This document shows positions 1-64,000 of a stretch of DNA of 64,000 bases, one piece after another. Numbering within the stretch: position 1 is the stretch's first letter; every line of letters begins with the position of its first letter. The stretch is from IMG/VR virus record IMGVR_UViG_3300045912_000261, positions 32,001 to 96,000 of that record; one strand, given 5' to 3'. This DNA comes from a virus. The notes beneath the pieces were generated by a model. The model made no database searches, was not told the DNA's origin, and worked only from the letters and a program-made list of their open reading frames with translations. The position numbers and the translations under genes are program-made.

Positions 1-456
1 CCTCTCCTAATCGGCGTTCTCCATGGAGCCTTGTACTTCATGGCCGACCTGTCCAGAAGGCTCTCATTCAAGCATGAAATTGACACCGTACACGTCGCCT
101 CTTATGGCTCGGGCACTGAATCGTCGGGAGTCATTCGGGTGCTAAAGGAGCCCTCTACTCCCGTTACAGGGAGGCACGTCCTCATTGTGGAGGACATCGT
201 GGATACAGGGCTCACGACACATTACCTCCGCAGGAGACTCCTGCAAGACGGGGCAGCGACTGTCAGGGTGGTCACCTGCTTGACCAAAGAGAAGGCCCGG
301 GAGGAGCCAGAGTACGCCGGCTTCTCGATTCCCAACGAGTTCGTTGTTGGCTACGGCATGGACCATGCAGGAGCCTACAGAGGCCTCCCCTATATTACCA
401 CCCTCGATAGACTGAAGGAGGCAGACAGTGGTACTGTCCAGTTGGCCTTGGCGTAG
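1..456 (+). CDS. hpt: Hypoxanthine/guanine phosphoribosyltransferase (5'-truncated by window edge)
   Basis: Frame is open from base 1 (PLLIGVLHGALYFMADL). It has the ASYG loop, the PRPP-binding motif VLIVEDIVDTGLT and C-terminal FVVGYGMD..YRGLP. Confidence 0.92.
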   Translation, partial: PLLIGVLHGALYFMADLSRRLSFKHEIDTVHVASYGSGTESSGVIRVLKEPSTPVTGRHVLIVEDIVDTGLTTHYLRRRLLQDGAATVRVVTCLTKEKAREEPEYAGFSIPNEFVVGYGMDHAGAYRGLPYITTLDRLKEADSGTVQLALA

Positions 457-724
457 ACGCGTCCGTCGACGGCCCTCTGCGGTCAGGCCTCCTCAACCGG
501 TAGACGCCTCCCTCGAGGAAGACGACGACGAGGAGATCCTGAGGGGAGGCTCCCAACCTGTTTCCGCCAGAATCCCTACGGACGACTACGAAAAGCTGAT
601 GCGCATTGTCCACGAACGGGACCTAACCGTATCTCAGGTCGTTCGGGCAGCCATAGCTAGCTTCGTGCGGCAACATCAGAACCACCCCCGCAGAGCTCAG
701 GGGAAGGCAACATGGAAGATCTAA
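428..724 (+). CDS. Ribbon-helix-helix (CopG/Arc-like) DNA-binding protein
   Basis: VSARIPTDDYEKLMRIVHERDLTVSQVVRAAI fits the RHH pattern. Start uncertain. Confidence 0.6.
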   Translation: MVLSSWPWRRRVRRRPSAVRPPQPVDASLEEDDDEEILRGGSQPVSARIPTDDYEKLMRIVHERDLTVSQVVRAAIASFVRQHQNHPRRAQGKATWKI

Positions 725-1248
725 CGAGAGCTCAGCAAGGGGATGAAGGTGCCTTCAGTCGCTTAGTTTGCGAGCATGAAAGAGTCCTTAGGGCTCTCTG
801 CGCGAACGTTCGCTACCCCGGCAGAGACCAGGAGGATGTACACCAGGAGGCACTGTTAGCTTTCCACTACGCAGTAGTTACTTATCGGAAGCGCAAAGGT
901 CCCTTTGAGGGTTACTTCCGTCTTTGCGTCAGGCAGCGTCTCAAGACAGGCCTGACAGAAGCCCGGAGGCAGAAGTACGAACTCCTCAACCAGGCTAAGC
1001 AGCTTTCCCCCGACACCCCCAATCCCTCCAGAGTTAGTGACCACCTAGACCTGCAAGATACCCTCCGGCAGATCACCTCTACACCACTTTCCCCAAACCA
1101 GAGAAAAGTGCTCCCCTACTGGCTAGTTGGGTACAACTACAAGGAAATTGCTTCCCTCCTCAACTTACCTCCTAAGGTAGTGGACAACCTCATCCAGAAG
1201 GTTAGGGTCAAAGTGAGGGATCATGTGGCAGCCGCAGCTGTATCGTAG
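712..1248 (+). CDS. RNA polymerase sigma factor, SigH-like
   Basis: AQQGDEGAF, DQEDVHQEALLAF, FEGYFRLCV..RQKYELLN, and region 4 GYNYKEIA..L..K.VDNLIQKVR parallel the SigH pattern. Confidence 0.85.
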   Translation: MEDLTRAQQGDEGAFSRLVCEHERVLRALCANVRYPGRDQEDVHQEALLAFHYAVVTYRKRKGPFEGYFRLCVRQRLKTGLTEARRQKYELLNQAKQLSPDTPNPSRVSDHLDLQDTLRQITSTPLSPNQRKVLPYWLVGYNYKEIASLLNLPPKVVDNLIQKVRVKVRDHVAAAAVS

Positions 1249-1585
1249 GGGACGGATCTGCCGCAGTTGTGGCAGCATCCTGTCCGTACACAATCCTCTG
1301 CCAGGTCTGTGCTGGCCTTGCGCTTACGGATCCTCTGTACCACAACCCATTCAAGGACGCCCACCGAGGACCTCAGCCGAGTTGGCAGCGGATTCAGCAG
1401 TCTTTCAGGTCTTCTGTGCGTGCGGAGCTCCTCGTCGTATAGTCCTCTACGTGGGAGAAACCCTTGATGAACGTCTTCGGCGGCGACCGACCTGCTTCAG
1501 GTGCGCCGAGCCAGGAGCCCTTAGACGCCGTAAAGGTAAAGTTCAAGAAGCTGCACCCCGACGCGAAGTTGCCGCAGCGGGCTAG
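1223..1585 (+). CDS. Cys-rich putative zinc-finger protein
   Basis: CRSC, CWPC, CAC and CFRC motifs. The 3' end overlaps dut. Confidence 0.5.
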   Translation: MWQPQLYRRGRICRSCGSILSVHNPLPGLCWPCAYGSSVPQPIQGRPPRTSAELAADSAVFQVFCACGAPRRIVLYVGETLDERLRRRPTCFRCAEPGALRRRKGKVQEAAPRREVAAAG

Positions 1586-1994
1586 GTTTGGTGATGCCGC
1601 CTTTGACCTAAGTGCCTTTCGGGAACCTTCCGACCAGTATACCTTTCCGGAGTTCAGGCTCCCTACAACCCGACCACACAACACCCTTCTCGTACCTACG
1701 GGGGTTGCGATCGAGATCCCCTACGGCTACTGCGGGCTAGTGCTCCCCCGATCGGGGCTAGCTATTCGCGCAGGCGTGACTGTAATCAACTCACCTGGGC
1801 TTATCGATCCTGGGTATCGTGGGGAAATCATGGTGGGGCTGATCAACCACGGATGGCACGAGTACAAGTTCTTCAATGGGGAAAGGATCGCGCAGCTACT
1901 AATCCTCAAGTTACCTCACGTGGTCATTGAGGAAGTCCAGGCACTTACAGATTCAGAAAGAGGCGAAGGTGGGTTCGGTTCGACGGGACTTTAG
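1467..1994 (+). CDS. dut: dUTPase (trimeric)
   Basis: AAFDL, PRSGLA, GLIDPGYRGEI, ERIAQL and RGEGGFGSTG motifs. Confidence 0.95.
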   Translation: MNVFGGDRPASGAPSQEPLDAVKVKFKKLHPDAKLPQRARFGDAAFDLSAFREPSDQYTFPEFRLPTTRPHNTLLVPTGVAIEIPYGYCGLVLPRSGLAIRAGVTVINSPGLIDPGYRGEIMVGLINHGWHEYKFFNGERIAQLLILKLPHVVIEEVQALTDSERGEGGFGSTGL

Positions 1995-2028
1995 ACCAAG
2001 CGTAGGGAACGAGGATACGCCTAACCTC

Positions 2029-2862
2029 ATGGCAGCCCTCAACAGCAAGTTCGTAGGGTACCATGCACACGAGGCAGTTCACTTCACCGTTACGGCCGCA
2101 TCTGAACTGCTTAGCAGGGCTGCAGGGTACACCATTAACGTGGAGGGACGCCTGGACGATACTGGGAAGGGCGTACAGCTCAGCTTCCCAGGCCTAACCC
2201 GCGAGGAGGTCATGGAACTAGACCGCAAGCTCGGAGAAGGCACCCCCGAACCTCCTCCAGGGATGGTCCCCTCCATTCTGACCCCAGACACTCTCCCCTC
2301 AATGGAGGAGAGGCTAGCTTCCGCCGTACGCGAGATGCTGGCTCTTTTCCCTGGCGAGGACCCTAACCGCGAAGGACTGAGGGACACGCCCCACCGTGTA
2401 GCTAAAGCCTTCCTGAACGACTTCCTCAGTGGGTACCAGCAAGATCCTCGGGACGTGCTCTCCACGTTCGATTCCGACGGGTACGACGAGATGGTTCTCG
2501 TCAAAGACATCCCCTTCTTCTCTACCTGTGAGCACCACCTGGTCGTGTTCCATGGAGTCGCTCACGTGGGCTACATCCCAGAGGGGCGGATTGTGGGCCT
2601 CTCCAAACTGTCTAGGGTGGTGGACATCTTCGCCCGGAGGCTGCAGGTGCAGGAGAGGTTGACGGAGCAGGTAGCTGATGCTCTCGAGACCCACCTAAGA
2701 CCTAAAGGCACGATGGTGGTCATGTCGGCTCGCCACATGTGCATGGAAGCCCGCGGGATCCGTAAGGCCGGCAGTTACACTGTGACCTCAGCAATCCGAG
2801 GCGTGTTCAGGGACGAGAATAAGGGTGCCCGGCAGGAGTTCCTGAGGCTGATCGGGCAGTAG
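2029..2862 (+). CDS. folE: GTP cyclohydrolase I (FolE) with an N-terminal extension
   Basis: GEDPNREGLRDTPHRVA, CEHH, GLSKLSR, RRLQVQERLT, HMCMEARG. Start taken at ATG 2029. Confidence 0.95.
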   Translation: MAALNSKFVGYHAHEAVHFTVTAASELLSRAAGYTINVEGRLDDTGKGVQLSFPGLTREEVMELDRKLGEGTPEPPPGMVPSILTPDTLPSMEERLASAVREMLALFPGEDPNREGLRDTPHRVAKAFLNDFLSGYQQDPRDVLSTFDSDGYDEMVLVKDIPFFSTCEHHLVVFHGVAHVGYIPEGRIVGLSKLSRVVDIFARRLQVQERLTEQVADALETHLRPKGTMVVMSARHMCMEARGIRKAGSYTVTSAIRGVFRDENKGARQEFLRLIGQ

Positions 2863-2865
2863 GCT

Positions 2866-3522
2866 ATGGGCGCGTACCCCAAAATCGGAATCGTCATAGG
2901 ACTCGATGGGCTGGGAAAGACTCCCTTACTGGAGCTCATGGCCGATCTTGACGACCGCGTTGAGGTTCGCCAGCTTGTTCCCGATCCGACAGACAAGAGC
3001 CTCGCAGATCCCCTCGTCCTGGGGATGCAGGAGGTTCACCTCTGGGAAATGAGCCGAGAGGACCGTATCTTTCTCTACGACCGGTTCCCTTGGCCAGACG
3101 ACTGGGTATATTCTTCCTTGAACGGTCACCGGAACACCTGGAGGGGAGCTCCTGGGTCCAAGCATCAGATCCTAGAGAGCCGCCTGCTGGCCCATCAGGT
3201 ACGATTCGTGTACGTCGAGCCTCCTCCCTGGAAGGAGTACGTACGCAAGCAGATTGCGGAACCCGACAGGCTGATGACGCTAGATGCCCTCAGGGAGGCC
3301 TACGTCAAGTACAGAACCTTCGTGGATGACTACCGGAGACGCAAACTTCCCCTAAGGGTCGAGAAGGCCCGCTTCTTCACCAAGCAAGATGCCATCGACA
3401 TCCTGGACTGGATCTCCCCGGATCGAAGTGAGATCGTCACCGGCCAGCTCTGCCCCGTATGTGACGCCTTAATGTACTGGAGTCGCGGCCAAAGTTTCTG
3501 CCCCGAATGCCCAGCGCCCTAA
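2866..3522 (+). CDS. Thymidylate-kinase-like P-loop nucleotide kinase with a C-terminal CxxC..CxxC
   Basis: N-terminal IGLDGLGKT P-loop, YDRF..DWVY motif, C-terminal CPVC/CPEC. Confidence 0.65.
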   Translation: MGAYPKIGIVIGLDGLGKTPLLELMADLDDRVEVRQLVPDPTDKSLADPLVLGMQEVHLWEMSREDRIFLYDRFPWPDDWVYSSLNGHRNTWRGAPGSKHQILESRLLAHQVRFVYVEPPPWKEYVRKQIAEPDRLMTLDALREAYVKYRTFVDDYRRRKLPLRVEKARFFTKQDAIDILDWISPDRSEIVTGQLCPVCDALMYWSRGQSFCPECPAP

Positions 3523-3791
3523 CACGCCTCCTAGCCTACATCGACACTAAGTACCTTCCCCAACACGAGAGGGAGCTGCTTGAAGAGGTTAGGAACACTC
3601 CCAACCTAGAAGCTTGGGTGGAGAGAGCCCTACGGGCAGAAGCTCTAGAGAGGGCCTTAAGGGAGACCCAAGGAGAGCTGCTAGAGGTCCTTGAATGGCA
3701 GACGAGAGGTAATAAGGCTCTCCGTATGGAGATCGACGCTTGGCGTGCCAACGACGTCCTGCGTGCCAGACGTCTAGCCCAATGTGGTTGA
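3507..3791 (+). CDS. Hypothetical coiled-coil protein
   Basis: ORF coupled to upstream gene, with a helical E/R/L-rich composition. Confidence 0.5.
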   Translation: MPSALTRLLAYIDTKYLPQHERELLEEVRNTPNLEAWVERALRAEALERALRETQGELLEVLEWQTRGNKALRMEIDAWRANDVLRARRLAQCG

Positions 3792-3991
3792 ATGCCATCC
3801 ACGTTCCGTCCGGGACCCGAGTTCTTTACCGCCCCTACTCTGGCGGACCGGGTAACGGAGCTCCCGCTGCTGTTGCTGTGCGGGCTTGGGGTCACCGAGA
3901 TAACTACATCCACCTCTGGTGGTTGGGTACAGGACGGCACCAACTTTGCCACCACACGTACGCAACGGCTAAGTTCTTGAAAACTTTATGA
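3782..3991 (+). CDS. Hypothetical protein
   Basis: ATG overlaps the previous gene end. A competing frame exists (3792-3980). Confidence 0.3.
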   Translation: MWLNAIHVPSGTRVLYRPYSGGPGNGAPAAVAVRAWGHRDNYIHLWWLGTGRHQLCHHTYATAKFLKTL

Positions 3992-3997
3992 TGACCC

Positions 3998-4027
3998 TTG
4001 ATTCGTCCATAAGGGATGCTATACAAT
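3998..4027 (+). promoter_or_regulatory. Putative sigma70/SigA-type promoter
   Basis: AT-rich gap with TTGATT (3998-4003), N18, TACAAT (4022-4027), followed by RBS GAAAGGAG (4056-4063). Confidence 0.55.
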
Positions 4028-4068
4028 ATTATTGAAGAAAGATGTCTTCGGTTCCGAAAGGAGTCCTG

Positions 4069-4212
4069 ATGGAGATCGGTGAGCCCAAGCGAACGATCAC
4101 AGTGGAGCCGGTGAAGTCACCCGTTCCCGAGAGGGAGCCCGCCCCCGAGCGCGATCCCGGCCCGGCGCCTGAGAAGACCCCGGAGAGGGTCCCGGAGAAG
4201 GTGCCTGCCTAA
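4069..4212 (+). CDS. 47-aa Pro/Glu-rich small protein (MEIGEPKRTITVEPVKSPVPEREPAPERDPGPAPEKTPERVPEKVPA)
   Basis: Hand-translated and absent from the ORF track. Strong RBS, and its TAA overlaps the next ATG (TAATG). Confidence 0.75.
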   Translation: MEIGEPKRTITVEPVKSPVPEREPAPERDPGPAPEKTPERVPEKVPA

Positions 4213-4931
4213 TGTCAAAGTTCAACCAGCAGCAGCCCCCAGGAGAAGGTGGGCTGGGCTTTTCGCAGACAGATGAGGCAGGCGTCCCTGACTTCATCGA
4301 GCCGATGCTGGCCTGGCGTACCTGGCTCCTCCGCAAGGAGTGTGTCCTAGGTTCCACAAGCCTGACCCAGATCAAGTGGCCCTCAGGCCGGGTGCTCCAG
4401 GCCAAGTGCGCAGACGACAGGCCGCACAAGGCCCCCGACGAGAACTGCCGCTGCGGCATCTACGCGCTGACTTACCCGCAGCAGCCGTGGAGCTACGCAG
4501 CAGAATTCAGCACCGAGAGGTGGACGACTCTGGCGATCGTGGCCCTCTGGGGCAAGATCATCGAAGGGCCTCAGGGGTGGAAAGCTGAGTTCTGCTACCC
4601 TAAGCTCTTCATCCTCTGCCCCTCCACCGGAGTGCCGGAGCTCCGCTACCCCTCGCCCTACCCGGAGGACCCCCTGCAGCGCCGTCTCATTGGGAGGGAG
4701 ATCCTCTATCGCAACTGGAACGTGCCCGTAGTCTTTGGGCCAAGTACTCGTGAAGGGTGGCTTGACTACGAGGTCATGAACAAGTTCACGGAGGGGAAGT
4801 ACCACGCGGCCCAAGTCCTGAAGACGCTTGAGGGGGAGCACCCGGCCGACTGGCTGATGCACAGGGCCCCCTGGCTAGTAACCGGGTACCAGGAGTTCCA
4901 GCTCTGGAAGGAAAGTACTCTTGTGCCCTAG
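4212..4931 (+). CDS. Hypothetical protein with a C..H.AP...CxCGIYA metal-binding motif
   Basis: AWRTW, AKC...HKAPDENCRCGIYA, VALWGKIIEG. Coupled to the 47-aa ORF. Confidence 0.7.
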   Translation: MSKFNQQQPPGEGGLGFSQTDEAGVPDFIEPMLAWRTWLLRKECVLGSTSLTQIKWPSGRVLQAKCADDRPHKAPDENCRCGIYALTYPQQPWSYAAEFSTERWTTLAIVALWGKIIEGPQGWKAEFCYPKLFILCPSTGVPELRYPSPYPEDPLQRRLIGREILYRNWNVPVVFGPSTREGWLDYEVMNKFTEGKYHAAQVLKTLEGEHPADWLMHRAPWLVTGYQEFQLWKESTLVP

Positions 4932-5691
4932 GGGCCAGTTTGCCCCTGTAGGGAGCCTTACGCACTACAGGTTCCTTGAGGAACAAGGTGTCTTAGGGGA
5001 CTACCACCTCCTGCTAGCCCACAAGGTGCTGGAGGACCCTGATGGCTGGATCGATCTCTACAGACGCATCAGGGAACAGGGAAGAGAGCCCTTCGTGATC
5101 ATGGACAACTCCTTGATCGAGCTGGGCCGTCCCCTTCAGGCACCCGCACTGGCTGAAGCCTCCCGGATCGTAGATGCCTCGTGCCTCGTGCTTGCTGACG
5201 TGCTTTCTAACCGCCGAGCTACCGTCGAGCTCTCGGTGGCCATGCACTACGAGCTGCGGAAGATGAAGGAGGTCCCTCCCTTCCTTGCGGTGGTCCAGGG
5301 AGCCTCGTACGAGGATGCGCTACTTTGCGCAGAGGAACTAGCCTCCTTGGAAGGTGTGCGCTACCTCTCGATACCCAGAGTCGTAGCGGACACCATGGGG
5401 ACTCGGAAGCACCTGGTCAAAGAGGTCTACCGTAGGCATCAGCTCCCGATTCACCTCCTAGGCTTCTCTGAAGACATGGCAGATGACATCATGTGCACTA
5501 GTCTACCGGGGGTCATGGGGATCGACTCAGCTGTCCCCCTCCGGATGGGGCTCGCTGGAGTAGCCTGGGGCCCCCATCGGAAGACACCACCCCGACCGAA
5601 GAACTTCCTCGACAGCAAGGATGTTAATGTCCTCATGGTCGAAAACACAGTGGAAGTACGTAAGGCCATCGGACCCCAGGAAGCTACCTAA
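4921..5691 (+). CDS. tRNA-guanine transglycosylase-like (TGT/DpdA-like) TIM-barrel protein
   Basis: VIMDNS, VLADV, AVVQG, IHLLG and GIDS occur in the TGT order. It lies in the same gene cluster as folE. Confidence 0.65.
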   Translation: MCPRGQFAPVGSLTHYRFLEEQGVLGDYHLLLAHKVLEDPDGWIDLYRRIREQGREPFVIMDNSLIELGRPLQAPALAEASRIVDASCLVLADVLSNRRATVELSVAMHYELRKMKEVPPFLAVVQGASYEDALLCAEELASLEGVRYLSIPRVVADTMGTRKHLVKEVYRRHQLPIHLLGFSEDMADDIMCTSLPGVMGIDSAVPLRMGLAGVAWGPHRKTPPRPKNFLDSKDVNVLMVENTVEVRKAIGPQEAT

Positions 5692-5833
5692 GCACGACCC
5701 CGAGAAAGCTGTCAATCGACAAGCTGCCATATTTCTGGCGTCGTCAGTCCCAGCAAAACGGAGGTTGAGGGTCCATATCTACACCAAAGGGGCGCACCCC
5801 AGACTCCGGAGCGTTCTCGAGGACTGGTTCTAG
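5627..5833 (+). CDS. DWF-terminal microprotein 1 (...HPRLRSVLEDWF*)
   Basis: Ends GAC TGG TTC TAG. Start uncertain (ATG 5621 or 5627). Confidence 0.6.
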   Translation: MSSWSKTQWKYVRPSDPRKLPKHDPEKAVNRQAAIFLASSVPAKRRLRVHIYTKGAHPRLRSVLEDWF

Positions 5834-6000
5834 TGCGCTGCGAACTAGAAAGAGCGGCGGCGGAGCATGTTCGCTTCCTTCTAGGGATGAGCTCTGCTGA
5901 CAGGCGGGAAGCCTTCGGACGCCTCCAACACCTAGAGTACGCAGCGCGGCTCCGCTCTGAGTACGCCCTTCTCTGGTTCGAGCTTACGGACTGGTTCTAG
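5833..6000 (+). CDS. DWF-terminal microprotein 2, 55 aa (MRCELERAAAEHVRFLLGMSSADRREAFGRLQHLEYAARLRSEYALLWFELTDWF)
   Basis: Hand-translated. GTG start overlaps the upstream TAG (TAGTG). Confidence 0.75.
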   Translation: MRCELERAAAEHVRFLLGMSSADRREAFGRLQHLEYAARLRSEYALLWFELTDWF

Positions 6001-6131
6001 TGGTAGGCGAGCCTTTGCAGTGGCTTATGAAGTATGTCCTGACCAGAGAGGTCTCGCTGCCTTCGGCCTCGTGGCTTCTTAGCCCCCGTAAGAAGCGCCA
6101 GCTGCTCGGGTACCTCAATGACTGGTTCTAG
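6000..6131 (+). CDS. DWF-terminal microprotein 3, 43 aa (MVGEPLQWLMKYVLTREVSLPSASWLLSPRKKRQLLGYLNDWF)
   Basis: TAGTG coupling. Paralogous to microprotein 4. Confidence 0.78.
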   Translation: MVGEPLQWLMKYVLTREVSLPSASWLLSPRKKRQLLGYLNDWF

Positions 6132-6262
6132 TGTATCTGAACTTGGTACAGTGGCTGCTGCAGAGAGTTCTCGGGAGGGAGATTAGCTTGCACTCAGCCT
6201 TCTACCTCCTTAGCGCTGTCGAGTCAGCTGACCTTCGATCCAGTCTCGAGGACTGGTTTTGA
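6131..6262 (+). CDS. DWF-terminal microprotein 4, 43 aa (MYLNLVQWLLQRVLGREISLHSAFYLLSAVESADLRSSLEDWF)
   Basis: TAGTG coupling. Ends GAC TGG TTT TGA. Confidence 0.78.
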   Translation: MYLNLVQWLLQRVLGREISLHSAFYLLSAVESADLRSSLEDWF

Positions 6263-6417
6263 TACAGGTAGAAAGTCCAGCCCAGAGCTGGATGAGAGTG
6301 CTTTTAAGTCCTGAGTACTACTCTCTGTGGTGGAGGATGCACAAGTACGAAGCCTTCAAGAGGGGCTGCGAACCTTACGGATGGGCAGTCGTCTGCGAGA
6401 TGCATGACTGGTTCTAG
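6259..6417 (+). CDS. DWF-terminal microprotein 5, 52 aa (MIQVESPAQSWMRVLLSPEYYSLWWRMHKYEAFKRGCEPYGWAVVCEMHDWF)
   Basis: TTG start in a TTGA 4-nt overlap. Confidence 0.75.
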   Translation: MIQVESPAQSWMRVLLSPEYYSLWWRMHKYEAFKRGCEPYGWAVVCEMHDWF

Positions 6418-6418
6418 C

Positions 6419-6595
6419 TTGTTGGCCCTAACAGAGCCTGAATCAACTCAGGAGTGGGTATTCCTACTCTTGGGTACGCAGTACCCCTCGTGGTGGCGCG
6501 TGAATCGCTTCTACAGTTTCGCTGGCCTCGCAGTACTAGGGTCCCCCGACGGGCTGGCGGCCACGGTCGTGAGGGAGATCCAGGACTGGTTCTGA
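6419..6595 (+). CDS. DWF-terminal microprotein 6, about 58 aa (MLALTEPESTQEWVFLLLGTQYPSWWRVNRF...ATVVREIQDWF)
   Basis: TTG one base after the upstream stop (alternative ATG at 6404). Similar to microproteins 5 and 7. Confidence 0.75.
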   Translation: MLALTEPESTQEWVFLLLGTQYPSWWRVNRFYSFAGLAVLGSPDGLAATVVREIQDWF

Positions 6596-6756
6596 TGCCG
6601 GATCCCGATCCAGTACAGTGTTGGGTGCGCCTTCTCCTGATGACCGATATCCACGCCGATTGGCGAAAGGCTCAACACCACAACTTCAAAGCTCGCGCGG
6701 AGCTAGGAGGGTGGCACGAGATCGCCATCGTGGTAGCTCTCGCGGACTGGTTCTAG
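6595..6756 (+). CDS. DWF-terminal microprotein 7, 53 aa (MPDPDPVQCWVRLLLMTDIHADWRKAQHHNFKARAELGGWHEIAIVVALADWF)
   Basis: TGATG coupling. Confidence 0.78.
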   Translation: MPDPDPVQCWVRLLLMTDIHADWRKAQHHNFKARAELGGWHEIAIVVALADWF

Positions 6757-6932
6757 TGCCTATAGGCTCTCGAGCAGGCTATCGCCGCAGTCTGGAGTGG
6801 CACACCTCGTATCGAGCCAGCAGGATTCTCCGAGAAAAATCCGTCCGAAAGCATGAACTCGAGCTGGTGGAGAAGGTTGCGAACCCGGACTACCGCAGGG
6901 CGGTAAGAGAACATCTGGCTGACTGGTTTTAG
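6756..6932 (+). CDS. DWF-terminal microprotein 8, 58 aa (MPIGSRAGYRRSLEWHTSYRASRILREKSVRKHELELVEKVANPDYRRAVREHLADWF)
   Basis: TAGTG coupling at both ends. Its stop overlaps the polA start. Confidence 0.78.
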   Translation: MPIGSRAGYRRSLEWHTSYRASRILREKSVRKHELELVEKVANPDYRRAVREHLADWF

Positions 6933-9475
6933 TGGCTACTCAAAGTCCTTCCGTGGCAGGGGGCCAATGCGCCAACTGCCCTTTCACGAGCCAGGCCGTA
7001 GTACGGCCCGATCTTCGTCGTGCTCCTCTGCTGATAGTCGGAGAGGCTCCTGGCGCGCAAGAGGTGCGCACGGGAGTTCCCTTTGTAGGTCCCTCAGGCC
7101 AGCTGCTCTGGCAGACGTTCAAGCGTCTTGGCATCGAGCGCGGCCAGGTCGCTGTAACGAATGCACTTCTTTGCTCGGTTCCTCCCTCCATGAGCAAGTC
7201 GGGAGGAGCCCTCCGTCAAGCTTGCCTAGCTTGCCGTAGCCGCCTCCTGGCAGACGTCGAGCTCGTGGACCCCAAGGTTATTCTTGCCTTGGGCAATACG
7301 GCTATGCAGTCCCTGCTGGCCAAGTTCTCGCTCAAGATCACGCAAGAGCGGGGCAAGGCAATTGAGTTCGACGGACGATGGATCATCCCCGCACTACATC
7401 CTGCCGCTGTACTTCGCAACCCTGGTGACTTCAAGCGACTTGCTGCCGACCTTTCCTACGCGGTCAGCCTTTCCAACGGAGGCCGCCCCAAGGATCCGGG
7501 TGAGACACGTTACCAAGTTGTTCGGACGGAAGAGGATCTGATCAAGGCCTGCAGGGTCCTCAAGAAGCACCGCACTCTAGCAGCAGACATCGAGACCTCG
7601 GACGTCAACCCCCGCAAGCACTGGATTCAGTACTTGGGCATCTGCTGGGAGAAGAACAAGGTAGCCATCTTCCCTCCCCGAGTACGGGTAGGACATGGTG
7701 CCCGTAATGACAGGTCGGTAAGCTCCGGTGCCGAGTCGACGGTAAGCTCCGGTGCAGGCGACGACGGGGTGCCTGTGGCCGAGTTGTACAGGAGTACTTG
7801 GACCCATCCAGACTTCAAGGCTCTCTTCGAGGACCCAGCGATCACTTGGGTGTGGCATAACGGCAAGTTCGACACCAGCTTCCTGCAGCAGGTAGGCCTG
7901 CCCGCCCGCACGGATGAGGACACGATGCTGCTCCATTACCTTTTGGACGAGGTGCGGGGGACGCACGACCTCAAGCAGCTGGCATCGGATCTCCTGGGGG
8001 CAGAAGACTACGACGCCATCGTCAAGAAGTATGCGGGCAAGGGCGAGAACGGTTGGGCAAAGATTCCGCCGCACATCCTTGTCCCCTACCTCGCTAGGGA
8101 CGCTGACTACACCTTCCAGATCTTCCCCATCCTTCGGGAGAGGGTCCGGAAGATCCCTGATCTGGAAGAGCTGTACACGACCCTGATCATTCCTGCCAGC
8201 CATTTTCTGCAGAGGGTCGAGAGGGCCGGGATGTGGGTCTCCTTCGAGCATCTGGAGAAGGTGGCTGCGGCTCTGGCCCAGGAGAAGGATGAAGTCGAGA
8301 CCCGAATCCAGGAGATTGCGGAGCAGTACTGGGACCCCGATGAGTACGCCAAGGCCACGGACTCCAAGTCCATTCCGCTAGAGTTCAACCCCGCATCGCC
8401 CCGGCAGGTAAGCTGGCTCATCTACAGCCGCCTCCGACTCCGCGTCCCCGGGAGGGCTGGGATCAGAGACACCAGAGAGGAAACCCTCCGGGAGCTTCCG
8501 CCGCACCCCCTGGTGACGAACCTGCTCAAGCTGCGGAAGATCAACAAGCAGCTTCAGACGTACGTTGAGGGCATCCTACGAGAGGTGGAGGCGGATGGGA
8601 GAGTTCACTCTACCTATCTCATTCACGGAACGTCTACCGGACGGCTCAGTTCTCGTAACCCTAACGCTCAAAATATCCCACGGGACCCACTTATCCGGGA
8701 TATCTTTCAAGCTCCTCCCGGCAAAATCCTGGTTGAGGCCGATTTTGATCAGGCAGAGCTTCGAATGCTCGCCCACCTATCGCGCGATGAAGAGCTGCTC
8801 CGCATCTACCGCGAAGGCCGCAAGCTCCATGATGAGGTTGCTGCAGACCTCTACGGCCCCAACTACACCGAAGAGCAACGGATGCGAGCCAAGGCAGTGA
8901 ACTTCGGGATCGTCTACGGACGGACGGAGTTCTCTCTGATGCACGAGTTCAAGATTGGCTTGCCGGAAGCCCAGCGGATGGTGCACGACTGGTTTGCAAG
9001 GTTCCCCCAAGCCAAGAGGTACATTGATGCCTGCCGGAACGCTCCGTTGCAGGGTAAACAGCTTGTGAGCCCCTTTGGTCGTCGTAGACGCTTTCCATTC
9101 GTGCCCGAAGCGTCCCGCAAAGAGATCCAGAACGAAAGCGCCAACTTTGCCATCCAGTCAGGAGCCAGCGATCTCACGCTGCTGACAGCCATGACGGCTG
9201 AACCCGAGCTGGACAGGATTGACGCCAAGATTGTGAACCTCGTTCACGACTCCATCCTCGTTGAGTGTCCTGAGAACCAGGCGATCACCGAGAAGGTGCT
9301 CCAGGTCTTGCAGGAGGCATCTGCGCGGGTGGTCAAGCATCGCCTCAAGGGGATTCTCGAGTTCCCAATGGACGCGAAGGTTGGTCGGGGGTGGGGGACC
9401 GCCATGAAAGGAGATGGTTGGTGGGAGTACAAGGCCAAAATGGGGGATCTCGAGCGCGCTCTCGGCCCCCAGTAG
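6932..9475 (+). CDS. polA: Family A DNA polymerase with an N-terminal family-4 uracil-DNA glycosylase-like domain and a 3'-5' exonuclease
   Basis: UDG: CANC, GEAPG.QE...G.PFVGPSG, HPAAVLR. Exo: DIET, HNGKFD, YLARDAD. Pol motifs: A EADFDQAELR, B RMRAKAVNFGIVYG, C VHDSI. Confidence 0.95.
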   Translation: MATQSPSVAGGQCANCPFTSQAVVRPDLRRAPLLIVGEAPGAQEVRTGVPFVGPSGQLLWQTFKRLGIERGQVAVTNALLCSVPPSMSKSGGALRQACLACRSRLLADVELVDPKVILALGNTAMQSLLAKFSLKITQERGKAIEFDGRWIIPALHPAAVLRNPGDFKRLAADLSYAVSLSNGGRPKDPGETRYQVVRTEEDLIKACRVLKKHRTLAADIETSDVNPRKHWIQYLGICWEKNKVAIFPPRVRVGHGARNDRSVSSGAESTVSSGAGDDGVPVAELYRSTWTHPDFKALFEDPAITWVWHNGKFDTSFLQQVGLPARTDEDTMLLHYLLDEVRGTHDLKQLASDLLGAEDYDAIVKKYAGKGENGWAKIPPHILVPYLARDADYTFQIFPILRERVRKIPDLEELYTTLIIPASHFLQRVERAGMWVSFEHLEKVAAALAQEKDEVETRIQEIAEQYWDPDEYAKATDSKSIPLEFNPASPRQVSWLIYSRLRLRVPGRAGIRDTREETLRELPPHPLVTNLLKLRKINKQLQTYVEGILREVEADGRVHSTYLIHGTSTGRLSSRNPNAQNIPRDPLIRDIFQAPPGKILVEADFDQAELRMLAHLSRDEELLRIYREGRKLHDEVAADLYGPNYTEEQRMRAKAVNFGIVYGRTEFSLMHEFKIGLPEAQRMVHDWFARFPQAKRYIDACRNAPLQGKQLVSPFGRRRRFPFVPEASRKEIQNESANFAIQSGASDLTLLTAMTAEPELDRIDAKIVNLVHDSILVECPENQAITEKVLQVLQEASARVVKHRLKGILEFPMDAKVGRGWGTAMKGDGWWEYKAKMGDLERALGPQ

Positions 9476-9990
9476 CCTTCTGCGTCAGAGAAGCTCTCAC
9501 CGCCCTGGAGGCGGGCTGGAGGCCTGCACGAGGCTCGCACATCACACCCTCAGTCCTCCGCAGACTTGCACAGGAGGCAGAACTTGCAGCGGCCGACTTA
9601 GTTGAGCGCTCCCGGCGCCACCAGAAGGCTCACTCGGGAGTCGTAACGACCTTCCCTGTGCAGTTAACCCTTAGCGACCTGGAGACCATCCTTGACAAGA
9701 GCGAGGACTTAGGCGAAGGGCTGGAGGGGAAGCTTGTTACAGCCCGAAACACTCTGGCGGGAGCGTACGATCGGATGAAGGAGCAGCAGCTCAGGGAGGG
9801 AGTCGAGGACCTCCAGGAGATCCTCCCCGAAGACGAGTGGATCTCGTGGAACGACCTCCAGAAGGAAGCTGCCGAGCAGGCAAGCATGACCAGGGCTTTG
9901 GTGGGTAGGGTAGTCTCCCACCTAATCGACAAAGGCGTAGTGCTTCGCAAGGTCGAAGGGGGCACTACCTACATCAAGGCGGCTACATGA
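9421..9990 (+). CDS. Hypothetical protein with a C-terminal winged-helix-like region
   Basis: AAGGAG RBS before GTG 9421. WISWNDLQ...RALVGRVVSHLIDKGVV resembles a wHTH. Confidence 0.55.
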   Translation: MGVQGQNGGSRARSRPPVAFCVREALTALEAGWRPARGSHITPSVLRRLAQEAELAAADLVERSRRHQKAHSGVVTTFPVQLTLSDLETILDKSEDLGEGLEGKLVTARNTLAGAYDRMKEQQLREGVEDLQEILPEDEWISWNDLQKEAAEQASMTRALVGRVVSHLIDKGVVLRKVEGGTTYIKAAT

Positions 9991-10460
9991 TCGATGTCAC
10001 AGGAGACCTTTGGACCTATGGCCAAGCTCCTGCCTACAACCTAGCTATCACCGTTACCACGAACTGGACGGTCACGGCTCAGGGCAAAAACGTGATGGGA
10101 GGCGGGTGCGCAGCAGAAGCAGCCTACCGCTTTCCTAGCCTTCCCCTGAAGTACGGAGAGCGCCTCGAGCGTCTGGGCCGGCACACTCATGCCTTTGCCC
10201 CAGGAGCGGTGGGCAACGTTCCTTGGCTGGTGATGATGGGCGTCAAGAGCGAGGTGTGGCACGATGCCTCAGTCAACCTGATCCAACTGGCTGCCAACGA
10301 GATGCTACTACTCGCCAACCGGCTGGACTGGCAGGAGGTCATCGTTCCCAGACCAGGCTGCGGGCTTGGAGGACTGGACTACGACGAGCATGTCAGACCC
10401 ATCCTCGTGGAGGAGTGGGGCGACGACGACCGCTTCAAGGTGATCACATTCCAGGCGTAG
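9987..10460 (+). CDS. Macrodomain protein (DarG/TARG1-like ADP-ribose hydrolase or binder)
   Basis: TGDLW, TTN...MGGGCA...RFP and PRPGCGLGGLD motifs. Confidence 0.8.
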   Translation: MIDVTGDLWTYGQAPAYNLAITVTTNWTVTAQGKNVMGGGCAAEAAYRFPSLPLKYGERLERLGRHTHAFAPGAVGNVPWLVMMGVKSEVWHDASVNLIQLAANEMLLLANRLDWQEVIVPRPGCGLGGLDYDEHVRPILVEEWGDDDRFKVITFQA

Positions 10461-10492
10461 CTCACCGCTTCAGAGTACATCCTACCAGGAGG

Positions 10493-10903
10493 GTGCTCAT
10501 TCTCTGTGGGCATGGGTATAGAAGCCCCATTGTCGTGGAGCGTGAAAGCAGGATGATCGAAGCCCTCTCCCTCGAGCCCGCTAAGAACTGTCTCAGTGGC
10601 ATCTTCCCCCTCGACTACGAGGATGACATTGCCCTCATGAGGGCAGTGCGAGACCTCCTTTTCAGCGAGCAGTACGAGGCAGGAAACCCCGAATACATCA
10701 AGCCCAGGGGGGAGGGAGTAGTAGAGAGGATCAACTTCCTCTTCCGGGGCTTTGACGGGGACACTCTGCGGGCGTTCAACTTCACTCTCAGCCACAGAAG
10801 ACCTCATGTCGGCAGCTACGACTCTGGAACGCACAACCTCGCTGCCCGCTCGATGGGCTTCACGGTCCATCACTACCTAACCGAGTGGCTCGACTGGTTC
10901 TAA
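10493..10903 (+). CDS. Hypothetical protein ending in the DWF motif (...HYLTEWLDWF*)
   Basis: Ends GAC TGG TTC TAA. Start uncertain (GTG 10493 or ATG 10553). Confidence 0.6.
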   Translation: MLILCGHGYRSPIVVERESRMIEALSLEPAKNCLSGIFPLDYEDDIALMRAVRDLLFSEQYEAGNPEYIKPRGEGVVERINFLFRGFDGDTLRAFNFTLSHRRPHVGSYDSGTHNLAARSMGFTVHHYLTEWLDWF

Positions 10904-11020
10904 CACCAAGTTTGCGCACGATAGGAAGGAGGTGAACTACTGGCCAACACCTGAGTCGCTACCGAACCCTCAGCGGTAGGGCTCCGTGCTGGACAAGGTA
11001 AACGAACAAGGAGACATGTC

Positions 11021-11680
11021 TTGCGACGTCTCAAGCTGGCTATTGCTGCGTGCCTCGTAGCAGTAGCTACGACGGCGGTAGCCATGCCGATGACGGCAAC
11101 AGGACACCATGTTAAGAAGTCCGTCCCCAAGACGACGGTGTCCTTGTACCAAGGCTACAGCATTCTGCACGCTAAGGCTAAGGTACTAAAGGGAGTCTCT
11201 GCTGGCCGTAACGTAGCAGTACACGGCCACGCCAAGGATGGCAAGAAGAGTCACGAGCTGGTGCGTAGGGAGTTCATCCGCCTTTGGCGGGAGCTCCATC
11301 CGGCAGCTGAGAGGTCCCACAGGCGGCGGCAGGAAAAAGCCGAGATCAACCGCCTGCTGAGGAACCCGACGCCGACCAACAATAGGTCGCTCGCCCGGTA
11401 CCTGATGCTGAAGTGGGGCTTCTCGGAAGCCGACTTCGCCTGTGTTGACAGGGTGGTAATGGGTGAGTCGTCTTGGGTTCACACTGTGTGGAACCGGCAG
11501 GGTTCAGGAGCCTACGGGATCCCGCAAGCTCTTCCCGGCTACAAGATGGCTTCGGCCGGAAGCGACTGGGCCACCAACCCCGCGACGCAGATCAGGTGGA
11601 TGGTTCTTCACTACATGGTGCCTCGTTACGGGTCGCCATGCGGTGCTTGGGCGTTTAAGTCCTCCAACGGATGGTACTAG
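11021..11680 (+). CDS. Secreted lytic-transglycosylase-like protein
   Basis: N-terminal signal peptide. The C-terminus ESSW...SGAYGIPQALPG.KMASAGSDWATNPATQIRW...RYGSPCGAW..NGWY is typical of actinobacterial SLT-like proteins. Confidence 0.88.
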   Translation: MRRLKLAIAACLVAVATTAVAMPMTATGHHVKKSVPKTTVSLYQGYSILHAKAKVLKGVSAGRNVAVHGHAKDGKKSHELVRREFIRLWRELHPAAERSHRRRQEKAEINRLLRNPTPTNNRSLARYLMLKWGFSEADFACVDRVVMGESSWVHTVWNRQGSGAYGIPQALPGYKMASAGSDWATNPATQIRWMVLHYMVPRYGSPCGAWAFKSSNGWY

Positions 11681-11682
11681 CA

Positions 11683-11958
11683 ATGAGGATCGTCGCGCTA
11701 GTGCTGTTGACAGCCTCTCTGGTGGCTGCCACCGTTGCCCTAACACTGCTGATGAGCCAACCAGGAGTCTCGAAGACGCAGATCGAAGCTGTCCGTTTGG
11801 CGGACGACAGCGTCACTGAGCTCCAGGCCTGTGTTAGGACTGCCAGGGAGGCAACTGACACTGCAGAGACCGCCGTTAAGGTGGCGGAAAGATGGGAGGT
11901 GAGGGCGCGCAGGGCTGAGGCAGCTGCCGGAGGCTTTGTCGTCGTCCCGAACAACTAG
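11683..11958 (+). CDS. Membrane-anchored coiled-coil protein
   Basis: N-terminal hydrophobic helix followed by an A/E/R-rich helix. Confidence 0.55.
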   Translation: MRIVALVLLTASLVAATVALTLLMSQPGVSKTQIEAVRLADDSVTELQACVRTAREATDTAETAVKVAERWEVRARRAEAAAGGFVVVPNN

Positions 11959-11967
11959 AAGAGCACA

Positions 11968-11995
11968 GGCCTCCTCTGGAGGGAGGCCCCTTTCA
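11968..11995 (+). terminator. Putative intrinsic terminator hairpin
   Basis: GGCCTCC-loop-GGAGGCC followed by CCTTTC, just after a stop codon. Confidence 0.4.
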
Positions 11996-12012
11996 CAGGG
12001 GAGTCGAAACCG

Positions 12013-12429
12013 GTGGGAAAGAGGGTAACTGGGATCTGCCACAACTGTGGCGACCTCGCAAGTGGGCCGCGATCGTTCTACTGCGACGAATGCAGGCCGA
12101 TAGTCCGCAGGGCCCAGAGGATGGGCCAACCCAGTGCAAGGAGGCGTAGGAAGCGGCCGGACCATGTCTGCGTCTCCTGCCGCGAGAGACTTGCCAGGTC
12201 CAGTAGGGCTCTTTACTGTGAGCCTTGCTACATCAAGGTCAAACTCGAGTCCAAGAAGGCTTTTTACCTTGAGAGGCAGAAGCGCACCCGTGAGAACGCC
12301 CATACGGTCCTCAACTACGTTATCAACGAACTTATCCGCCTTCGAGAAGAGGGTGACTATGGTTCACCGCAGCTCACGCGCTTGGCCAAGATCCTTGAGC
12401 AGATCCGCATCCGCCCAGAAGGTGCCTGA
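12013..12429 (+). CDS. Zinc-finger protein
   Basis: Four CxxC motifs (CHNC, CDEC, CVSC, CEPC). Confidence 0.65.
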   Translation: MGKRVTGICHNCGDLASGPRSFYCDECRPIVRRAQRMGQPSARRRRKRPDHVCVSCRERLARSSRALYCEPCYIKVKLESKKAFYLERQKRTRENAHTVLNYVINELIRLREEGDYGSPQLTRLAKILEQIRIRPEGA

Positions 12430-12517
12430 CCCGACTGCCGTTCTAGCTGCCTTCGCAGCCACTATGAAGAAGCTGAACGTACAAGTTCACATCATCACCA
12501 GTAGGGACTGGTTCTGA
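12422..12517 (+). CDS. 31-aa DWF-terminal microprotein (MPDPTAVLAAFAATMKKLNVQVHIITSRDWF)
   Basis: GTG overlaps the upstream gene end, and TGATG couples it to the dNMP kinase. Starts MPDP like microprotein 7. Confidence 0.65.
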   Translation: MPDPTAVLAAFAATMKKLNVQVHIITSRDWF

Positions 12518-13182
12518 TGTTGCTGGGGCTCACCGGAGACGCCTACGCAGGCAAGGATACAGCGTACAGGATCATCAAGGAGACCTACCCACAAGCTGTC
12601 AACTTGAAGCTTGCTGGTCCTCTCAAACAAGCTGTCGCCGCCCTACTGGGCACGACGGTTGGGCGGATCGAAGAACTGAAGACGCACGAGCACCTTTGGC
12701 TCGAGTTCGGTGGCACGAATCCACCACTGGATATCAAGCCCCTTACTATTCGAACCCTGTTGCAAAGAATGGGTTCCGAAGTAGGTAGGGATCTGTTCGG
12801 AGAGGACTTCTGGGTCGATCAGCTTCTTCCACATCCTGAGCCAGGCACGCTTGCTAAGCCGAAAGGGGTTCCCCAAACTGGGGAGGGCCCCTTCGTAATC
12901 ACTGACGTCCGGTTCACGAACGAGGCGCAGCGGATCAGAGACCTCGGAGGGTACGTCTTCAAGATCGTGCGTACGGGAGAACCGGTAGAACTAGGTGCCG
13001 AGTTGAAGGGACACCGGTCTGAGGAGGGAGTTCCTCCGTCTCTCATTGATGCCACGATTCCCAATCCAACCGGCCGTCTGGAAGAGTTTAAGGATAATCT
13101 CCTGTTCTGGGTAGAAAGGACGATGCGATGGCAAAAGAGGACGGAGTCACGTACAGAGCGTATGACTCCGCCGGCAAAATGA
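12517..13182 (+). CDS. Deoxynucleoside monophosphate kinase
   Basis: LGLTGDAYAGKDT, LK..VA, R.LLQRMGSEVGR, VITDVRFTNEA, HRSE. Confidence 0.9.
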   Translation: MLLGLTGDAYAGKDTAYRIIKETYPQAVNLKLAGPLKQAVAALLGTTVGRIEELKTHEHLWLEFGGTNPPLDIKPLTIRTLLQRMGSEVGRDLFGEDFWVDQLLPHPEPGTLAKPKGVPQTGEGPFVITDVRFTNEAQRIRDLGGYVFKIVRTGEPVELGAELKGHRSEEGVPPSLIDATIPNPTGRLEEFKDNLLFWVERTMRWQKRTESRTERMTPPAK

Positions 13183-13352
13183 TCTGGGAGCGTATCATCC
13201 TCCCGGGCCTACCCGTAGAACCCCCAAGCGATGTACTGAAGATTGCCTCGAGGTACACCGCTCAGGGTCCCCACGGCAGCCCTATGGAGATGGAGCTTTA
13301 CGAACCGAAGCCCCGCCTAAGGCGCAAGACGGGTAAGAGCCTAGAACAGTGA
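13128..13352 (+). CDS. Hypothetical protein
   Basis: GAAAGGA RBS. Coupled to the next ORF. Confidence 0.5.
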   Translation: MAKEDGVTYRAYDSAGKMIWERIILPGLPVEPPSDVLKIASRYTAQGPHGSPMEMELYEPKPRLRRKTGKSLEQ

Positions 13353-13555
13353 GGCCCTACTTTATCAGACGCAGAAGTCGCTGGCGGTACCTACGGTGGG
13401 AGGTACGACGGGAATGTGTCTCAGCAACGACTGAAGGCCCACGCAGCATCCTGATCGCCCGATGTCGCTACAGACGCGATGCTGAGACAATCAGGAACGA
13501 CTGGAACACGAAGCACCTCCTAGAAGTGCGGAGAGCCGCGCACCTGAGTTGCTAG
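13349..13555 (+). CDS. Basic hypothetical protein (last gene of the left arm)
   Basis: GTGA overlap with the upstream gene. Confidence 0.45.
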   Translation: MRPYFIRRRSRWRYLRWEVRRECVSATTEGPRSILIARCRYRRDAETIRNDWNTKHLLEVRRAAHLSC

Positions 13556-13630
13556 CGGTAAGCTCCGGTGCCCGTAATGATGGGACTAGGTGCCCGAGTA
13601 GTCTGGGTACCGTAACGGCTGGTAGGTTAG

Positions 13631-13667
13631 GAGAAGGGAGAGGCGGCGCAGGTACCTCTCCCTCCTC
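13631..13667. terminator. Hairpin at the convergence of the two arms (possible bidirectional terminator)
   Basis: AGGGAGAGG (13635-13643) pairs with CCTCTCCCT (13655-13663). Confidence 0.5.
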
Positions 13668-13737
13668 GTTGCTCCAACCCGGCCCGAGCGGATCGGAGCC
13701 TCCCCAGGGCTAGCGGGGGAAGGGCCGCCCCAGGAAG

Positions 13738-14130
13738 CTAGGGAACCGTGAGCGAGATGTCCCCCCTAACGACGATCTTCCCCCTGGCAAGGGTGTAAAC
13801 ATTGCCAGAGGAGTCGGTCATCTGGAGATCCCACGATAGAGGGGTGGTGTAGTACTCTCCTCTGGAGGTCGGGTTGCCGATCGGCATCGAGGCAGTGTCG
13901 GCCGGCAACAGCGTCAACCTAGCCTTCCCCTGGACAGCATCAGTCACGGTGATCCCCGAACCGATCGTCTTGCGGATCTCGGCGTCCGCGTCGGGGTCGA
14001 GCGGGTCAGTTTTGGCTGTGAACCGGAGCGACATACCTGTCAGATTCTGCGCCACCGTGCCTTTCTTGACCTCGATGTCGTACTCGTTGGTGTCGCCCCT
14101 AACCAGGGCTAGTGTAGTGCCCGTGCTCAT
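13738..14130 (-). CDS. BppU-N-like Ig-fold virion protein
   Basis: LVRGDT..., NLTG..LRFT, DAVQGKARLTL..DT and WDLQ...G.I.V pattern. Confidence 0.6.
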   Translation of the reverse strand: MSTGTTLALVRGDTNEYDIEVKKGTVAQNLTGMSLRFTAKTDPLDPDADAEIRKTIGSGITVTDAVQGKARLTLLPADTASMPIGNPTSRGEYYTTPLSWDLQMTDSSGNVYTLARGKIVVRGDISLTVP

Positions 14131-14132
14131 GT

Positions 14133-16346
14133 TTACTCCTCCGCAGGGGTGACAGTTGCCTTAGGTCGCACCCTGGTAAGCGTGGCCTCCGGTCGAGCTA
14201 GGGGAACGATGGAGGCGCGGTACAGAACCGGTGTAATGGTGGCCGCTGGGGTGGCAGCAGCTAGGAGGACGGCGCGGGGGGCTGCAACCAACGTAAGGAT
14301 GGCCGATAGGCCGAAGAGGAGAGTGCCCCCGACCGAGCCATCTTCCAGCAGTGCAGCCAGGTCGCCGTCCTGGAGGGAAGCATTAACCAGGGCCTGGTAT
14401 GAGGCTGCGATGGTCTCCGCGGCTTGCCGAAACTCGTGGATTGCGAGGGAGGACCCTTCAGCGGCGGCAAAGAAGTCCTCGGCGAAGAAGGGAGCCGTGA
14501 CGACACCGGCATCGACGCCCAAGGAGGCGTCTGCCGCAGCCAGCACGGCTGTAGAGGAAGCCGCGTCGTCCTCATCAAAGCTGTCCTGCCCGCCCAAAGT
14601 GACAGCAACGGAAACGTTCTCCCCCAAGGAGCCTGTCTCCGCCCCGGCAACATCCTGAACAATGGAGAGGGTGCTCTGGTCGCTACTTGAAGCCGTCTCC
14701 GCTTCCGCCAGAGCAATGGAGGGGGTACCTTCGGTTGCGGTCCCTTGCTCTTGGATGGTAAAGGACGCCTCTATCGAGGCAGTCTCCGACAAGGTTGCTG
14801 AGTCGCTACCGCTCGGCGTCCCCGTATCCCCTAAGCTGCCCTCGTCGGCGCCGCTTAAGGTGTCCGACCCAGTTAGGGTACCTGAGATGCTCGGTGCCTC
14901 CGTCGCGGTGCTGACTTCGGCAGCTGAGGTACCCGTGTCGACGGACGTGTCCTGTCCGGTTGGGGTGTCCGCGGCATCCAATACTGCAACGGAGGTTGCC
15001 GTTTCGGTTCCTGAGGAAGTATCTCCGACACCTGCTAGAGCAATAGCCGGGGCCGGGGCCTCTGACGCAAGCAAGGTCTCGGCAGGAGGATCGACCACCA
15101 CGCCCATAGCGGAGGTGCCTTCGGCTCCCGAGATCGCCTCGGAACCTTGCATGAGGAAGGGGTCCACAGCCTCGCTGCCCGAGCCCGTCTCGCCACCGCT
15201 CAGGGTAACCGATACAGAGGCTGTCTCCGTAACCGTAGCCGACTCGCTTGCGTTCTTCGTAACCTGGTCTTCAAGGGAGCCGTTGTCGGTTGCTGCCCCG
15301 GAGTCACTGCTGGACGCAGTCACGGACAAGGTAACGGTTCCCTCAGCAGCAGTACCTGTGTCCCCAGCGGTTTGAGCCAACCCCGCGTTCAGGTCCTCTG
15401 CTGCCGAAGCCTCCGTAGAGGAGAGGCTGGCGGCTATGCTCGGGGCCTCCGTTGAGCTTCCGCTCTCGCCGTCCCCCAGCTCGATCCCTGCTACAGCTTC
15501 ACTGCCGGTTGCCGTGTCTCCGTTGGAGGCGGTGGCTGCTAGGGACGCCTGCTCTGTAGCTGAGCCTGAGTCGGAGCCGCTGACTGCGACCTGCTCGGTG
15601 ACTGATCCCTGATCGGCACCTGCAGCCGTGTCCGAAGCTCCTAGAGCAATGTCGGCAGCTGTATCGGTTAGGGAAGCTGCCTCAGAAGCGGCCGCAGCAG
15701 CAGTTAGTGCAGACGCCGCATCCGCCGCGGTAGCGGTATCCGTCCCAGAGAGGCCTGTAGCTGAGGTCTCGCTTCCGGTTGCTGTTTCTGTCCCGTCTAG
15801 GGCAGCAGCGAGAGCCGCGGTCTCTGAGCCTGCAGCCCCTTCAGTTGCCGAAGTGGCAATTCCCGCGTTGGCATCCGTTCCTGTTCCAGACTCGGTGGCT
15901 GAGGTGCTGGCACTTAGCGTTTGCAGAGCGTCGGAGGCAGTAGCCGAGTCCGCATTGCTTAGGGCTATTGCAGTGGCCTCAGCTACGGTAGCCGAGTCCG
16001 AGGCCGTACTGGTAGCCTCGGAGGATGCTGTTTCAGCAGCAGCTGCGGTCTCTGAGCCGGACGTAGTCGCCGCGATGGAGGTAGTAACGTCAGCACCAGT
16101 AGCGGTGTCGGCGTTACCGAGGGACACAGCAGTTGTCCCCTCGGCTTCTGTACCGACGTCAGTCCCCGTCAGGCTAGCTGTCAGGGTGCTTAGTGCATCA
16201 GCGCCCGAGGCAGTTTCAGCCCCCGAGATAGTAGCGCTTAGGGTACTGGTGGCGTCTGCTGCCGACGCACTGTCAGAGGCCTCTACATTCTGAGACCCTG
16301 CGGCACTAGGTAGCCGGAGGAGTAGCGTCCGGCGAGAGCGGGCCAT
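14133..16346 (-). CDS. Ala/Ser/Thr-rich repetitive fibre-like virion protein
   Basis: 737 aa of degenerate SDSA/SETA/GTET repeats, strongly acidic. Confidence 0.7.
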   Translation of the reverse strand: MARSRRTLLLRLPSAAGSQNVEASDSASAADATSTLSATISGAETASGADALSTLTASLTGTDVGTEAEGTTAVSLGNADTATGADVTTSIAATTSGSETAAAAETASSEATSTASDSATVAEATAIALSNADSATASDALQTLSASTSATESGTGTDANAGIATSATEGAAGSETAALAAALDGTETATGSETSATGLSGTDTATAADAASALTAAAAASEAASLTDTAADIALGASDTAAGADQGSVTEQVAVSGSDSGSATEQASLAATASNGDTATGSEAVAGIELGDGESGSSTEAPSIAASLSSTEASAAEDLNAGLAQTAGDTGTAAEGTVTLSVTASSSDSGAATDNGSLEDQVTKNASESATVTETASVSVTLSGGETGSGSEAVDPFLMQGSEAISGAEGTSAMGVVVDPPAETLLASEAPAPAIALAGVGDTSSGTETATSVAVLDAADTPTGQDTSVDTGTSAAEVSTATEAPSISGTLTGSDTLSGADEGSLGDTGTPSGSDSATLSETASIEASFTIQEQGTATEGTPSIALAEAETASSSDQSTLSIVQDVAGAETGSLGENVSVAVTLGGQDSFDEDDAASSTAVLAAADASLGVDAGVVTAPFFAEDFFAAAEGSSLAIHEFRQAAETIAASYQALVNASLQDGDLAALLEDGSVGGTLLFGLSAILTLVAAPRAVLLAAATPAATITPVLYRASIVPLARPEATLTRVRPKATVTPAEE

Positions 16347-16886
16347 CTACAGGCTCGAGTCCAGAGTGAAGCCTGCTAGAGGAACAGCAGTGCCTGTGAA
16401 GGCAGCTGGGGTCATTGCATTCGGCAGAACCGTCGAACCCAGAGCTTCCTGTAGCAGCCCGCAGGCTCGAGCAGCCGCGGCCGTCCAGGTGCCTCCAATT
16501 GACTGCATCATTCCTGTTGTGCCAGAACAGACCTGGCCCAGATAGTACCCACCGGGAGGGAGCAAGTAGTCCACAGAGACATACTGCAGGTTAGTCGTAC
16601 CCACCCGTGCAGTTGTGCCCGTTGAGATAATCAGCGTCCCCCTTCGGGAGTAGATCCCGATGTCCATGTTGCTGCCCGAAGTACCCCCGTTCCCCCAAAA
16701 GAGGCGCCTGATCGGGTACCACCAAGAGTTGAAGAAGGGGTGGTAGATTGCCAGGTTCGCTGAAGGCCACGCAGCAGCTGCCGCCCCCGATGGGCTTACA
16801 CCAACTGCACGGGCACCAGCTGCCCCGAAGAAGTCCATACATGAGGACACTTGGATCGGTGGCACATGGTAAGTTGCCCGAGCCAC
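16347..16886 (-). CDS. Putative virion protein, paralog of 16886-17428
   Basis: Shared WPSAN, NGGT.G.N.DIG.Y and LISTG motifs. Confidence 0.7.
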   Translation of the reverse strand: MARATYHVPPIQVSSCMDFFGAAGARAVGVSPSGAAAAAWPSANLAIYHPFFNSWWYPIRRLFWGNGGTSGSNMDIGIYSRRGTLIISTGTTARVGTTNLQYVSVDYLLPPGGYYLGQVCSGTTGMMQSIGGTWTAAAARACGLLQEALGSTVLPNAMTPAAFTGTAVPLAGFTLDSSL

Positions 16887-17428
16887 TATACGACTCCGAT
16901 CATCGTGAAGCCGAACACGGGCCAGTATGAGGACGTTATAGCACTGGGTGTAAAGCTAGAAGGCAGGGGGAGCGCTGAAGCCTGTGCACGGACGCCAGCA
17001 GAATCCATACCAATAGAAGAGGTGGTCAGCCGGAAGTAAGTGCCCGTCGTGTCAGAGTGTGCGAGGGCAATGAAGTAGAGCCCCGCCGGGTATTCTGTGT
17101 CGGTGACGTTATGGGTCTGAATGGTCGATGTGCCCGACTGGGCAACGCTCCCCGTGGACAGAAGCAGGTTGCGCTGCTTGTCATAGAGCCCGATGTCCCG
17201 GTTCCCTGACGCCGTTCCCCCGTTGTAGGACCAGAAGTCCGTGACCACGAAGTCCGTCTCCAGCACCACGGGGAAGAACCGAGCCTGGTTCGCAGACGGC
17301 CACGCGCCTGAGGCACCAGACTGGCCACAGACGCGTGACATATTCCCGACCATAGAGTGCTCAGAGAGCGTCGAGACTGCGCCCGAGGCAGGAAGGGAAA
17401 CCTCCTTAACAGGCCAGATCGGGCTCAT
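16886..17428 (-). CDS. Putative virion protein, paralog of 16347-16886
   Basis: Same shared motifs. Coupled stop/start. Confidence 0.7.
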   Translation of the reverse strand: MSPIWPVKEVSLPASGAVSTLSEHSMVGNMSRVCGQSGASGAWPSANQARFFPVVLETDFVVTDFWSYNGGTASGNRDIGLYDKQRNLLLSTGSVAQSGTSTIQTHNVTDTEYPAGLYFIALAHSDTTGTYFRLTTSSIGMDSAGVRAQASALPLPSSFTPSAITSSYWPVFGFTMIGVV

Positions 17429-17772
17429 GCGTGCTTCAGTACCTTCCAGGGAATCGAGCGGCCAGTGCCCCTAACCTGCTTGATCGAGAAGCGCAGGGAA
17501 TTGGTATCCGTGAGCTCGTTAGAGAGAGGCTCGGACGGCCACGTCTTTGTGTCAGCCGGCTGCGCATCTGCAACTATCTGGAACAGGGCTACCCTCTCGG
17601 TGCCTCCCGTGAGGGTCATCTGGTAGCCTCTGATCTCCAGGAGGTCGCCGTTCGCCAGGGCGTTGAGGTCGAGGACCAGTTCGAATACTCCGGCGACGTT
17701 CGGCGAGGACAGGAAGTGCTCCGTACCGATCGTACAGGACTGGGTGCCCGAAGCGTATGCGGTAACAGCCAT
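17425..17772 (-). CDS. Hypothetical virion protein
   Basis: Coupled ORF in the tail region. Confidence 0.6.
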   Translation of the reverse strand: MAVTAYASGTQSCTIGTEHFLSSPNVAGVFELVLDLNALANGDLLEIRGYQMTLTGGTERVALFQIVADAQPADTKTWPSEPLSNELTDTNSLRFSIKQVRGTGRSIPWKVLKHA

Positions 17773-19496
17773 TACGGACTCACATTCCTTACGACCCTTG
17801 CCCTAAGGGTTCCTGAACCCAGATCCACTGTGCCCCCGGTCCGGTTCATGATCGTAACCCTGACCGTGTCTGCGGCGGAGACGAATCCGTGTAGAATCCA
17901 GGAGCCACCGTTAGTTTCCACCGACGAGTGGTTTACTTCCACGAAGTCCCCCACAGCGGCTCCCGTTGCCGTCAGAGTTGTTGAGGCCGACGCCCCATCA
18001 GCCAGCGATGGGGGGTCGTACGTAGCCGTGGCGACGATCACGTCGGGGGTAAACAGCGTGGTGTCGACTGTTGTCGAACCCAGGAGGTTGCGGTAAGCCC
18101 TGTTGGAGGATGCTGTCGTAGTATGCCCTGCTGCCTTGTTGGCAAACGTCGTAACAGTGCCCACGAAGCGGTTGTCTGCGAACAGAATGCCCGAGCTTGA
18201 GCCCGTTGCTCCAGAGCCCTCGGCAAAGCGTAGGACGACGTTTGCAGTGTCGAAGGTATTCCGACGGAACCAGATACGGTGGCCCTTCTCCAGCTTGATC
18301 ACACGGGTGTCACCGTGGCCAACATCGGTGAATACGTTGTCGTCGATCTCCACGTCCCGGGCGGACTGGCTTGCTGCGAAGCCGATAGAGACGCCATTCC
18401 ACCAGTAGTCGAAGACGTTGCCTACGATCTTGACGCCCCGTACGCCCTGGATCTGGAAGGGGTTATTGCCCAAGTAGCTCGCGTCGTCACGGCCTCCGTT
18501 GCAGTAGTTGTTGGCGAAGATGATGTCGTTGTGGACGGTAGAGTCAGTCGGGTCTTGTACGTGAGAGAAGAAGGCCGCACACCTTACGCTGTTGAAGACG
18601 TTGTGGGCAACTACGACCCCTTGGGTCTTAGTTGTTAGGTCCGCCTGCGTGGGGATAATGTGGTACGCAACAGCTCCAGCGGTGCCGCGGCACTTCTCGA
18701 AGTAGTTACCCACGATGCGGATGTTGCGAATGACGGCGAAGGTTGAACCTGAGTTGGGCTCGATGTCGATTGTCCCAGGCATGTCCGTGCGCGTGCTGTT
18801 GAGGAAGGTGCATCCCTGGATTAGAACGTCCCGACCATCAATGATTGTGATGGCGTTCCTGTTGTCTTGGTTGATCCCGTCGAAGCGGCAGCCGACGATC
18901 TTGATGTACCTGTTGTGTCTCTCCACTCCGGCAGAGTGCGAAGAGGCAAGGTACAAACCGTCAGCACGGTACCCTCGGAAGTAGACATTCTGGATCAGTA
19001 CGTCGTCCACTGCTGAGAGCGACATTAGGTGGACGTTTTGTCCCGTGGCAAACCCATCAACGTCTACGGTCCCACGGAGCTGGAGATCCCTGAAGACCAG
19101 GTTTCGCCGGTTGGTTGCAGGGTCAGCAGTTCCTCCGGTGCCTGGGTTGACCTTAATCAGGTACAGAGGGGCTGTGCCCGTACGCTGCTTGATGATGGAG
19201 CCCCAGCCCTCTCCCCGGAGAGTGACGCTGTCAGCAGCTACCTCAAGGTCTGAACAGGAGTAAGTACCGCGGGGGAAGAACACGGTACCACCGGCAACTT
19301 CGGCTGCGTCAATGGCTGCCTGCACCGCAGTGGTGTCGTTCGTTGTTCCGTCCCCCGTGGCACCGTAATCCTTCACATTGAAGACCTGGGCTACGGCTAG
19401 TGAATAGACGTGCTCTCCAAAGTCCTCCAGGTTTACGGCCGAGAGGGGTGTTGCTGTTGAGGGGCTATTCTGCCACCCATAGTTGGTCCAAGGCAC
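17772..19496 (-). CDS. Tailspike/depolymerase with a right-handed beta-helix (pectate-lyase-3-like)
   Basis: VFNVKDYGATGDGTTNDTTAVQAAI, VFFPRGTY and I.GN.F repeats. Confidence 0.85.
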   Translation of the reverse strand: MPWTNYGWQNSPSTATPLSAVNLEDFGEHVYSLAVAQVFNVKDYGATGDGTTNDTTAVQAAIDAAEVAGGTVFFPRGTYSCSDLEVAADSVTLRGEGWGSIIKQRTGTAPLYLIKVNPGTGGTADPATNRRNLVFRDLQLRGTVDVDGFATGQNVHLMSLSAVDDVLIQNVYFRGYRADGLYLASSHSAGVERHNRYIKIVGCRFDGINQDNRNAITIIDGRDVLIQGCTFLNSTRTDMPGTIDIEPNSGSTFAVIRNIRIVGNYFEKCRGTAGAVAYHIIPTQADLTTKTQGVVVAHNVFNSVRCAAFFSHVQDPTDSTVHNDIIFANNYCNGGRDDASYLGNNPFQIQGVRGVKIVGNVFDYWWNGVSIGFAASQSARDVEIDDNVFTDVGHGDTRVIKLEKGHRIWFRRNTFDTANVVLRFAEGSGATGSSSGILFADNRFVGTVTTFANKAAGHTTTASSNRAYRNLLGSTTVDTTLFTPDVIVATATYDPPSLADGASASTTLTATGAAVGDFVEVNHSSVETNGGSWILHGFVSAADTVRVTIMNRTGGTVDLGSGTLRARVVRNVSP

Positions 19497-21106
19497 TAGA
19501 CCTCCTCAGCACCTTCCAGCAGAGCGCCAACCTCTGCGATCAGGATGTCCGCGTTTGTGGAGATGTCGCCAACCGCGTCACGAAGGTTCGCAGCCCTCTC
19601 CGGGGCGCCCTGCCCCTCGATCCAGCCGGCGTACTCCGGGCCCTGAACCGTGCCCACACGGCCTCGCCACTGCGTTGCACGATGCATCACTCGGGACATG
19701 ATGGCTTCCTTCAGCTCCCGGGAGATCACGGGCTTCGGAGGCGGCGGAGGAGCGTTCTCGATCATGAAGGACGCCGTCTTCGTGGTCGAGTTACCCTTGG
19801 TGTCCGTTGCCGTTACCTCTAGCGTGTATCTTCCGTTGGGGATTTGCGTGGAGTCGAAGGTTCCCTCGTACGGGCTGGCCGTGTCGTCGAAGGTAAGGTC
19901 GGCCCCATCGCCAAAGAGACGGAAGCTTACCTTGGCAACCCCTGAAGGGTCAGCTGCCGTTGCAGCGTACCTAACCTCCCCGGAGAGCGGGCTCTCGGTA
20001 GGTGCCGTGATCATCAGGTCCGGGCCCGTAGTGTCGGGCGGCGGAGGGGGCGGAGGTGGCGTGATGCCCGGACGCAGCTGCGTGGGACCGAGATCCTTAC
20101 ACGGAGAGGTATCCTTGAGGCGATAGTCCCCGTTTGAGGGGTCCATGTACTGCGGATCGACGTTACGGATGCCTTCCGTGGAGTAGCCGGTGCCCTTCAG
20201 GCGGCCTCCTACCATTCCGGAAGCGTTCCAGACGTTAGTGTTGATGACCTTGTTACCGGTACCTGGGGTGCATCCCCACCACGACTCGACCAGGGCGCGA
20301 GAGCTCTTCCTGGAGTTAGTGAAGATTGAATCCACCACAACCGAGTCAGAGCTGTTCTGGCAGCCCGAGAACCCTGTGGTAGAGTCAGTTGCTCCTGAGA
20401 AGGTGATCCCTCCGTTGACTCTGTCAATGGTGTTGCGGCGCATAATGATGCCGTCGCCGTCAGGGTAAAGGTGGAAGGCCCAACCGTCGGTCAGGTCGTA
20501 GAACAGGCAGTCCTCGACGATACCTGACGCAGTCGACTTCAGGTAGAGTGGGTGATCGTGGTCAGCCCGGGCAGGGTCCCCAATCTTGGTGAACCGGCAC
20601 CGTGAGAAACGGAAGTTCCGGCACTTGATCGAGGCCTGACCCAGTGTTGTGTGGATCCGGCCGGGGAACCCGTTCGTGCGGTTGGTGAGGAGGCAGTCCT
20701 CCATCGTGAAGTCGTGGCACATCACTAGCATCGTGCCCGATGCCTGCGTGCTCACTCCCCCGTCGAGCCAGAAGCCTCGCATTACGATACCCGCGGCTCC
20801 GGATCCTACCGAGAAACGTCCCAGCACCTTGACTGGAAGCCCCATATGGGCCTCTTTCCTGAGTGCCATTCCCTCAGTCCAGCCTTCAGCTTGGATGACG
20901 ACCCTCTTGTTCAGGCTGAAGAAGCCTGATCCGAGGGAGTGGGTCCCAGCCTTCAACAGAAGAGTGTCTCCTGCGGAGGCTGCAGAGTACTTCGATGAAA
21001 ATTGTCCCGGCGCTACTTCTAGTGTGGCCATCTCTCCTCCAGTGGGGTAGGCCTTATCGCTAGGATAGGTAGTAGAACTAGGTGCCCGAGTTGACGCGAC
21101 GAGCAC
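19496..21106 (-). CDS. Beta-helix protein with a Pro linker and an Ig-like domain
   Basis: Paralog of 26877-28931. Ig-like YAATAADPSGVAKV..SPY..D..NG.YTL.A.D. Alternative start ATG 21031 with a GGAGG RBS. Confidence 0.8.
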   Translation of the reverse strand: MLVASTRAPSSTTYPSDKAYPTGGEMATLEVAPGQFSSKYSAASAGDTLLLKAGTHSLGSGFFSLNKRVVIQAEGWTEGMALRKEAHMGLPVKVLGRFSVGSGAAGIVMRGFWLDGGVSTQASGTMLVMCHDFTMEDCLLTNRTNGFPGRIHTTLGQASIKCRNFRFSRCRFTKIGDPARADHDHPLYLKSTASGIVEDCLFYDLTDGWAFHLYPDGDGIIMRRNTIDRVNGGITFSGATDSTTGFSGCQNSSDSVVVDSIFTNSRKSSRALVESWWGCTPGTGNKVINTNVWNASGMVGGRLKGTGYSTEGIRNVDPQYMDPSNGDYRLKDTSPCKDLGPTQLRPGITPPPPPPPPDTTGPDLMITAPTESPLSGEVRYAATAADPSGVAKVSFRLFGDGADLTFDDTASPYEGTFDSTQIPNGRYTLEVTATDTKGNSTTKTASFMIENAPPPPPKPVISRELKEAIMSRVMHRATQWRGRVGTVQGPEYAGWIEGQGAPERAANLRDAVGDISTNADILIAEVGALLEGAEEV

Positions 21107-21118
21107 CTAGCCCACCCC

Positions 21119-21688
21119 TTACGACAGCGTGATCGTGACCGTGAAGGTCCAGGTCGCAGCTGAAGTTTTCGTCCCCAGGGACTCAACCTTGCGGTTCAGC
21201 ATCCGCCCGCCAGTTGAGGCATTGAACACGCCCCACTCCTGCCAAGCGAAGTTGGCGTCACCTGTGCCGAAGACACTCCGGAAGGTAATCGTCGCCGACC
21301 CGGAGGTGGTCCCATCCGTGTGCGTGGGGTACGTCGCCTCCATCGCCTTACGGACCTTGTTGGACGCTGCCTGCAGGTCCGTCTGGGTGGCTGCCGCCGC
21401 GGTCGTGGAGTCACCAACCCCGATGTGCGCGTTGGCGTTGTTGAAGTACGTCAGAGTCTGGCCACCGGTGGTGGTACCGTTCCCGATGAGGCTCTGCCAA
21501 ATGTTGGAAGAGCCCCCGTAGACGAGGAGGTTCCCCTCGCGCTCGAGAACTTCGTACGGCTGTACCTCTCCTCGACGGATCTCCTCTTCGGTGACCTCGC
21601 CGTGGAACTTCTCCACCTTCCAGTGACACTGCCAGAGACCCCTCTCCTGGACAGGAGCGATCTCCATGTCATGCCTCCTTTTCATCAA
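21119..21688 (-). CDS. Virion structural protein (tail/baseplate-associated)
   Basis: NLLV, IGVGDSTT..A.QTDL and F...ANF.W.EWG.FNA...MLNRKV pattern common in phage tail regions. Confidence 0.65.
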   Translation of the reverse strand: MMKRRHDMEIAPVQERGLWQCHWKVEKFHGEVTEEEIRRGEVQPYEVLEREGNLLVYGGSSNIWQSLIGNGTTTGGQTLTYFNNANAHIGVGDSTTAAAATQTDLQAASNKVRKAMEATYPTHTDGTTSGSATITFRSVFGTGDANFAWQEWGVFNASTGGRMLNRKVESLGTKTSAATWTFTVTITLS

Positions 21689-21896
21689 TTACCCCGCCCG
21701 AGTCACCGGAGGTGATGTGGACGTGCTCGAAATCCTGCAGAGCCCCTGCCTTCTTGAGCGCCCGAAGGTCGCTCTGAGAGAAGTCCTCTGCAGTAACTGG
21801 GGTTCCAGTCTCGAAGCGCCTCCCATCGGAGGTCTCGATAGTGGCCACGACGAGCAGGTTCTTGGGTGCTTTAGCTGCTTTATCCTTTTGTGCCAT
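21669..21896 (-). CDS. Small hypothetical protein
   Basis: Coupled ORF. Confidence 0.55.
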   Translation of the reverse strand: MAQKDKAAKAPKNLLVVATIETSDGRRFETGTPVTAEDFSQSDLRALKKAGALQDFEHVHITSGDSGGVIDEKEA

Positions 21897-22690
21897 TACG
21901 ACTCCGGCAGGTAGGACTTAGTACCGCGGAAGTCGCTACGGTACCTAAGGGGTAGAACTCTCACCGGGTTGGAGCCGAAGCTCACCACGTGCGTTCCGGA
22001 GACTGTGTACCCAAGGAGAGCACTAGCCTTCTGCGCCGAGATCACAACGGCCATATGCGAAGGCCCCCCACGGTTGATGGAACGCGAGTCGTACCCGTAG
22101 AAAGCCAGGTCTCCCGGCTGCGGGTTGTCAGTTGTGAACTTACCCCGAGGCCAAATGGTACCGGTGAACCCGTACCCGTTGTACCCGAACCCGTTAGGAT
22201 CGGGTGCCCCGGCCTCATGATAGATCACGGTTGAAGATGATGAACAGTCGTAGTACCCCCTCGGGCGGGAGAAGGGCCGCAGCAGGTACGGCCGCAACCA
22301 AGAGTACTGGAAGCGCCAGCGCTCGAGGTAGAACCGACCTGCTGCGTCCTCGATCTTCCGCCCCAGGGACGACTCCTCTGCCTTCTTGCGCGCGATGGCC
22401 TTCGCCCGCTGCCGCGCGTACATTCGAGCAAGGAGGATCCTGTCGTAGCGACCTAGGAATGGCTCGAGCTTTGCCCAAGCCTCCTGCCCAAACGTCAGCC
22501 CGATAACGGGGCGAATCCCGTAGGCGTGCTTGAAGCGGTTGACGTCCTCGATGGTCTTTACACCGTACCCACCCTGCCTGTTGTTCTTGTGGGGAAGCCC
22601 CTTGGCGTGGAGCGCACGGTGGAGACCATTCTGCATCGCCCTAACCGCGAGGTTGCGGGCACCTGCTCTTAGATTGGGGCGGTATGCCAT
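21896..22690 (-). CDS. Endolysin candidate, NlpC/P60-like peptidase
   Basis: YDCSS, PGDLAFYG and SHMAVV give the Cys-His dyad. Adjacent to a holin-like gene. Confidence 0.75.
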   Translation of the reverse strand: MAYRPNLRAGARNLAVRAMQNGLHRALHAKGLPHKNNRQGGYGVKTIEDVNRFKHAYGIRPVIGLTFGQEAWAKLEPFLGRYDRILLARMYARQRAKAIARKKAEESSLGRKIEDAAGRFYLERWRFQYSWLRPYLLRPFSRPRGYYDCSSSSTVIYHEAGAPDPNGFGYNGYGFTGTIWPRGKFTTDNPQPGDLAFYGYDSRSINRGGPSHMAVVISAQKASALLGYTVSGTHVVSFGSNPVRVLPLRYRSDFRGTKSYLPES

Positions 22691-22708
22691 CGGTGCTCCG
22701 TTTCCCTA

Positions 22709-23023
22709 TCAGTCAGACGGGAGGATGGGCTGATCGCCCTGATCCCCATGGTCCCCTGGGTCCGAAGGGGGAACCGGGTTAGGCTGTCCCGTGCCACCGT
22801 CACGCCACGCGGCGTAGATGCCGAGAGCGGCCTGGAGCATCCGACCGAAGACGGTCAGCGCACCGATGACCAGAGTAACGGTAACCCAGGTTGATGACGG
22901 AACCCCAAGGGGCTCAGTTGCTCCTGCCAGCTCGCCAATCCAGACGGGGGCGGCTGCCAGGAAGGTCAAGGCTAGGCCGACGTAAGTCGCCAGACCCTTG
23001 CTTGGACTATCCGGAGTAGTCAT
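22709..23023 (-). CDS. Holin candidate
   Basis: Two hydrophobic helices, a strong GAGGAGG RBS, and a position upstream of the endolysin. Confidence 0.65.
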   Translation of the reverse strand: MTTPDSPSKGLATYVGLALTFLAAAPVWIGELAGATEPLGVPSSTWVTVTLVIGALTVFGRMLQAALGIYAAWRDGGTGQPNPVPPSDPGDHGDQGDQPILPSD

Positions 23024-23044
23024 TCCTCCTCCTCCTCTCAGTGG

Positions 23045-24148
23045 CTACTTGATGCGGTAGTAAGCTGCCCGAAACGTTGTGTTATTGAGGTTGGCGTCGT
23101 TTACTTTGCCCACGAAGAACTGGATTTTCTGGCCGCTCGAAAGGTTCACGAAGGCCGAACAAGATACGTCGGTGTTGACTCCCGTCTGGCCATAGTTGGG
23201 AGCCCCAGCAGCGGCAACGATAGTTCCTGCAGGTGCTTGAATCCAGATGTACCCCCAATATGTCCCTGTGGCTGTGAGGGAGAACTGGTGGTTGCCCCAC
23301 AGTGAGCACATATAGTAACCCGGAGTAGTTGGCGTAACATCCCACACGAGGTAGGAGTTAGAACCTCCTGTCAGGATGGTACTCGAGAAGGTTGCAAACT
23401 CCGGAGGCTGCAGCTTGGCATACTGGATAGTGTCGTTAGCGATCTTGGCATTGGTAATAGTGCTGTCCTGGATCTTAGCAGCGGTTACGGCACTACTTCC
23501 CAGCTTTGCGTTGGTGACGGCCAAGTCTGCGATCTTAGCAGTAGCAACTGCCCCATCCTGGATCTTAGCCGTTGTGACAGTGGCGTCGGGTAGCTTAGAT
23601 GTGGAAACCGCCCCGTCCAGGATCTTGGCTCCTGTTACAGCGTTCGCCTGGATCATCCCCGAGCTGACACTGTCTGCGGGGAGAGGATCGTTTCCTGCGG
23701 ACATATGCGTGTGAGCGTGCTTCTCGTGCCCCGCGGTGGGCTGCACGTACACAATCTGTGAGGTGGAAGCGTTCCACGAAACGGTTCCAATGTTGCGGAA
23801 GAAGGCTGCAGAAGGGTTCCCCGCCGACGTAAGACGTGCCTCTAGCGAGAACGACCGATCGTTGTCGTTCGAGGAGGTAGTAGCAAAGATGTTGTAGATC
23901 CCTGTGGTGGGGAAGGTGCTGGGAGAGAACGTAATGCTCAGAGGACTTTCCACCAAACGCATCTTGCCGCCAATGTTAAGACAGGCCGCTGCGTTCCCAG
24001 TCCCGGCGGGGACGGTAACCGTAGTGGATCCCGGGCTCCACTGTAGAGCACAGTTCCAAGCGAGCCCTGCGTGGACCTCCTGGATCCTGTCTAGGAAGTC
24101 AGCAGAGACAATGGTCCCGGTCTCGAAGTCAATTTGTACAATCGGCAC
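23045..24148 (-). CDS. Tail fibre protein with VT.AKI.D.A repeats
   Basis: About eight 10-aa repeats. Start moved to GTG 24148 after AGGAG. Confidence 0.8.
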   Translation of the reverse strand: MPIVQIDFETGTIVSADFLDRIQEVHAGLAWNCALQWSPGSTTVTVPAGTGNAAACLNIGGKMRLVESPLSITFSPSTFPTTGIYNIFATTSSNDNDRSFSLEARLTSAGNPSAAFFRNIGTVSWNASTSQIVYVQPTAGHEKHAHTHMSAGNDPLPADSVSSGMIQANAVTGAKILDGAVSTSKLPDATVTTAKIQDGAVATAKIADLAVTNAKLGSSAVTAAKIQDSTITNAKIANDTIQYAKLQPPEFATFSSTILTGGSNSYLVWDVTPTTPGYYMCSLWGNHQFSLTATGTYWGYIWIQAPAGTIVAAAGAPNYGQTGVNTDVSCSAFVNLSSGQKIQFFVGKVNDANLNNTTFRAAYYRIK

Positions 24149-24164
24149 TGTTTCGCTCCTGCTG

Positions 24165-25898
24165 CTAGACGGGATCGCCTGCTGCGCTGATGTCAGCCAG
24201 GAAGGCCCCCTCAGCGGCAAGGACTACATTGATACCTGCTGGCTTAAGCTCTTGTACGAGCTCGGTCATAGCCCTATAGAGGGCATCACCTGGCTCGGCG
24301 GGCAGCCTGATAGTAACTGTGTACGTCGGGTAGGTGTCCACAATTCCAATATCCTGACCCGCGGGGGCGCCTACGGACTTGACGAATTCGGTCCTGGCCT
24401 CGTCGCTGAGTACGAACCTGCGCGCGACCACCAGGGCTCGACGGTCTGCCAACCTTAGCTCCGAGTACGATGGGAGGCCAAGTTGTCTCTCCCAGTCAGC
24501 AATAGCCCAGGTGACCTTACTGGGAATTGACTGGAAGACGCAATCTTCAAGCATCACGTAGATGTCCGCCAGAGCCTTGGCGTGGACGGTATATAGTCCA
24601 TTCCCGAGGGAGCTCTCCCTGAGGAAGTCGGGCATGTACAAACTGCGAAAACGTCCCACAACGTCGTGGACTGTCCAGATCCACACAAAGGATTCCTGGA
24701 AGATAATTGTGGGCCCCGTCGACGGAGCCGAGACTCTCAGGCGTAACGTGTACTGGACTCCCTGCTGGAAAGGGGGTTCGACCCAAAATCCGAACTTGCC
24801 AACTTTGTCCAGGTCGACTGTAGTTGTCATCCAAGAGCCGTGCACTCCGGAGATGATGAGCTGCCACTCGATCGTGCCATCTGTAATTGGTGCCAGAACC
24901 TCTCCAGAGACGCGGTAGCGTCCATTACCGACGGCTCCAGGCCGCCAGAAGGGATCGAGGACGACGTTGGAGACTTCGACGGACTCGTGGGTAACGTTTC
25001 CTAGTACCCACTCACCTCGGCCCTGCTGGTCGTATTGAAGCTGAACACCGTCTGGGAAACTAACCGCCGCCGAAAGTTCACCCCTACCCTCAATGAGAAT
25101 GTCGGCGGTTCCGACTTCGGCGGACAGCTCACCCCTGCCAGAAACGTTGGCCTCGAGCTCCGTCGGAGGGGTAATAACTGTGAACGGAGTAAGACCCCTA
25201 CGGTTGAGAAGGGACGGCGTTCTAGTGGGAGGCCCTCCTAAGGCGTCTGTAGGCGTTCCGTTAAGGGCCCCAACGTCACCGCTGCCTGACAGGTCGTAGA
25301 TCAGGGAGGTGTTCCACAGAGGCCGTGCATCCAAGACGCTTCTTAGGACGTAGCCCCTCCACATTACTGTCCTGAGCTCGCCCTCCGTGAGGGCTACGTC
25401 GTACCAAGAAACGTAGGCCAGATCCCCGCCAAGAGCGAAGCCGAAGCTGGGGTCGTTTCCGTAGTGCGGGCGAACACTTCCGGGCGTGAGGCCAGCTGCC
25501 GTAGGTGCAATACTGGTGGTTACAGTACGGCTCGTTGGCCAGGAGTCAACTGCTGGGTCAGAATGGTACACTGTGGGGGTGTTCGTCCCCACTTGAGTAA
25601 TGGCGAGGAATAGCCACTTTACGCCATTGCCCACATGGACCATGTTGGCCGCCGTTACCCACCAGCGGGCAGTCTCGTTACCCGTCTCTCTGTCAATGAT
25701 GATCCGGCCAGCCTCAGCTGAGCCAAAGTAGATGTCGATCGGGAGAGTGGACCCCTCCCCGAAGGACGTTACGTTTCGGTTCGCCGCGGCCGCATTCCAC
25801 CTGTACCAACAGCAGAAGGTCCAGTCGGAGGGCGCAGTCAGGTCCGCCGCAGCTCTGCGGACGGCCTGGGTAGAGGCTGCAGCGAAGTTTACTGGCAC
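24165..25898 (-). CDS. Baseplate wedge protein (YmfQ/gp48-like C-terminus) fused to an N-terminal LamG/ConA-like domain
   Basis: C-terminus YMPDFL..., IADWERQLGL, RRALV, LKPAG. N-terminus WTFCCW, WLFLA, GDLAYVSWYDVALT. Confidence 0.7.
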   Translation of the reverse strand: MPVNFAAASTQAVRRAAADLTAPSDWTFCCWYRWNAAAANRNVTSFGEGSTLPIDIYFGSAEAGRIIIDRETGNETARWWVTAANMVHVGNGVKWLFLAITQVGTNTPTVYHSDPAVDSWPTSRTVTTSIAPTAAGLTPGSVRPHYGNDPSFGFALGGDLAYVSWYDVALTEGELRTVMWRGYVLRSVLDARPLWNTSLIYDLSGSGDVGALNGTPTDALGGPPTRTPSLLNRRGLTPFTVITPPTELEANVSGRGELSAEVGTADILIEGRGELSAAVSFPDGVQLQYDQQGRGEWVLGNVTHESVEVSNVVLDPFWRPGAVGNGRYRVSGEVLAPITDGTIEWQLIISGVHGSWMTTTVDLDKVGKFGFWVEPPFQQGVQYTLRLRVSAPSTGPTIIFQESFVWIWTVHDVVGRFRSLYMPDFLRESSLGNGLYTVHAKALADIYVMLEDCVFQSIPSKVTWAIADWERQLGLPSYSELRLADRRALVVARRFVLSDEARTEFVKSVGAPAGQDIGIVDTYPTYTVTIRLPAEPGDALYRAMTELVQELKPAGINVVLAAEGAFLADISAAGDPV

Positions 25899-25901
25899 GA
25901 G

Positions 25902-26360
25902 TTAGACTGCGTAGAGGAAGACTGCATCGGCGAGGATTGTGTCCACTGCCAGCGTGTCGTTGGCGTGAGCCCCCTCGTGGTGGATCTCTACGAGGAGGAT
26001 GTCATCCGGCGCTGCCCCTGTAACGGAGAAGCTCACGTCCTTTCTCCTGAGGGCTGTGGTGGGTACCGTAACATCCTGTGCTGCCACACCTGTAAGGGTG
26101 GGATCAAGATCCTCTCCGTCAGCCACGAAAGCATACCCGATGCTGAGTCTCGTAACTCCGCTCGCGGCGTTAGCCATGATGGACAGCCTAACGGTCCCTC
26201 CTGTAGCGTAGTCGTCAGGGATCTGGCACTTTCCCCTCCACTTACCCGAGACGTCCTTCCTAAAGTGGGGCAAGAGCTGCAAGAAGTCAGCTCCCGCCGG
26301 ACCGACGTAAGCGTTGCCGTCGGTCGACGGCGTCGATACGTCGATTGGGACTAGAGGCAT
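25902..26360 (-). CDS. Hypothetical virion protein
   Basis: GAAGGAG RBS. See the frameshift finding for a possible N-terminal extension. Confidence 0.7.
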   Translation of the reverse strand: MPLVPIDVSTPSTDGNAYVGPAGADFLQLLPHFRKDVSGKWRGKCQIPDDYATGGTVRLSIMANAASGVTRLSIGYAFVADGEDLDPTLTGVAAQDVTVPTTALRRKDVSFSVTGAAPDDILLVEIHHEGAHANDTLAVDTILADAVFLYAV

Positions 26361-26434
26361 TTCTCCTTCCTCTGGGTAGAGGTTAGTACTAGGATAGAGA
26401 GAGTAGTACTCGGAGTAGGCATCCTACCTAGAGA

Positions 26435-26860
26435 TTATGGGTTGACGATGAGGCGGAAGACTAGCTTGCCGGCACCGAATACCACAGGGACGTCTTGGGT
26501 GGTCGCCACCGGGGCGTTCGTTAGGTCGGCGAATCCGAAGAAGTTACCGCCAGACGAGGCGTCCCAGAGCGCTGCACCATTGAGGTTGCCCCAGTTGCCA
26601 CCTGTAGGTGTACCGTGAGTAATCGAGTTCGTGTTGGACACCGTCGCCCCAGACTGGGTCCAGGAGGTTGCCCCGTTGATTGTTAGCGCCTTACGAGCGT
26701 AGGCGTTACCCGAGACCTCAGTACCACCAGTACCCGCATCGCTAGTCGGCGTCACGGTGTACAGAGCAAGATACAGCGTACCGGGAGGTGCCCAATCCTC
26801 AAAGTTGAAGAGGTGGCGTACAAGCTTCTCCTTCAGGTACGCACCTAGCTGCGTTGCCAT
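26435..26860 (-). CDS. Virion structural protein
   Basis: LYLALYT.P...GTEVSG..YAR pattern common in phage tail regions. Confidence 0.7.
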   Translation of the reverse strand: MATQLGAYLKEKLVRHLFNFEDWAPPGTLYLALYTVTPTSDAGTGGTEVSGNAYARKALTINGATSWTQSGATVSNTNSITHGTPTGGNWGNLNGAALWDASSGGNFFGFADLTNAPVATTQDVPVVFGAGKLVFRLIVNP

Positions 26861-26876
26861 CTACTTCCCTTTCTGC

Positions 26877-28931
26877 TTATGGTCCTGACACCCATCCGGT
26901 GCCGACAACCCACCTGACACGCCCTTCCTTCTGACCATCTACGATTAGGTAAGGACGCGACACATCCCGCACGCCCAAACCGTCGCAGCAGGTGCATCCT
27001 TCCACCTCGGGGAAGTAAGCCACCCTAAGGGCCGGAGGCACCGTCCCGCCGAGCTCAGCGTCGACTTGCCAGTCACCCCTACCAGAGAACGAGACGTCAA
27101 GCTCGGTCCCACCAGGCTGCGAGGGAACATTCTGCACGACCCCGAAGACAGACCCCACAAAGTTGTCTGTAGTACCGCTTCCAAAGGGGTCTGAGGGGCC
27201 ATCTGAATAGACGTCACTGTTGACGAGCAGTCCCCCCGCCACGGAGTCGAAGGAGTACTGTACCTCACCGGTAGGCGTACCCGATCGGAGACCTGAATGG
27301 AATCCTAGCAGGATGTCTCCCCCCGAAGGGGGACCCTTGATGGGTGAGGCGACAGTAAACTCAACCCACTGCTCGGCCATGTTCTCTGCCAGCACCCGCT
27401 CGTTCGAAACTCCCAACCGGGCGGCCGTGTTGGCGTTGTACACAACCACCTTGATAGGTTGCGTCGACGAACCTGTTCCAGAACCCCTCATACGGGCCCA
27501 GAAGGTAGTAAACTGCTTGCCTGCAGGCATCGTAAACCGGAAGGCGCGCTTGGCGTCCGGGGACATGCCCTTGAAGCCTGTCGTCCCGGCCGGGAACTTA
27601 CCAACCTTCTCCGTTCCCGGAGCAGGATCGTCACCAGGTTGCGGAGGCGGTGGGGAGGCTGCTTGAGGCTGTGCCGAGATCTGAGCTGGACTGGAGTAGG
27701 TACCTCCGGCACGAGTGTATACCGAGTAGTAGTACGTTGTACCGTTCGTCAAGCCCGTGTCCGTGTGACTAGTTCCCGTGCTGTCGTAGATCGTGGTTCC
27801 GTCAGCTGGGGAAGTCGAGTAGGATCCCGTCTTCCGGACGATGACGATAGAATCCCATGTTCCACCAGGATTCGTCCACGACAGCGCAACTTGTGTATCC
27901 CCTGGAGTAGCTGCTAGGTTAGTTACGGGCGAAGGCGGAGACGGCGTCGATCCCCCAGGCTGCAGCTGCTGCGGGCCGTACCCGATGGATGGCGAGTTAG
28001 AGGATAGTCTGTAGTCCCCTACGGAGGGGTTGACGAACAGTGGGTCGGTGTTCTGTAGGTTGCTGGTTGTAAACCCTCCGCTGGAGGAGTTGATTCGCCC
28101 ACCGGAGCCCGAACCTTGGTAGACGTTGGAATCCCGAACAACGTTACCCACCCCTGCGGGTGAGCATCCCCAGTAGGACTCAACCAAGTACCTGCCTGAC
28201 CTAGTGCAGTTCATCAGGATGGACTTCTCGACGATGTTGCGGTCGGATGAGTAGCACCCTGTGAGGCCCGTGGAGGAGTCGTTAGCCCCCGAGAAAGTAA
28301 TCCCGGCGTTAACGTTGGCTGCGGTGATCCTCTGGACCGTGGTATCATCCCCGTTGTTGTAGAAGTGGAAGCACCAGCCGTCAGTGATTTCGTAGAAGAG
28401 GCAGTCCTCCACCCTGGTGAACTGGCAGTTCTTGATGTACAAGGGGTGGTCGTGGTTGTTTCGGGAGGGGTCTCCGATAAGGCGGAAGCGGATTCGCCTG
28501 AAGATCACATTGGAGGTGAACCGAGGGGAGCCGATGGTAAAGAAGATCCTCCCCGGGAAGCCATCAATGCGGTTCATGCACACCAAGTCTTCGAAGATGC
28601 AGCCGTCTCCGTTGACGAGGCAGGTCCCCGAGGCTTCCGTAGACACTGCACCGCTCCAGCCGAAACCTCTGAAGACCGAACCTCCACCTCCTGAGTTGAT
28701 GGAGAATCTGCCCTTAAGGCGGACGGAGACCGAACTCATAGTGTGTCCGTGGGTACCGCTTACGAACATCCCAGGGGACCAACCATCCCCTTCGATGATG
28801 ACTCTCTTGCCGATACTGAAGAAGCCTGACCCCAAGTTGTGCTCTCCTGGCAGCAGTAGGAGAGTGTCCCCGGAGGCCGCCGCTGAGTACTGGGATGAGA
28901 ACGTCCCCGGAGAGACGGTAAGAACTGCCAT
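26877..28931 (-). CDS. Beta-helix plus fibronectin-III domain virion protein
   Basis: N-terminal beta-helix paralog of 19496-21106. FN3: VTNLAATPGDTQVALSW...HTDTGLTNGTTYYYSV. Confidence 0.8.
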   Translation of the reverse strand: MAVLTVSPGTFSSQYSAAASGDTLLLLPGEHNLGSGFFSIGKRVIIEGDGWSPGMFVSGTHGHTMSSVSVRLKGRFSINSGGGGSVFRGFGWSGAVSTEASGTCLVNGDGCIFEDLVCMNRIDGFPGRIFFTIGSPRFTSNVIFRRIRFRLIGDPSRNNHDHPLYIKNCQFTRVEDCLFYEITDGWCFHFYNNGDDTTVQRITAANVNAGITFSGANDSSTGLTGCYSSDRNIVEKSILMNCTRSGRYLVESYWGCSPAGVGNVVRDSNVYQGSGSGGRINSSSGGFTTSNLQNTDPLFVNPSVGDYRLSSNSPSIGYGPQQLQPGGSTPSPPSPVTNLAATPGDTQVALSWTNPGGTWDSIVIVRKTGSYSTSPADGTTIYDSTGTSHTDTGLTNGTTYYYSVYTRAGGTYSSPAQISAQPQAASPPPPQPGDDPAPGTEKVGKFPAGTTGFKGMSPDAKRAFRFTMPAGKQFTTFWARMRGSGTGSSTQPIKVVVYNANTAARLGVSNERVLAENMAEQWVEFTVASPIKGPPSGGDILLGFHSGLRSGTPTGEVQYSFDSVAGGLLVNSDVYSDGPSDPFGSGTTDNFVGSVFGVVQNVPSQPGGTELDVSFSGRGDWQVDAELGGTVPPALRVAYFPEVEGCTCCDGLGVRDVSRPYLIVDGQKEGRVRWVVGTGWVSGP

Positions 28932-28934
28932 TAC

Positions 28935-30566
28935 CTAGCTCCCTGCCGTGAGGGTGATCGTGCCCGCCAGAGGCCTCTCGCCTTCAGCCAGCGTGAGATT
29001 AGCTGCCGTAAGCGCCTGGCCCGTCCTGGCAAGCTTCACGTTAGCGTAGTCCACAACCCCAGGGAAGTCGTGAATCACGTTGGCAATGTAGGAGAGCCTG
29101 ATGACGCCCTCCCCAATCGGTAGGTTCCTGATTGCGTCCGCGATTGCCTTCTTGAGGTCGTCCTGAATGTCCGACAGCATGAGGCCCGCGTCCACGTAGA
29201 TGCTGGCCTCAGCATCGACCTTCGTCGCCTTCGCAGAAATAACGGTAACCTGAATACCGATCGGGGCTTGTCCCTCACCATGGCCTCCTGCCGTGCTGTA
29301 GATACGCAGTCCGTCAAGGGTGATCGAGGCGGCTCCGGAAGCTGTTGAGGTGAGGGAGATACGGATGGAGCCGATGCTGGACCAACTGAATGTTCCGGTG
29401 GTCGTGAAGCTACTCCGTGCGATCTCCAACCGGCCCTGTCCCGTACCGCCCCCGAGTCCATCAATTGTAGCGCCCGTGATGGTTGCCTCCGTCAGGCCTA
29501 CACCTGTCCCGCCAGGGTCGATGAAGGCAACCTTCAAGTTGGACACTCGGCCGGTTTGGGCAACCTTCACGGATAGGTGGATCTCGTCAGCTGCATCGTC
29601 CCAAAAGCCTAGGTTAAGAGTCTTGGTAAGCGTCGTAGTAACAGTCTGGCTCGCTCCCGCGGTGGCCAGAATACGAGACTCCTCACCCTCTAGCGGGTTG
29701 TTTACCTCCGTCGTGACGGACGCTCCCGACCAAGCCTCCGCAGCTTCAAAGTGAGCTAGGGTCAGCACGCTGGGGTCGAAGTCAGCTTGGATCTCGTCAA
29801 CCACGGAGGGGGCCACGTGGATCGTATCCCGCCCGCTGAGGACGACCCTAGCCGTCCCGTTTCCTAGCCACAAGTCCTCTACGCGTACCCCTCCCACGGC
29901 AATGTTGTTGAGACCCAGAGCAACATACGTGGCTTTGTTTCCAGAGGCGGGCAGCTGCCCCGCTCGGGTGAGTGCCCTGAACCGCAGCTCCTCGTCGTCC
30001 TCAACGTCAGTGCCACCCTCAGCCGCGTCGGGGTTGTTGACATCTGTAATGCCTGGGAGAGGGTCTACGATTAGCACGATCGTGTCGGGGTCTACGTTGG
30101 TGTGTGCCCCGGGATCAACGGAGCGAGCCTCGACAAGTACTGTGGTCTGGCTCGGTGCAATGGTGTAGGGACCGTTAATCACCTCGAACTCCACACCCGA
30201 GCTGCCGACGGCAAAGTCACCCTGCGTCGAGAACCGCGAACCGTTATTGATAACCGCACCCTCGTCCCCAGTCACCAACAGTGTAGCCGTGGACTGGGTT
30301 GCGGGCCTTCTCGTAAGACCAAACTCGGCGGCCTTGTCATCGAGTGCGTTGCCGATCGCGTATAGAAGGAAGCCCATAGTAAGGGCGTCCTCTGAATAAG
30401 AGTGGAGACGCTGGATCTCTACTGCGATCGGCATAAGCACGGCATGGATAAGGGAGCCAGCACGGGTGTTCCAGGAGCCTCCTCCGGCGGGCGGAGGAAG
30501 GTCCTCCAGGAGCCGGAGGTAAATGTCCTCCGTAGTCTCTCCTGGGAAGATGGGGGAAATGGCCAC
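28935..30566 (-). CDS. Baseplate J/gp47-like protein
   Basis: LD..A.EFGL.R.PAT, GGTDVEDDEELR.R, GNGT.RV, PIG..VTV. Confidence 0.9.
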   Translation of the reverse strand: MAISPIFPGETTEDIYLRLLEDLPPPAGGGSWNTRAGSLIHAVLMPIAVEIQRLHSYSEDALTMGFLLYAIGNALDDKAAEFGLTRRPATQSTATLLVTGDEGAVINNGSRFSTQGDFAVGSSGVEFEVINGPYTIAPSQTTVLVEARSVDPGAHTNVDPDTIVLIVDPLPGITDVNNPDAAEGGTDVEDDEELRFRALTRAGQLPASGNKATYVALGLNNIAVGGVRVEDLWLGNGTARVVLSGRDTIHVAPSVVDEIQADFDPSVLTLAHFEAAEAWSGASVTTEVNNPLEGEESRILATAGASQTVTTTLTKTLNLGFWDDAADEIHLSVKVAQTGRVSNLKVAFIDPGGTGVGLTEATITGATIDGLGGGTGQGRLEIARSSFTTTGTFSWSSIGSIRISLTSTASGAASITLDGLRIYSTAGGHGEGQAPIGIQVTVISAKATKVDAEASIYVDAGLMLSDIQDDLKKAIADAIRNLPIGEGVIRLSYIANVIHDFPGVVDYANVKLARTGQALTAANLTLAEGERPLAGTITLTAGS

Positions 30567-30575
30567 GAGCAGCTC

Positions 30576-31067
30576 CTAGATCCCAATGGGCAAAGAGGCC
30601 TGGAAGGCCAGCGTGGCGTCATCATCCAAAATGACGTCAAAGTTGATAGTTAGCAATCCGTCCTGGGACAACTCAAACTCTACGTTGCGGATAGAGTCAA
30701 TCCTGTCATGCACCAGCAAGGCATCCTCGATCATTGCTGGAATCTCGGACGCGATCTCCTGCGGCCTCTGAGAGCCTCCCAGGAGCTCGTGGAGATCGGA
30801 CCCAAACTCCCCAGGGTAGATTACGGTGGAGCCCCTACGGGTGATCAGAGCCACGGTGATCCACTGTACAAGAGCCTGTGCTTCATCGGCTTGCTGGAGC
30901 CAGTTGCTAGGGCTAACAGCGAAGGCCCCTCGGATGAAGTCGAACTGCAGGTCCTTCCCGAGGTCCTGAGGCTCCTCAACCTCAAAGTCCTCGAATGCGC
31001 TCTCAGCATCGGTAGGCTCCGGTGCCAGGCCGAAAACTTCATCGTCCGGTACAAAGTTGGTGCTCAT
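30576..31067 (-). CDS. Baseplate wedge protein (XkdS/DUF2634/gp46-like)
   Basis: FDF, ALVQW...L.T.R...IY...FGS and I.DALL.HDRI motifs. Confidence 0.8.
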   Translation of the reverse strand: MSTNFVPDDEVFGLAPEPTDAESAFEDFEVEEPQDLGKDLQFDFIRGAFAVSPSNWLQQADEAQALVQWITVALITRRGSTVIYPGEFGSDLHELLGGSQRPQEIASEIPAMIEDALLVHDRIDSIRNVEFELSQDGLLTINFDVILDDDATLAFQASLPIGI

Positions 31068-32143
31068 GAACCCGCAACCCTAACGGGTGTAGCTGAAATC
31101 GAACGCTCCGTCCACCAGGCTCCGTCACCGGAGTCCTGAATCTTGTACTTACAAGTAAGCGTAACAGCGCTGAGGCCCGTCTTCCTCTTCTCCCTGTACG
31201 AATGAAAGGAGGTGTGGGAGAACGTGCCCGAAGGGCCCGAATGAGTATCCAAAGCATCGGTGTCTGAGGCCGCAGTCGCTCCAATCTGGTAACTCATCCA
31301 GTTTTCCTTGTTAGCCGTGCTGGAGTGAATGCGCGCCCCGATTTTGACGTCGTAGTCGCCTGGAAGGGGTAGAGTGATGGAAGGCCCGACAGTGGCAAGA
31401 TCACCGTACCCCGTCGCGGTGCGCTGCTCGCTCGCTGCCACAAGGGCAGATAGGGGAGGACCCCCAACAAAGGCCCAGGGGTAAGTAGCGTTAGGGTCGT
31501 AGCAAACCAGGTGCCAGACAATTCCGCTACCTACATTGTAGAAAACCGTTCGCCCTAGGGTAGGTGTAGGGAGACTGGTAACCAGGCTAGGGTGCTGCGC
31601 CCACTCGACATCGTGATCCGTACCACTAACCTTTCGGAGCACTGCTCCGGTGGACCCTCCCGTGGGAAGACCTACGGGAGGGGTAGTCCAGCCAACATCG
31701 AAGTTGGTGGCACTAGACTTGGTGAGCATCTGTCCCGTAGACCCCCCGGCAGGGAGCCCCGCAGGCGAGGCCGTCCAGGCAATATCGTAGTCGGCAGCAC
31801 TGGCTTTCGTAAGGACGTGGCCGTTAGCTCCCCCTGCAGGGAGTGGCGTCAGGATTCTTGAGGCCTCCTCGTCGGTTAGCTTGCCCACGACGGCCCACAT
31901 CTTAGCTGTCAGCTGCAGTAGCAGTACCCGGTCGCCTCTCTTAGGGTTGTACCCGTCAGCCACCCAGATCTCATCGCGGCCGATCAGGTTAGTATCCCCC
32001 TCCCTCTCAATCTGGAGGTTCACTCCCACCCTACGCACGTACCCCACGGAGGCCTGCCGGACGCTCCTCTGAATCCCTCGCTTAGCCTCATAGCGGGCCG
32101 CCTGGACGATACTTTGAGCCGTTCTGGAAGCTGCAAGGCCCAT
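31064..32143 (-). CDS. Baseplate spike-like protein with fibre repeats
   Basis: N-terminal P.RGDRVL OB-like motif and three LP.GG.TG.VL.K.S..D.D..W repeats. Confidence 0.65.
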   Translation of the reverse strand: MGLAASRTAQSIVQAARYEAKRGIQRSVRQASVGYVRRVGVNLQIEREGDTNLIGRDEIWVADGYNPKRGDRVLLLQLTAKMWAVVGKLTDEEASRILTPLPAGGANGHVLTKASAADYDIAWTASPAGLPAGGSTGQMLTKSSATNFDVGWTTPPVGLPTGGSTGAVLRKVSGTDHDVEWAQHPSLVTSLPTPTLGRTVFYNVGSGIVWHLVCYDPNATYPWAFVGGPPLSALVAASEQRTATGYGDLATVGPSITLPLPGDYDVKIGARIHSSTANKENWMSYQIGATAASDTDALDTHSGPSGTFSHTSFHSYREKRKTGLSAVTLTCKYKIQDSGDGAWWTERSISATPVRVAGS

Positions 32144-32144
32144 G

Positions 32145-34313
32145 CTAGTACCCCTGACTCACGGCCGTACTCCAGATGCGGTTAGCCGTTGGTAGATACT
32201 GCGGGAAGTACTCGTTGCGCCACTTGGGACGGAGGCTGTATGAAGGCCTCTGTGCCGCAATAGCAAGCTCAGCCTGCCTTAGCCCCCGGTTGTAGAACGT
32301 CCTGAACTCGTCAGCAGAAGCCTTGGCATTCGCGTCCGCATCGAGCGCCTGCGTCTGGGTCATGCGGTAAGTTGCCATCCGGCCGTTAATGTTGCACTGG
32401 AAGAGGCCGAAAGAGGTGCCGTTGTCACCTACGGCGGCTGGATTGAAAGTGTTCCCCGTCTCGATCATGGCCGTAATGATGAAGGCGATTGGATCCCCTG
32501 CCGCACGAGCCCACCGGCAAACTGCGTTGAGCCCCATGGTGTTGTAGCTCCCGAACCTGAAAGAGCGGCCCGCAGTCGGCTTGGTTGTAGAGTGCTTGGG
32601 GCTGACTTGCGCAGCGAGGCCGCTCTGGCCTCCCGTAGAAGGCGTCCCTCCTCCTGGAGTGGGGCCCGTACCCCCAGGGTTGCCTCCTCCCGGAGAGGAC
32701 ACGCCAGGAACGATGGGCTGCGACCCGTCCTTGACGTCCACGTGAACGTGGTCGTAATGGTTTCCTCCGGTAAAGCTCTTCCAGATGACCGTGCCCCGAT
32801 TGTTGGACACAGCTCCTCCGGAAGCAGGCAGCCTCGGGAGGCCGAGCGCGTCACAGGCAATCTTCGCCAGCAGGTCAAGTGAAGGCGAGGTAGCTGACGT
32901 GGATCCGGCATTGCGTAGATCGTGAGCTGCAATGTCAACCGCCAAGCCATACCTGTGGTTGGAGGGTCTACCTGTCCCCGCCACGGTGGAGCCTGGACGA
33001 AGTCCTGAAATGCAATACTGGCCTCCGGGAGTTACGGTGATAAGCTCACGGTAGAACTGCACGACGTGTGGTTGGACGCCCTCCAGGTTAGTGGTAAAGT
33101 CGTCCTGACCCACAGGCGCAATTGTAGCTGCCTCCGGGTAGATCTCGCTAATGTCACCAACAACTACCGGACGACCATCTGGTCCGAAGGTTACTACTTC
33201 CTCAGCCTGAAGCTGCTCTGTCTTCTCTTCCTCAGTGAGCCTCCTGGCAGGGACAATAGCAACCCAGGAGAGGTCGATGTCCATGTTGTGCTCGCCGGCG
33301 GAAATCATGTGATCCACAGCATCCACGAAGAACTTGCCCTTCAAACCGGTGTTGCGGTCGGCAATGACCAGAGCGTCAGTCGCGCGGATCGTGGGAATCC
33401 CCTCTGCGGACACTCTAGCTGTGCGGCGCAGCCTCTTAACCTTCTGCAGTCGGGCCCTTGCGAGCTGCTCTAACCTCTTGTACGAGTAAACGTTCGCCTG
33501 ATCGTACTGGATCGTTTCCGTGATGCGGCCATACCGGCGAATGTTGGGGTGGACAACTCGCACGGACTTCTGTGGAATGCGGTTGTCACCCAGGGATACT
33601 GCCCGGACGTCAGTAGCTACACCCTCCAAAGACTCTGACCACTCAGCACCCTTCAAGTTTGTGGACTCAGAGATCTCCCAGGTGTTGCTTTGGGAGACCA
33701 ACCGCGTAATATACATCACTCTGCCAATGGCCCGAATGCGATAGCGCACACCGGTATTAATTCTGTCCTCCGTGTACGCTGCGGTGATGATCTCTAGTGG
33801 CGTGCCTTCAAGCCTAACGAACGGGATCTTGAACTTGGTCTTGGTAATCCTGTGCGGAATTTCGTGCTCCCGAAACACAGCAGTGGCAATCTGTGACGCC
33901 GTCCATCCCCCAGGGTGCCTATTGTCATCCTTGAAGACCCACGTGCGAGACCCCGTACGCTGCAGGAAGCTGGCAATGTCAAACGACGTAACAGTGGTTG
34001 TTGCAGCCAGCCGGTCCGTAAGTCCCCTCTCCCAGACGTAAAAGTGCATAGCCGGCCTGATCCACTTCTGAGTCAAAGGATCCATTACCTTCATGACCAG
34101 CCAGGTCCCGGGCGCAAGCACCTTCCTAGCCCAGCCCTCAGGGTCGTAGAAGGTGAAGTTGGCTTCAACTGCGGCACGGCTAGCATCTTCTCTCCAACTA
34201 ACCGTACGCAGCATTGTGCTTACAGTGTAGGCAGGCTGCTGGTACGGAAAGGCTGTCAGAGAGATGTGATCGACTTTCTCCCGGGCACGCTGGAGTATAG
34301 ACTTAGGAGGCAC
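32145..34313 (-). CDS. Baseplate hub (XkdQ/gp44-like) fused to peptidase-like and transglycosylase-like domains
   Basis: Hub N-terminus, SNH..GLAVD ... HYDHVHV, and AMIETG..FNP.AVGDNGTSFGLFQ. Confidence 0.8.
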   Translation of the reverse strand: MPPKSILQRAREKVDHISLTAFPYQQPAYTVSTMLRTVSWREDASRAAVEANFTFYDPEGWARKVLAPGTWLVMKVMDPLTQKWIRPAMHFYVWERGLTDRLAATTTVTSFDIASFLQRTGSRTWVFKDDNRHPGGWTASQIATAVFREHEIPHRITKTKFKIPFVRLEGTPLEIITAAYTEDRINTGVRYRIRAIGRVMYITRLVSQSNTWEISESTNLKGAEWSESLEGVATDVRAVSLGDNRIPQKSVRVVHPNIRRYGRITETIQYDQANVYSYKRLEQLARARLQKVKRLRRTARVSAEGIPTIRATDALVIADRNTGLKGKFFVDAVDHMISAGEHNMDIDLSWVAIVPARRLTEEEKTEQLQAEEVVTFGPDGRPVVVGDISEIYPEAATIAPVGQDDFTTNLEGVQPHVVQFYRELITVTPGGQYCISGLRPGSTVAGTGRPSNHRYGLAVDIAAHDLRNAGSTSATSPSLDLLAKIACDALGLPRLPASGGAVSNNRGTVIWKSFTGGNHYDHVHVDVKDGSQPIVPGVSSPGGGNPGGTGPTPGGGTPSTGGQSGLAAQVSPKHSTTKPTAGRSFRFGSYNTMGLNAVCRWARAAGDPIAFIITAMIETGNTFNPAAVGDNGTSFGLFQCNINGRMATYRMTQTQALDADANAKASADEFRTFYNRGLRQAELAIAAQRPSYSLRPKWRNEYFPQYLPTANRIWSTAVSQGY

Positions 34314-35215
34314 TACAGATCAGGCCTCACAGGAGTACTGTTAGCTAGCCTAATTGGTGGACGCGGACGAGTACCTGAAGGGGGCGTGCGGCTCACCGGA
34401 GGCTTAGGCTTAGTTTGCGTATCGGACGGCAGCTTGAGCACCTTGGGTTGACCGCTCTTGTCCTTCGGAACAGCTGGTCCCTTGATCTTGTTCAACTTGG
34501 CGATATCCTTCCACCGGCCGGCATCACCATACCAGCGGATGGCGACATCCCTAAGGTCCTCTCCTGCCTTCGGACGATACGTCTTAGGCAGTTTGAAGAA
34601 GCGGGTCCCGCCACGGCGGCGAATGGCTTGAGGCTCGTACTCGCCGAAGACGATGTCGAACAGGCGATCCCCCGGCCTTCCTGCGGCTTCAGACCACGAG
34701 AAGTTTAGGATCCGGGCAGGCATCTTCAGGATGTTGCTGACGCTGTTGCGGTCACCTACGATGGTGAAACCTACGGAAGCAACGTCCGTGCCCGTAATGA
34801 GCCAGAAAATGTCATTGTTGTCCCTCAAGGTCTCCAGAACCTGGCACGCGAACTGGGGCGAGTTGTAGTCCTGCATCGTTCTAAGGCCCTGGCACAGGCG
34901 GGCCAACCCCTCGAACGAGCGATACTCGTCTGAGGGGAAGAAGCTGGAGAAGGTGACCTCCCGGAGAGGTGGGCCCACGGGATGCGCTGCAATACCCGCG
35001 CCAACAAGCTGCACCTCATTCCACAGGCCTGCGCCTGAGACCGTATACTCCTGTGGAGCAACCGGGAACCAGAAGCCACGCTCCTCCAGCTGTGGTGAGC
35101 GGGTCACCTCCTCGATACGGCGCAGGTAAATTGCACGGGCCTTACCCCGAGGGGTGGGGTCCCTAACAAGGGCTGTGCCTTGCGCTCCGGCGTTGATAGC
35201 TAGCTCAAGGGGCAT
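34313..35215 (-). CDS. Tail tube initiator (XkdP-like) with a LysM domain
   Basis: FPVAP, TFSSFFP, and LysM Y..KAGEDL.D.A..WYGD...W..IA.LN.I. Confidence 0.8.
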   Translation of the reverse strand: MPLELAINAGAQGTALVRDPTPRGKARAIYLRRIEEVTRSPQLEERGFWFPVAPQEYTVSGAGLWNEVQLVGAGIAAHPVGPPLREVTFSSFFPSDEYRSFEGLARLCQGLRTMQDYNSPQFACQVLETLRDNNDIFWLITGTDVASVGFTIVGDRNSVSNILKMPARILNFSWSEAAGRPGDRLFDIVFGEYEPQAIRRRGGTRFFKLPKTYRPKAGEDLRDVAIRWYGDAGRWKDIAKLNKIKGPAVPKDKSGQPKVLKLPSDTQTKPKPPVSRTPPSGTRPRPPIRLANSTPVRPDL

Positions 35216-35218
35216 GGG

Positions 35219-38194
35219 CTAGGTGTACATCCCTGCGATGTCTTCCGCGGGAAGCTGGAAGCGCATCTTGTTAATCTCCCTCTCGAGCTCCTTGAAGAAC
35301 TGCTCAGGATCGTTGGTGTAGATGTTCACGGTAGCAATGTTGACGTTGGTGCCTCGGGGGGAGCGAGAGCCCTCAGTTCCACTCCCCCTTCGGCCATGCG
35401 TGGTCGGGGTCAGGACGGCCCCTCTAGAGGGCTTAATGCCCCTCTGTGCGTAAGACCGAATTGCCTGCAGCAGCACTTCGGCCCCCTTGGGTGTCGGGCG
35501 ACTTAGCGGAACGATGGCCTCCGTACCATGCAGGAGGGCCCAGCTACCCGACATCGGTCCGTGGAAGATTCCCCCACTCTGGAAAACGTCGGCCCCTCTT
35601 CGCCTCCGCTCCTCCTGCTGGCGCCTTCGACGGGCCCTTCTAGCGCCTCCGGGAAGGGATCTGTCCAGGGCTTCGGCAGCGCCCCCTAAGGCTGCACCAA
35701 GAGTGCCCATTAGGGCCTGAGTGAGGATATCGGGGTTGAGCATCCCTTCGAAGCGCCTCATCAAGGCCTCTGCCAGCCTCATAGCTGATCCTTCAGGGGC
35801 CCTCTTGTTGCGCTCCATCTCCTCGGCGAAGTCGATCATCATCATGGCGGCAATGTTACGCGCCGACTCCGGCAGAAGCTTCAGCTGCTCAATCGCAGCC
35901 TGCTTAAGCCGAGCGGGGGTAACCTTTCCGAACTCCAACCTTTGGTTGAAGAGGGTAAGCGCAGTTTGAATGCCTCCGCCACGAATGGCCTTGAGGGTGT
36001 CCTCGTTGAGGTTGGGCCCGAAGGTTATAGGACTCATCTTACTGATGTCCCTACCCTCGCGGAGGAGCTCGTAGACCCTCTGCTCAGAGTTTCTCTGTCT
36101 CTCAAGGTCCTTCCGTCGGCCTCTCTCCATCAGCTCCCAGCCACCCCAGACACCCAACGCGAAGGCTGCAAGGGGTCCGGTCATTCCTCCAGGGATCTTC
36201 CTCATCGGACCCGGCATCTTTCCACCGGGAACTCCGGGAACTCCTCCCCCCGGGCCCATAGGAATAGTGAAAATAGGGTCTGATGCGCTACCCTTGGGGC
36301 GGCCCTCGAAGAACTTGCCGATACCAGGAATCTTGGAGAGAATGTTGACGCCGAAGGCCCGATTGGCGAAGACTGCGCCACCAGTAGCAGCAATTAGGAC
36401 CTTCTTCACCCAGTCGGGCAGGTTGTTAAAGCCCTCCAGGATCCTTGTGAAGGCGGAGGCTACGGCACCGATTGCAGGGGCGAAGATCTCGGATACGAAG
36501 ATGGCCAGCTCAGAGATGGCAGCGAGCATGCGAGGGAAGATTGGCCCCAGATGCTCAGTAAAGTTGCGGGCAACCTCGACAATGGCTGGCAGGACGCTGT
36601 TAGTGAGGGCATCCACAATGGGGTCGAGGAATGGATCCCCGATCTCAGCTAGCTCCATGATGGACTTAATTAGCCCCTCGAATAGCCTACCCAGAGCGCG
36701 CAGATGCGGAATTTGGTTGACGAACCCGATGCGCATATCCTGGGTGTTCATCCCCGAGATGCGGTCGAGCTGCCTCGCTAGCTCGTTCAGAATCCACGTT
36801 GCCAGCGGGGCTGCTGCGAACGTAACCTTGTTCCAGACATCCACGAGGGAAGTAAGGAAGTTCCAAATGGCCCGAAGGACCGGCCGCATCTGGTTAAAGG
36901 CCGACGTCCAGCCTCGCAGACCCTCATCAGAGGAGGCCGTTTCAGCCAAGCGGCCGAGCCACGAGTTGAGGCCTCGCAGGATCCATTGCGCCAGAGGCGT
37001 AGCCGCAATCATTACCCCCCGAAGCACGATGGCTAGCTTGCCGAAGGCTCTCGCAGTATCTTCGGCCAAATCGGGCATGGGAGCAAGCAGCCTCTGGTTG
37101 AGCTGGATCTCCCTGGGGTCGCGCATGAAGGAGATGAACGATCGACCAAGACGTTCGTTGACATTACCCATCTCGCGGATGAATGGCCCGTAGATGGGTA
37201 GTAGCTCTGCTGCGGCGTTCAAGGTGTCCGCAGTGAGCCTGATGATCTGTTCCCTCATTCCAGAGGTTTCCTGCTCCCACACGCGGCCCAGCTGCTTGAC
37301 AGCCCCAATAACAGCGTACTCCGAGGCCGTCAGCTTGGAGTTAGCCTCTTGGAGTTGCTTGAGCGCATCCCTGCGCTCCTGCGCCGTAGTGGCAGTATTG
37401 ACGGCCTCGGCGGCTGCCTGCACTGCCTGGTACTTTTCCTGGATGTCCGTGAGGGCAGGAATGCCTACCGCTGCAACGGCCGCGAACGCAAACCCAACCG
37501 CACCTAGGATGGGGAGCATAGCAGCTAAACCCGCGCCGAGGGCCGAGAGGACAGGGATGGCGGCCAGAACCGCCGCCGTCAAGGCCTCAACCGCAGTGGA
37601 CAGCTCAGCCAAGAGACCGGTCATGGCTACGACCACGAAGCCTGAGAAGCCTCCCAGGAAGCCTCTACGGCCCCGGAAGACCCTCAGGATGTCCCGGAAA
37701 GCCCCAATCGGCCCCCTTCCCCCTCCTCTACCACCACCGCGTCTATCGAAGCCCTCTGCCCCCACCGCCCCTCCAACTCCAGCACCAACCATAGCCGCGA
37801 GGTTAGCTTCTCTTCTCGCCCTCTCAGCTCCTGCCCTAGCCCGGAGGGAGGGGTCTAGCCGGGGTGTAAACTCTCCCGTGGTGGTGTCGACCACTCCACC
37901 CAAGCGCTCCGCCCGCCTGTGCAGAGACTGGTAGCGCTTCATAAGAGCTATCCGGGCCTTAGCCCAGCGTTCCTCCTCCTCCCTAGTTCTCTTAACCTCC
38001 TCCCGGTGCCTCCGGATCCTATCGGTAAGCTTCGCGAGGGACCCAGTAGCATCCCGATTAAGCTGGTCCATCATCTTCGTCTGCCTGTTGTTGCGCTCCA
38101 ACTCCCTTTCAAGGCGCGCAGCATTGTCCCGGATGCGCCCTAGCTGGCGCGACATCCGGTCGTGCAGGACGAAGAAGGCGTCTACTCGGGCCAC
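35219..38194 (-). CDS. Tape measure protein
   Basis: 991 aa, helical and hydrophobic, located after the tail chaperones. Confidence 0.88.
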   Translation of the reverse strand: MARVDAFFVLHDRMSRQLGRIRDNAARLERELERNNRQTKMMDQLNRDATGSLAKLTDRIRRHREEVKRTREEEERWAKARIALMKRYQSLHRRAERLGGVVDTTTGEFTPRLDPSLRARAGAERARREANLAAMVGAGVGGAVGAEGFDRRGGGRGGGRGPIGAFRDILRVFRGRRGFLGGFSGFVVVAMTGLLAELSTAVEALTAAVLAAIPVLSALGAGLAAMLPILGAVGFAFAAVAAVGIPALTDIQEKYQAVQAAAEAVNTATTAQERRDALKQLQEANSKLTASEYAVIGAVKQLGRVWEQETSGMREQIIRLTADTLNAAAELLPIYGPFIREMGNVNERLGRSFISFMRDPREIQLNQRLLAPMPDLAEDTARAFGKLAIVLRGVMIAATPLAQWILRGLNSWLGRLAETASSDEGLRGWTSAFNQMRPVLRAIWNFLTSLVDVWNKVTFAAAPLATWILNELARQLDRISGMNTQDMRIGFVNQIPHLRALGRLFEGLIKSIMELAEIGDPFLDPIVDALTNSVLPAIVEVARNFTEHLGPIFPRMLAAISELAIFVSEIFAPAIGAVASAFTRILEGFNNLPDWVKKVLIAATGGAVFANRAFGVNILSKIPGIGKFFEGRPKGSASDPIFTIPMGPGGGVPGVPGGKMPGPMRKIPGGMTGPLAAFALGVWGGWELMERGRRKDLERQRNSEQRVYELLREGRDISKMSPITFGPNLNEDTLKAIRGGGIQTALTLFNQRLEFGKVTPARLKQAAIEQLKLLPESARNIAAMMMIDFAEEMERNKRAPEGSAMRLAEALMRRFEGMLNPDILTQALMGTLGAALGGAAEALDRSLPGGARRARRRRQQEERRRRGADVFQSGGIFHGPMSGSWALLHGTEAIVPLSRPTPKGAEVLLQAIRSYAQRGIKPSRGAVLTPTTHGRRGSGTEGSRSPRGTNVNIATVNIYTNDPEQFFKELEREINKMRFQLPAEDIAGMYT

Positions 38195-38918
38195 TAGACC
38201 CTCTGGGCGTCTTCCTCAGCCTTAATTTCGGCGCAAGCTGAAATGAAGGCTCGAGTCTTATGGGGGTTAGGCGGGGGAGGGATCCGCCACTGACCGGATC
38301 CCTCAGGCCACTCGCGCTCCTTGCCCATGTTGTAGAACTGGTACAAGTCTACATACCCCGCCCGGAACACGTTGTAAAGAGCGGTCGCAATTCCTGGACC
38401 GCTCTTTACGAGTTTTTTACTACTGTCACCGCGTCGTCGCCGCCACCGGAGAGATCCATGACGATCTCAGCTACGGAGCTCAGTTCCAGAGGCTTGAACT
38501 TCTCCATGAGGAAATCCGCTAGACTACGGTGCCCCACGTGCTTGGTGAAGTCGGGCTCCACGAGGGCTGCCGCAACAATGTGCGCCGACATCTCCGTAAG
38601 GCGACGGTTGGGCCTCGAGTTGTCCCTCAGACGCCTCCGGCCAGCCCTGCTCCCGAGGGAAGAGTCGTCGAACATCTCGAAGATGTCACCCAACTCCCTC
38701 TCTGAAAGCTCCCTGACCGTGAGGTGGAAGGGACGCCCGAGACGCTGGGTCCAGGAACGGATCTCCACCGTCTCGGTGTCAACTGCTGCTGCGTCCGCGC
38801 TGAGGAAGGCATCCACGATGTCCTTCTCGTCTTCGGGCGTCATGCCCGCACCAACCGTAATCCCAGGATCCTCCTCCTGGGGGCCGGCATCCTCTGGAAC
38901 GTGTGAAACAACCGACAT
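38194..38918 (-). CDS. Tail assembly chaperone (38406-38918) and its -1 frameshift extension ending at TAG 38194-38196
   Basis: A-AAA-AAC slippery heptamer (38418-38412) just before the stop. The -1 frame reads KLVKSGPG...KTRAFISACAEIKAEEDAQRV* and couples (TAGTG) to the tape measure start. Confidence 0.85.
38374..38418 (-). promoter_or_regulatory. Programmed -1 ribosomal frameshift signal with a stimulatory hairpin
   Basis: Perfect 13-bp inverted repeat GTAAAGAGCGGTC / GACCGCTCTTTAC (38374-38409) directly 3' of the slippery site. Confidence 0.85.
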
Positions 38919-39086
38919 GTGAGGGCTCCTTCGTACTGCTTGTGTGGAACAGGACTCCCCGGAATGGCCGAAGCCGGCATTTTTTTTTGGGGAGGAAACA
39001 CCCTCCGTGCGGGCCGCGGAGCGAGGTCGCAGGACCAGGCTCCGGTGAGGCCGTCACTTCAGAGTGTCATGCCTATCACTCGCTTG

Positions 39087-39551
39087 TTACGGGGCTGGGA
39101 TCCTGGCGCCCGGCTCGACACCTTCGAACGAGAAGGGCCACTCCCGCCCGACCAGGTCGGTAAGCTGGAAACCACCAGTGTACGACCAGAACAGAACGTC
39201 CAGGAGGGTCTCTGTCTCTCGCCCATGTGCGTGAGGGCTGTCCAGGGCCACCAGAAGGTTCAGAGGCGGCCTAGGATCGATGCCGGCATCGCGCATGGCC
39301 CGAAGCTGCTGCGGCGTCGTAGCCACGTAGTTCAGGAACGTATCCTCCCAACGGGAATACACCTTGTGCATCCGTAGGGTGCCTGTGCCGGTAATGATCC
39401 CTTCCGTAAAGGTGTTCCACCGGGTTCCAACCTGGGGTACGTCTACCCTCTCGATTTCGATCGAGTACTCAATGCCCGTCACCTCAGCGAGGATCTGGCC
39501 ATCGCGGTAAACTTCACCCCATCTCCCGTGGACGACTTTCACCCTTGGCAT
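39087..39551 (-). CDS. Tail tube protein (XkdM-like)
   Basis: G.WGEVY.DG..LAEV, GTGTL..HKVYS and PFSFE motifs. Follows the sheath gene. Confidence 0.88.
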   Translation of the reverse strand: MPRVKVVHGRWGEVYRDGQILAEVTGIEYSIEIERVDVPQVGTRWNTFTEGIITGTGTLRMHKVYSRWEDTFLNYVATTPQQLRAMRDAGIDPRPPLNLLVALDSPHAHGRETETLLDVLFWSYTGGFQLTDLVGREWPFSFEGVEPGARIPAP

Positions 39552-39568
39552 ACTCTATGCTCCTTCCC

Positions 39569-41017
39569 TTATGCTGCCGGGATGCTTACGCGGCCAAGGA
39601 TTTGTTCGATGCCCGGCGCAGGCTTGTACGAGAACAGGATGTAGAGCGTCTCGCCCGTGTTGTCCTGTGCGGGGTCGTAAACCACGGTTGCCCCTGGGAC
39701 GGTAACGTCGGCCTCTTCGAGGGCCTTCAGCTCGCCTCGGAACATCGCCAGGATGCTGTCGCGGCCGGACGGGGTGTTCGAGATCGGCTGCCCGATGATC
39801 CGCTCCTGTACTAGGAGATCGAACCTACGGAAGGTGTGGTGCAGCCTCCGCATGAACAGAAGGCTGTCGAACTTACCCTTGTTGGGATCCGTTGCTGACG
39901 TAGCCTGGTAGGTTGTCTTGCCACGCTGTAGGCGCACGATGCCGGAGTCGTTGACGATCGGCACGACGCCCCCGCGCACCATGGACTCAACCTCAGTCAC
40001 GGACGGAGGAGAGGCTAGCTGTACGCCCTCAAGGCGAGCACCCGAGATCGAGCGGTACTGAGCCGCCGCGGAAATGATCCCCGCGATCCGGGCAGCCATC
40101 CTTGCGGAGTTGTAAGGCAGGCCGTCGACAGTGACGTCCCCGTGGATAGCAACAACGTACTCAGAGGCCAGTGCGGTCGCTCGGGTAATGGCCGCAGCCG
40201 AAGTCTCAGACGTAGGACCACCGATCACCATGTGGAACAACTTGCCCTCAGAGTTCAGGCGCTTGGTCCACTCGACGTAGGCCGTACGGATGGCGCCCGT
40301 GTCGTCAGGCAGGTCGTCCACTGCGAAAGTGTCGAAGCCGCCGTAGGCCTCGAACGCATCCATCGCAGCCGTGTGGTCCCCAGCTACGAGGGAAGTTCCT
40401 GAGTTACCGCCCGTAAGAGCCTGGTTGGTGACTACCGCGAGCGCCACACCATCAATGAGCACCGCCGCGTCGACGAACTGGGACCGCGCGTTAATCGAAG
40501 CCGCGAATCCCGCAATGTTCGCCTTCGTGTCCGTGAAAGTCTCCCTAAGGGTAGTACCTTCCAGAATGAGGATGTCATTCTTAGTTGCGTCTCCTGGTGT
40601 CTCACGGACAGTCACACGCAGGTTGTTGCCCCGAGTGCCCTTGTATGCCGCCGTCAGGGTAAGGGCGGCCGCTGGTGTGGTGTTGTTGAGCGTAATCGCC
40701 GCTTTCGCACCCGCGGACCCCACCGCCCGGTATGCCAGAACCGTGGAGGCTCCGTTGCGCTCGGCTGTCCCCTCTCCCTCAAGTGCCTGAGTGATGGTGA
40801 AGTGCGCTGTTGAAGTGCTGCCATAGGTGGCCAGGGCCTGAGACTCAGTTCCAATCTCGACGATTGAGTTGTCAGGACCCCAGTCTGCCTTGACTACTAC
40901 TGCCGCAACCCCCCTAGATACGTCTCGCGTCTTGGGGAGGGCTGCGACCTCGACGTTGATGAAGACTCCGCCTCTCTGAGGCGGGTCTGTGACGTTGTAA
41001 CTACCTCCGAATGCCAT
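39569..41017 (-). CDS. Tail sheath protein
   Basis: RGGVFIN, ADWGP, AAYKGTRGN.L.V, LTGG and NT..GR motifs. Confidence 0.92.
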   Translation of the reverse strand: MAFGGSYNVTDPPQRGGVFINVEVAALPKTRDVSRGVAAVVVKADWGPDNSIVEIGTESQALATYGSTSTAHFTITQALEGEGTAERNGASTVLAYRAVGSAGAKAAITLNNTTPAAALTLTAAYKGTRGNNLRVTVRETPGDATKNDILILEGTTLRETFTDTKANIAGFAASINARSQFVDAAVLIDGVALAVVTNQALTGGNSGTSLVAGDHTAAMDAFEAYGGFDTFAVDDLPDDTGAIRTAYVEWTKRLNSEGKLFHMVIGGPTSETSAAAITRATALASEYVVAIHGDVTVDGLPYNSARMAARIAGIISAAAQYRSISGARLEGVQLASPPSVTEVESMVRGGVVPIVNDSGIVRLQRGKTTYQATSATDPNKGKFDSLLFMRRLHHTFRRFDLLVQERIIGQPISNTPSGRDSILAMFRGELKALEEADVTVPGATVVYDPAQDNTGETLYILFSYKPAPGIEQILGRVSIPAA

Positions 41018-41028
41018 CTATCCGCCTC

Positions 41029-41298
41029 CTAGCTAACTTCGCGGGAGAGGAAGTCTTCAACAGCCCTCTTAGCCTCTTCGCGAGTGCACTCAGAGACCCC
41101 TAGAAGAGCCGCGTGTACAATCTCAGGCTTGGTGCCTAGAGCCGCGAACGAGTTCTCTGCCCACACGCTCGAGGACTGCATGTTGGGGGCCTCGAAGGTC
41201 GTGGGCTCGGGCGCAGATGCCTCCTCCTGCTTCTCAACAGCCTCCTCCTGGGACGACTGCGACTGAGGTGCTGCCTTCTTGGTGCTCTTCTGCTCCAT
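41029..41298 (-). CDS. Small tail-associated protein
   Basis: C-terminal EEAK..VE.FL.REV as in small genes that precede sheath genes. Confidence 0.6.
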   Translation of the reverse strand: MEQKSTKKAAPQSQSSQEEAVEKQEEASAPEPTTFEAPNMQSSSVWAENSFAALGTKPEIVHAALLGVSECTREEAKRAVEDFLSREVS

Positions 41299-41307
41299 TG
41301 GTACCTT

Positions 41308-41838
41308 CTACGGTAGAGTGTGCGTGTACTCGACGTCAGTAACAAAGGGAGGCAGCGGAAACTCAGGACTACGTTCAACCGTGTAAGTAAGATCCACGGC
41401 GATGGTCCACAACCCGTACTCGTCCCTTCGAGGCTGCACGCTAACGGACTCGCTGTTGATGAAGATCCAGTGGTCCGTGTCCACCGGTGCGTCAGGATCA
41501 CTGAAGTCGTAGATCTTTACTAGACCACGCAGCCTCTCATCGTTCCTGACCAATACTCTCGACAGCCATGTGGCCGCCTTATTCTTCTCGTAGTGCGTGT
41601 CCGCTGCTGTGGGCGAGCCGTACCACATCAAGCTGACAGAACGTTCCTCCCAGTAGTGGTACGGTCCATCATCCTGAATGCCCATAGTCAGAACGGACAA
41701 ATGGATCATCGGTCTCTCGAAAGCCCCCTCATCCTCACGGATCCGGACTTCCTCAGGACACTCCGGGTGGGTGCGGAGCCAGAGGCTAAAGCTCTCCAGC
41801 TCGTGCTCGACGCCATCTAGCGGGTACGGTCGGATCAC
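41308..41838 (-). CDS. Tail completion/terminator protein
   Basis: Position between neck and sheath genes. Confidence 0.6.
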   Translation of the reverse strand: MIRPYPLDGVEHELESFSLWLRTHPECPEEVRIREDEGAFERPMIHLSVLTMGIQDDGPYHYWEERSVSLMWYGSPTAADTHYEKNKAATWLSRVLVRNDERLRGLVKIYDFSDPDAPVDTDHWIFINSESVSVQPRRDEYGLWTIAVDLTYTVERSPEFPLPPFVTDVEYTHTLP

Positions 41839-42299
41839 AGGCGGCTAATTACCTTCCAGCGGTAGAACATACCTTCCATCCGCCCTCGGAGGGTTCGCTC
41901 GAAGTTGCGAGCTCCGCGGGCAAACATTTTCACAGGAGCGGTTCCAGGGTGCTGTACGTTATCGTAGAAGACAACTTGCCCCTTTCGTCCCCAGTAAAAC
42001 TTGAGGGCCTTCTTTCCAGTTCCATGCTTGATCTGGTGGGGCCGAGTACCGTCCTCAACGAAGCTTGCGTAGGGGAGCTCGCTCTTCGCACCTCCCCGCC
42101 AAGTTCGAAGACGGATTCTCTGAGTCCTGATGGGCTCGATGGAGTCCCACAAGCGGCCAGTCTTGACAGGGGTCACCCGCCGGATATGCTGTACGAGCTC
42201 CTCAGACTCTTCCTCTGTGAGCCTACGCATAAAGAAGGGAAGGTGAAAGAGACCAAGGTCAATGGAACGGACGACTGATCCCCGAACGTAAACAGGCAT
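41835..42299 (-). CDS. HK97 gp10-like neck protein
   Basis: TPVKTGRL..SI, YASFVEDGT.PH and V.HPGT motifs. Confidence 0.85.
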   Translation of the reverse strand: MPVYVRGSVVRSIDLGLFHLPFFMRRLTEEESEELVQHIRRVTPVKTGRLWDSIEPIRTQRIRLRTWRGGAKSELPYASFVEDGTRPHQIKHGTGKKALKFYWGRKGQVVFYDNVQHPGTAPVKMFARGARNFERTLRGRMEGMFYRWKVISRL

Positions 42300-42703
42300 C
42301 AGTGCTCCTCCAGCTTCCTCAGGGGAACAACCTGGAGGAGCTCCCTCTTGAGGTTCCGAGGCCTCTGAACTACTCCCACGACCTCGAAAGTTGCGTAGGG
42401 GACGAAGGTGCTAGAGCCCCTGTTGCCTCTTTCAACCGTGACCGTATCGGCGGCTGTGAACTCGAGGGGAACGTCATTGACGTCATCAAGCGCACAGATC
42501 ATGGTGTGCGTGATCTCGAGTTCTTTACGCATGGCCCTTCCTACCTCAGAAGCGTTCGCCGGATCGATCCGACAGCGAAAGTATGGAGTCATCGTGGGGA
42601 CGATTTGTGTCTCGCCCCTAATGCGTGGACCCTTTACTCTCCGGGTTGCTCTTGCCCTATCCGTGAAGACCTTCCGGATGTTAGGCGGGGTACGCTGGGG
42701 CAT
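42299..42703 (-). CDS. Head closure protein
   Basis: Synteny and size. Confidence 0.55.
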   Translation of the reverse strand: MPQRTPPNIRKVFTDRARATRRVKGPRIRGETQIVPTMTPYFRCRIDPANASEVGRAMRKELEITHTMICALDDVNDVPLEFTAADTVTVERGNRGSSTFVPYATFEVVGVVQRPRNLKRELLQVVPLRKLEEH

Positions 42704-43236
42704 TACGGCCCCGGATTACGGTAAGGTAGGGAGAACCAATCAAACTCGGTAACTGCCGAAGCAGGAGGCTCCTCTGAAGAGCCTCTGACGTCCGCAAGCC
42801 ACTTCTCCCAACACTCGGGAGTGATAAGTAGGTAGAGCAGGTCGTGCAGTGCAGGAAGCGGGTTGAGCAGCTGGCGCTCTTCGATCTTCGCCGCTCGATC
42901 GTACTTAGTCTCCGAGTATCCTGGAACGGAGAACGAACGGACGAGGTCCGCCAAGGCTTCGTCGGAGTAGTCGGTGCTCTCGTGGATGACCTGTTGGACT
43001 AGGCGAAGGAGGACAGCTCTCCTGGCAAGGATTACATCAGCCTCGTTGGCGGGATCCGCAGCATTGAGTGCATCGAAGTCCCTACAGGTCCTCTTCTCTA
43101 CATAGTTCCAAGCTAAGGTAAGCTCTTCCTGCAGAGCTGTATCAGGGGCAGGTGAAGGGTCCGGAAATCCGTTAGCCACAAGGAACGGATTGATCCTTGG
43201 ATTGGCCCTGACCTCCGCTGGGGTGATTCTGTCCAT
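42703..43236 (-). CDS. Head-tail adaptor protein
   Basis: A..YVE..T.R.F and SFSVPGYSET motifs, plus synteny. Confidence 0.65.
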   Translation of the reverse strand: MDRITPAEVRANPRINPFLVANGFPDPSPAPDTALQEELTLAWNYVEKRTCRDFDALNAADPANEADVILARRAVLLRLVQQVIHESTDYSDEALADLVRSFSVPGYSETKYDRAAKIEERQLLNPLPALHDLLYLLITPECWEKWLADVRGSSEEPPASAVTEFDWFSLPYRNPGP

Positions 43237-43294
43237 TACTTGAGGCGGTGGATTGGCCCCTCACACAGTGTGCTAGGAGCCATTCCTTACCGTC

Positions 43295-43822
43295 CTACGA
43301 CTCCTGGGCAGCTTTGCGCTCTGCAACCTGCCGCTCGTACTCCTCGTCGGTCATCTGCGCACGTCCCTTCTCACCGATCGCGGGCACGTGATCGACCTCG
43401 AGGTCATGCTCTACTACGACCTTCTTCCCGTTATCGGTCAGGACGCCAACAAGATAGGGCCCTCGGACTGAGTAGTCCATCAGGTCGTCTGGGTTAAAGT
43501 CGTCCCCCAGTTCCTTCTTGAAGTACGCCTTGGCCTTACTGGGCTTCAGCTTGTCAGTGGCTTCATCAATCCGGGCGTACTGCTGAGCCAGCTCCAACTT
43601 CGTCGGGCCCGTAGGCTCTTCAGGAGCTGAGGCTGGCTCCGCAGACATCTTAGCCACAGCCTCCTCGAGGACGTCGAGGCGCTTCAGCAGAGACTGCTCG
43701 CGGGCTGCTGAAGTTGGACCCGCGGCAGGAGCAGGAGCCTGCGACGGCGTGGCTGGTGCTTCTTTCGAAGACGCCTGCTTCTGCTGCGCTGGAGCCTGCT
43801 GAGGGCTCTTCTGCTCTGGCAT
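43295..43822 (-). CDS. Hypothetical protein after the capsid gene
   Basis: GGAGGT RBS and a low-complexity N-terminus. Confidence 0.7.
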   Translation of the reverse strand: MPEQKSPQQAPAQQKQASSKEAPATPSQAPAPAAGPTSAAREQSLLKRLDVLEEAVAKMSAEPASAPEEPTGPTKLELAQQYARIDEATDKLKPSKAKAYFKKELGDDFNPDDLMDYSVRGPYLVGVLTDNGKKVVVEHDLEVDHVPAIGEKGRAQMTDEEYERQVAERKAAQES

Positions 43823-43834
43823 TTACTACCTCCG

Positions 43835-44878
43835 TTACGCGACTGCGGCCTTAAACGCGGACCTCCACTCCCACATCTTGACGGCCCAGAAGTGCCGGAT
43901 CTTCCACCAGATCTCGTCGTACTCGAAGGTGTACGGGTTGTGCTGCATCCCGCCCATGAGCAGACGAATGTGGGGGTCGCGGAGGTACACACTGGGGTTC
44001 TCCATCCCGTTGAGGAAGGCGACCACCATCGGAGCGCGCCCCTGCATCGGGTCGGTGAACAGGTACCAGTCGTTCGCGTCCGTAAGGTACGGCTCGACGA
44101 CTACGTCGACAGCACCGCGGACGGCGTTCCAAGAGGTGAGCCCAGTGCCCGGCTGGTAGATTGGCGCGTCCGAAACGATCCGGCGAGCCGTAAACTCCAG
44201 CTGCGGGGGAACAACTAGGGTCTTGGGGCGAACCCCAATCCGCCTGCCGTCCGAGTCCGTCTGGGTCTTCATGGTTGTCAGGGCAGAGGCGAGGGAAGCC
44301 TCAGACAGCGCAGTGCTACCCAGGTTGTTGTGCGTTGCGTGGAAGAATGCCACGCCATCGTACGCGTTCCCCGGGTTCTCGAGAGTGTTCTGCACGATGT
44401 CGATGGACAGCGTCATGGCTGCCGCCTCGGCCATCATGCTCGGGACCTCCCGGAACTTCATCAGGTCATCGTTCGTGATGGTCTCGAACGTGAGGGAGAA
44501 CGTACGACCGAACTTCTTGAGCTGGATCTTGGGCCCAGCAATCTCGGTCACCTGCGCGTCGTGGTACTCACCACCCTCGCGCACCTGAAGAAGCTCGGGG
44601 AACCCTGAAAGGCTCACCCACGAGACTTCCTTGAAGTCGCGAACCGTGAACGGCCGGACAAAGGCCTTGTACTCAGATGTCCACCGGGTGTACCGGTCCA
44701 TGAACATCTTGTTGACCTTGTCGTCCAGGTACGTGGGGAAGTCGGTAGTAGCACCAGACTCCCGAAGCTCCTGAGCCTCAGGGGAATGGAGCCACTCCTT
44801 GTAACCCTCGTACAGGAGGACAGAGTGTCCGATCTCGCCGTAGTCCTCGACTCCCGGGAGTCCGAACAGCTGACTCAT
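43835..44878 (-). CDS. Major capsid protein (Mu gpT-like HK97 fold)
   Basis: TTDFP, DFK, EGGEY, FGR.F.LT.E.I.NDDL, DG..FFH.TH.NL, P..LVVPP.L. Confidence 0.92.
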   Translation of the reverse strand: MSQLFGLPGVEDYGEIGHSVLLYEGYKEWLHSPEAQELRESGATTDFPTYLDDKVNKMFMDRYTRWTSEYKAFVRPFTVRDFKEVSWVSLSGFPELLQVREGGEYHDAQVTEIAGPKIQLKKFGRTFSLTFETITNDDLMKFREVPSMMAEAAAMTLSIDIVQNTLENPGNAYDGVAFFHATHNNLGSTALSEASLASALTTMKTQTDSDGRRIGVRPKTLVVPPQLEFTARRIVSDAPIYQPGTGLTSWNAVRGAVDVVVEPYLTDANDWYLFTDPMQGRAPMVVAFLNGMENPSVYLRDPHIRLLMGGMQHNPYTFEYDEIWWKIRHFWAVKMWEWRSAFKAAVA

Positions 44879-44914
44879 TTGCCTTACTCCTCTAGTTGCT
44901 GGTCGTGGACTACG

Positions 44915-45271
44915 TTACGCAGTAGCGGGCTGGTTACTGTGCAGCAGGAACCACATCTTGCCGGCAGGAACACCTGGCTCGTCGTCTAGGCGATAGACCC
45001 GCCCGATGAGACGCTTGCCCGCGCCCGCGGTAAGCGAGATGGTGTTGTCGGCGGCTGTGAGGTAAACCTCACCACCCTTTGCTGCAGCCCCGCCTGGGTC
45101 GGTGATCTCGAAGATCCCCTTGATGCGGAGCGTGTACTTCTCCCCGGACGCGGCGTTGACCTCCGGGATGCCCACCCAGCCCTGCTCGATAACGGGCACG
45201 CCGGCAGTGCGGGCGGCAGCGGCGGTGACCTCAATCCGGCCATCGTCCAGGTTGCCACGATGGTTCAGCAT
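44915..45271 (-). CDS. Capsid cement/decoration protein (DUF2190-like)
   Basis: Size, G.F...G..VY pattern, and position next to the major capsid gene. Confidence 0.7.
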   Translation of the reverse strand: MLNHRGNLDDGRIEVTAAAARTAGVPVIEQGWVGIPEVNAASGEKYTLRIKGIFEITDPGGAAAKGGEVYLTAADNTISLTAGAGKRLIGRVYRLDDEPGVPAGKMWFLLHSNQPATA

Positions 45272-45306
45272 GCTCTATTGCTCCTAACTATCTCGAACGG
45301 GATGGG

Positions 45307-45969
45307 TTAGGACTTTGCGCCCGCTGTCTCCGCCGGCATGGGCTCGGCGATGAGCTTGTCGATCTCCGCGTTGGGAGACCATCGCGGACGCTTGGTGACG
45401 CCACCCTCCTTCGTTTCCGCCTCATCCGACTTGCCGTCGGTCGCAGGGGCTGCCGGCCCTAGGCCGCGAACCCGAGCGGAGGCCTGAATGTACTCACTGA
45501 TCTCTTCCTTCTTGGCCTCGATCAGCTCGGCTGCCTTCTCCTTGAAGACGTCCATCTGAGACTTGGTCTCAGACCCATCCTCAGAGGTCTCGGCCTCGTA
45601 CACCGCGTCGTACATCTCTGCGCGGATGGTCTTCTGCGAAGCAGGCCGCAGACCACTCGCTGCCAGCATGCGGTCTAGCTCTGCACGCTGATCCCGCTTG
45701 AGGTCCTCGACCTTCTGCATCTCACGAACTTCGGCAACCGCGGCCTCGCGAGCCTCAGTGAGCATCTTCTCAAGCTCCTCCCGGGTAACCGGGACGGTCT
45801 CAGAGGTCTCACCCTCAGCCTGGCTTTCAGTTGCCTCCGTGCCGGGTACAGTAACACCCTGGTTGGACAGAGCCTCAATCGTCTCTGCCTCAACCTGCGC
45901 ACGGAACTGATCGAGAAGGTCTGGACGGTCCTGCATCAGGTCGTCCAGGGTCCCCTCGAACTTAGCCAT
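45307..45969 (-). CDS. Nested in-frame scaffolding protein (internal start MAKFEGTL)
   Basis: AAGGAGGAG RBS directly upstream of in-frame ATG 45969, just after the protease domain. Confidence 0.6.
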   Translation of the reverse strand: MAKFEGTLDDLMQDRPDLLDQFRAQVEAETIEALSNQGVTVPGTEATESQAEGETSETVPVTREELEKMLTEAREAAVAEVREMQKVEDLKRDQRAELDRMLAASGLRPASQKTIRAEMYDAVYEAETSEDGSETKSQMDVFKEKAAELIEAKKEEISEYIQASARVRGLGPAAPATDGKSDEAETKEGGVTKRPRWSPNAEIDKLIAEPMPAETAGAKS

Positions 45970-48618
45970 GGTCTCCTCCTTGTGGGATTCTGCGACTGAC
46001 ACAAACCCGCCTCCTGCGCCAGCCTCAGTAACGAAGTCTACCGAGCGGCCCTGGATAAAGCTTTCCACGACGCGGTAGTCCTTGCCGTCAACCCTTCCGG
46101 GCTTGGCAATAGCTCGAGCTCGAATGCTGACACCTAGGTGGGCGTGCCCCTTCTTAGCCTTCTGGTGGAAAGCCTCGTCTACGAAGGTGACTCCACCGTA
46201 GCCCGTACCTGTGTCATCAGCCCAAGCTTCCTCGATTACGGCCGCCCAGTCATCGACACTCCTGGTGCGGCCACCTAGCTTCTTCTCCTCCTCCGGAGTG
46301 AGGTGATCCTTGTACATCTTCTTGCCCTCTGCGAGGACCTTGATGTCGCGGCGGATCACGTCGCCGGGGTAGTAGAACCGGTCTGCGGGGTTGCCCGGTC
46401 CCGGAACGATGACGCGGATGATCGCGTCAACATCTTTACCCGAGGGAGTCTTGGGCTTTGAGGGGGCTGTTTTGGACTCGGCAATCGAGACGAGACCCTC
46501 CATGGGGACCATTTCGTCGACGGTTACCTCCGCCCCACCATCCTCAGCTACCTGTACGACATCCCCATCGGGCGGGTCTTCCGTCTCGAGCTCTTCAGAG
46601 ACGGAGCCTTCGGCTTCGCCTTCGGGCGGGGCTTCGACTTGGCCTTCATCCTCTTTGGCATTAGACCCCTTTCTGCCAGCCTTACCGAGAACCTCAAGTG
46701 CGCGGCGGCGCACCTTCTTCTTCTCTTCCTCAGTGAGGTCGGACTGGTTAATCATTGCCAGCGCGAGGCGGGCGTGATTCACGTCCGGGATCGGAAACTT
46801 GTACTCCTTGGACCCATCGGGCTTCGTGCGGACAATCACGGCCGAACGCTTCCTCTCCTCAGCTGAGAGGCGCGCGGCGTAGATCTCCACGCCTGGAGGA
46901 CTAGGTGCCCGAGTTGACTGGTTGCTAGTGCTAGTGCTAGTGCTGGGTGCCCGAGTCGCCTCGGTGCCAGCCTCCTCGGGGGACTTCCTGCCTGAGGTGG
47001 CTGCATCGATACAGGCTTTTCTGGCCTCAACGAAGCTCTTACCCGCACGGATCTGCTTCTTCAGGCAGTCCCCGAAGTTGTTAACGGAGCCTGTTGCGGC
47101 CAGCTTTGCCGTCTGTTCACTAGCTGCCTCCGACACTCTGGGGATGGGGGGCAACTTCTTACCAAGGATGCTCCTGGGGCCCCGAATGATCCTGCCGCTC
47201 TTGTCCTCCACAAGCGCCGGCATCGAACGGTTACCGTTCTTGACGATCACCCACGTAAAGCCCTTCGGTGAACCTTGGGAACGGTCATCCTGCTCGCTGT
47301 CAACTCGGGCACCCTGTCCTTCAGGGGACTCGTCCGACGAGTCATCAGCCGAATCGGCCGAATCGGCACCGGAGTCTACCGCCCCAGGCTCCTCCACCGA
47401 GTCGTCGGTAGGATTAGGTGCCGAGTCGTCCGACGCGCTGGGTACCTCGTCGTCAGTAGTGGAGGCTTCATCCTTGGCTGGAGTCTCTGCGGTAGCTGAG
47501 GACTCCGAGGTCTCAGCCTTCTTGTACTCGATCTCGACGCGCTCTGCTTCGCCGTTAAGGACGACCTGCCCAGCGGAGTCGACAGAGTAGAACTGGCGAT
47601 AGAGTTCGGGGCCATGGGCATCGCCATGGCGATCGAACTCAAAGATCACGTGGTCGTTAAACGTCTCGCGGATGTAGCAATACCCGCTGTTGGCGTAGAG
47701 AGGGTCGTTCTTCTTGTACTTCTCCCGCAGGGCGGCGTGAAGTCTCTCCTTGATCCTCTCCTGGGAGGCAGCCTCGGCGCTTTCGTCTCCACTACAGCCG
47801 CAACCGCCCTCCTCGGCGGCTTTCTTCAGAAGCTCGACCTGCTTTGCCATAGCTGCGGCCTCCCACGCCTCCATGTCGTCGCCGTCGGTCCCGTCGTCGT
47901 CGGGATCGTCCCAGGCGAAGCCAGGATCGGCAATGTCGTCGTACACGGAGGGCGCATCCCTCTCCATCCCTGGATCGTAGCCCTCCTTCGTCTCCCTCTC
48001 CATCTCGGCCTCGAGGAAGTCAGAGAGCTCGTTGCAGAAGACGTCGAACCCCTCCTCGTCAGGCATCCAGCTAGGGAGCAAAATGGTATTGCCCGCCTCC
48101 AGAAGCTCCATTGCTTCCGCAGCGGACGCGGCCTTCTTGGCCTTGATCAGGGCAATGTCCCTTGCGCGGCTCTTGCGCCACGAAGTTGTGCCCAGCCACT
48201 GGTCCTTTAGCCAAGCACAGAGTCTGTTGACATTACCACCGCCCCGAGCAACGAGGTGAGGCTTCTTGCTCAAGACTCGGACACACTTGGTAAACCGTCC
48301 GTTAGCCCACTTACCGAAGGTGCGGACGAGACGGCGAACCGGCTCCTGCCGAGCCTCGGGGTCCTTCCCGCCCATCGAGCCCGAACGGATCTTCTCGGCA
48401 ACCTCGGCGTCAGTGAGCCCAAACTGCCTTCCTAGAGCTTTGGCAACTGCCTCAGCGAGCTCCTCAGAGGTGGTCCCCGGACGAACGTTGATGCCGGAAA
48501 CCGTACGAGGACTATTCGGCGTCCAGAGGGGGTCACCGTTGGAACCTACAAACACGTTGTAGGTCGATGAGCCAGTGGTGTTTCCGGCGCTGCCGGAAGT
48601 GCTCTGGTCGTCTGCCAT
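45307..48618 (-). CDS. Large prohead protease/scaffold polyprotein
   Basis: Protease core I..GPGN..YYP, MYKDH, RSV.D, GVSI, SVDFVTEAGAGG, followed by an acidic helical scaffold tail. Confidence 0.8.
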   Translation of the reverse strand: MADDQSTSGSAGNTTGSSTYNVFVGSNGDPLWTPNSPRTVSGINVRPGTTSEELAEAVAKALGRQFGLTDAEVAEKIRSGSMGGKDPEARQEPVRRLVRTFGKWANGRFTKCVRVLSKKPHLVARGGGNVNRLCAWLKDQWLGTTSWRKSRARDIALIKAKKAASAAEAMELLEAGNTILLPSWMPDEEGFDVFCNELSDFLEAEMERETKEGYDPGMERDAPSVYDDIADPGFAWDDPDDDGTDGDDMEAWEAAAMAKQVELLKKAAEEGGCGCSGDESAEAASQERIKERLHAALREKYKKNDPLYANSGYCYIRETFNDHVIFEFDRHGDAHGPELYRQFYSVDSAGQVVLNGEAERVEIEYKKAETSESSATAETPAKDEASTTDDEVPSASDDSAPNPTDDSVEEPGAVDSGADSADSADDSSDESPEGQGARVDSEQDDRSQGSPKGFTWVIVKNGNRSMPALVEDKSGRIIRGPRSILGKKLPPIPRVSEAASEQTAKLAATGSVNNFGDCLKKQIRAGKSFVEARKACIDAATSGRKSPEEAGTEATRAPSTSTSTSNQSTRAPSPPGVEIYAARLSAEERKRSAVIVRTKPDGSKEYKFPIPDVNHARLALAMINQSDLTEEEKKKVRRRALEVLGKAGRKGSNAKEDEGQVEAPPEGEAEGSVSEELETEDPPDGDVVQVAEDGGAEVTVDEMVPMEGLVSIAESKTAPSKPKTPSGKDVDAIIRVIVPGPGNPADRFYYPGDVIRRDIKVLAEGKKMYKDHLTPEEEKKLGGRTRSVDDWAAVIEEAWADDTGTGYGGVTFVDEAFHQKAKKGHAHLGVSIRARAIAKPGRVDGKDYRVVESFIQGRSVDFVTEAGAGGGFVSVAESHKEETMAKFEGTLDDLMQDRPDLLDQFRAQVEAETIEALSNQGVTVPGTEATESQAEGETSETVPVTREELEKMLTEAREAAVAEVREMQKVEDLKRDQRAELDRMLAASGLRPASQKTIRAEMYDAVYEAETSEDGSETKSQMDVFKEKAAELIEAKKEEISEYIQASARVRGLGPAAPATDGKSDEAETKEGGVTKRPRWSPNAEIDKLIAEPMPAETAGAKS

Positions 48619-48640
48619 AAACTCTGTGGTCCTATCTCTT

Positions 48641-48679
48641 ATTTTAGCTGGCGGCCCACGAGGAAATCACGATCATTTT
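48641..48679 (-). promoter_or_regulatory. Putative late promoter (AAAATGATCGTGA-N20-TAAAAT)
   Basis: Same 13-mer and the same 20-nt spacing to a -10-like hexamer as at 62485-62523. Confidence 0.7.
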
Positions 48680-48698
48680 GGTCTATTTTAGTATGGGG

Positions 48699-49031
48699 CT
48701 AAGAGAAGAAGGCATCCCCGAGAGGGAAACCCGCAGCTACCTCCGGAGGGGTGTACCCCTCGACCCCTGTAACCTCATCCAGGGTGTGGACCATCAGAGC
48801 CAGAAAGCCTTCCTCGGAGGTGTAGAAACCCTCCATGATCTCGGGGCCTCCTGGGTAGGGAACCAGACCGTAGCCCTCAGGGAGCACAGCTAAAGCTAGG
48901 TCAGCAGCCCCTCTTACTTCCGGGTGCATATCAGGCATACCATTCCTGAAGTGGACCCTCACGAACTTGCCTTCCAGTACTCCTTCAATGGTCACTCCAA
49001 CCCTCCAAGTAGGCCCATTGCTAGATGCCAA
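48699..49031 (-). CDS. Small acidic hypothetical protein
   Basis: Overlaps the 3' end of the giant head-associated gene. Confidence 0.5.
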   Translation of the reverse strand: MASSNGPTWRVGVTIEGVLEGKFVRVHFRNGMPDMHPEVRGAADLALAVLPEGYGLVPYPGGPEIMEGFYTSEEGFLALMVHTLDEVTGVEGYTPPEVAAGFPLGDAFFS

Positions 49032-52000
49032 ACTTCCTGCCAGTCAGCCCGCAAGTGAATCCATCCTACGGAAGGTCTCCAGTGAGTGAAGAGCGACTCG
49101 ATTGCGACCGTAGCAACCTCCATGCCTCTGGGACGCCCCACCCCGGGATTCGCTGGAGGCCAGTAGGCAACCTGCATGTAGTCTTCTGGTAGGACCTGGT
49201 TGGACGCCGGGACCCTCCATCCGAGTAGGGACTGCATCCAGCCTGATAAACTGTCGGCCTGAGGGGCATTAGCCCAGCTGTCCCCGCGCTTGCGTAGAAG
49301 CCACTCCCCCTGCAGAGGAAGCAACCCTGGGTGGACTTCTTCCATGAGGTGAACAAACTCGTGAAGTAGAGTACCCGGCCGAGCGTTCAGGGGGACGACG
49401 ATCGAATGGGACCTTCCTCGGAAAGGATTCCCTATAGCCCCCTTGGAGTAGAACCACCCAGCACCCTTGATGCCTGGCAGCTCTAGCACCACAACATTCT
49501 CTCCGGAGTCGTTCAATCTTCTGAGCCAACTCTTGGGGAGAATGGAAATCTCCCTCAATAGGCGCTGCTGGCCTCTTTCAGCTCCTCTGGCAATATCTAC
49601 GTCCGTAAGCCCCACATAGCCCCGTAGTTCTGCGAGCCCCGGATTGTTTCTGATCCAGGGGCCAAAGTGTGCCACTACATCAGCCGTGGGTACGAACGCG
49701 TTCAGCCCCTCCTCCGGCAGCCCCAGATCCCTGTGCTCTTCCAACACTCGCTTTACAGCCTTGTTCTCAATTGTCTTAAGGGCCTCGCGAGCCTTCTTCT
49801 CGTCTAGCTTCTGCCTCGCCTTCAATACGGGATCCTTAGGGATGCCCTCCGTATCAAGCTTCCTTACCCTCGAGTAGAGCTCCTGGATAGTACCCCACTC
49901 AGGAGTACGCCTAAGGGCCATCTCGTAAGCCTGCCCAACACGTTGTGCTTGCTCTGGAGTACGAATTCCCCTAGCCCGAAGTTGGCTAATGTGGTCCTTC
50001 AACTCGCTTGGACTAAGCCTCTCTAGAATCTCCCACTCACGGTCAGGGTCGTACTGGTAGTCGCTCGGCTCCGGATCGAGAACAGGAGATTCTTCAGGAG
50101 GCCTCGGAGAGATGTCCCCTACAGGTGTGAGTGGAGGCCTAGGGCTTGTAGGACCCGGAGCAGGGTCTGGCGGAGGGGGTTCGACTTCACCCCGGGAGCG
50201 AAGCTCAGCATTGACGTCGGCTAGATCGGACTCAACCCGCTGCCTACCTTCAGGCGTTAGCCTTCTATTCTGGTCGTCCCTCTCTAGAGTACGTCTGAGG
50301 TTGTCCCTAATCCTGCGGAGGGACGAAGTGGCAGCTCGGGCGTACTTGCCTGTTGGTGCAGGAAGTTCGGGCTCGGGAGCCTGCGGAGGCCTAGCCGGAG
50401 CCTGTGGTGTAATCGGAGGAGGCGTCTCATCAGTCCTAGGGGCAGTCTCTGGCGTCCCCGGAGGCTTTGGACCCTGCCGGCGAGTAAGCTCATCCTGGAT
50501 GCGAGCGATGGTTTCTTCGTTACGATTTCTCTCAGGCGACCCGGGGCGCTGCCTCGACGCCAGCCTCTGGCGAAAGGCTAGCATTCTACGTAAGGTTGCG
50601 TCCGGCTGATCCTCCACCCTGAATGGGGTCCGCTGAGGGCCCGGCTCCTCCGGCTCAGGTAGCTCAGGTGTGAACTCTGGTGGAGGGGGAGCTTCGGGGC
50701 CAGGATCCCGATCGATAATGTCAGGGCCCGGAGCGCCAGGAGGCGTAGACGTCCTTTGAGGAACGATGGGAGGCGCTTCCCTCTCCCGGGCTAGATGCTG
50801 CCTAACGTCCCACGTACTCTTGTTGGACTTGTCAGCTACCCTCTTAGCGTGAGCTGCCCCTCCGAAAGCTGCAGCGCGCTGTTGGGCAACATTCCCACCA
50901 GGGCGTCCGAAGAGGATGAGAGAGTCCCCTTCCTGAACTGCCTTAGTGTACGCAGTCGTTCCCCTACGGGCGTCTTCCGACAAACTCTTCCACTGGGGGT
51001 GCAACAAAGCTGAGCGGTTCCAGGCTGCCTTGTCGGCCCCCGTACCCTCCTCGGGATCGAAATCAACCTCAATCCACCTCAAGCGGTCGGCCCACTGGGA
51101 TCGGGAACCTAGAACTCGCGTAAGGTACCGAATAGCACTCTGCCGCTGCTGGGGGTTCTGCACGTGGATCTCAGCGCGTCCGTCACCGGCTAGGACGCCG
51201 ATTACGAACTCCATGTCACCCGTGGTGCCTCCAGTAACAGCCGTCTTACCCCGCTGGGCTAGCCAATAGCCCACTTTACGGGCGTAGAGCCTGTCCTCAG
51301 TAGAGAGCCGCCGGGTTGCAATCAGGGAAACCTTCTCGGAGGCAGCCGGGACGGCGTCTTCAGGGATGTCAGGCCCACCGATGCGGGCGATTTGATCCCT
51401 GACCTGAGGAACATCCGGCGTCTTAGGTGGCTCTCCTGGGGGAGCAGCAGGAGGTTCAGGACGAATCGTCCGTACGTACTGGCTCATCTCGCCCTTGAGC
51501 ACCTCTCTTAGGCGAGGAACGTACTTGCGTGCGATCTCGTTGTAGGCTTTGCGGGCCTTATTAGGGTCGTGGAAGCCCCTATTGACTCTGCCCTCACGGT
51601 TAAAGATATCTAGGGTGTCTGGGTCAAACTTTAGTTCGACAAGTACCTCACGAAGGGCTCTCTGTTCCTCCGGAGTACCTACACGACCCTGCAGGATGGC
51701 ACGCAGGCGATCACGCCGAAACTGGGGGTGATTCCAGTTATCAAGATGTTCAGGACTGTCAATCCGGAGCACCCTGGGGGCCTCAATGTCAACGTTCCCT
51801 GAATCGAACTCCTGCCGGCGGGGAGTGCCTCCTAGCATCAGCATCACCCGCAGCGAGGCCTCATACGGGGGCATTCCCTCGCGGGTCATTGCGTGCATAA
51901 GTACCGCCGAGCGTGTGCGATTCTTATCTAGTACAAGGTCGCGGGCATCCGGCGCAGGGGAGGTAAAGCCAACCTGATCAGCCGGTACGAAGCCCTTAAA

Positions 52001-54085
52001 CGGGGGGTATCGGCGAGAGCGGCCGGATAGCTCCTCGAGCGTCGGTGGATCTGGTCCAGCAAGAGGCTTCTCAGACCGAGTAAGCCACCTCCGGAACTCA
52101 TCTGCGTCGGTTAGATCACGCTGCATCCGGGACAGAAGACGATCTGTACGCTCCTCAAACTCGGAGTCCGTCTCCAGCTGTCCTCTCTGGAGGTTCTCGT
52201 CATCCTCATAGAGCTTATTCCAGTCCTCATCGGCTCGAAGCAGATGACGGCCCGTGTGCGTCATTCCATGCCGGTTGCGGTCCTCGTCATGGAACTCGTA
52301 AATTTCGCCCTTAATATCCTCGACGAACTCGCTTAGGTTGGCTTTGACCTTAGCGTAGTTACGGGCAATAAGCTCCTCTGGCACGGTTCCTGACCGGAAG
52401 CGTCGTGCAGTTAGTCGAATGGCCTGCTGCTCGGAAAAGCCTTCCCAACGCTTCAAGCCCTCAATCGAGACGAACTGGGCAACGGCTGCGGACCGAGCCT
52501 TACCCGAGGCAATGGGCGCAATATCAGCCGCCTTACGAAGCTGCTCCAGACGGCGGCTCCGTAGGAGGTCGCTGATCGTGTTTGCCCGCAGGGCCACATC
52601 ACGGTCAGGAAACTTGCGGAACTGTGTTTCCAAGCCCCGATGGATTGCTAGGAGCTGCGGCGTTGGCAGATCCTCGTACATGGCCCTCAAGGCCGTCGTG
52701 TCAACAGGCCCCCTACGGCGAATAACCTTTCGAGGACCTGTAGCGGGAAGCTTATCCGGTACCGGAATCAGTGGGGAAGGAGCTCTAGCGGGACGCCGGG
52801 CACTTCGGTGCTGAATCGCCCTTCGGACAGCTGCTAGTTCGGCCCTATCACGCCTCCGGTGAGCAGGTGTTAGAGCACCGGCTGCTCTGAAGATGATTGT
52901 GTCCTCGAGCCTTCGGAGGGCGGCATCGGAAATATCCGAAGCAGCTAGCTTGAGACCCCTACTTTCTACGTACTCCCCATACTCTTTGGTTCCGGCATAG
53001 AGGTCTTCAGGAACGGGCTCCAAAGGGAACGGAACCTCCTGGGCCGCAGTCTGAGCCTCTCGGCCGGCCTGAGTGGCCCGACGCTCCCTGAGTTTCTCGA
53101 AGTCCTCTGAGGGAATAAGAGGCTTTTCCATCTCCCGAAGACGTTGGCGGGTACGTCCACTCTTAGCCCTCGGAGAACCCAGCCTCTCACGCTCTTTGGT
53201 GGCAATAGCCATCTGGAGCGCCTCAATCAGAATCCGATTCCTGTTCTCTTCAACCGGATCCGTGAAAGTCTGTGCCTCGACATCCGGGTTATCGGGATCG
53301 AAGCCGAAAGCCTTGTTGAGCTCCTTACGGAGGTCATCCAGGGTAGGAGCTCTCCGAACGGTCTTGCCTCCCATTCGCTCTGTGATGGGAGACCGCAGGA
53401 TCCGACGACTCTCCCGAGAGACCTCAGCATCGAATGCTGTCGTCCCCGGCTGGAAGATGACTGGCTCTGGGGGCGGAGAAGGCTCAAAGGCCGGCTGGGC
53501 CGGTTGGCTGGGAGAACGAAGCTCCTGCCTCAGACTACGGAGACCCCTCTGAGGCGTAGTTGCCTCCCCGGGAGGCTGGGGAACCCTGCGAGCCAGGTCT
53601 CTGGGGGTGGCAGCCTCAGGGCTAGGAGCTCCTGGAGGACTAGGTGCCCGAGTTGCTTGATGCCCTGCGGGCCTCTCCTCCACGAAGACAGGACGGCCGT
53701 TAATCCACGTCCAGAAGCCTCCTAGCTGCCGAATCTGCTCCTGCTTACGCCTCTCGTGGTACCAGCGCCTATAGGCCGTGTCGGCGTAGTCCTGAGGCCT
53801 CGGAGGAACGAGGTCCGCGTCGGACCCCTTAACGCCGGGGCGGCCGCGAACCTGCCCTAGCCTTCCTACACCCCCACCCCCGGAGCCCCGCCCGAGGCCT
53901 ACGCTAGGTGTGAGCGCTCTACGGGTCCTACGGGCGCTGGGTGTGACGTCAGGGAGCAGAGCCCTTCTGATGGAGCCTTTAATCCGCCCTTTTAGCCGGC
54001 CAGAGAGGCCGCCGCGACGCCCCAGGGGGCGCCAGCGCTCCTCCAGGTCCGCAACATTATAGGTAGGCCTTAAAGTGTCGCTCAA
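48992..54085 (-). CDS. Giant (1697 aa) multidomain head-associated protein with a SLOG/DprA-like segment and a C-terminal zincin metallopeptidase
   Basis: Lies between portal and protease. SLIATR...LA..G..VTGG..GD..F segment, LLHEFVHLME plus downstream E(VATVAIESLF), and Pro/Arg-rich linkers. Confidence 0.7.
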   Translation of the reverse strand: MSDTLRPTYNVADLEERWRPLGRRGGLSGRLKGRIKGSIRRALLPDVTPSARRTRRALTPSVGLGRGSGGGGVGRLGQVRGRPGVKGSDADLVPPRPQDYADTAYRRWYHERRKQEQIRQLGGFWTWINGRPVFVEERPAGHQATRAPSPPGAPSPEAATPRDLARRVPQPPGEATTPQRGLRSLRQELRSPSQPAQPAFEPSPPPEPVIFQPGTTAFDAEVSRESRRILRSPITERMGGKTVRRAPTLDDLRKELNKAFGFDPDNPDVEAQTFTDPVEENRNRILIEALQMAIATKERERLGSPRAKSGRTRQRLREMEKPLIPSEDFEKLRERRATQAGREAQTAAQEVPFPLEPVPEDLYAGTKEYGEYVESRGLKLAASDISDAALRRLEDTIIFRAAGALTPAHRRRDRAELAAVRRAIQHRSARRPARAPSPLIPVPDKLPATGPRKVIRRRGPVDTTALRAMYEDLPTPQLLAIHRGLETQFRKFPDRDVALRANTISDLLRSRRLEQLRKAADIAPIASGKARSAAVAQFVSIEGLKRWEGFSEQQAIRLTARRFRSGTVPEELIARNYAKVKANLSEFVEDIKGEIYEFHDEDRNRHGMTHTGRHLLRADEDWNKLYEDDENLQRGQLETDSEFEERTDRLLSRMQRDLTDADEFRRWLTRSEKPLAGPDPPTLEELSGRSRRYPPFKGFVPADQVGFTSPAPDARDLVLDKNRTRSAVLMHAMTREGMPPYEASLRVMLMLGGTPRRQEFDSGNVDIEAPRVLRIDSPEHLDNWNHPQFRRDRLRAILQGRVGTPEEQRALREVLVELKFDPDTLDIFNREGRVNRGFHDPNKARKAYNEIARKYVPRLREVLKGEMSQYVRTIRPEPPAAPPGEPPKTPDVPQVRDQIARIGGPDIPEDAVPAASEKVSLIATRRLSTEDRLYARKVGYWLAQRGKTAVTGGTTGDMEFVIGVLAGDGRAEIHVQNPQQRQSAIRYLTRVLGSRSQWADRLRWIEVDFDPEEGTGADKAAWNRSALLHPQWKSLSEDARRGTTAYTKAVQEGDSLILFGRPGGNVAQQRAAAFGGAAHAKRVADKSNKSTWDVRQHLAREREAPPIVPQRTSTPPGAPGPDIIDRDPGPEAPPPPEFTPELPEPEEPGPQRTPFRVEDQPDATLRRMLAFRQRLASRQRPGSPERNRNEETIARIQDELTRRQGPKPPGTPETAPRTDETPPPITPQAPARPPQAPEPELPAPTGKYARAATSSLRRIRDNLRRTLERDDQNRRLTPEGRQRVESDLADVNAELRSRGEVEPPPPDPAPGPTSPRPPLTPVGDISPRPPEESPVLDPEPSDYQYDPDREWEILERLSPSELKDHISQLRARGIRTPEQAQRVGQAYEMALRRTPEWGTIQELYSRVRKLDTEGIPKDPVLKARQKLDEKKAREALKTIENKAVKRVLEEHRDLGLPEEGLNAFVPTADVVAHFGPWIRNNPGLAELRGYVGLTDVDIARGAERGQQRLLREISILPKSWLRRLNDSGENVVVLELPGIKGAGWFYSKGAIGNPFRGRSHSIVVPLNARPGTLLHEFVHLMEEVHPGLLPLQGEWLLRKRGDSWANAPQADSLSGWMQSLLGWRVPASNQVLPEDYMQVAYWPPANPGVGRPRGMEVATVAIESLFTHWRPSVGWIHLRADWQEVWHLAMGLLGGLE

Positions 54086-54552
54086 TCTTCATCCTGTACG
54101 TTTGCCGGGAAGTCAGCCTGCTCCTGATCCACCTTTACGGACCAATGCTCAAAGGTGATGCCATCATCCCCTGGGTACGGAACCTGGTGGACGACTCGAC
54201 CGTAAGCAATATCCTCAGGGATCCCCTCGGGAAACGCCATACAGGTACCCGGTTTACGCCAGTTGTGGAGAGCACAGTTTCGGCAAGAAACCTCAGGGGC
54301 CTCCTCCCGCATCATCCAGCTGGGAAGCTGATGCCCTTGAAAGCCTCCGTAGGGAGATGCTCCAAACTGAGGTGGGACGGCCGGCCTGACTTTCTCCTGC
54401 ACCCTTCTCAGGTGAGGCTTGATAAAAGCACCGTCGCTGCGTACGTACCCTGGAACAGCCTCGATGTCAACTCGCTCACCTGGGCTCAGAGGCCTCAGAG
54501 GCTTAGCCATGCGCGCCTCCCTGATCCCCCGGAATGTCCGAACCGCGGGCAT
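54082..54552 (-). CDS. Cys-rich protein (C..C...C.AFP.GIP...H..PYPGD.GI.F)
   Basis: Motif read directly. Coupled to the giant gene. Confidence 0.7.
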   Translation of the reverse strand: MPAVRTFRGIREARMAKPLRPLSPGERVDIEAVPGYVRSDGAFIKPHLRRVQEKVRPAVPPQFGASPYGGFQGHQLPSWMMREEAPEVSCRNCALHNWRKPGTCMAFPEGIPEDIAYGRVVHQVPYPGDDGITFEHWSVKVDQEQADFPANVQDED

Positions 54553-54654
54553 GCCCAGGGAAAAGAACAGGCCTAGGTCTCGCGGAGCGAGGGGGCCCGG
54601 GGCGGGGTGGGGGTTGGGGGGCGGGGGAGGGGGCTGGTGCCATCGTGAAAGGCA

Positions 54655-54969
54655 TTATCGTCCTAAGATTCGCTTCTTTTGTTGATCCTTAGCACGAGCA
54701 AGACGATCGGAGGCAGTCGGCGGTTTCGAGGCAGTGATAACGAAGACTGGACGCCCGTTCTTCTGTGTCCAATACCCGCCAAGACGACGAGCCTGCTGGA
54801 TCTTACGCCGCAGACCTGACTTCTTGGCGCCAACAGCATTCGGGCCGACGAGGCGTCTGACGGGTACTTTAAGGCGGAGCGCTGGCTTACGTACGTACTT
54901 AGACACCGCCGTTGCTCCTGAACCGTTCTTCTGCGATGGCCCGACGTAAGGCCTCCACAGCGGCAGCAT
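54655..54969 (-). CDS. Small basic protein with a W...NGRPVFV motif
   Basis: Shares LGG[FY]WT..NGRPVFV with the giant protein. Start uncertain. Confidence 0.6.
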   Translation of the reverse strand: MLPLWRPYVGPSQKNGSGATAVSKYVRKPALRLKVPVRRLVGPNAVGAKKSGLRRKIQQARRLGGYWTQKNGRPVFVITASKPPTASDRLARAKDQQKKRILGR

Positions 54970-57022
54970 CCTCCTGCCCCATAGTCACGCCCGTGTGGGC
55001 TCCTGGGAAAGGCTGCTGTGTGGTAAGCCGCTCGGGGGCCCCCGCAAAGGGGCCTGCGATGCCGAGGCCTCCGGTACCCACAGCTGCCCCTGCCGTGGGG
55101 TTGGCAGGATTAGGTGCCGGGCCGACTGCCGACCCAGGTGCCCCTGGTGCTCCGGGGGCTCCTGGTGGGAGACCGGGTACCATACCTGCTCCAGGTTCCA
55201 TACCGGGCTGCTGAGGCTGCTGGTTCTCGATGCCTTCGGGGTAGACCTGCCGAACAACGGCATCTGGGTCGGGGTAGCCGAGCCACAAGAGAACCTGCTG
55301 GAGGGTGAGGCGCTTGAGCGGGACGTCCGTAGCGAACGGATCCAGGCGGGCCATTGTGTTGGTGAGCGAGGCAACCAGCTCGGGGATCGAACGCTGCATG
55401 ATGTTGGGCATCTCGACGTAGAAGGTTCGGTCGATCTGCTCTGGCAGCGCTCCATCATCAATTGCCTTGTCGATGCAGAAGTCGATCACCTTGGTGACCA
55501 TCTGCTCGAATAGCTCCTGCCTCGCCTCCATCATCTTCAGGACGGGCTGCTCCATGGCCGTAGCGTTCGCTAGGTTGGCGCTCCCCTTGTCCCCGAGATA
55601 ATGGATGGGGAGTCCTAGGGCGACACCAACCTGCCCACGCAGCATCTGGGCGTCTTGCTCGGCCTCTCCAGCACCTGATGTGGTCTTGAACTGCTCCAGG
55701 TTCTCGTTCTGGTTCTCAGTCAGAACCGACCCAGGGGCAGGAGGCGCGACGGGGTCGAAGTCGGCCGGGAGGCCTGTACGGCCCATGCCAGAGACCATCC
55801 TCTGGGCAGCCTGTACAACTGCCTGGGAACCTCCCTTCACCTTCTTACGGAAGATGAACGTGGCTAGAGCGCGAAGGAGGGTCAGCCTCCAGGTGAAGAA
55901 ATCGTTGAGGGCCCGTGCCCAGCGGACAGCACGCCAAAGTTCAGAGTTCCCCCGCAGCTGGAAGCTGTGCCTGTTGACCATGATGTGGAGAATCTTGCCC
56001 TCACCCATTTTGGACTGGGGAGGACTACTTTGGTCAGGCTCAGGCGGATAGAAGAGGTCCTCGTAGTACCTGGTGATTCTCTCCTGTGGCCCTGCAAAGG
56101 CCCACGATCCGTCACCAGTATAGTCGTACTTCTTCTTGACGATCACCCTCTTGTAGTACCGAGGCTTAGCCGCGTTCTCCTCGTCGGGAATGACGTCCTC
56201 GATCTCGTTGGGGTGAATCTGCCCCAACTTGACAGCCGAGGGGGGAGGAGGTGGCTCCGGCTTCTGCTTCTCTCCAGGCTTCGGCGGCTCAGCCTCCGGC
56301 TCCTCAATCTCAGGCTCTGGCATCCTTCCGGTGAGGTCTGGGTCCTCGCTGGGAGGGAGCAGTGCCTGCATGGTAGGATTAGGTGCCGAGCCGTTTGGTC
56401 CCGAGCCGTTGGGTGCTCCGTTAGATGAGCTGGGGAGGCCGATCTCCTCTTCGTCTTCGGGTGGGGCGAGGTCATCAGGGGACCACTCACCCTGATCAAA
56501 CAGCACGAGGAAGAGCTCGCCGAAGAGAGTGAGCTCAGTGCCCTTGCAAACTTGTGCTTCGTACGAAGTGAGGATCAGCTTGTTGTCCGGGTCCTCCCAG
56601 AACGACCTGATGAGTCGCTGGATCCTCTTGTCTAGAGCTCGCGGCATTGGAAGACCACGGCCCCAGACGTACTCGTTCATTGTGTCGACGCCGCGACCTG
56701 CAACAGGATCTTCCCGCCAGATCTTCTCAGCCTGCTCGTTCCTTGCGCGGCGGGCCTTAGGCGTCATGTCTAGGGAATCAAGGAGACCGGTTCGCTGCGC
56801 AGAGATGAGGTCCCAGGAGAAGTCTTCCTGGAGCGTCTCCCGCATCATAAGCTCGGCCTGGGCGTCGGAGATACTCTCCGTCAGGTCCAGAATCCGGTCG
56901 CGGAGCTCAGCCGATGTGGTCTCCTCCAAACTATCTACCCTCTCCTCGATGGTAGGACTGGGTGCCGAGTTGGCTGCGTTGGCCGACTCAGCTGGCTCAC
57001 GGAAGAAGTCTAGGAGGCCCAT
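54899..57022 (-). CDS. Portal protein
   Basis: Follows TerL. V.GRG, FWED..N, FGELF, G.P.HYLGD...NLA.A..M..P motifs. Confidence 0.88.
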   Translation of the reverse strand: MGLLDFFREPAESANAANSAPSPTIEERVDSLEETTSAELRDRILDLTESISDAQAELMMRETLQEDFSWDLISAQRTGLLDSLDMTPKARRARNEQAEKIWREDPVAGRGVDTMNEYVWGRGLPMPRALDKRIQRLIRSFWEDPDNKLILTSYEAQVCKGTELTLFGELFLVLFDQGEWSPDDLAPPEDEEEIGLPSSSNGAPNGSGPNGSAPNPTMQALLPPSEDPDLTGRMPEPEIEEPEAEPPKPGEKQKPEPPPPPSAVKLGQIHPNEIEDVIPDEENAAKPRYYKRVIVKKKYDYTGDGSWAFAGPQERITRYYEDLFYPPEPDQSSPPQSKMGEGKILHIMVNRHSFQLRGNSELWRAVRWARALNDFFTWRLTLLRALATFIFRKKVKGGSQAVVQAAQRMVSGMGRTGLPADFDPVAPPAPGSVLTENQNENLEQFKTTSGAGEAEQDAQMLRGQVGVALGLPIHYLGDKGSANLANATAMEQPVLKMMEARQELFEQMVTKVIDFCIDKAIDDGALPEQIDRTFYVEMPNIMQRSIPELVASLTNTMARLDPFATDVPLKRLTLQQVLLWLGYPDPDAVVRQVYPEGIENQQPQQPGMEPGAGMVPGLPPGAPGAPGAPGSAVGPAPNPANPTAGAAVGTGGLGIAGPFAGAPERLTTQQPFPGAHTGVTMGQEDAAAVEALRRAIAEERFRSNGGV

Positions 57023-57280
57023 CTAGAGTTCCTCTCGGGGGTTGTCGGCACGCCAAGTGGGACATCCGTCATAGTCCCGGGTGCAGCGCCCGAAGTAGGT
57101 GTTCGGAGAATTGCGGGCTTCAATGAGATGCCCTTCGATCCGGCAGAGGCATACATGCCGCGATACCTGTAGACCTGCAGGACATCTCACGGGAGGATCG
57201 AGAAGCTCCTGAGATCGATGTTCCTCTACGAACCGGCGGAGATCGACGTCGTCGCGGTCGAGAATCTTGGAGAGTCCCAT
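57023..57280 (-). CDS. Small Cys-rich hypothetical protein
   Basis: Five Cys residues. Fills the gap between TerL and portal. Confidence 0.6.
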   Translation of the reverse strand: MGLSKILDRDDVDLRRFVEEHRSQELLDPPVRCPAGLQVSRHVCLCRIEGHLIEARNSPNTYFGRCTRDYDGCPTWRADNPREEL

Positions 57281-57285
57281 ATCGG

Positions 57286-59451
57286 CTAGTACCTCACGCC
57301 TTCGTAAGTCTCAATGCCCAGGTCGTCCAGAGTGACGTAGTCCTCGCCGGGCATCGTAAGTACGCTGTGACCGAAGCGGGACAGGTACCCCACGACACCA
57401 GCAACGGAATCTGAGGTCTCCTTGAGCCCCGTGATGCTCTGTCCGCCATCCTCTAGCTGCATGAGCTCCCTGGACGCCCAGCCATAGTTCATCACGCGGA
57501 TACGACCCTCGTTGACCGCGAGCTGGAGGTCTGTGTAGGGCTGCTTGTCAACTGCCATAGGAGCTCCGGTTCCATAGGGGACCCCTGTGTTGGGATCGAT
57601 CAGCGCGCCCACGGTTACGAGACCAGCCCTAACAAACTTCTGTACCAGCGAGGCACTCTGGAAACCTGCCACACTAGCCGACGTGATGAGGAACCTCCGC
57701 ACCTGGCGAAGGGCAATGATGAAGTCTGCACATGCGCCTAGGTTTAGGTGCCCCACACGTGGCGCGATGACACGCATCACTAGGGGCACTTCGAAAAGGG
57801 GCACCTCAACTTCCATAGGCGCGTTCTCGATGAACGTAACAACCCGCTTCCAGTTGGAGATGCGCCCCAGGGCAACAGACGCAATCCCGCCTCCGGCAGC
57901 TACCGAGAGGTGTGCATGCCACAGAATCTGCGCGTCGCCCTGGAACTCAGGCTTCAGGGCTGCCAGCAGAGTGTCCAAGGAGCTACCGTCTGCCACTAGC
58001 CACTCTGAGCGCTCTGCTGCGGTCTCCTCCGTGGTCTCAGTGTCGGAATCCGCATCTGGATCCCACTTGTCGGTAGCAAGAATGCTCGAGGAGTAGTCCC
58101 TAATGGCTCCTTCAGGGTTCAGCTGGGACTGGAGAACGAATGCCTCGTCGATCTTGCGGCCCTCTGGGAACAGCATCCGGCGGCCGGGACGCTCAGCGAG
58201 CATGATGCCTGCCATCGACATCGTGTCCACCTGGTCGTCATGGTCCCCGTTCGGGAAGTTCAAGAGCTCTTCCTCCCAGTCGGGAAGCCAGGGTGCCGAG
58301 TCGCGAGCATACACAGTCCCTGCTGCGAAGCGCGCAAGGATACTCGAGGCCCGGGAAACCTTGTCCTTGTCGGCAGGGATGGGTCTGACAGGGAGGCCCT
58401 CCCTAAGGGCTGTCTGCACCACACTCAGCTGGAAGCCGGTCTTCTCAATCCCGATGTACCCGGGGTGCCACTTCTGGTACACCCTATTGAGGAGGTTGAT
58501 GTGATCCGGGCCAGCCATGCGGGATCGCTGCACATCTAGCACCAGGAGGTCAGCCTCGGGAGTCACCCCGAACACAGAAACGACAGAGTAGTCCGCTGTC
58601 TCCTTCAGGGATGTTGCAAGGTCGGTCGTGGCAAATCGGAAGAGGTCCTGGGGAGCTACGGTCTTTAGATCCCCATTGCTTTGTAGGAGCTGGTAGAATC
58701 CAGTGCTGGGGTCGACAGTGAAGTACTTGAACCACTCAGGCTTGAACTGGTGGGCGCCAGGAGCGATGAACTGGGCCTCGTACTCTTGTGCAAACTTGTA
58801 GGGTCCCAGCTCGAGCTTAGCAGCCTCAATCTCGGTCTGGGGGATCTTGGGATTGTCAGCTGTGGGCCTCTGCCACCGCGCCCAATCACCCAGCTTCGGT
58901 ACCCGTTCGAAGAGCTTCCAGAACCAGTTGCGTCCCTGGGGAGTGGAGATGAAGATGCACCAACCTTCACGGTCGGAGAGCGCGGGGCGCAGGGCCTCAG
59001 CCCAGGCGTCCTCTTTCACATAGGCAGCCTCGTCGATAACGAGGCCGTCTAGACCTGAGCCTCGAAGCGAGTCGGGGTTGTCAGTTGACCTCACAGTAAT
59101 GCTGCCGCCACCAGGAAGAACGATCCGGCGCTCCACCTCACTCTTTTCGACCCAGGCTCCGATAAGAGCCTTCTTCAGGTCGCGCCAGATCTGGTTGGAG
59201 ATGTTATAGGTGGGGCAAACCCACCAGACATTGCCTCCCTGGAGAGCACCAATTCGGGGGCTGTCTGCGGGGCCGTGACCCTGAACCACTGACATGAGAC
59301 CCAAGACGGTCTTCCCCCAGCGGCGCCCACAGCAGCAAACCTTGAAGCGTGCAGGGGACTCTAACACTACGGCCTGGTGCTGCAGCGCTCTCGGCAGGAT
59401 GATGCGCGGAACATCCTCCAAGTCTAGGGGTCGACCAGCCGTTACGGGCAT
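57286..59451 (-). CDS. terL: Terminase large subunit with a C-terminal extension
   Basis: CGRRWGKT, LRG..LD..VIDEAA, ISTPQGRNWF, QEYEAQF, TDLA, IEKTGFQ, FPNGDHDDQVD. Confidence 0.95.
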   Translation of the reverse strand: MPVTAGRPLDLEDVPRIILPRALQHQAVVLESPARFKVCCCGRRWGKTVLGLMSVVQGHGPADSPRIGALQGGNVWWVCPTYNISNQIWRDLKKALIGAWVEKSEVERRIVLPGGGSITVRSTDNPDSLRGSGLDGLVIDEAAYVKEDAWAEALRPALSDREGWCIFISTPQGRNWFWKLFERVPKLGDWARWQRPTADNPKIPQTEIEAAKLELGPYKFAQEYEAQFIAPGAHQFKPEWFKYFTVDPSTGFYQLLQSNGDLKTVAPQDLFRFATTDLATSLKETADYSVVSVFGVTPEADLLVLDVQRSRMAGPDHINLLNRVYQKWHPGYIGIEKTGFQLSVVQTALREGLPVRPIPADKDKVSRASSILARFAAGTVYARDSAPWLPDWEEELLNFPNGDHDDQVDTMSMAGIMLAERPGRRMLFPEGRKIDEAFVLQSQLNPEGAIRDYSSSILATDKWDPDADSDTETTEETAAERSEWLVADGSSLDTLLAALKPEFQGDAQILWHAHLSVAAGGGIASVALGRISNWKRVVTFIENAPMEVEVPLFEVPLVMRVIAPRVGHLNLGACADFIIALRQVRRFLITSASVAGFQSASLVQKFVRAGLVTVGALIDPNTGVPYGTGAPMAVDKQPYTDLQLAVNEGRIRVMNYGWASRELMQLEDGGQSITGLKETSDSVAGVVGYLSRFGHSVLTMPGEDYVTLDDLGIETYEGVRY

Positions 59452-59457
59452 GTGGTC

Positions 59458-59625
59458 CTACTGCCTCCAGGTCTCTACGGTGAGCAATAGGTCCTCAAGG
59501 GAAGCTCCTTCGAGCAGGGAGATTTCGAGCTCCCTCATTAGAGCCTCATGCCCTCGGTTGGAGGGCTGGAGCTTCTCTCTGGTCTGCTCTGCTAGAGCTT
59601 CGTGCCAATCTAGTTGGTAGGACAT
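59458..59625 (-). CDS. 55-aa hypothetical protein (MSYQLDWHEALAEQ...LTVETWRQ)
   Basis: Hand-translated. Its start lies inside a copy of the dispersed motif. Confidence 0.5.
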   Translation of the reverse strand: MSYQLDWHEALAEQTREKLQPSNRGHEALMRELEISLLEGASLEDLLLTVETWRQ

Positions 59626-59657
59626 GGTGCCCGAGTCGACTTGTGGTGGGACGGTAA

Positions 59658-60044
59658 TTATGGTATCGTCCTTGGAGCTAGACGGATCTCACCCGTTCTG
59701 GCGTAGTGGGCACAATCTAGTGCCGGGAAGTACTGGAGGGCGAGATCGTTCGCCTCAGGAGCCCTGGTGTCGATAAACTGTCTGATACCCGTTCGTGTCT
59801 CGTCCATGATAATACAGGCGTCTAGCCTTGCCTGTTCTTGTGCTTGAGCCACCTGGATGATGTCTCGGGCCTCTTCTCGGTCGGCTAGCTGTTCATTCCT
59901 AACTAGCACACCTAAGGTAACAGCCAGCACCAGCAAGGTCAGGGTCATTGCGGCTGCCATAGACTTGAAGACCAGCAGCCTGGTTGCGTGCTCGTTGGGC
60001 TTGCTTGGGCCCACACGCTTGAGTAGACGAGAGATTGGGATCAT
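59658..60044 (-). CDS. Single-TM membrane protein
   Basis: Hydrophobic helix followed by a helical domain with two Cys. Confidence 0.6.
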   Translation of the reverse strand: MIPISRLLKRVGPSKPNEHATRLLVFKSMAAAMTLTLLVLAVTLGVLVRNEQLADREEARDIIQVAQAQEQARLDACIIMDETRTGIRQFIDTRAPEANDLALQYFPALDCAHYARTGEIRLAPRTIP

Positions 60045-60141
60045 GCCCCAAAAGGCCCTGAAATAGCTGCGGCGACAATTACGATCAGGTTGCCCCAGGT
60101 CCAGCAGCGAATTGTGAAGGGGATCTTCTGGTGCAAGACTG

Positions 60142-60492
60142 CTACTTTTTGAAGAGTCCTGTCAGTACTGCTAGAGGCAGGTACCCCATCAGCAGAAGAT
60201 ACGCGGCTAGGAGAGGAGCTGCCACCGTTCCGTCCCGGGAGTCGAAGAAGAGAAGGGCTCCGCCAAAGATGAAAGCTACCACTGTCGAGATAACCGGCCA
60301 CCAGACCCGAAACCACTGAGGAGGCCCATCTGGAGGGTAGGGATTCTCCTTGCCCTTGATGCCTCCGTTGCCGCTGTCGCTGTCGCTGCCGTTGCCTCCC
60401 CTCCTGCTCCCTCTGGGCCTCTTCTGCCCCCTCTGGGGCTCGGTTGACATCAGGAGCCCTGGGAGCAAGCCTACCGCTGCCGTAGACATCAC
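60142..60492 (-). CDS. Two-TM membrane protein
   Basis: Two C-terminal hydrophobic segments and an ATGA overlap with the HNH gene. Confidence 0.55.
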   Translation of the reverse strand: MMSTAAVGLLPGLLMSTEPQRGQKRPRGSRRGGNGSDSDSGNGGIKGKENPYPPDGPPQWFRVWWPVISTVVAFIFGGALLFFDSRDGTVAAPLLAAYLLLMGYLPLAVLTGLFKK

Positions 60493-61064
60493 CCATGGAT
60501 CTCTTGTGGAACTGGATCTGAGGGTGCGATGGGATTAGGTGCCCGAGTCGTCGAGACGATAGGACTAGGTGCCCGAGTTGCCGAGTCGGTAGGTACTGGA
60601 GGAATGTCGCTGCCGTCGTAAGGACGCTTGAGATTGCACTCCCGGCAGATGATTCTTACGTTGGAGCGCATGTGCTTGCCTCCACGTGCAATGGGGACAA
60701 TGTGGTCCAGATTACGACTTCTCTCGTGACCAGGACGGTTAGCCAACTTTCTCTGGCACAGAGGACACGTCGTTGTAGAGCGCCAGAGCTCGATCATCCA
60801 CTCGCTAGTAATGTCAGTGTGCTGCTGCCTCGCCCTCCGGAGGTGAAGCTGGTTGACAAACTCCGCCTTATCTTCCGGACTGGGGCCTAGAGTAGCTAGG
60901 TACCGCTTCCTGCGCGCCCGAGCGGATTGGTACTTCCGCATGCACTCCTTGCATCTGTGCTGCAGCCCATCTTTCGACTCGGTCCGGCGGTAGAAGGCCT
61001 CTCTCGGCTTCCGCTTGTGGCACTTGTTGCACACCTTCGTTCGAGACTGTGTCTGAGTTGCCAC
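60489..61064 (-). CDS. HNH endonuclease
   Basis: CNKC..CKEC zinc finger, CPLC, DHIVPIARGG.H..SN....CRECN. Confidence 0.9.
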   Translation of the reverse strand: MATQTQSRTKVCNKCHKRKPREAFYRRTESKDGLQHRCKECMRKYQSARARRKRYLATLGPSPEDKAEFVNQLHLRRARQQHTDITSEWMIELWRSTTTCPLCQRKLANRPGHERSRNLDHIVPIARGGKHMRSNVRIICRECNLKRPYDGSDIPPVPTDSATRAPSPIVSTTRAPNPIAPSDPVPQEIHG

Positions 61065-61095
61065 GATAGGACTGGGTGCCCGAGTAGCCCTGGCG

Positions 61096-61638
61096 CTAGC
61101 TACTGCGCCAGTCGACTTCTTCGGGAAGCTTATTGTGCTTCCGGCAGTTACAGGACTTGCAGGCTGGAGTTACATTCTCTAGCTCGTGCCGTCCACCCCT
61201 GCTGACGGGTACAATGTGATCTACTGTGACAGTACCTGGAGTAAGAGTGATTTCGCAGTACGTACACTTCCAGCCCAAGAATTCACATAGCTCGAAAAAG
61301 TCCCTCAGGTCTAGATAGCCTCCAGCCTCAGTCCTACGCGCTCGGTAAGCATGCTGCCAGTTGCGCTGTTTCTCCCTGTTGCGCTCTAGGTACTCTTGCT
61401 GTTGCTCCCGAATCCAGTCCGCATTCAGTTTCCTATACTGGCGATTGTACTCTGAGATGTGCCCTTTGTGTTGTAAGCCCCAAGCTTTTCTACTGGGGTA
61501 GGATTCACCGTTGTGGCAAGGCTTACAGCGCCAAGAGCGCCCTTTGCGGCCGCTTCGGTTCTTGTAAAAGGCCCCAGGAGGCAAATCTTGACCACACTTT
61601 CCGCAGCGGAGCAACTCCTGTTCCCTTACAAGATTCAA
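61096..61638 (-). CDS. HNH endonuclease
   Basis: CGKC..CKPC, CTYC, DHIVPVSRGG.H...N..PACKSCN..K. Confidence 0.9.
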   Translation of the reverse strand: MNLVREQELLRCGKCGQDLPPGAFYKNRSGRKGRSWRCKPCHNGESYPSRKAWGLQHKGHISEYNRQYRKLNADWIREQQQEYLERNREKQRNWQHAYRARRTEAGGYLDLRDFFELCEFLGWKCTYCEITLTPGTVTVDHIVPVSRGGRHELENVTPACKSCNCRKHNKLPEEVDWRSS

Positions 61639-62450
61639 CTACTTCTCCAATCATCTGTATAAATCACTTGGACCTGGACGGTGCCCTGGTTGTTCCCGAT
61701 GCTGACACCTGGCTTCTGGTCGTTCGCGGGGTGCTTGCCGTCGCCGTTGGTAGGCTTGCTGGGCTCCTTGCCCCGACTGAGCCTCTCTAGCGCAACGCCG
61801 TTCTTGAGCCACTCGTTCATCATCTGAGGCGTAAGCTCTTCGGGGTCCATGTCCTCTAGGGCCTCTGCTACCTTGTCAATAAGGCGTCTGGCGAGGCCTG
61901 CATGAGTCAGCTCCATCTCAATGCTGTCGGCGCGGAGCTGGATTTCCTGTTCCTGCTCTCTGAACTTGTCGTACGCGCTTGCGCGATACTGCCAGCAGTA
62001 AAGGGCTGCGATCGTGTTGAGCGTCGCGGGGTTCACCTTCAAGAGCTCGGCTACCTTCGCCAGCGTCCGCCGCTTATGCTGCGCCAGCCTGCTCTTTGTA
62101 AGGTTGCTTGCCTGTGTGGCACTAGAGGCCGTGATCGTGGTATAAGGGTAATCCCTGTACTTCTTGAACGCCTCGTAGTACTTCATCGGCTCGTTCTCGA
62201 GGCGCTCCCAAAAAGGTGTCCCCTGCGGCGTAGTGGGGAAACCTTCAACGTAGCTTAGCGGGATGAGGGTGGGCTCCTCGTAGTCCTCGCTCAGGGTTGT
62301 GGGGTCCCAGTACCCCTCGATGTTGCCATCGACGTCTAGGGGGAGCTGTCTGGCGTTGGCTCTATCGACTAGCGCCTTAGTCGCATTGAGCATCTCCGGA
62401 GGGAGATCCAGCTCTTGTCTTGCGGTAGTGGGTTCTAGTGCGGTCCCCAT
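61635..62450 (-). CDS. Terminase small subunit-like protein
   Basis: First gene of the late operon. WERL..E...YEAF..Y, RTLAKVA (HTH), W..RA.AYD, coiled-coil tail. Confidence 0.65.
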   Translation of the reverse strand: MGTALEPTTARQELDLPPEMLNATKALVDRANARQLPLDVDGNIEGYWDPTTLSEDYEEPTLIPLSYVEGFPTTPQGTPFWERLENEPMKYYEAFKKYRDYPYTTITASSATQASNLTKSRLAQHKRRTLAKVAELLKVNPATLNTIAALYCWQYRASAYDKFREQEQEIQLRADSIEMELTHAGLARRLIDKVAEALEDMDPEELTPQMMNEWLKNGVALERLSRGKEPSKPTNGDGKHPANDQKPGVSIGNNQGTVQVQVIYTDDWRSS

Positions 62451-62484
62451 GCTCCAGCTCGATCTAGGGTCCCATCTTACTTGA

Positions 62485-62523
62485 ATTATACACTCCGGGG
62501 CAGGATGATTTCACGATCATTTT
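62485..62523 (-). promoter_or_regulatory. Putative late promoter (AAAATGATCGTGA-N20-TATAAT)
   Basis: Perfect TATAAT upstream of the terS-like gene. Matches the element at 48641-48679. Confidence 0.72.
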
Positions 62524-62633
62524 CGACCGATTTAGTCTCCGAGCCCAAACCGACTTGATCGGGCACCTGCCCCCCCCCCGTCCAAACCCTGCCTGTTTTG
62601 CCTGCCCCCTTGTAGGAGAAGAGACGGCTGCGC

Positions 62634-62941
62634 GGTGGTTGGAATTAGAATGGTTGGGTGATAGTTGTATAGAGGAGGTTAGAGGGGATGTGGTTGAAAG
62701 AATTTGTAAGGTAGTAAAGAGAGGAAAGTAGATTGGTAAGTTTATGGTAGATGGAAGGTTAAAGTGAAGGAAGGAAAGGAGATGATGAAGGAATGAAGTA
62801 GGAAAGGTTGAAGTAGTTGGTGTAGAGTATAGTGAAAGGAGTGGGGGATATGTGGATGATGATGTGGAATGGTGAGGTGGAGAGTGTGGAAAAGGTGAAG
62901 AAGGAATGTGAGATGTTTGAGTTGGAGATGGTGATGGGTTG
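62634..62941. other. 308-nt cytosine-free, G/A-rich non-coding tract
   Basis: No C on the + strand between C62633 and C62942. Preceded by a C-rich run (62566-62610). Confidence 0.9.
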
Positions 62942-63065
62942 CCGCTGGACGGAAAGTTTTGTGTGATTCTCCGGGGATCGAAGTCTGTTTTGTTGAAGTT
63001 AGGCTTCAGAGGGGATATGGAGCCGAGATGGACGGTCAGTCACCGTACAATCCGAGGAGGATACA

Positions 63066-63323
63066 ATGGCCGCTGCGAAGAACACCGAGAAGAAGATCTA
63101 CGTCCGTGTGGACGTGAAGCAGGTGCGCAAGGGGTTCGTGCTCGTGAGCCGCACGGTCCCCGGAGGGAACCTGGACGCCGTGCCGGAGGACGTCAAGTTC
63201 CTGACGCGCGGGATGTACATCCGGACGGATGAGGAGGTCCAGGTGGGCGACAAGCTCCGTCTGGAGATCATCGTCCGAGGGGTCGAGCGCCCGGAGGTCG
63301 GCGGCGACGACCAGGAGTTCTAG
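63066..63323 (+). CDS. Hypothetical early protein
   Basis: GAGGAGG RBS and strongly GC3-biased codons. Confidence 0.75.
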   Translation: MAAAKNTEKKIYVRVDVKQVRKGFVLVSRTVPGGNLDAVPEDVKFLTRGMYIRTDEEVQVGDKLRLEIIVRGVERPEVGGDDQEF

Positions 63324-63347
63324 CAGGACGAGCTAGAGCTAGAGCAT

Positions 63348-63385
63348 GAGCAGGCTGCAGTCTCTCCGGGGACTGCAGTCTGTTC
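63348..63385 (+). other. Strong intergenic RNA hairpin
   Basis: GAGCAGGCTGCAGTCTC-loop-GGGACTGCAGTCTGTTC, with G-U pairs. Confidence 0.55.
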
Positions 63386-63416
63386 AGGTGAAAGTAAGCA
63401 ACCGGAAGGGGGATAC

Positions 63417-63554
63417 ATGCCCGAGATGCCGCAGGACCCGAAGTGTCCGGTCTGCCGCCGGTGGTGCTCGGAGCGCGAGTGGCTCCAAGGGCAGTGTGAC
63501 GACTGCCCGGGGCCGCCCCGCTCAGGCCGCCGGCCGTCCCGAAAGGGGGACTAG
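63417..63554 (+). CDS. 45-aa zinc-finger microprotein (MPEMPQDPKCPVCRRWCSEREWLQGQCDDC...)
   Basis: Hand-translated. GAAGGGGG RBS and TAGTG coupling to the next gene. Confidence 0.65.
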   Translation: MPEMPQDPKCPVCRRWCSEREWLQGQCDDCPGPPRSGRRPSRKGD

Positions 63555-63829
63555 TGATCCCGAGCAAGCCCAAGCTGGGCCTCAACACCCGCCCGCTGGC
63601 CATGGAGCGCATGCGCACCCGGATGGAGTCCCACATCCGCCGCGCCCTGGCCGGCCTCGACCTCCATGGCGACACCGACTACTACCTCGCCGAGACGGAA
63701 GAGACCGTCCGTGAGGTGGCCGCGCTCCACTGCCCCTCCGCGGACGACTGGGGCGAGATGTACCCTCTGGCCTGTCTCGTCGCCCAGAGAATCGAAGACG
63801 ACCAACCGACCCGAAAGGAGGATACGTGA
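63554..63829 (+). CDS. Hypothetical early protein
   Basis: GAAAGGGGG RBS. Coupled. Confidence 0.65.
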   Translation: MIPSKPKLGLNTRPLAMERMRTRMESHIRRALAGLDLHGDTDYYLAETEETVREVAALHCPSADDWGEMYPLACLVAQRIEDDQPTRKEDT

Positions 63830-64000
63830 CCACACCCACGCTCACCGTCGGTGAGTTCGCACACAACCGCCTCGAGGAGCTACTGGACGCCGAGCTCCAG
63901 CAGGCCGTGGGGGACGGCGACTCCTCCACGCTCGCGATGCACGCCCCTCGAGCAATCCGCGCAGTCGCCACGGAGATCACGGTGTGCTACGGCATCCCGT
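63826..64000 (+). CDS. Hypothetical protein (3'-truncated by window edge)
   Basis: GAAAGGAGG RBS, GTGA overlap, and open to the end of the window. Confidence 0.65.
   Translation, partial: MTTPTLTVGEFAHNRLEELLDAELQQAVGDGDSSTLAMHAPRAIRAVATEITVCYGIP

Follow-up and report, generated by a model that had tools for sequence, protein, structure and literature searches.

Between positions 5627 and 6932 of the window (the whole 64,000-nt stretch of viral DNA analysed), eight small ORFs stand in tandem upstream of a polA gene, all on the + strand, and every one ends in Asp-Trp-Phe followed directly by a stop codon (DWF-stop), as the original prediction had described. These eight ORFs are real small-protein genes. 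The features, in window coordinates, are as follows.

5627–5833, + strand: C1, 68 aa, ends VLEDWF-TAG
5833–6000, + strand: C2, 55 aa, GTG start within TAGTG, ends ELTDWF-TAG
6000–6131, + strand: C3, 43 aa, ends YLNDWF-TAG; paralogue of C4
6131–6262, + strand: C4, 43 aa, ends SLEDWF-TGA with Phe codon TTT; paralogue of C3
6259–6417, + strand: C5, 52 aa from TTG 6259, ends EMHDWF-TAG; C5–C7 three-helix family
6419–6595, + strand: C6, 58 aa from TTG 6419, ends EIQDWF-TGA; C5–C7 family
6595–6756, + strand: C7, 53 aa, ends ALADWF-TAG; C5–C7 family
6756–6932, + strand: C8, 58 aa, ends HLADWF-TAG with Phe codon TTT; stop overlaps the polA GTG
6932–9475, + strand: polA, UDG / 3'-5' exonuclease / family A DNA polymerase, 847 aa, untagged

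Small genes upstream of polA

The eight six-residue ends, the junctions between the genes (TAGTG, TGATG, TTGA or a 1-nt gap) and the variety of codons at position −5 (CTC, CTT, ATG, ATC, and CTG; the last residue is −1) were all found as predicted. Some start sites allow more than one choice. C1 may begin at 5621, 5627, or 5765: from either of the first two, both ATG, it overlaps the upstream gene by ∼65 nt, and from the third, a TTG, it encodes 22 aa. The protein library holds C5 as a 41-aa call from ATG 6292, and C6 has an alternative start at ATG 6404, within the C5 tail, that would give 63 aa.

The bodies had been described as largely unrelated, but C3 and C4 are paralogues (E 6e-7), as are C5, C6, and C7 (E 1e-5 to 4e-6); no paralogue of C2 was detected. 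C-family bodies are Trp-rich, small helical proteins. AlphaFold2 models C7 as a bundle of three helices (pLDDT 88.9), the final five residues lying outside them; in the C family the predicted tail comes only ∼5 residues after the last helix. Bundles of the C5–C7 type resemble designed mini-binders.

Coupling to the DNA polymerase, also part of the original prediction, amounts to a TAGTG stop/start overlap at 6930–6934 and nothing beyond it, such junctions being common genome-wide. Special translational coupling of tagged genes was considered and rejected, as 56% of untagged + strand genes also have tight junctions. The UDG domain of the polymerase carries Fe-S-type cysteines, found only there in this phage, and is untagged.

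Genome-wide set of DWF and NWF ends

The tandem array is only part of a 28-member set: 25 gene ends with DWF-stop and three with NWF-stop are present across the 112.5-kb genome of this uncultured hot-spring myovirus, so that about one-seventh (∼14%) of phage genes encode products ending in the tag. All 28 lie on the + strand in the early/middle arm and none on the opposite strand; the tag is absent from the 48 late genes (0/48, P = 1.2e-4) and from the first 32 early genes (0/32). Within the 64,000 nt of the window, GAYTGGTTYTRR occurs in 10 copies, all on the + strand, where shuffles predict 0.07. The single internal DWF genome-wide lies inside polA, as part of a clade-conserved WFxRFP motif. 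Features of the window outside the array include the following.

10553–10903, + strand: D1, 116 aa, ends EWLDWF-TAA; dispersed, with a strong coding score
12464–12517, + strand: D2, 17 aa, ends TSRDWF-TGA; stop overlaps the ATG of the dNMP kinase gene
12517–13182, + strand: dNMP kinase gene, directly after D2

Across 27 ends, the constant part is [D/N]-W-F-COO-, with Trp at −2 and Asp or Asn at −3 in 27/27. The tail originally proposed, with Leu, Ile, or Met before x-D-W-F, holds for 8/8 array members but for only 12/27 ends genome-wide, Ser being equally common at −5 (L7, S7, R3, I3, E2, and M2 among others, with Gln absent). Position −4 is mostly Asp, Glu, Asn, or Trp, the first three accounting for 11/27.

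The tagged bodies, most of them without relationship to one another, span three-helix mini-proteins, two membrane proteins whose tails lie on the basic (cytoplasmic) side, peptides of 17–29 aa, and a cREC domain. The last is E1N, in which cREC_REC (PF20274) was found at residues 17–100 (1e-25; 90.5 bits against a cut-off of 27) and in which an extension beyond the domain ends in NWF; none of 119 other cREC homologues ends in WF. Its model has a pLDDT of 92.5. In the models of both C7 and E1N, the tail is placed away from the helices and scores below the core in confidence. Searches of the eight microproteins and 12 other tagged proteins against Pfam and PHROGs returned nothing except cREC in E1N.

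Genes with the tag lie scattered among those for DNA metabolism, and stop/start coupling joins them to polA, ligase, and dNMP kinase. The tag itself is missing from polA, ligase, Sak4, the SSB-like protein, and the primase-helicase-like protein.

Relatives were sought at several levels. A HMMER profile of C5–C7 run against 1.84 billion representatives recovered only C5–C7 themselves and one spurious repeat protein, while for D1, 5.8 billion proteins of similar length included no relative besides D1, and the ESM Atlas gave no usable match. The C7 model had no Foldseek match in the PDB, and its other fold matches were generic helical with Z below 6. The polA relatives (≤47% identity; 21 loci, 10 whole records) lacked DWF ends, nor was any other end over-represented among them. 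The original prediction had proposed looking for runs of DWF-stop ORFs elsewhere; five scans for two tails 107–182 nt apart (three in viral contigs, one in metagenome contigs, and one in genome contigs) gave, among the matches listed, no analogous array, only chance pairs, out-of-frame tandem repeats, and a low-GC satellite. In this satellite, 12-nt repeats terminate in a conserved ∼20-nt word. Four sequencing runs from hot-spring and microbial-mat samples yielded contigs identical to the window, with zero polymorphism, and no RNA runs were listed among the sequencing runs containing it. No related genome carrying the tag was found.

Selection on the free C-terminal peptide

The tripeptide is kept through selection on the protein, and a free C-terminus is required. 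The original prediction had argued for such selection on a peptide rather than on a DNA word, and it is well supported by a mismatch scan, codon context, saturation between paralogues, and reading-frame scores. In an unbiased 1-mismatch scan of GACTGGTTC, a stop codon follows only the synonymous variants (GAT once, TTT four times) and the Asp-to-Asn change (three times), whereas no other variant precedes a stop (0/16). The stops themselves (TAG, TGA, and TAA) occur in the genome's usual proportions, and TGG takes the stop position in 0/28 cases, against about a quarter expected for TRR. For the 27 modelled tagged ORFs, their own frame is the best-scoring one in every case (27/27).

A dN/dS-type comparison of the array paralogues agrees: synonymous sites are saturated (pS 0.58–0.93; pN 0.41–0.44), and the tail is invariant. 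The proposed architecture of a variable body with a constant tail also stands, as the tag occurs on unrelated bodies and has been added to a cREC domain.

Two nucleotide-level leads were pursued and dropped. Asp codons before T are GAC in 85.5% of cases genome-wide, and an apparent GAC excess in the tails is gone after correction for codon context. A likeness of GGTTC to the tRNA T-loop was abandoned because a purine is lacking at position 57 and a search of Rfam returned nothing.

Possible readers of the tag and alternative explanations

The DWF end resembles an address label of an apparently undescribed kind. Literature searches turned up nothing relevant on DWF tags or on C-terminal tripeptides shared by phage proteins. 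We consider it reasonably likely that the 28 early/middle products share [Asp/Asn]-Trp-Phe-COO- as an address tag, most plausibly a common degradation or processing signal, and probable that the tag has one common reader. As a short linear motif, it would offer the Trp and Phe side chains together with the terminal carboxylate to a single receptor in the cytoplasm, and if that receptor led to degradation or processing, the tagged accessory proteins would all have a common, limited lifetime. Candidate readers would be an AAA+ protease of the host or a papain-like cysteine peptidase, lacking a prodomain, that the phage itself encodes. The single-partner role originally predicted, in which the members serve as adaptors, decoys, or anti-defence factors, is one we can only infer.

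Proteolysis is the outcome we favour, tentatively. Early proteins of phage lambda are short-lived by virtue of terminal degrons. Bacterial AAA+ degrons resemble the tag in comprising about three free C-terminal residues that are sufficient, portable, and carried by unrelated clients of one reader; for ClpXP of S. mutans, a three-residue C-terminal motif suffices for degradation (PMC5143411, PMC10782952). They differ from it in ending in small aliphatic residues or LPF (...LAA in ssrA; LPF, AAL, ETV, and VTL in S. mutans; PMC5143411, PMC10782952) rather than in Asp-Trp-Phe, so that the small aliphatic last two residues of the ssrA-type ClpX C-motif 1 are here Trp and Phe. They differ also in that this phage places the tag on ∼14% of its own genes, and protease dependence is here only proposed. 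Against proteolysis, a tail of ∼5 residues after a helix, as modelled, would offer little length for entry into an AAA+ pore and would better suit a surface pocket. Among the phage proteins scanned, none resembled Clp, Lon, or FtsH.

The phage-encoded candidate is the following gene.

Genome positions 6926–7618, between the tagged genes A4 and A5: P0126, an intact, prodomain-less papain-like cysteine peptidase

Its sequence places P0126 in peptidase family C1, with a predicted Gln-Cys-His-Asn catalytic set and an NSWG motif; Gln44, Cys50, His178, Asn196, and Trp198 do not vary across 16 sequences, and profile matches include xylellain (3ois; 3.4e-19), cathepsins, and 136 C1 sequences of the PDB. 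Its link to the tag is one of position alone, because the family is widespread (>1,380 proteins) and its phage relatives, at 44 viral loci, have no shared C-termini within 10 kb. That this peptidase reads the tag is distinctly unlikely. An equally speculative extension, to which we give little weight, is an adaptor library in which each fast-evolving body would bind a host or phage target of its own and the DWF end would connect them all to one effector, the papain-like peptidase or a host AAA+ protease; this would be a natural targeted-degradation system and one of a wider, undescribed class of phage-specific C-terminal address codes.

Docking on a hub other than a protease is rather unlikely, though several features suit it. 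The tail would hold tagged proteins on the DNA polymerase or replisome, the sliding clamp, or RNA polymerase, or would load them as cargo inside the procapsid. It is acidic then aromatic with a free carboxylate (Asp, Glu, or Asn at −4 in 11/27), lies in the models close to a folded body, as would suit a surface pocket, and belongs to genes interspersed with and coupled to those of DNA metabolism (polA, ligase, and dNMP kinase). The core replisome proteins are untagged, however, the late module is without tagged genes, two tagged membrane proteins would be unlikely capsid cargo, and the phage proteins scanned included no clamp.

For the eukaryotic CIA complex, C-terminal [LIM]-[DES]-[WF]-COO- is a proven docking signal, necessary and sufficient to bring many unrelated clients to one machine (PMC10245660). 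Both it and the phage tag are C-terminal tripeptides combining acidic and aromatic residues with a free carboxylate, but the register is shifted, with Trp at −2 and the acidic position (Asp/Asn) at −3 here against an acidic residue or Ser at −2 and a hydrophobic one at −3 there, and the CIA signal serves Fe-S protein maturation in eukaryotes. The SSB tip (DDDIPF) and the tails of T7 gp2.5 and gp4 are acidic and end in a Phe that is essential, its side chain and carboxylate fitting into a pocket on a replication partner, T7 polymerase in the case of gp2.5 and gp4. They share with the tag the acidic-then-Phe end and, for T7, the context of a phage with a family A polymerase; they differ in having one or two carriers and many readers where many carriers are found here. 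The Pro at −2 and aliphatic −3 of the SSB pattern D-D-D-[IL]-P-F are likewise missing (Pro at −2 in 0/27), and the SSB-like and helicase-like proteins of this phage are untagged. Encapsulin cargo-loading peptides and the capsid-targeting tail of the HK97 protease likewise combine diverse bodies with a single short C-terminal peptide for docking within an HK97-fold shell, but these run to ∼10 residues, with genes beside the shell gene, whereas the tagged genes lie in the early/middle arm and include two membrane proteins.

The tag lacks defining residues of clamp-binding motifs. Gln at −5, as in QL[SD]LF, is absent, and −4 is mostly Asp, Glu, Asn, or Trp rather than aliphatic; D-W-F resembles the D-L-F and D-M-F forms of the core [SD]-[LM]-F, yet has Trp in 27/27. 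Relative to the PIP-box Qxx[LIM]xx[FY][FY], Gln at −8 occurs in 0/27, [LIM] at −5 in 12/27, and the terminal pair is W-F. An array of RiPP precursors would have a maturase nearby (radical SAM, cyclase, dehydratase, or similar) and would show ∼10 or more conserved residues in a leader or follower, against three here; the phage proteins scanned include no maturase family, and the only radical-SAM-pathway genes are those of the queuosine set.

A further explanation, which we judge very unlikely, is that nascent Asp-Trp-Phe at the stop codon slows termination or promotes re-initiation and so tunes the downstream gene, the bodies mattering little. The next start lies ≤10 nt from the tail in 24/28 cases, seven tails contain the next start codon (ATGACTGGTTCT read as MTGS), some tagged ORFs have only 17–29 codons, and a Shine-Dalgarno sequence is not obvious at polA and the dNMP kinase gene. 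Tight junctions are about as common, however, among untagged + strand genes as among tagged ones (56% vs 60% in the automatic gene list), no stop-codon or release-factor preference is seen, and four tags have no close downstream gene. The bodies, moreover, fold and are under protein-level selection, and the tag has been added onto an enzyme domain. Known ribosome arrest peptides require longer conserved stretches; TnaC-type arrest at stop codons involves several conserved tunnel residues and a downstream gene under regulation, and only three residues are conserved here.

It is highly improbable that the ends have no common partner and that the tripeptide is an intramolecular hydrophobic cap or the legacy of one ancestral microgene. 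Tandem paralogues are present, and an aromatic end could pack on the small, helical, Trp-rich bundles of the C family, but the tail is invariant between paralogues with saturated synonymous sites, the same tripeptide is also carried by a cREC alpha/beta domain, membrane proteins, and a 17-aa peptide, and in both models the tail is placed outside the helices with confidence below that of the core. Already close to refuted is the reading of the 12-mer RAYTGGTTYTRR as a DNA or RNA signal (recombination junction, operator, processing site, or modification target) merely overlapping gene ends: all its variation consists of transitions, it marks cassette boundaries in head-to-tail arrays, and the phage carries a 7-deazaguanine pathway, but it is in frame at an ORF end in 28/28 cases with zero variants at its six non-degenerate positions, its flanks are unconserved, codon choice in the tail follows the genome bias, TGG never replaces the stop that follows it, and Rfam shows nothing there.

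In cells, C-terminal tripeptides address unrelated proteins to one machine, as in peroxisomal import, Fe-S delivery, and Clp degrons; for a private C-terminal code written by a phage on one-seventh of its own genes, we found no prior description. If the reader of the address tag were found, it would provide a functional handle on dozens of orphan early proteins together and a three-residue portable tag of thermophilic origin for protein engineering, and it would reveal a new regulatory layer in infection, whether this times protein turnover, recruits proteins, or targets host factors for destruction.

Tandem array and genome-wide distribution of the tag

The record is 112,533 bp long (G+C 59%; the window spans bases 32001-96000). 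Its genes indicate a contractile-tailed phage of hot-spring mats; they include 7-deazaguanine pathway genes (GTP cyclohydrolase I, QueD, QueC), an ECF-type sigma factor, an SNF2 helicase, macro and cREC domains, a PRTase, three HNH genes, and an ATP-dependent ligase. The original prediction that all eight ORFs of the array (C1-C8) end in Asp-Trp-Phe (DWF) directly before the stop was borne out in the sequence (8/8). Their junctions are TAGTG, TGATG, or TTGA stop/start overlaps or a gap of 1 nt. The window has 10 copies of GAYTGGTTYTRR where 0.07 would be expected, and the two extra copies close the dispersed ORFs D1 and D2.

Features of the array, its surroundings, and the genome
window 5627-6932, + strand: tandem array C1-C8, eight consecutive ORFs of 43-68 codons
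window 6932-9475: polymerase gene (polA), a fusion of family-4-type UDG, 3'-5' exonuclease, and PolA
window 10553-10903, + strand: D1, 116-aa ORF closed by GAYTGGTTYTRR
window 12464-12517, + strand: D2, 17-aa ORF closed by GAYTGGTTYTRR, its stop overlapping the dNMP kinase start
record 94.8 kb across the record end to 45.2 kb, + strand: early/middle arm (codon-model gene map)
record 45.7-94.4 kb, opposite strand: late block encoding sheath, Mu gpT-like capsid protein, portal, and terminase
record 9330, 9970, 13690, 13892, 14073, 14224, and 14378, and window 6404: gene starts inside preceding tails

The UDG part of polA retains GEAPG, HPAAVLR, and Fe-S-type cysteines, and the gene 5' of the array (window 4921-5691), earlier labeled TGT-like, had no match in Pfam or PHROG.

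Record-wide, DWF-stop closes 25 ORFs and NWF-stop another three; all 28 are + strand ORFs, with no case on the opposite strand, and the runner-up C-terminal tripeptide among + strand ORFs occurs five times. The single internal DWF of the record lies in polA, within a clade-conserved WFxRFP motif whose W687 is invariant in 14 viral relatives. On a map of 189 genes built with a simple codon model, tags are confined to the + arm (28/28, P = 1.2e-4), are absent from its first 32 genes, and do not occur on the primase-helicase-like protein, the SSB-like DUF669 protein, Sak4, ligase, or polA. Beyond the window they form clusters at record 6.2-10 kb and 13-16.2 kb, plus two at 106-112 kb.

Tagged proteins are between 17 and about 200 residues long (median 58). 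Position -5 is Leu/Ile/Met in 12/27 and Ser in 7/27, position -4 is often acidic, and no residue is fixed upstream of the last three. Seven or eight downstream genes initiate inside the preceding tail, with ATGACTGGTTCT overlaps confirmed, and their products begin MTGS or MTGF, an N-terminus that arises as a side effect of the DWF codons. The N-terminus of the ligase is MAVTGS.

Two open frames of ~205 codons, each closed by DWF-stop, share ~500 nt at record 12989-13703. The coding signal shifts from one to the other, which may reflect an overprinted gene, a frameshift, or an assembly error, and the gap to the next tagged gene is occupied by a 27-aa ORF that has its own GGAG. Two tRNA calls, both short for class II tRNAs, lie nearby: tRNA-Leu(CAA), 74 nt (record 15425-15498), called by ARAGORN and Rfam, and tRNA-Ser(CGA), 75 nt (record 16222-16296), called by ARAGORN with no Rfam call and starting at the base immediately 3' of the TAG of tagged gene B7. 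Because a TROVE/Ro60 plus vWA gene (record 17420-18982) lies 1.2 kb downstream, they might be Y-RNA-like tRNA mimics.

Coding evidence and the level of selection

Several lines of evidence agree that the array ORFs are real genes. In a log-odds model of codon use, with the 35 longest ORFs as training set, the own frame scored best for 8/8 array ORFs and 27/27 tagged ORFs, including those of 17 and 29 aa, while the other two frames were nearly always negative. The bodies, first described as largely unrelated, are so for C1, C2, and C8, which have no paralogues; the others form two small families (C3/C4 and C5/C6/C7). Between array paralogues, pS is saturated (0.58-0.93) and pN lower (0.41-0.44), which makes the duplications old and shows protein-level selection on the bodies, with the tail held fixed throughout. 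An AlphaFold2 model of C7 from a three-sequence alignment is a three-helix bundle (pLDDT 88.9, pTM 0.65) with the final five residues outside the helices at lower confidence, and fold searches with it returned generic helical matches only.

We scanned both strands for all 9-mers within one mismatch of GACTGGTTC. Stop-preceding variants (+ strand) were restricted to synonymous GAT (once) and TTT (four times) and to AAC, encoding Asn (three times); the 16 other one-mismatch variants occurred at background frequency, with a stop never next. Tags are followed by TAG, TGA, and TAA in proportions usual for the genome and never by TGG, a triplet that a TRR motif acting purely on nucleotides would allow, and flanking sequence showed no conservation. 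The tail Asp codon is GAC in 24/25 cases versus 69% overall, an excess that is not significant because GAC makes up 85.5% of the Asp codons that precede T in this genome; it was dropped as a nucleotide-level signal after this correction. Phe codons (TTC/TTT) are at equilibrium. Together, the stop-limited variants, lack of TGG, unconserved flanks, and codon-context match show that the constraint is on residue identity and terminal position, upholding the proposed selection on a free C-terminal peptide and making a nucleic-acid signal less likely.

Tag carriers and relatives

The tag has been grafted onto unrelated proteins, as in three encoded outside the array:
record 106324-106659: E1N, a cREC_REC domain (PF20274, 1e-25, residues 17-100) with an extension ending in NWF
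record 9475-9714: hydrophobic helices, then a basic segment, then the tail
record 111445-111921: hydrophobic helices, then a basic segment, then the tail

None of 119 other cREC homologues ends in WF, and these stop 2-6 residues sooner; in the E1N model the extension forms a short helix of lower confidence, C-terminal to the domain. Under the positive-inside rule basic segments stay cytoplasmic, which places the tail of both membrane proteins on the cytoplasmic side.

D1 and the C5-C7 family gave only self-matches in two large protein collections. Relatives of polA share ≤47% identity, and neither DWF nor another over-represented end was found in their flanks or in ten whole records. Pattern scans of three collections for tail arrays gave, among the matches listed, only false positives. 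One mimic, satellite-like DNA in four metagenome contigs (35-41% G+C), was rejected as a nucleotide repeat: its 12-nt repeats read as DLIP..., and the unit is closed by a conserved word of ~20 nt beginning GACTGGTTTTAG. The phage itself occurs in hot-spring and microbial-mat metagenomes, in contigs identical to the window with no population variation. No publication on such a C-terminal tag in a phage was found.

Candidate reader and role of the tag

Among about 70 phage proteins scanned for domains, none was a Clp, Lon, FtsH, PDZ, or clamp protein. On position only, the best-defined candidate for the reader is a cytoplasmic cysteine peptidase among the tagged genes:
record 6926-7618 (outside the window): papain-like C1 cysteine peptidase, 230 aa, PHROG 'peptidase' match 2e-23 (phrog_16701)

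Its gene lies directly 3' of tagged gene A4, with GGAGG ahead, and overlaps tagged ORF A5 at its far end. The enzyme is intact, without a long prodomain; the family shows no variation at Gln44, Cys50, His178, Asn196, or Trp198, and its profile matches xylellain (3e-19) and next cathepsins. Papain-like enzymes prefer bulky hydrophobic residues in the S2 pocket, and C-terminal exopeptidases occur among them. The link to the tag is positional, since the family has >1,380 members and the genes flanking 44 phage relatives share no common C-terminal ends.

A proteolytic outcome ranks first among the possible roles, for four reasons. In lambda, several early proteins are short-lived via terminal degrons. 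The tag carriers here are dispensable-looking orphans, core enzymes and virion proteins being untagged, and a peptidase gene lies among them; for S. mutans ClpXP, three C-terminal residues suffice (PMC5143411, PMC10782952). The next-ranked role is docking on a non-proteolytic hub, for which the CIA signal [LIM]-[DES]-[WF]-COO- (PMC10245660) is the closest formal analogue; the closest in phage replication are the tails of SSB and T7 gp2.5 and gp4, but the defining residues of these replication tails are absent from the tag. Action at translation termination or as an intramolecular cap is less likely. Overall, a C-terminal address tag with one putative cytoplasmic reader fits the data; under the preferred proteolytic reading, the tag would be a shared degradation or processing signal on a class of accessory proteins.
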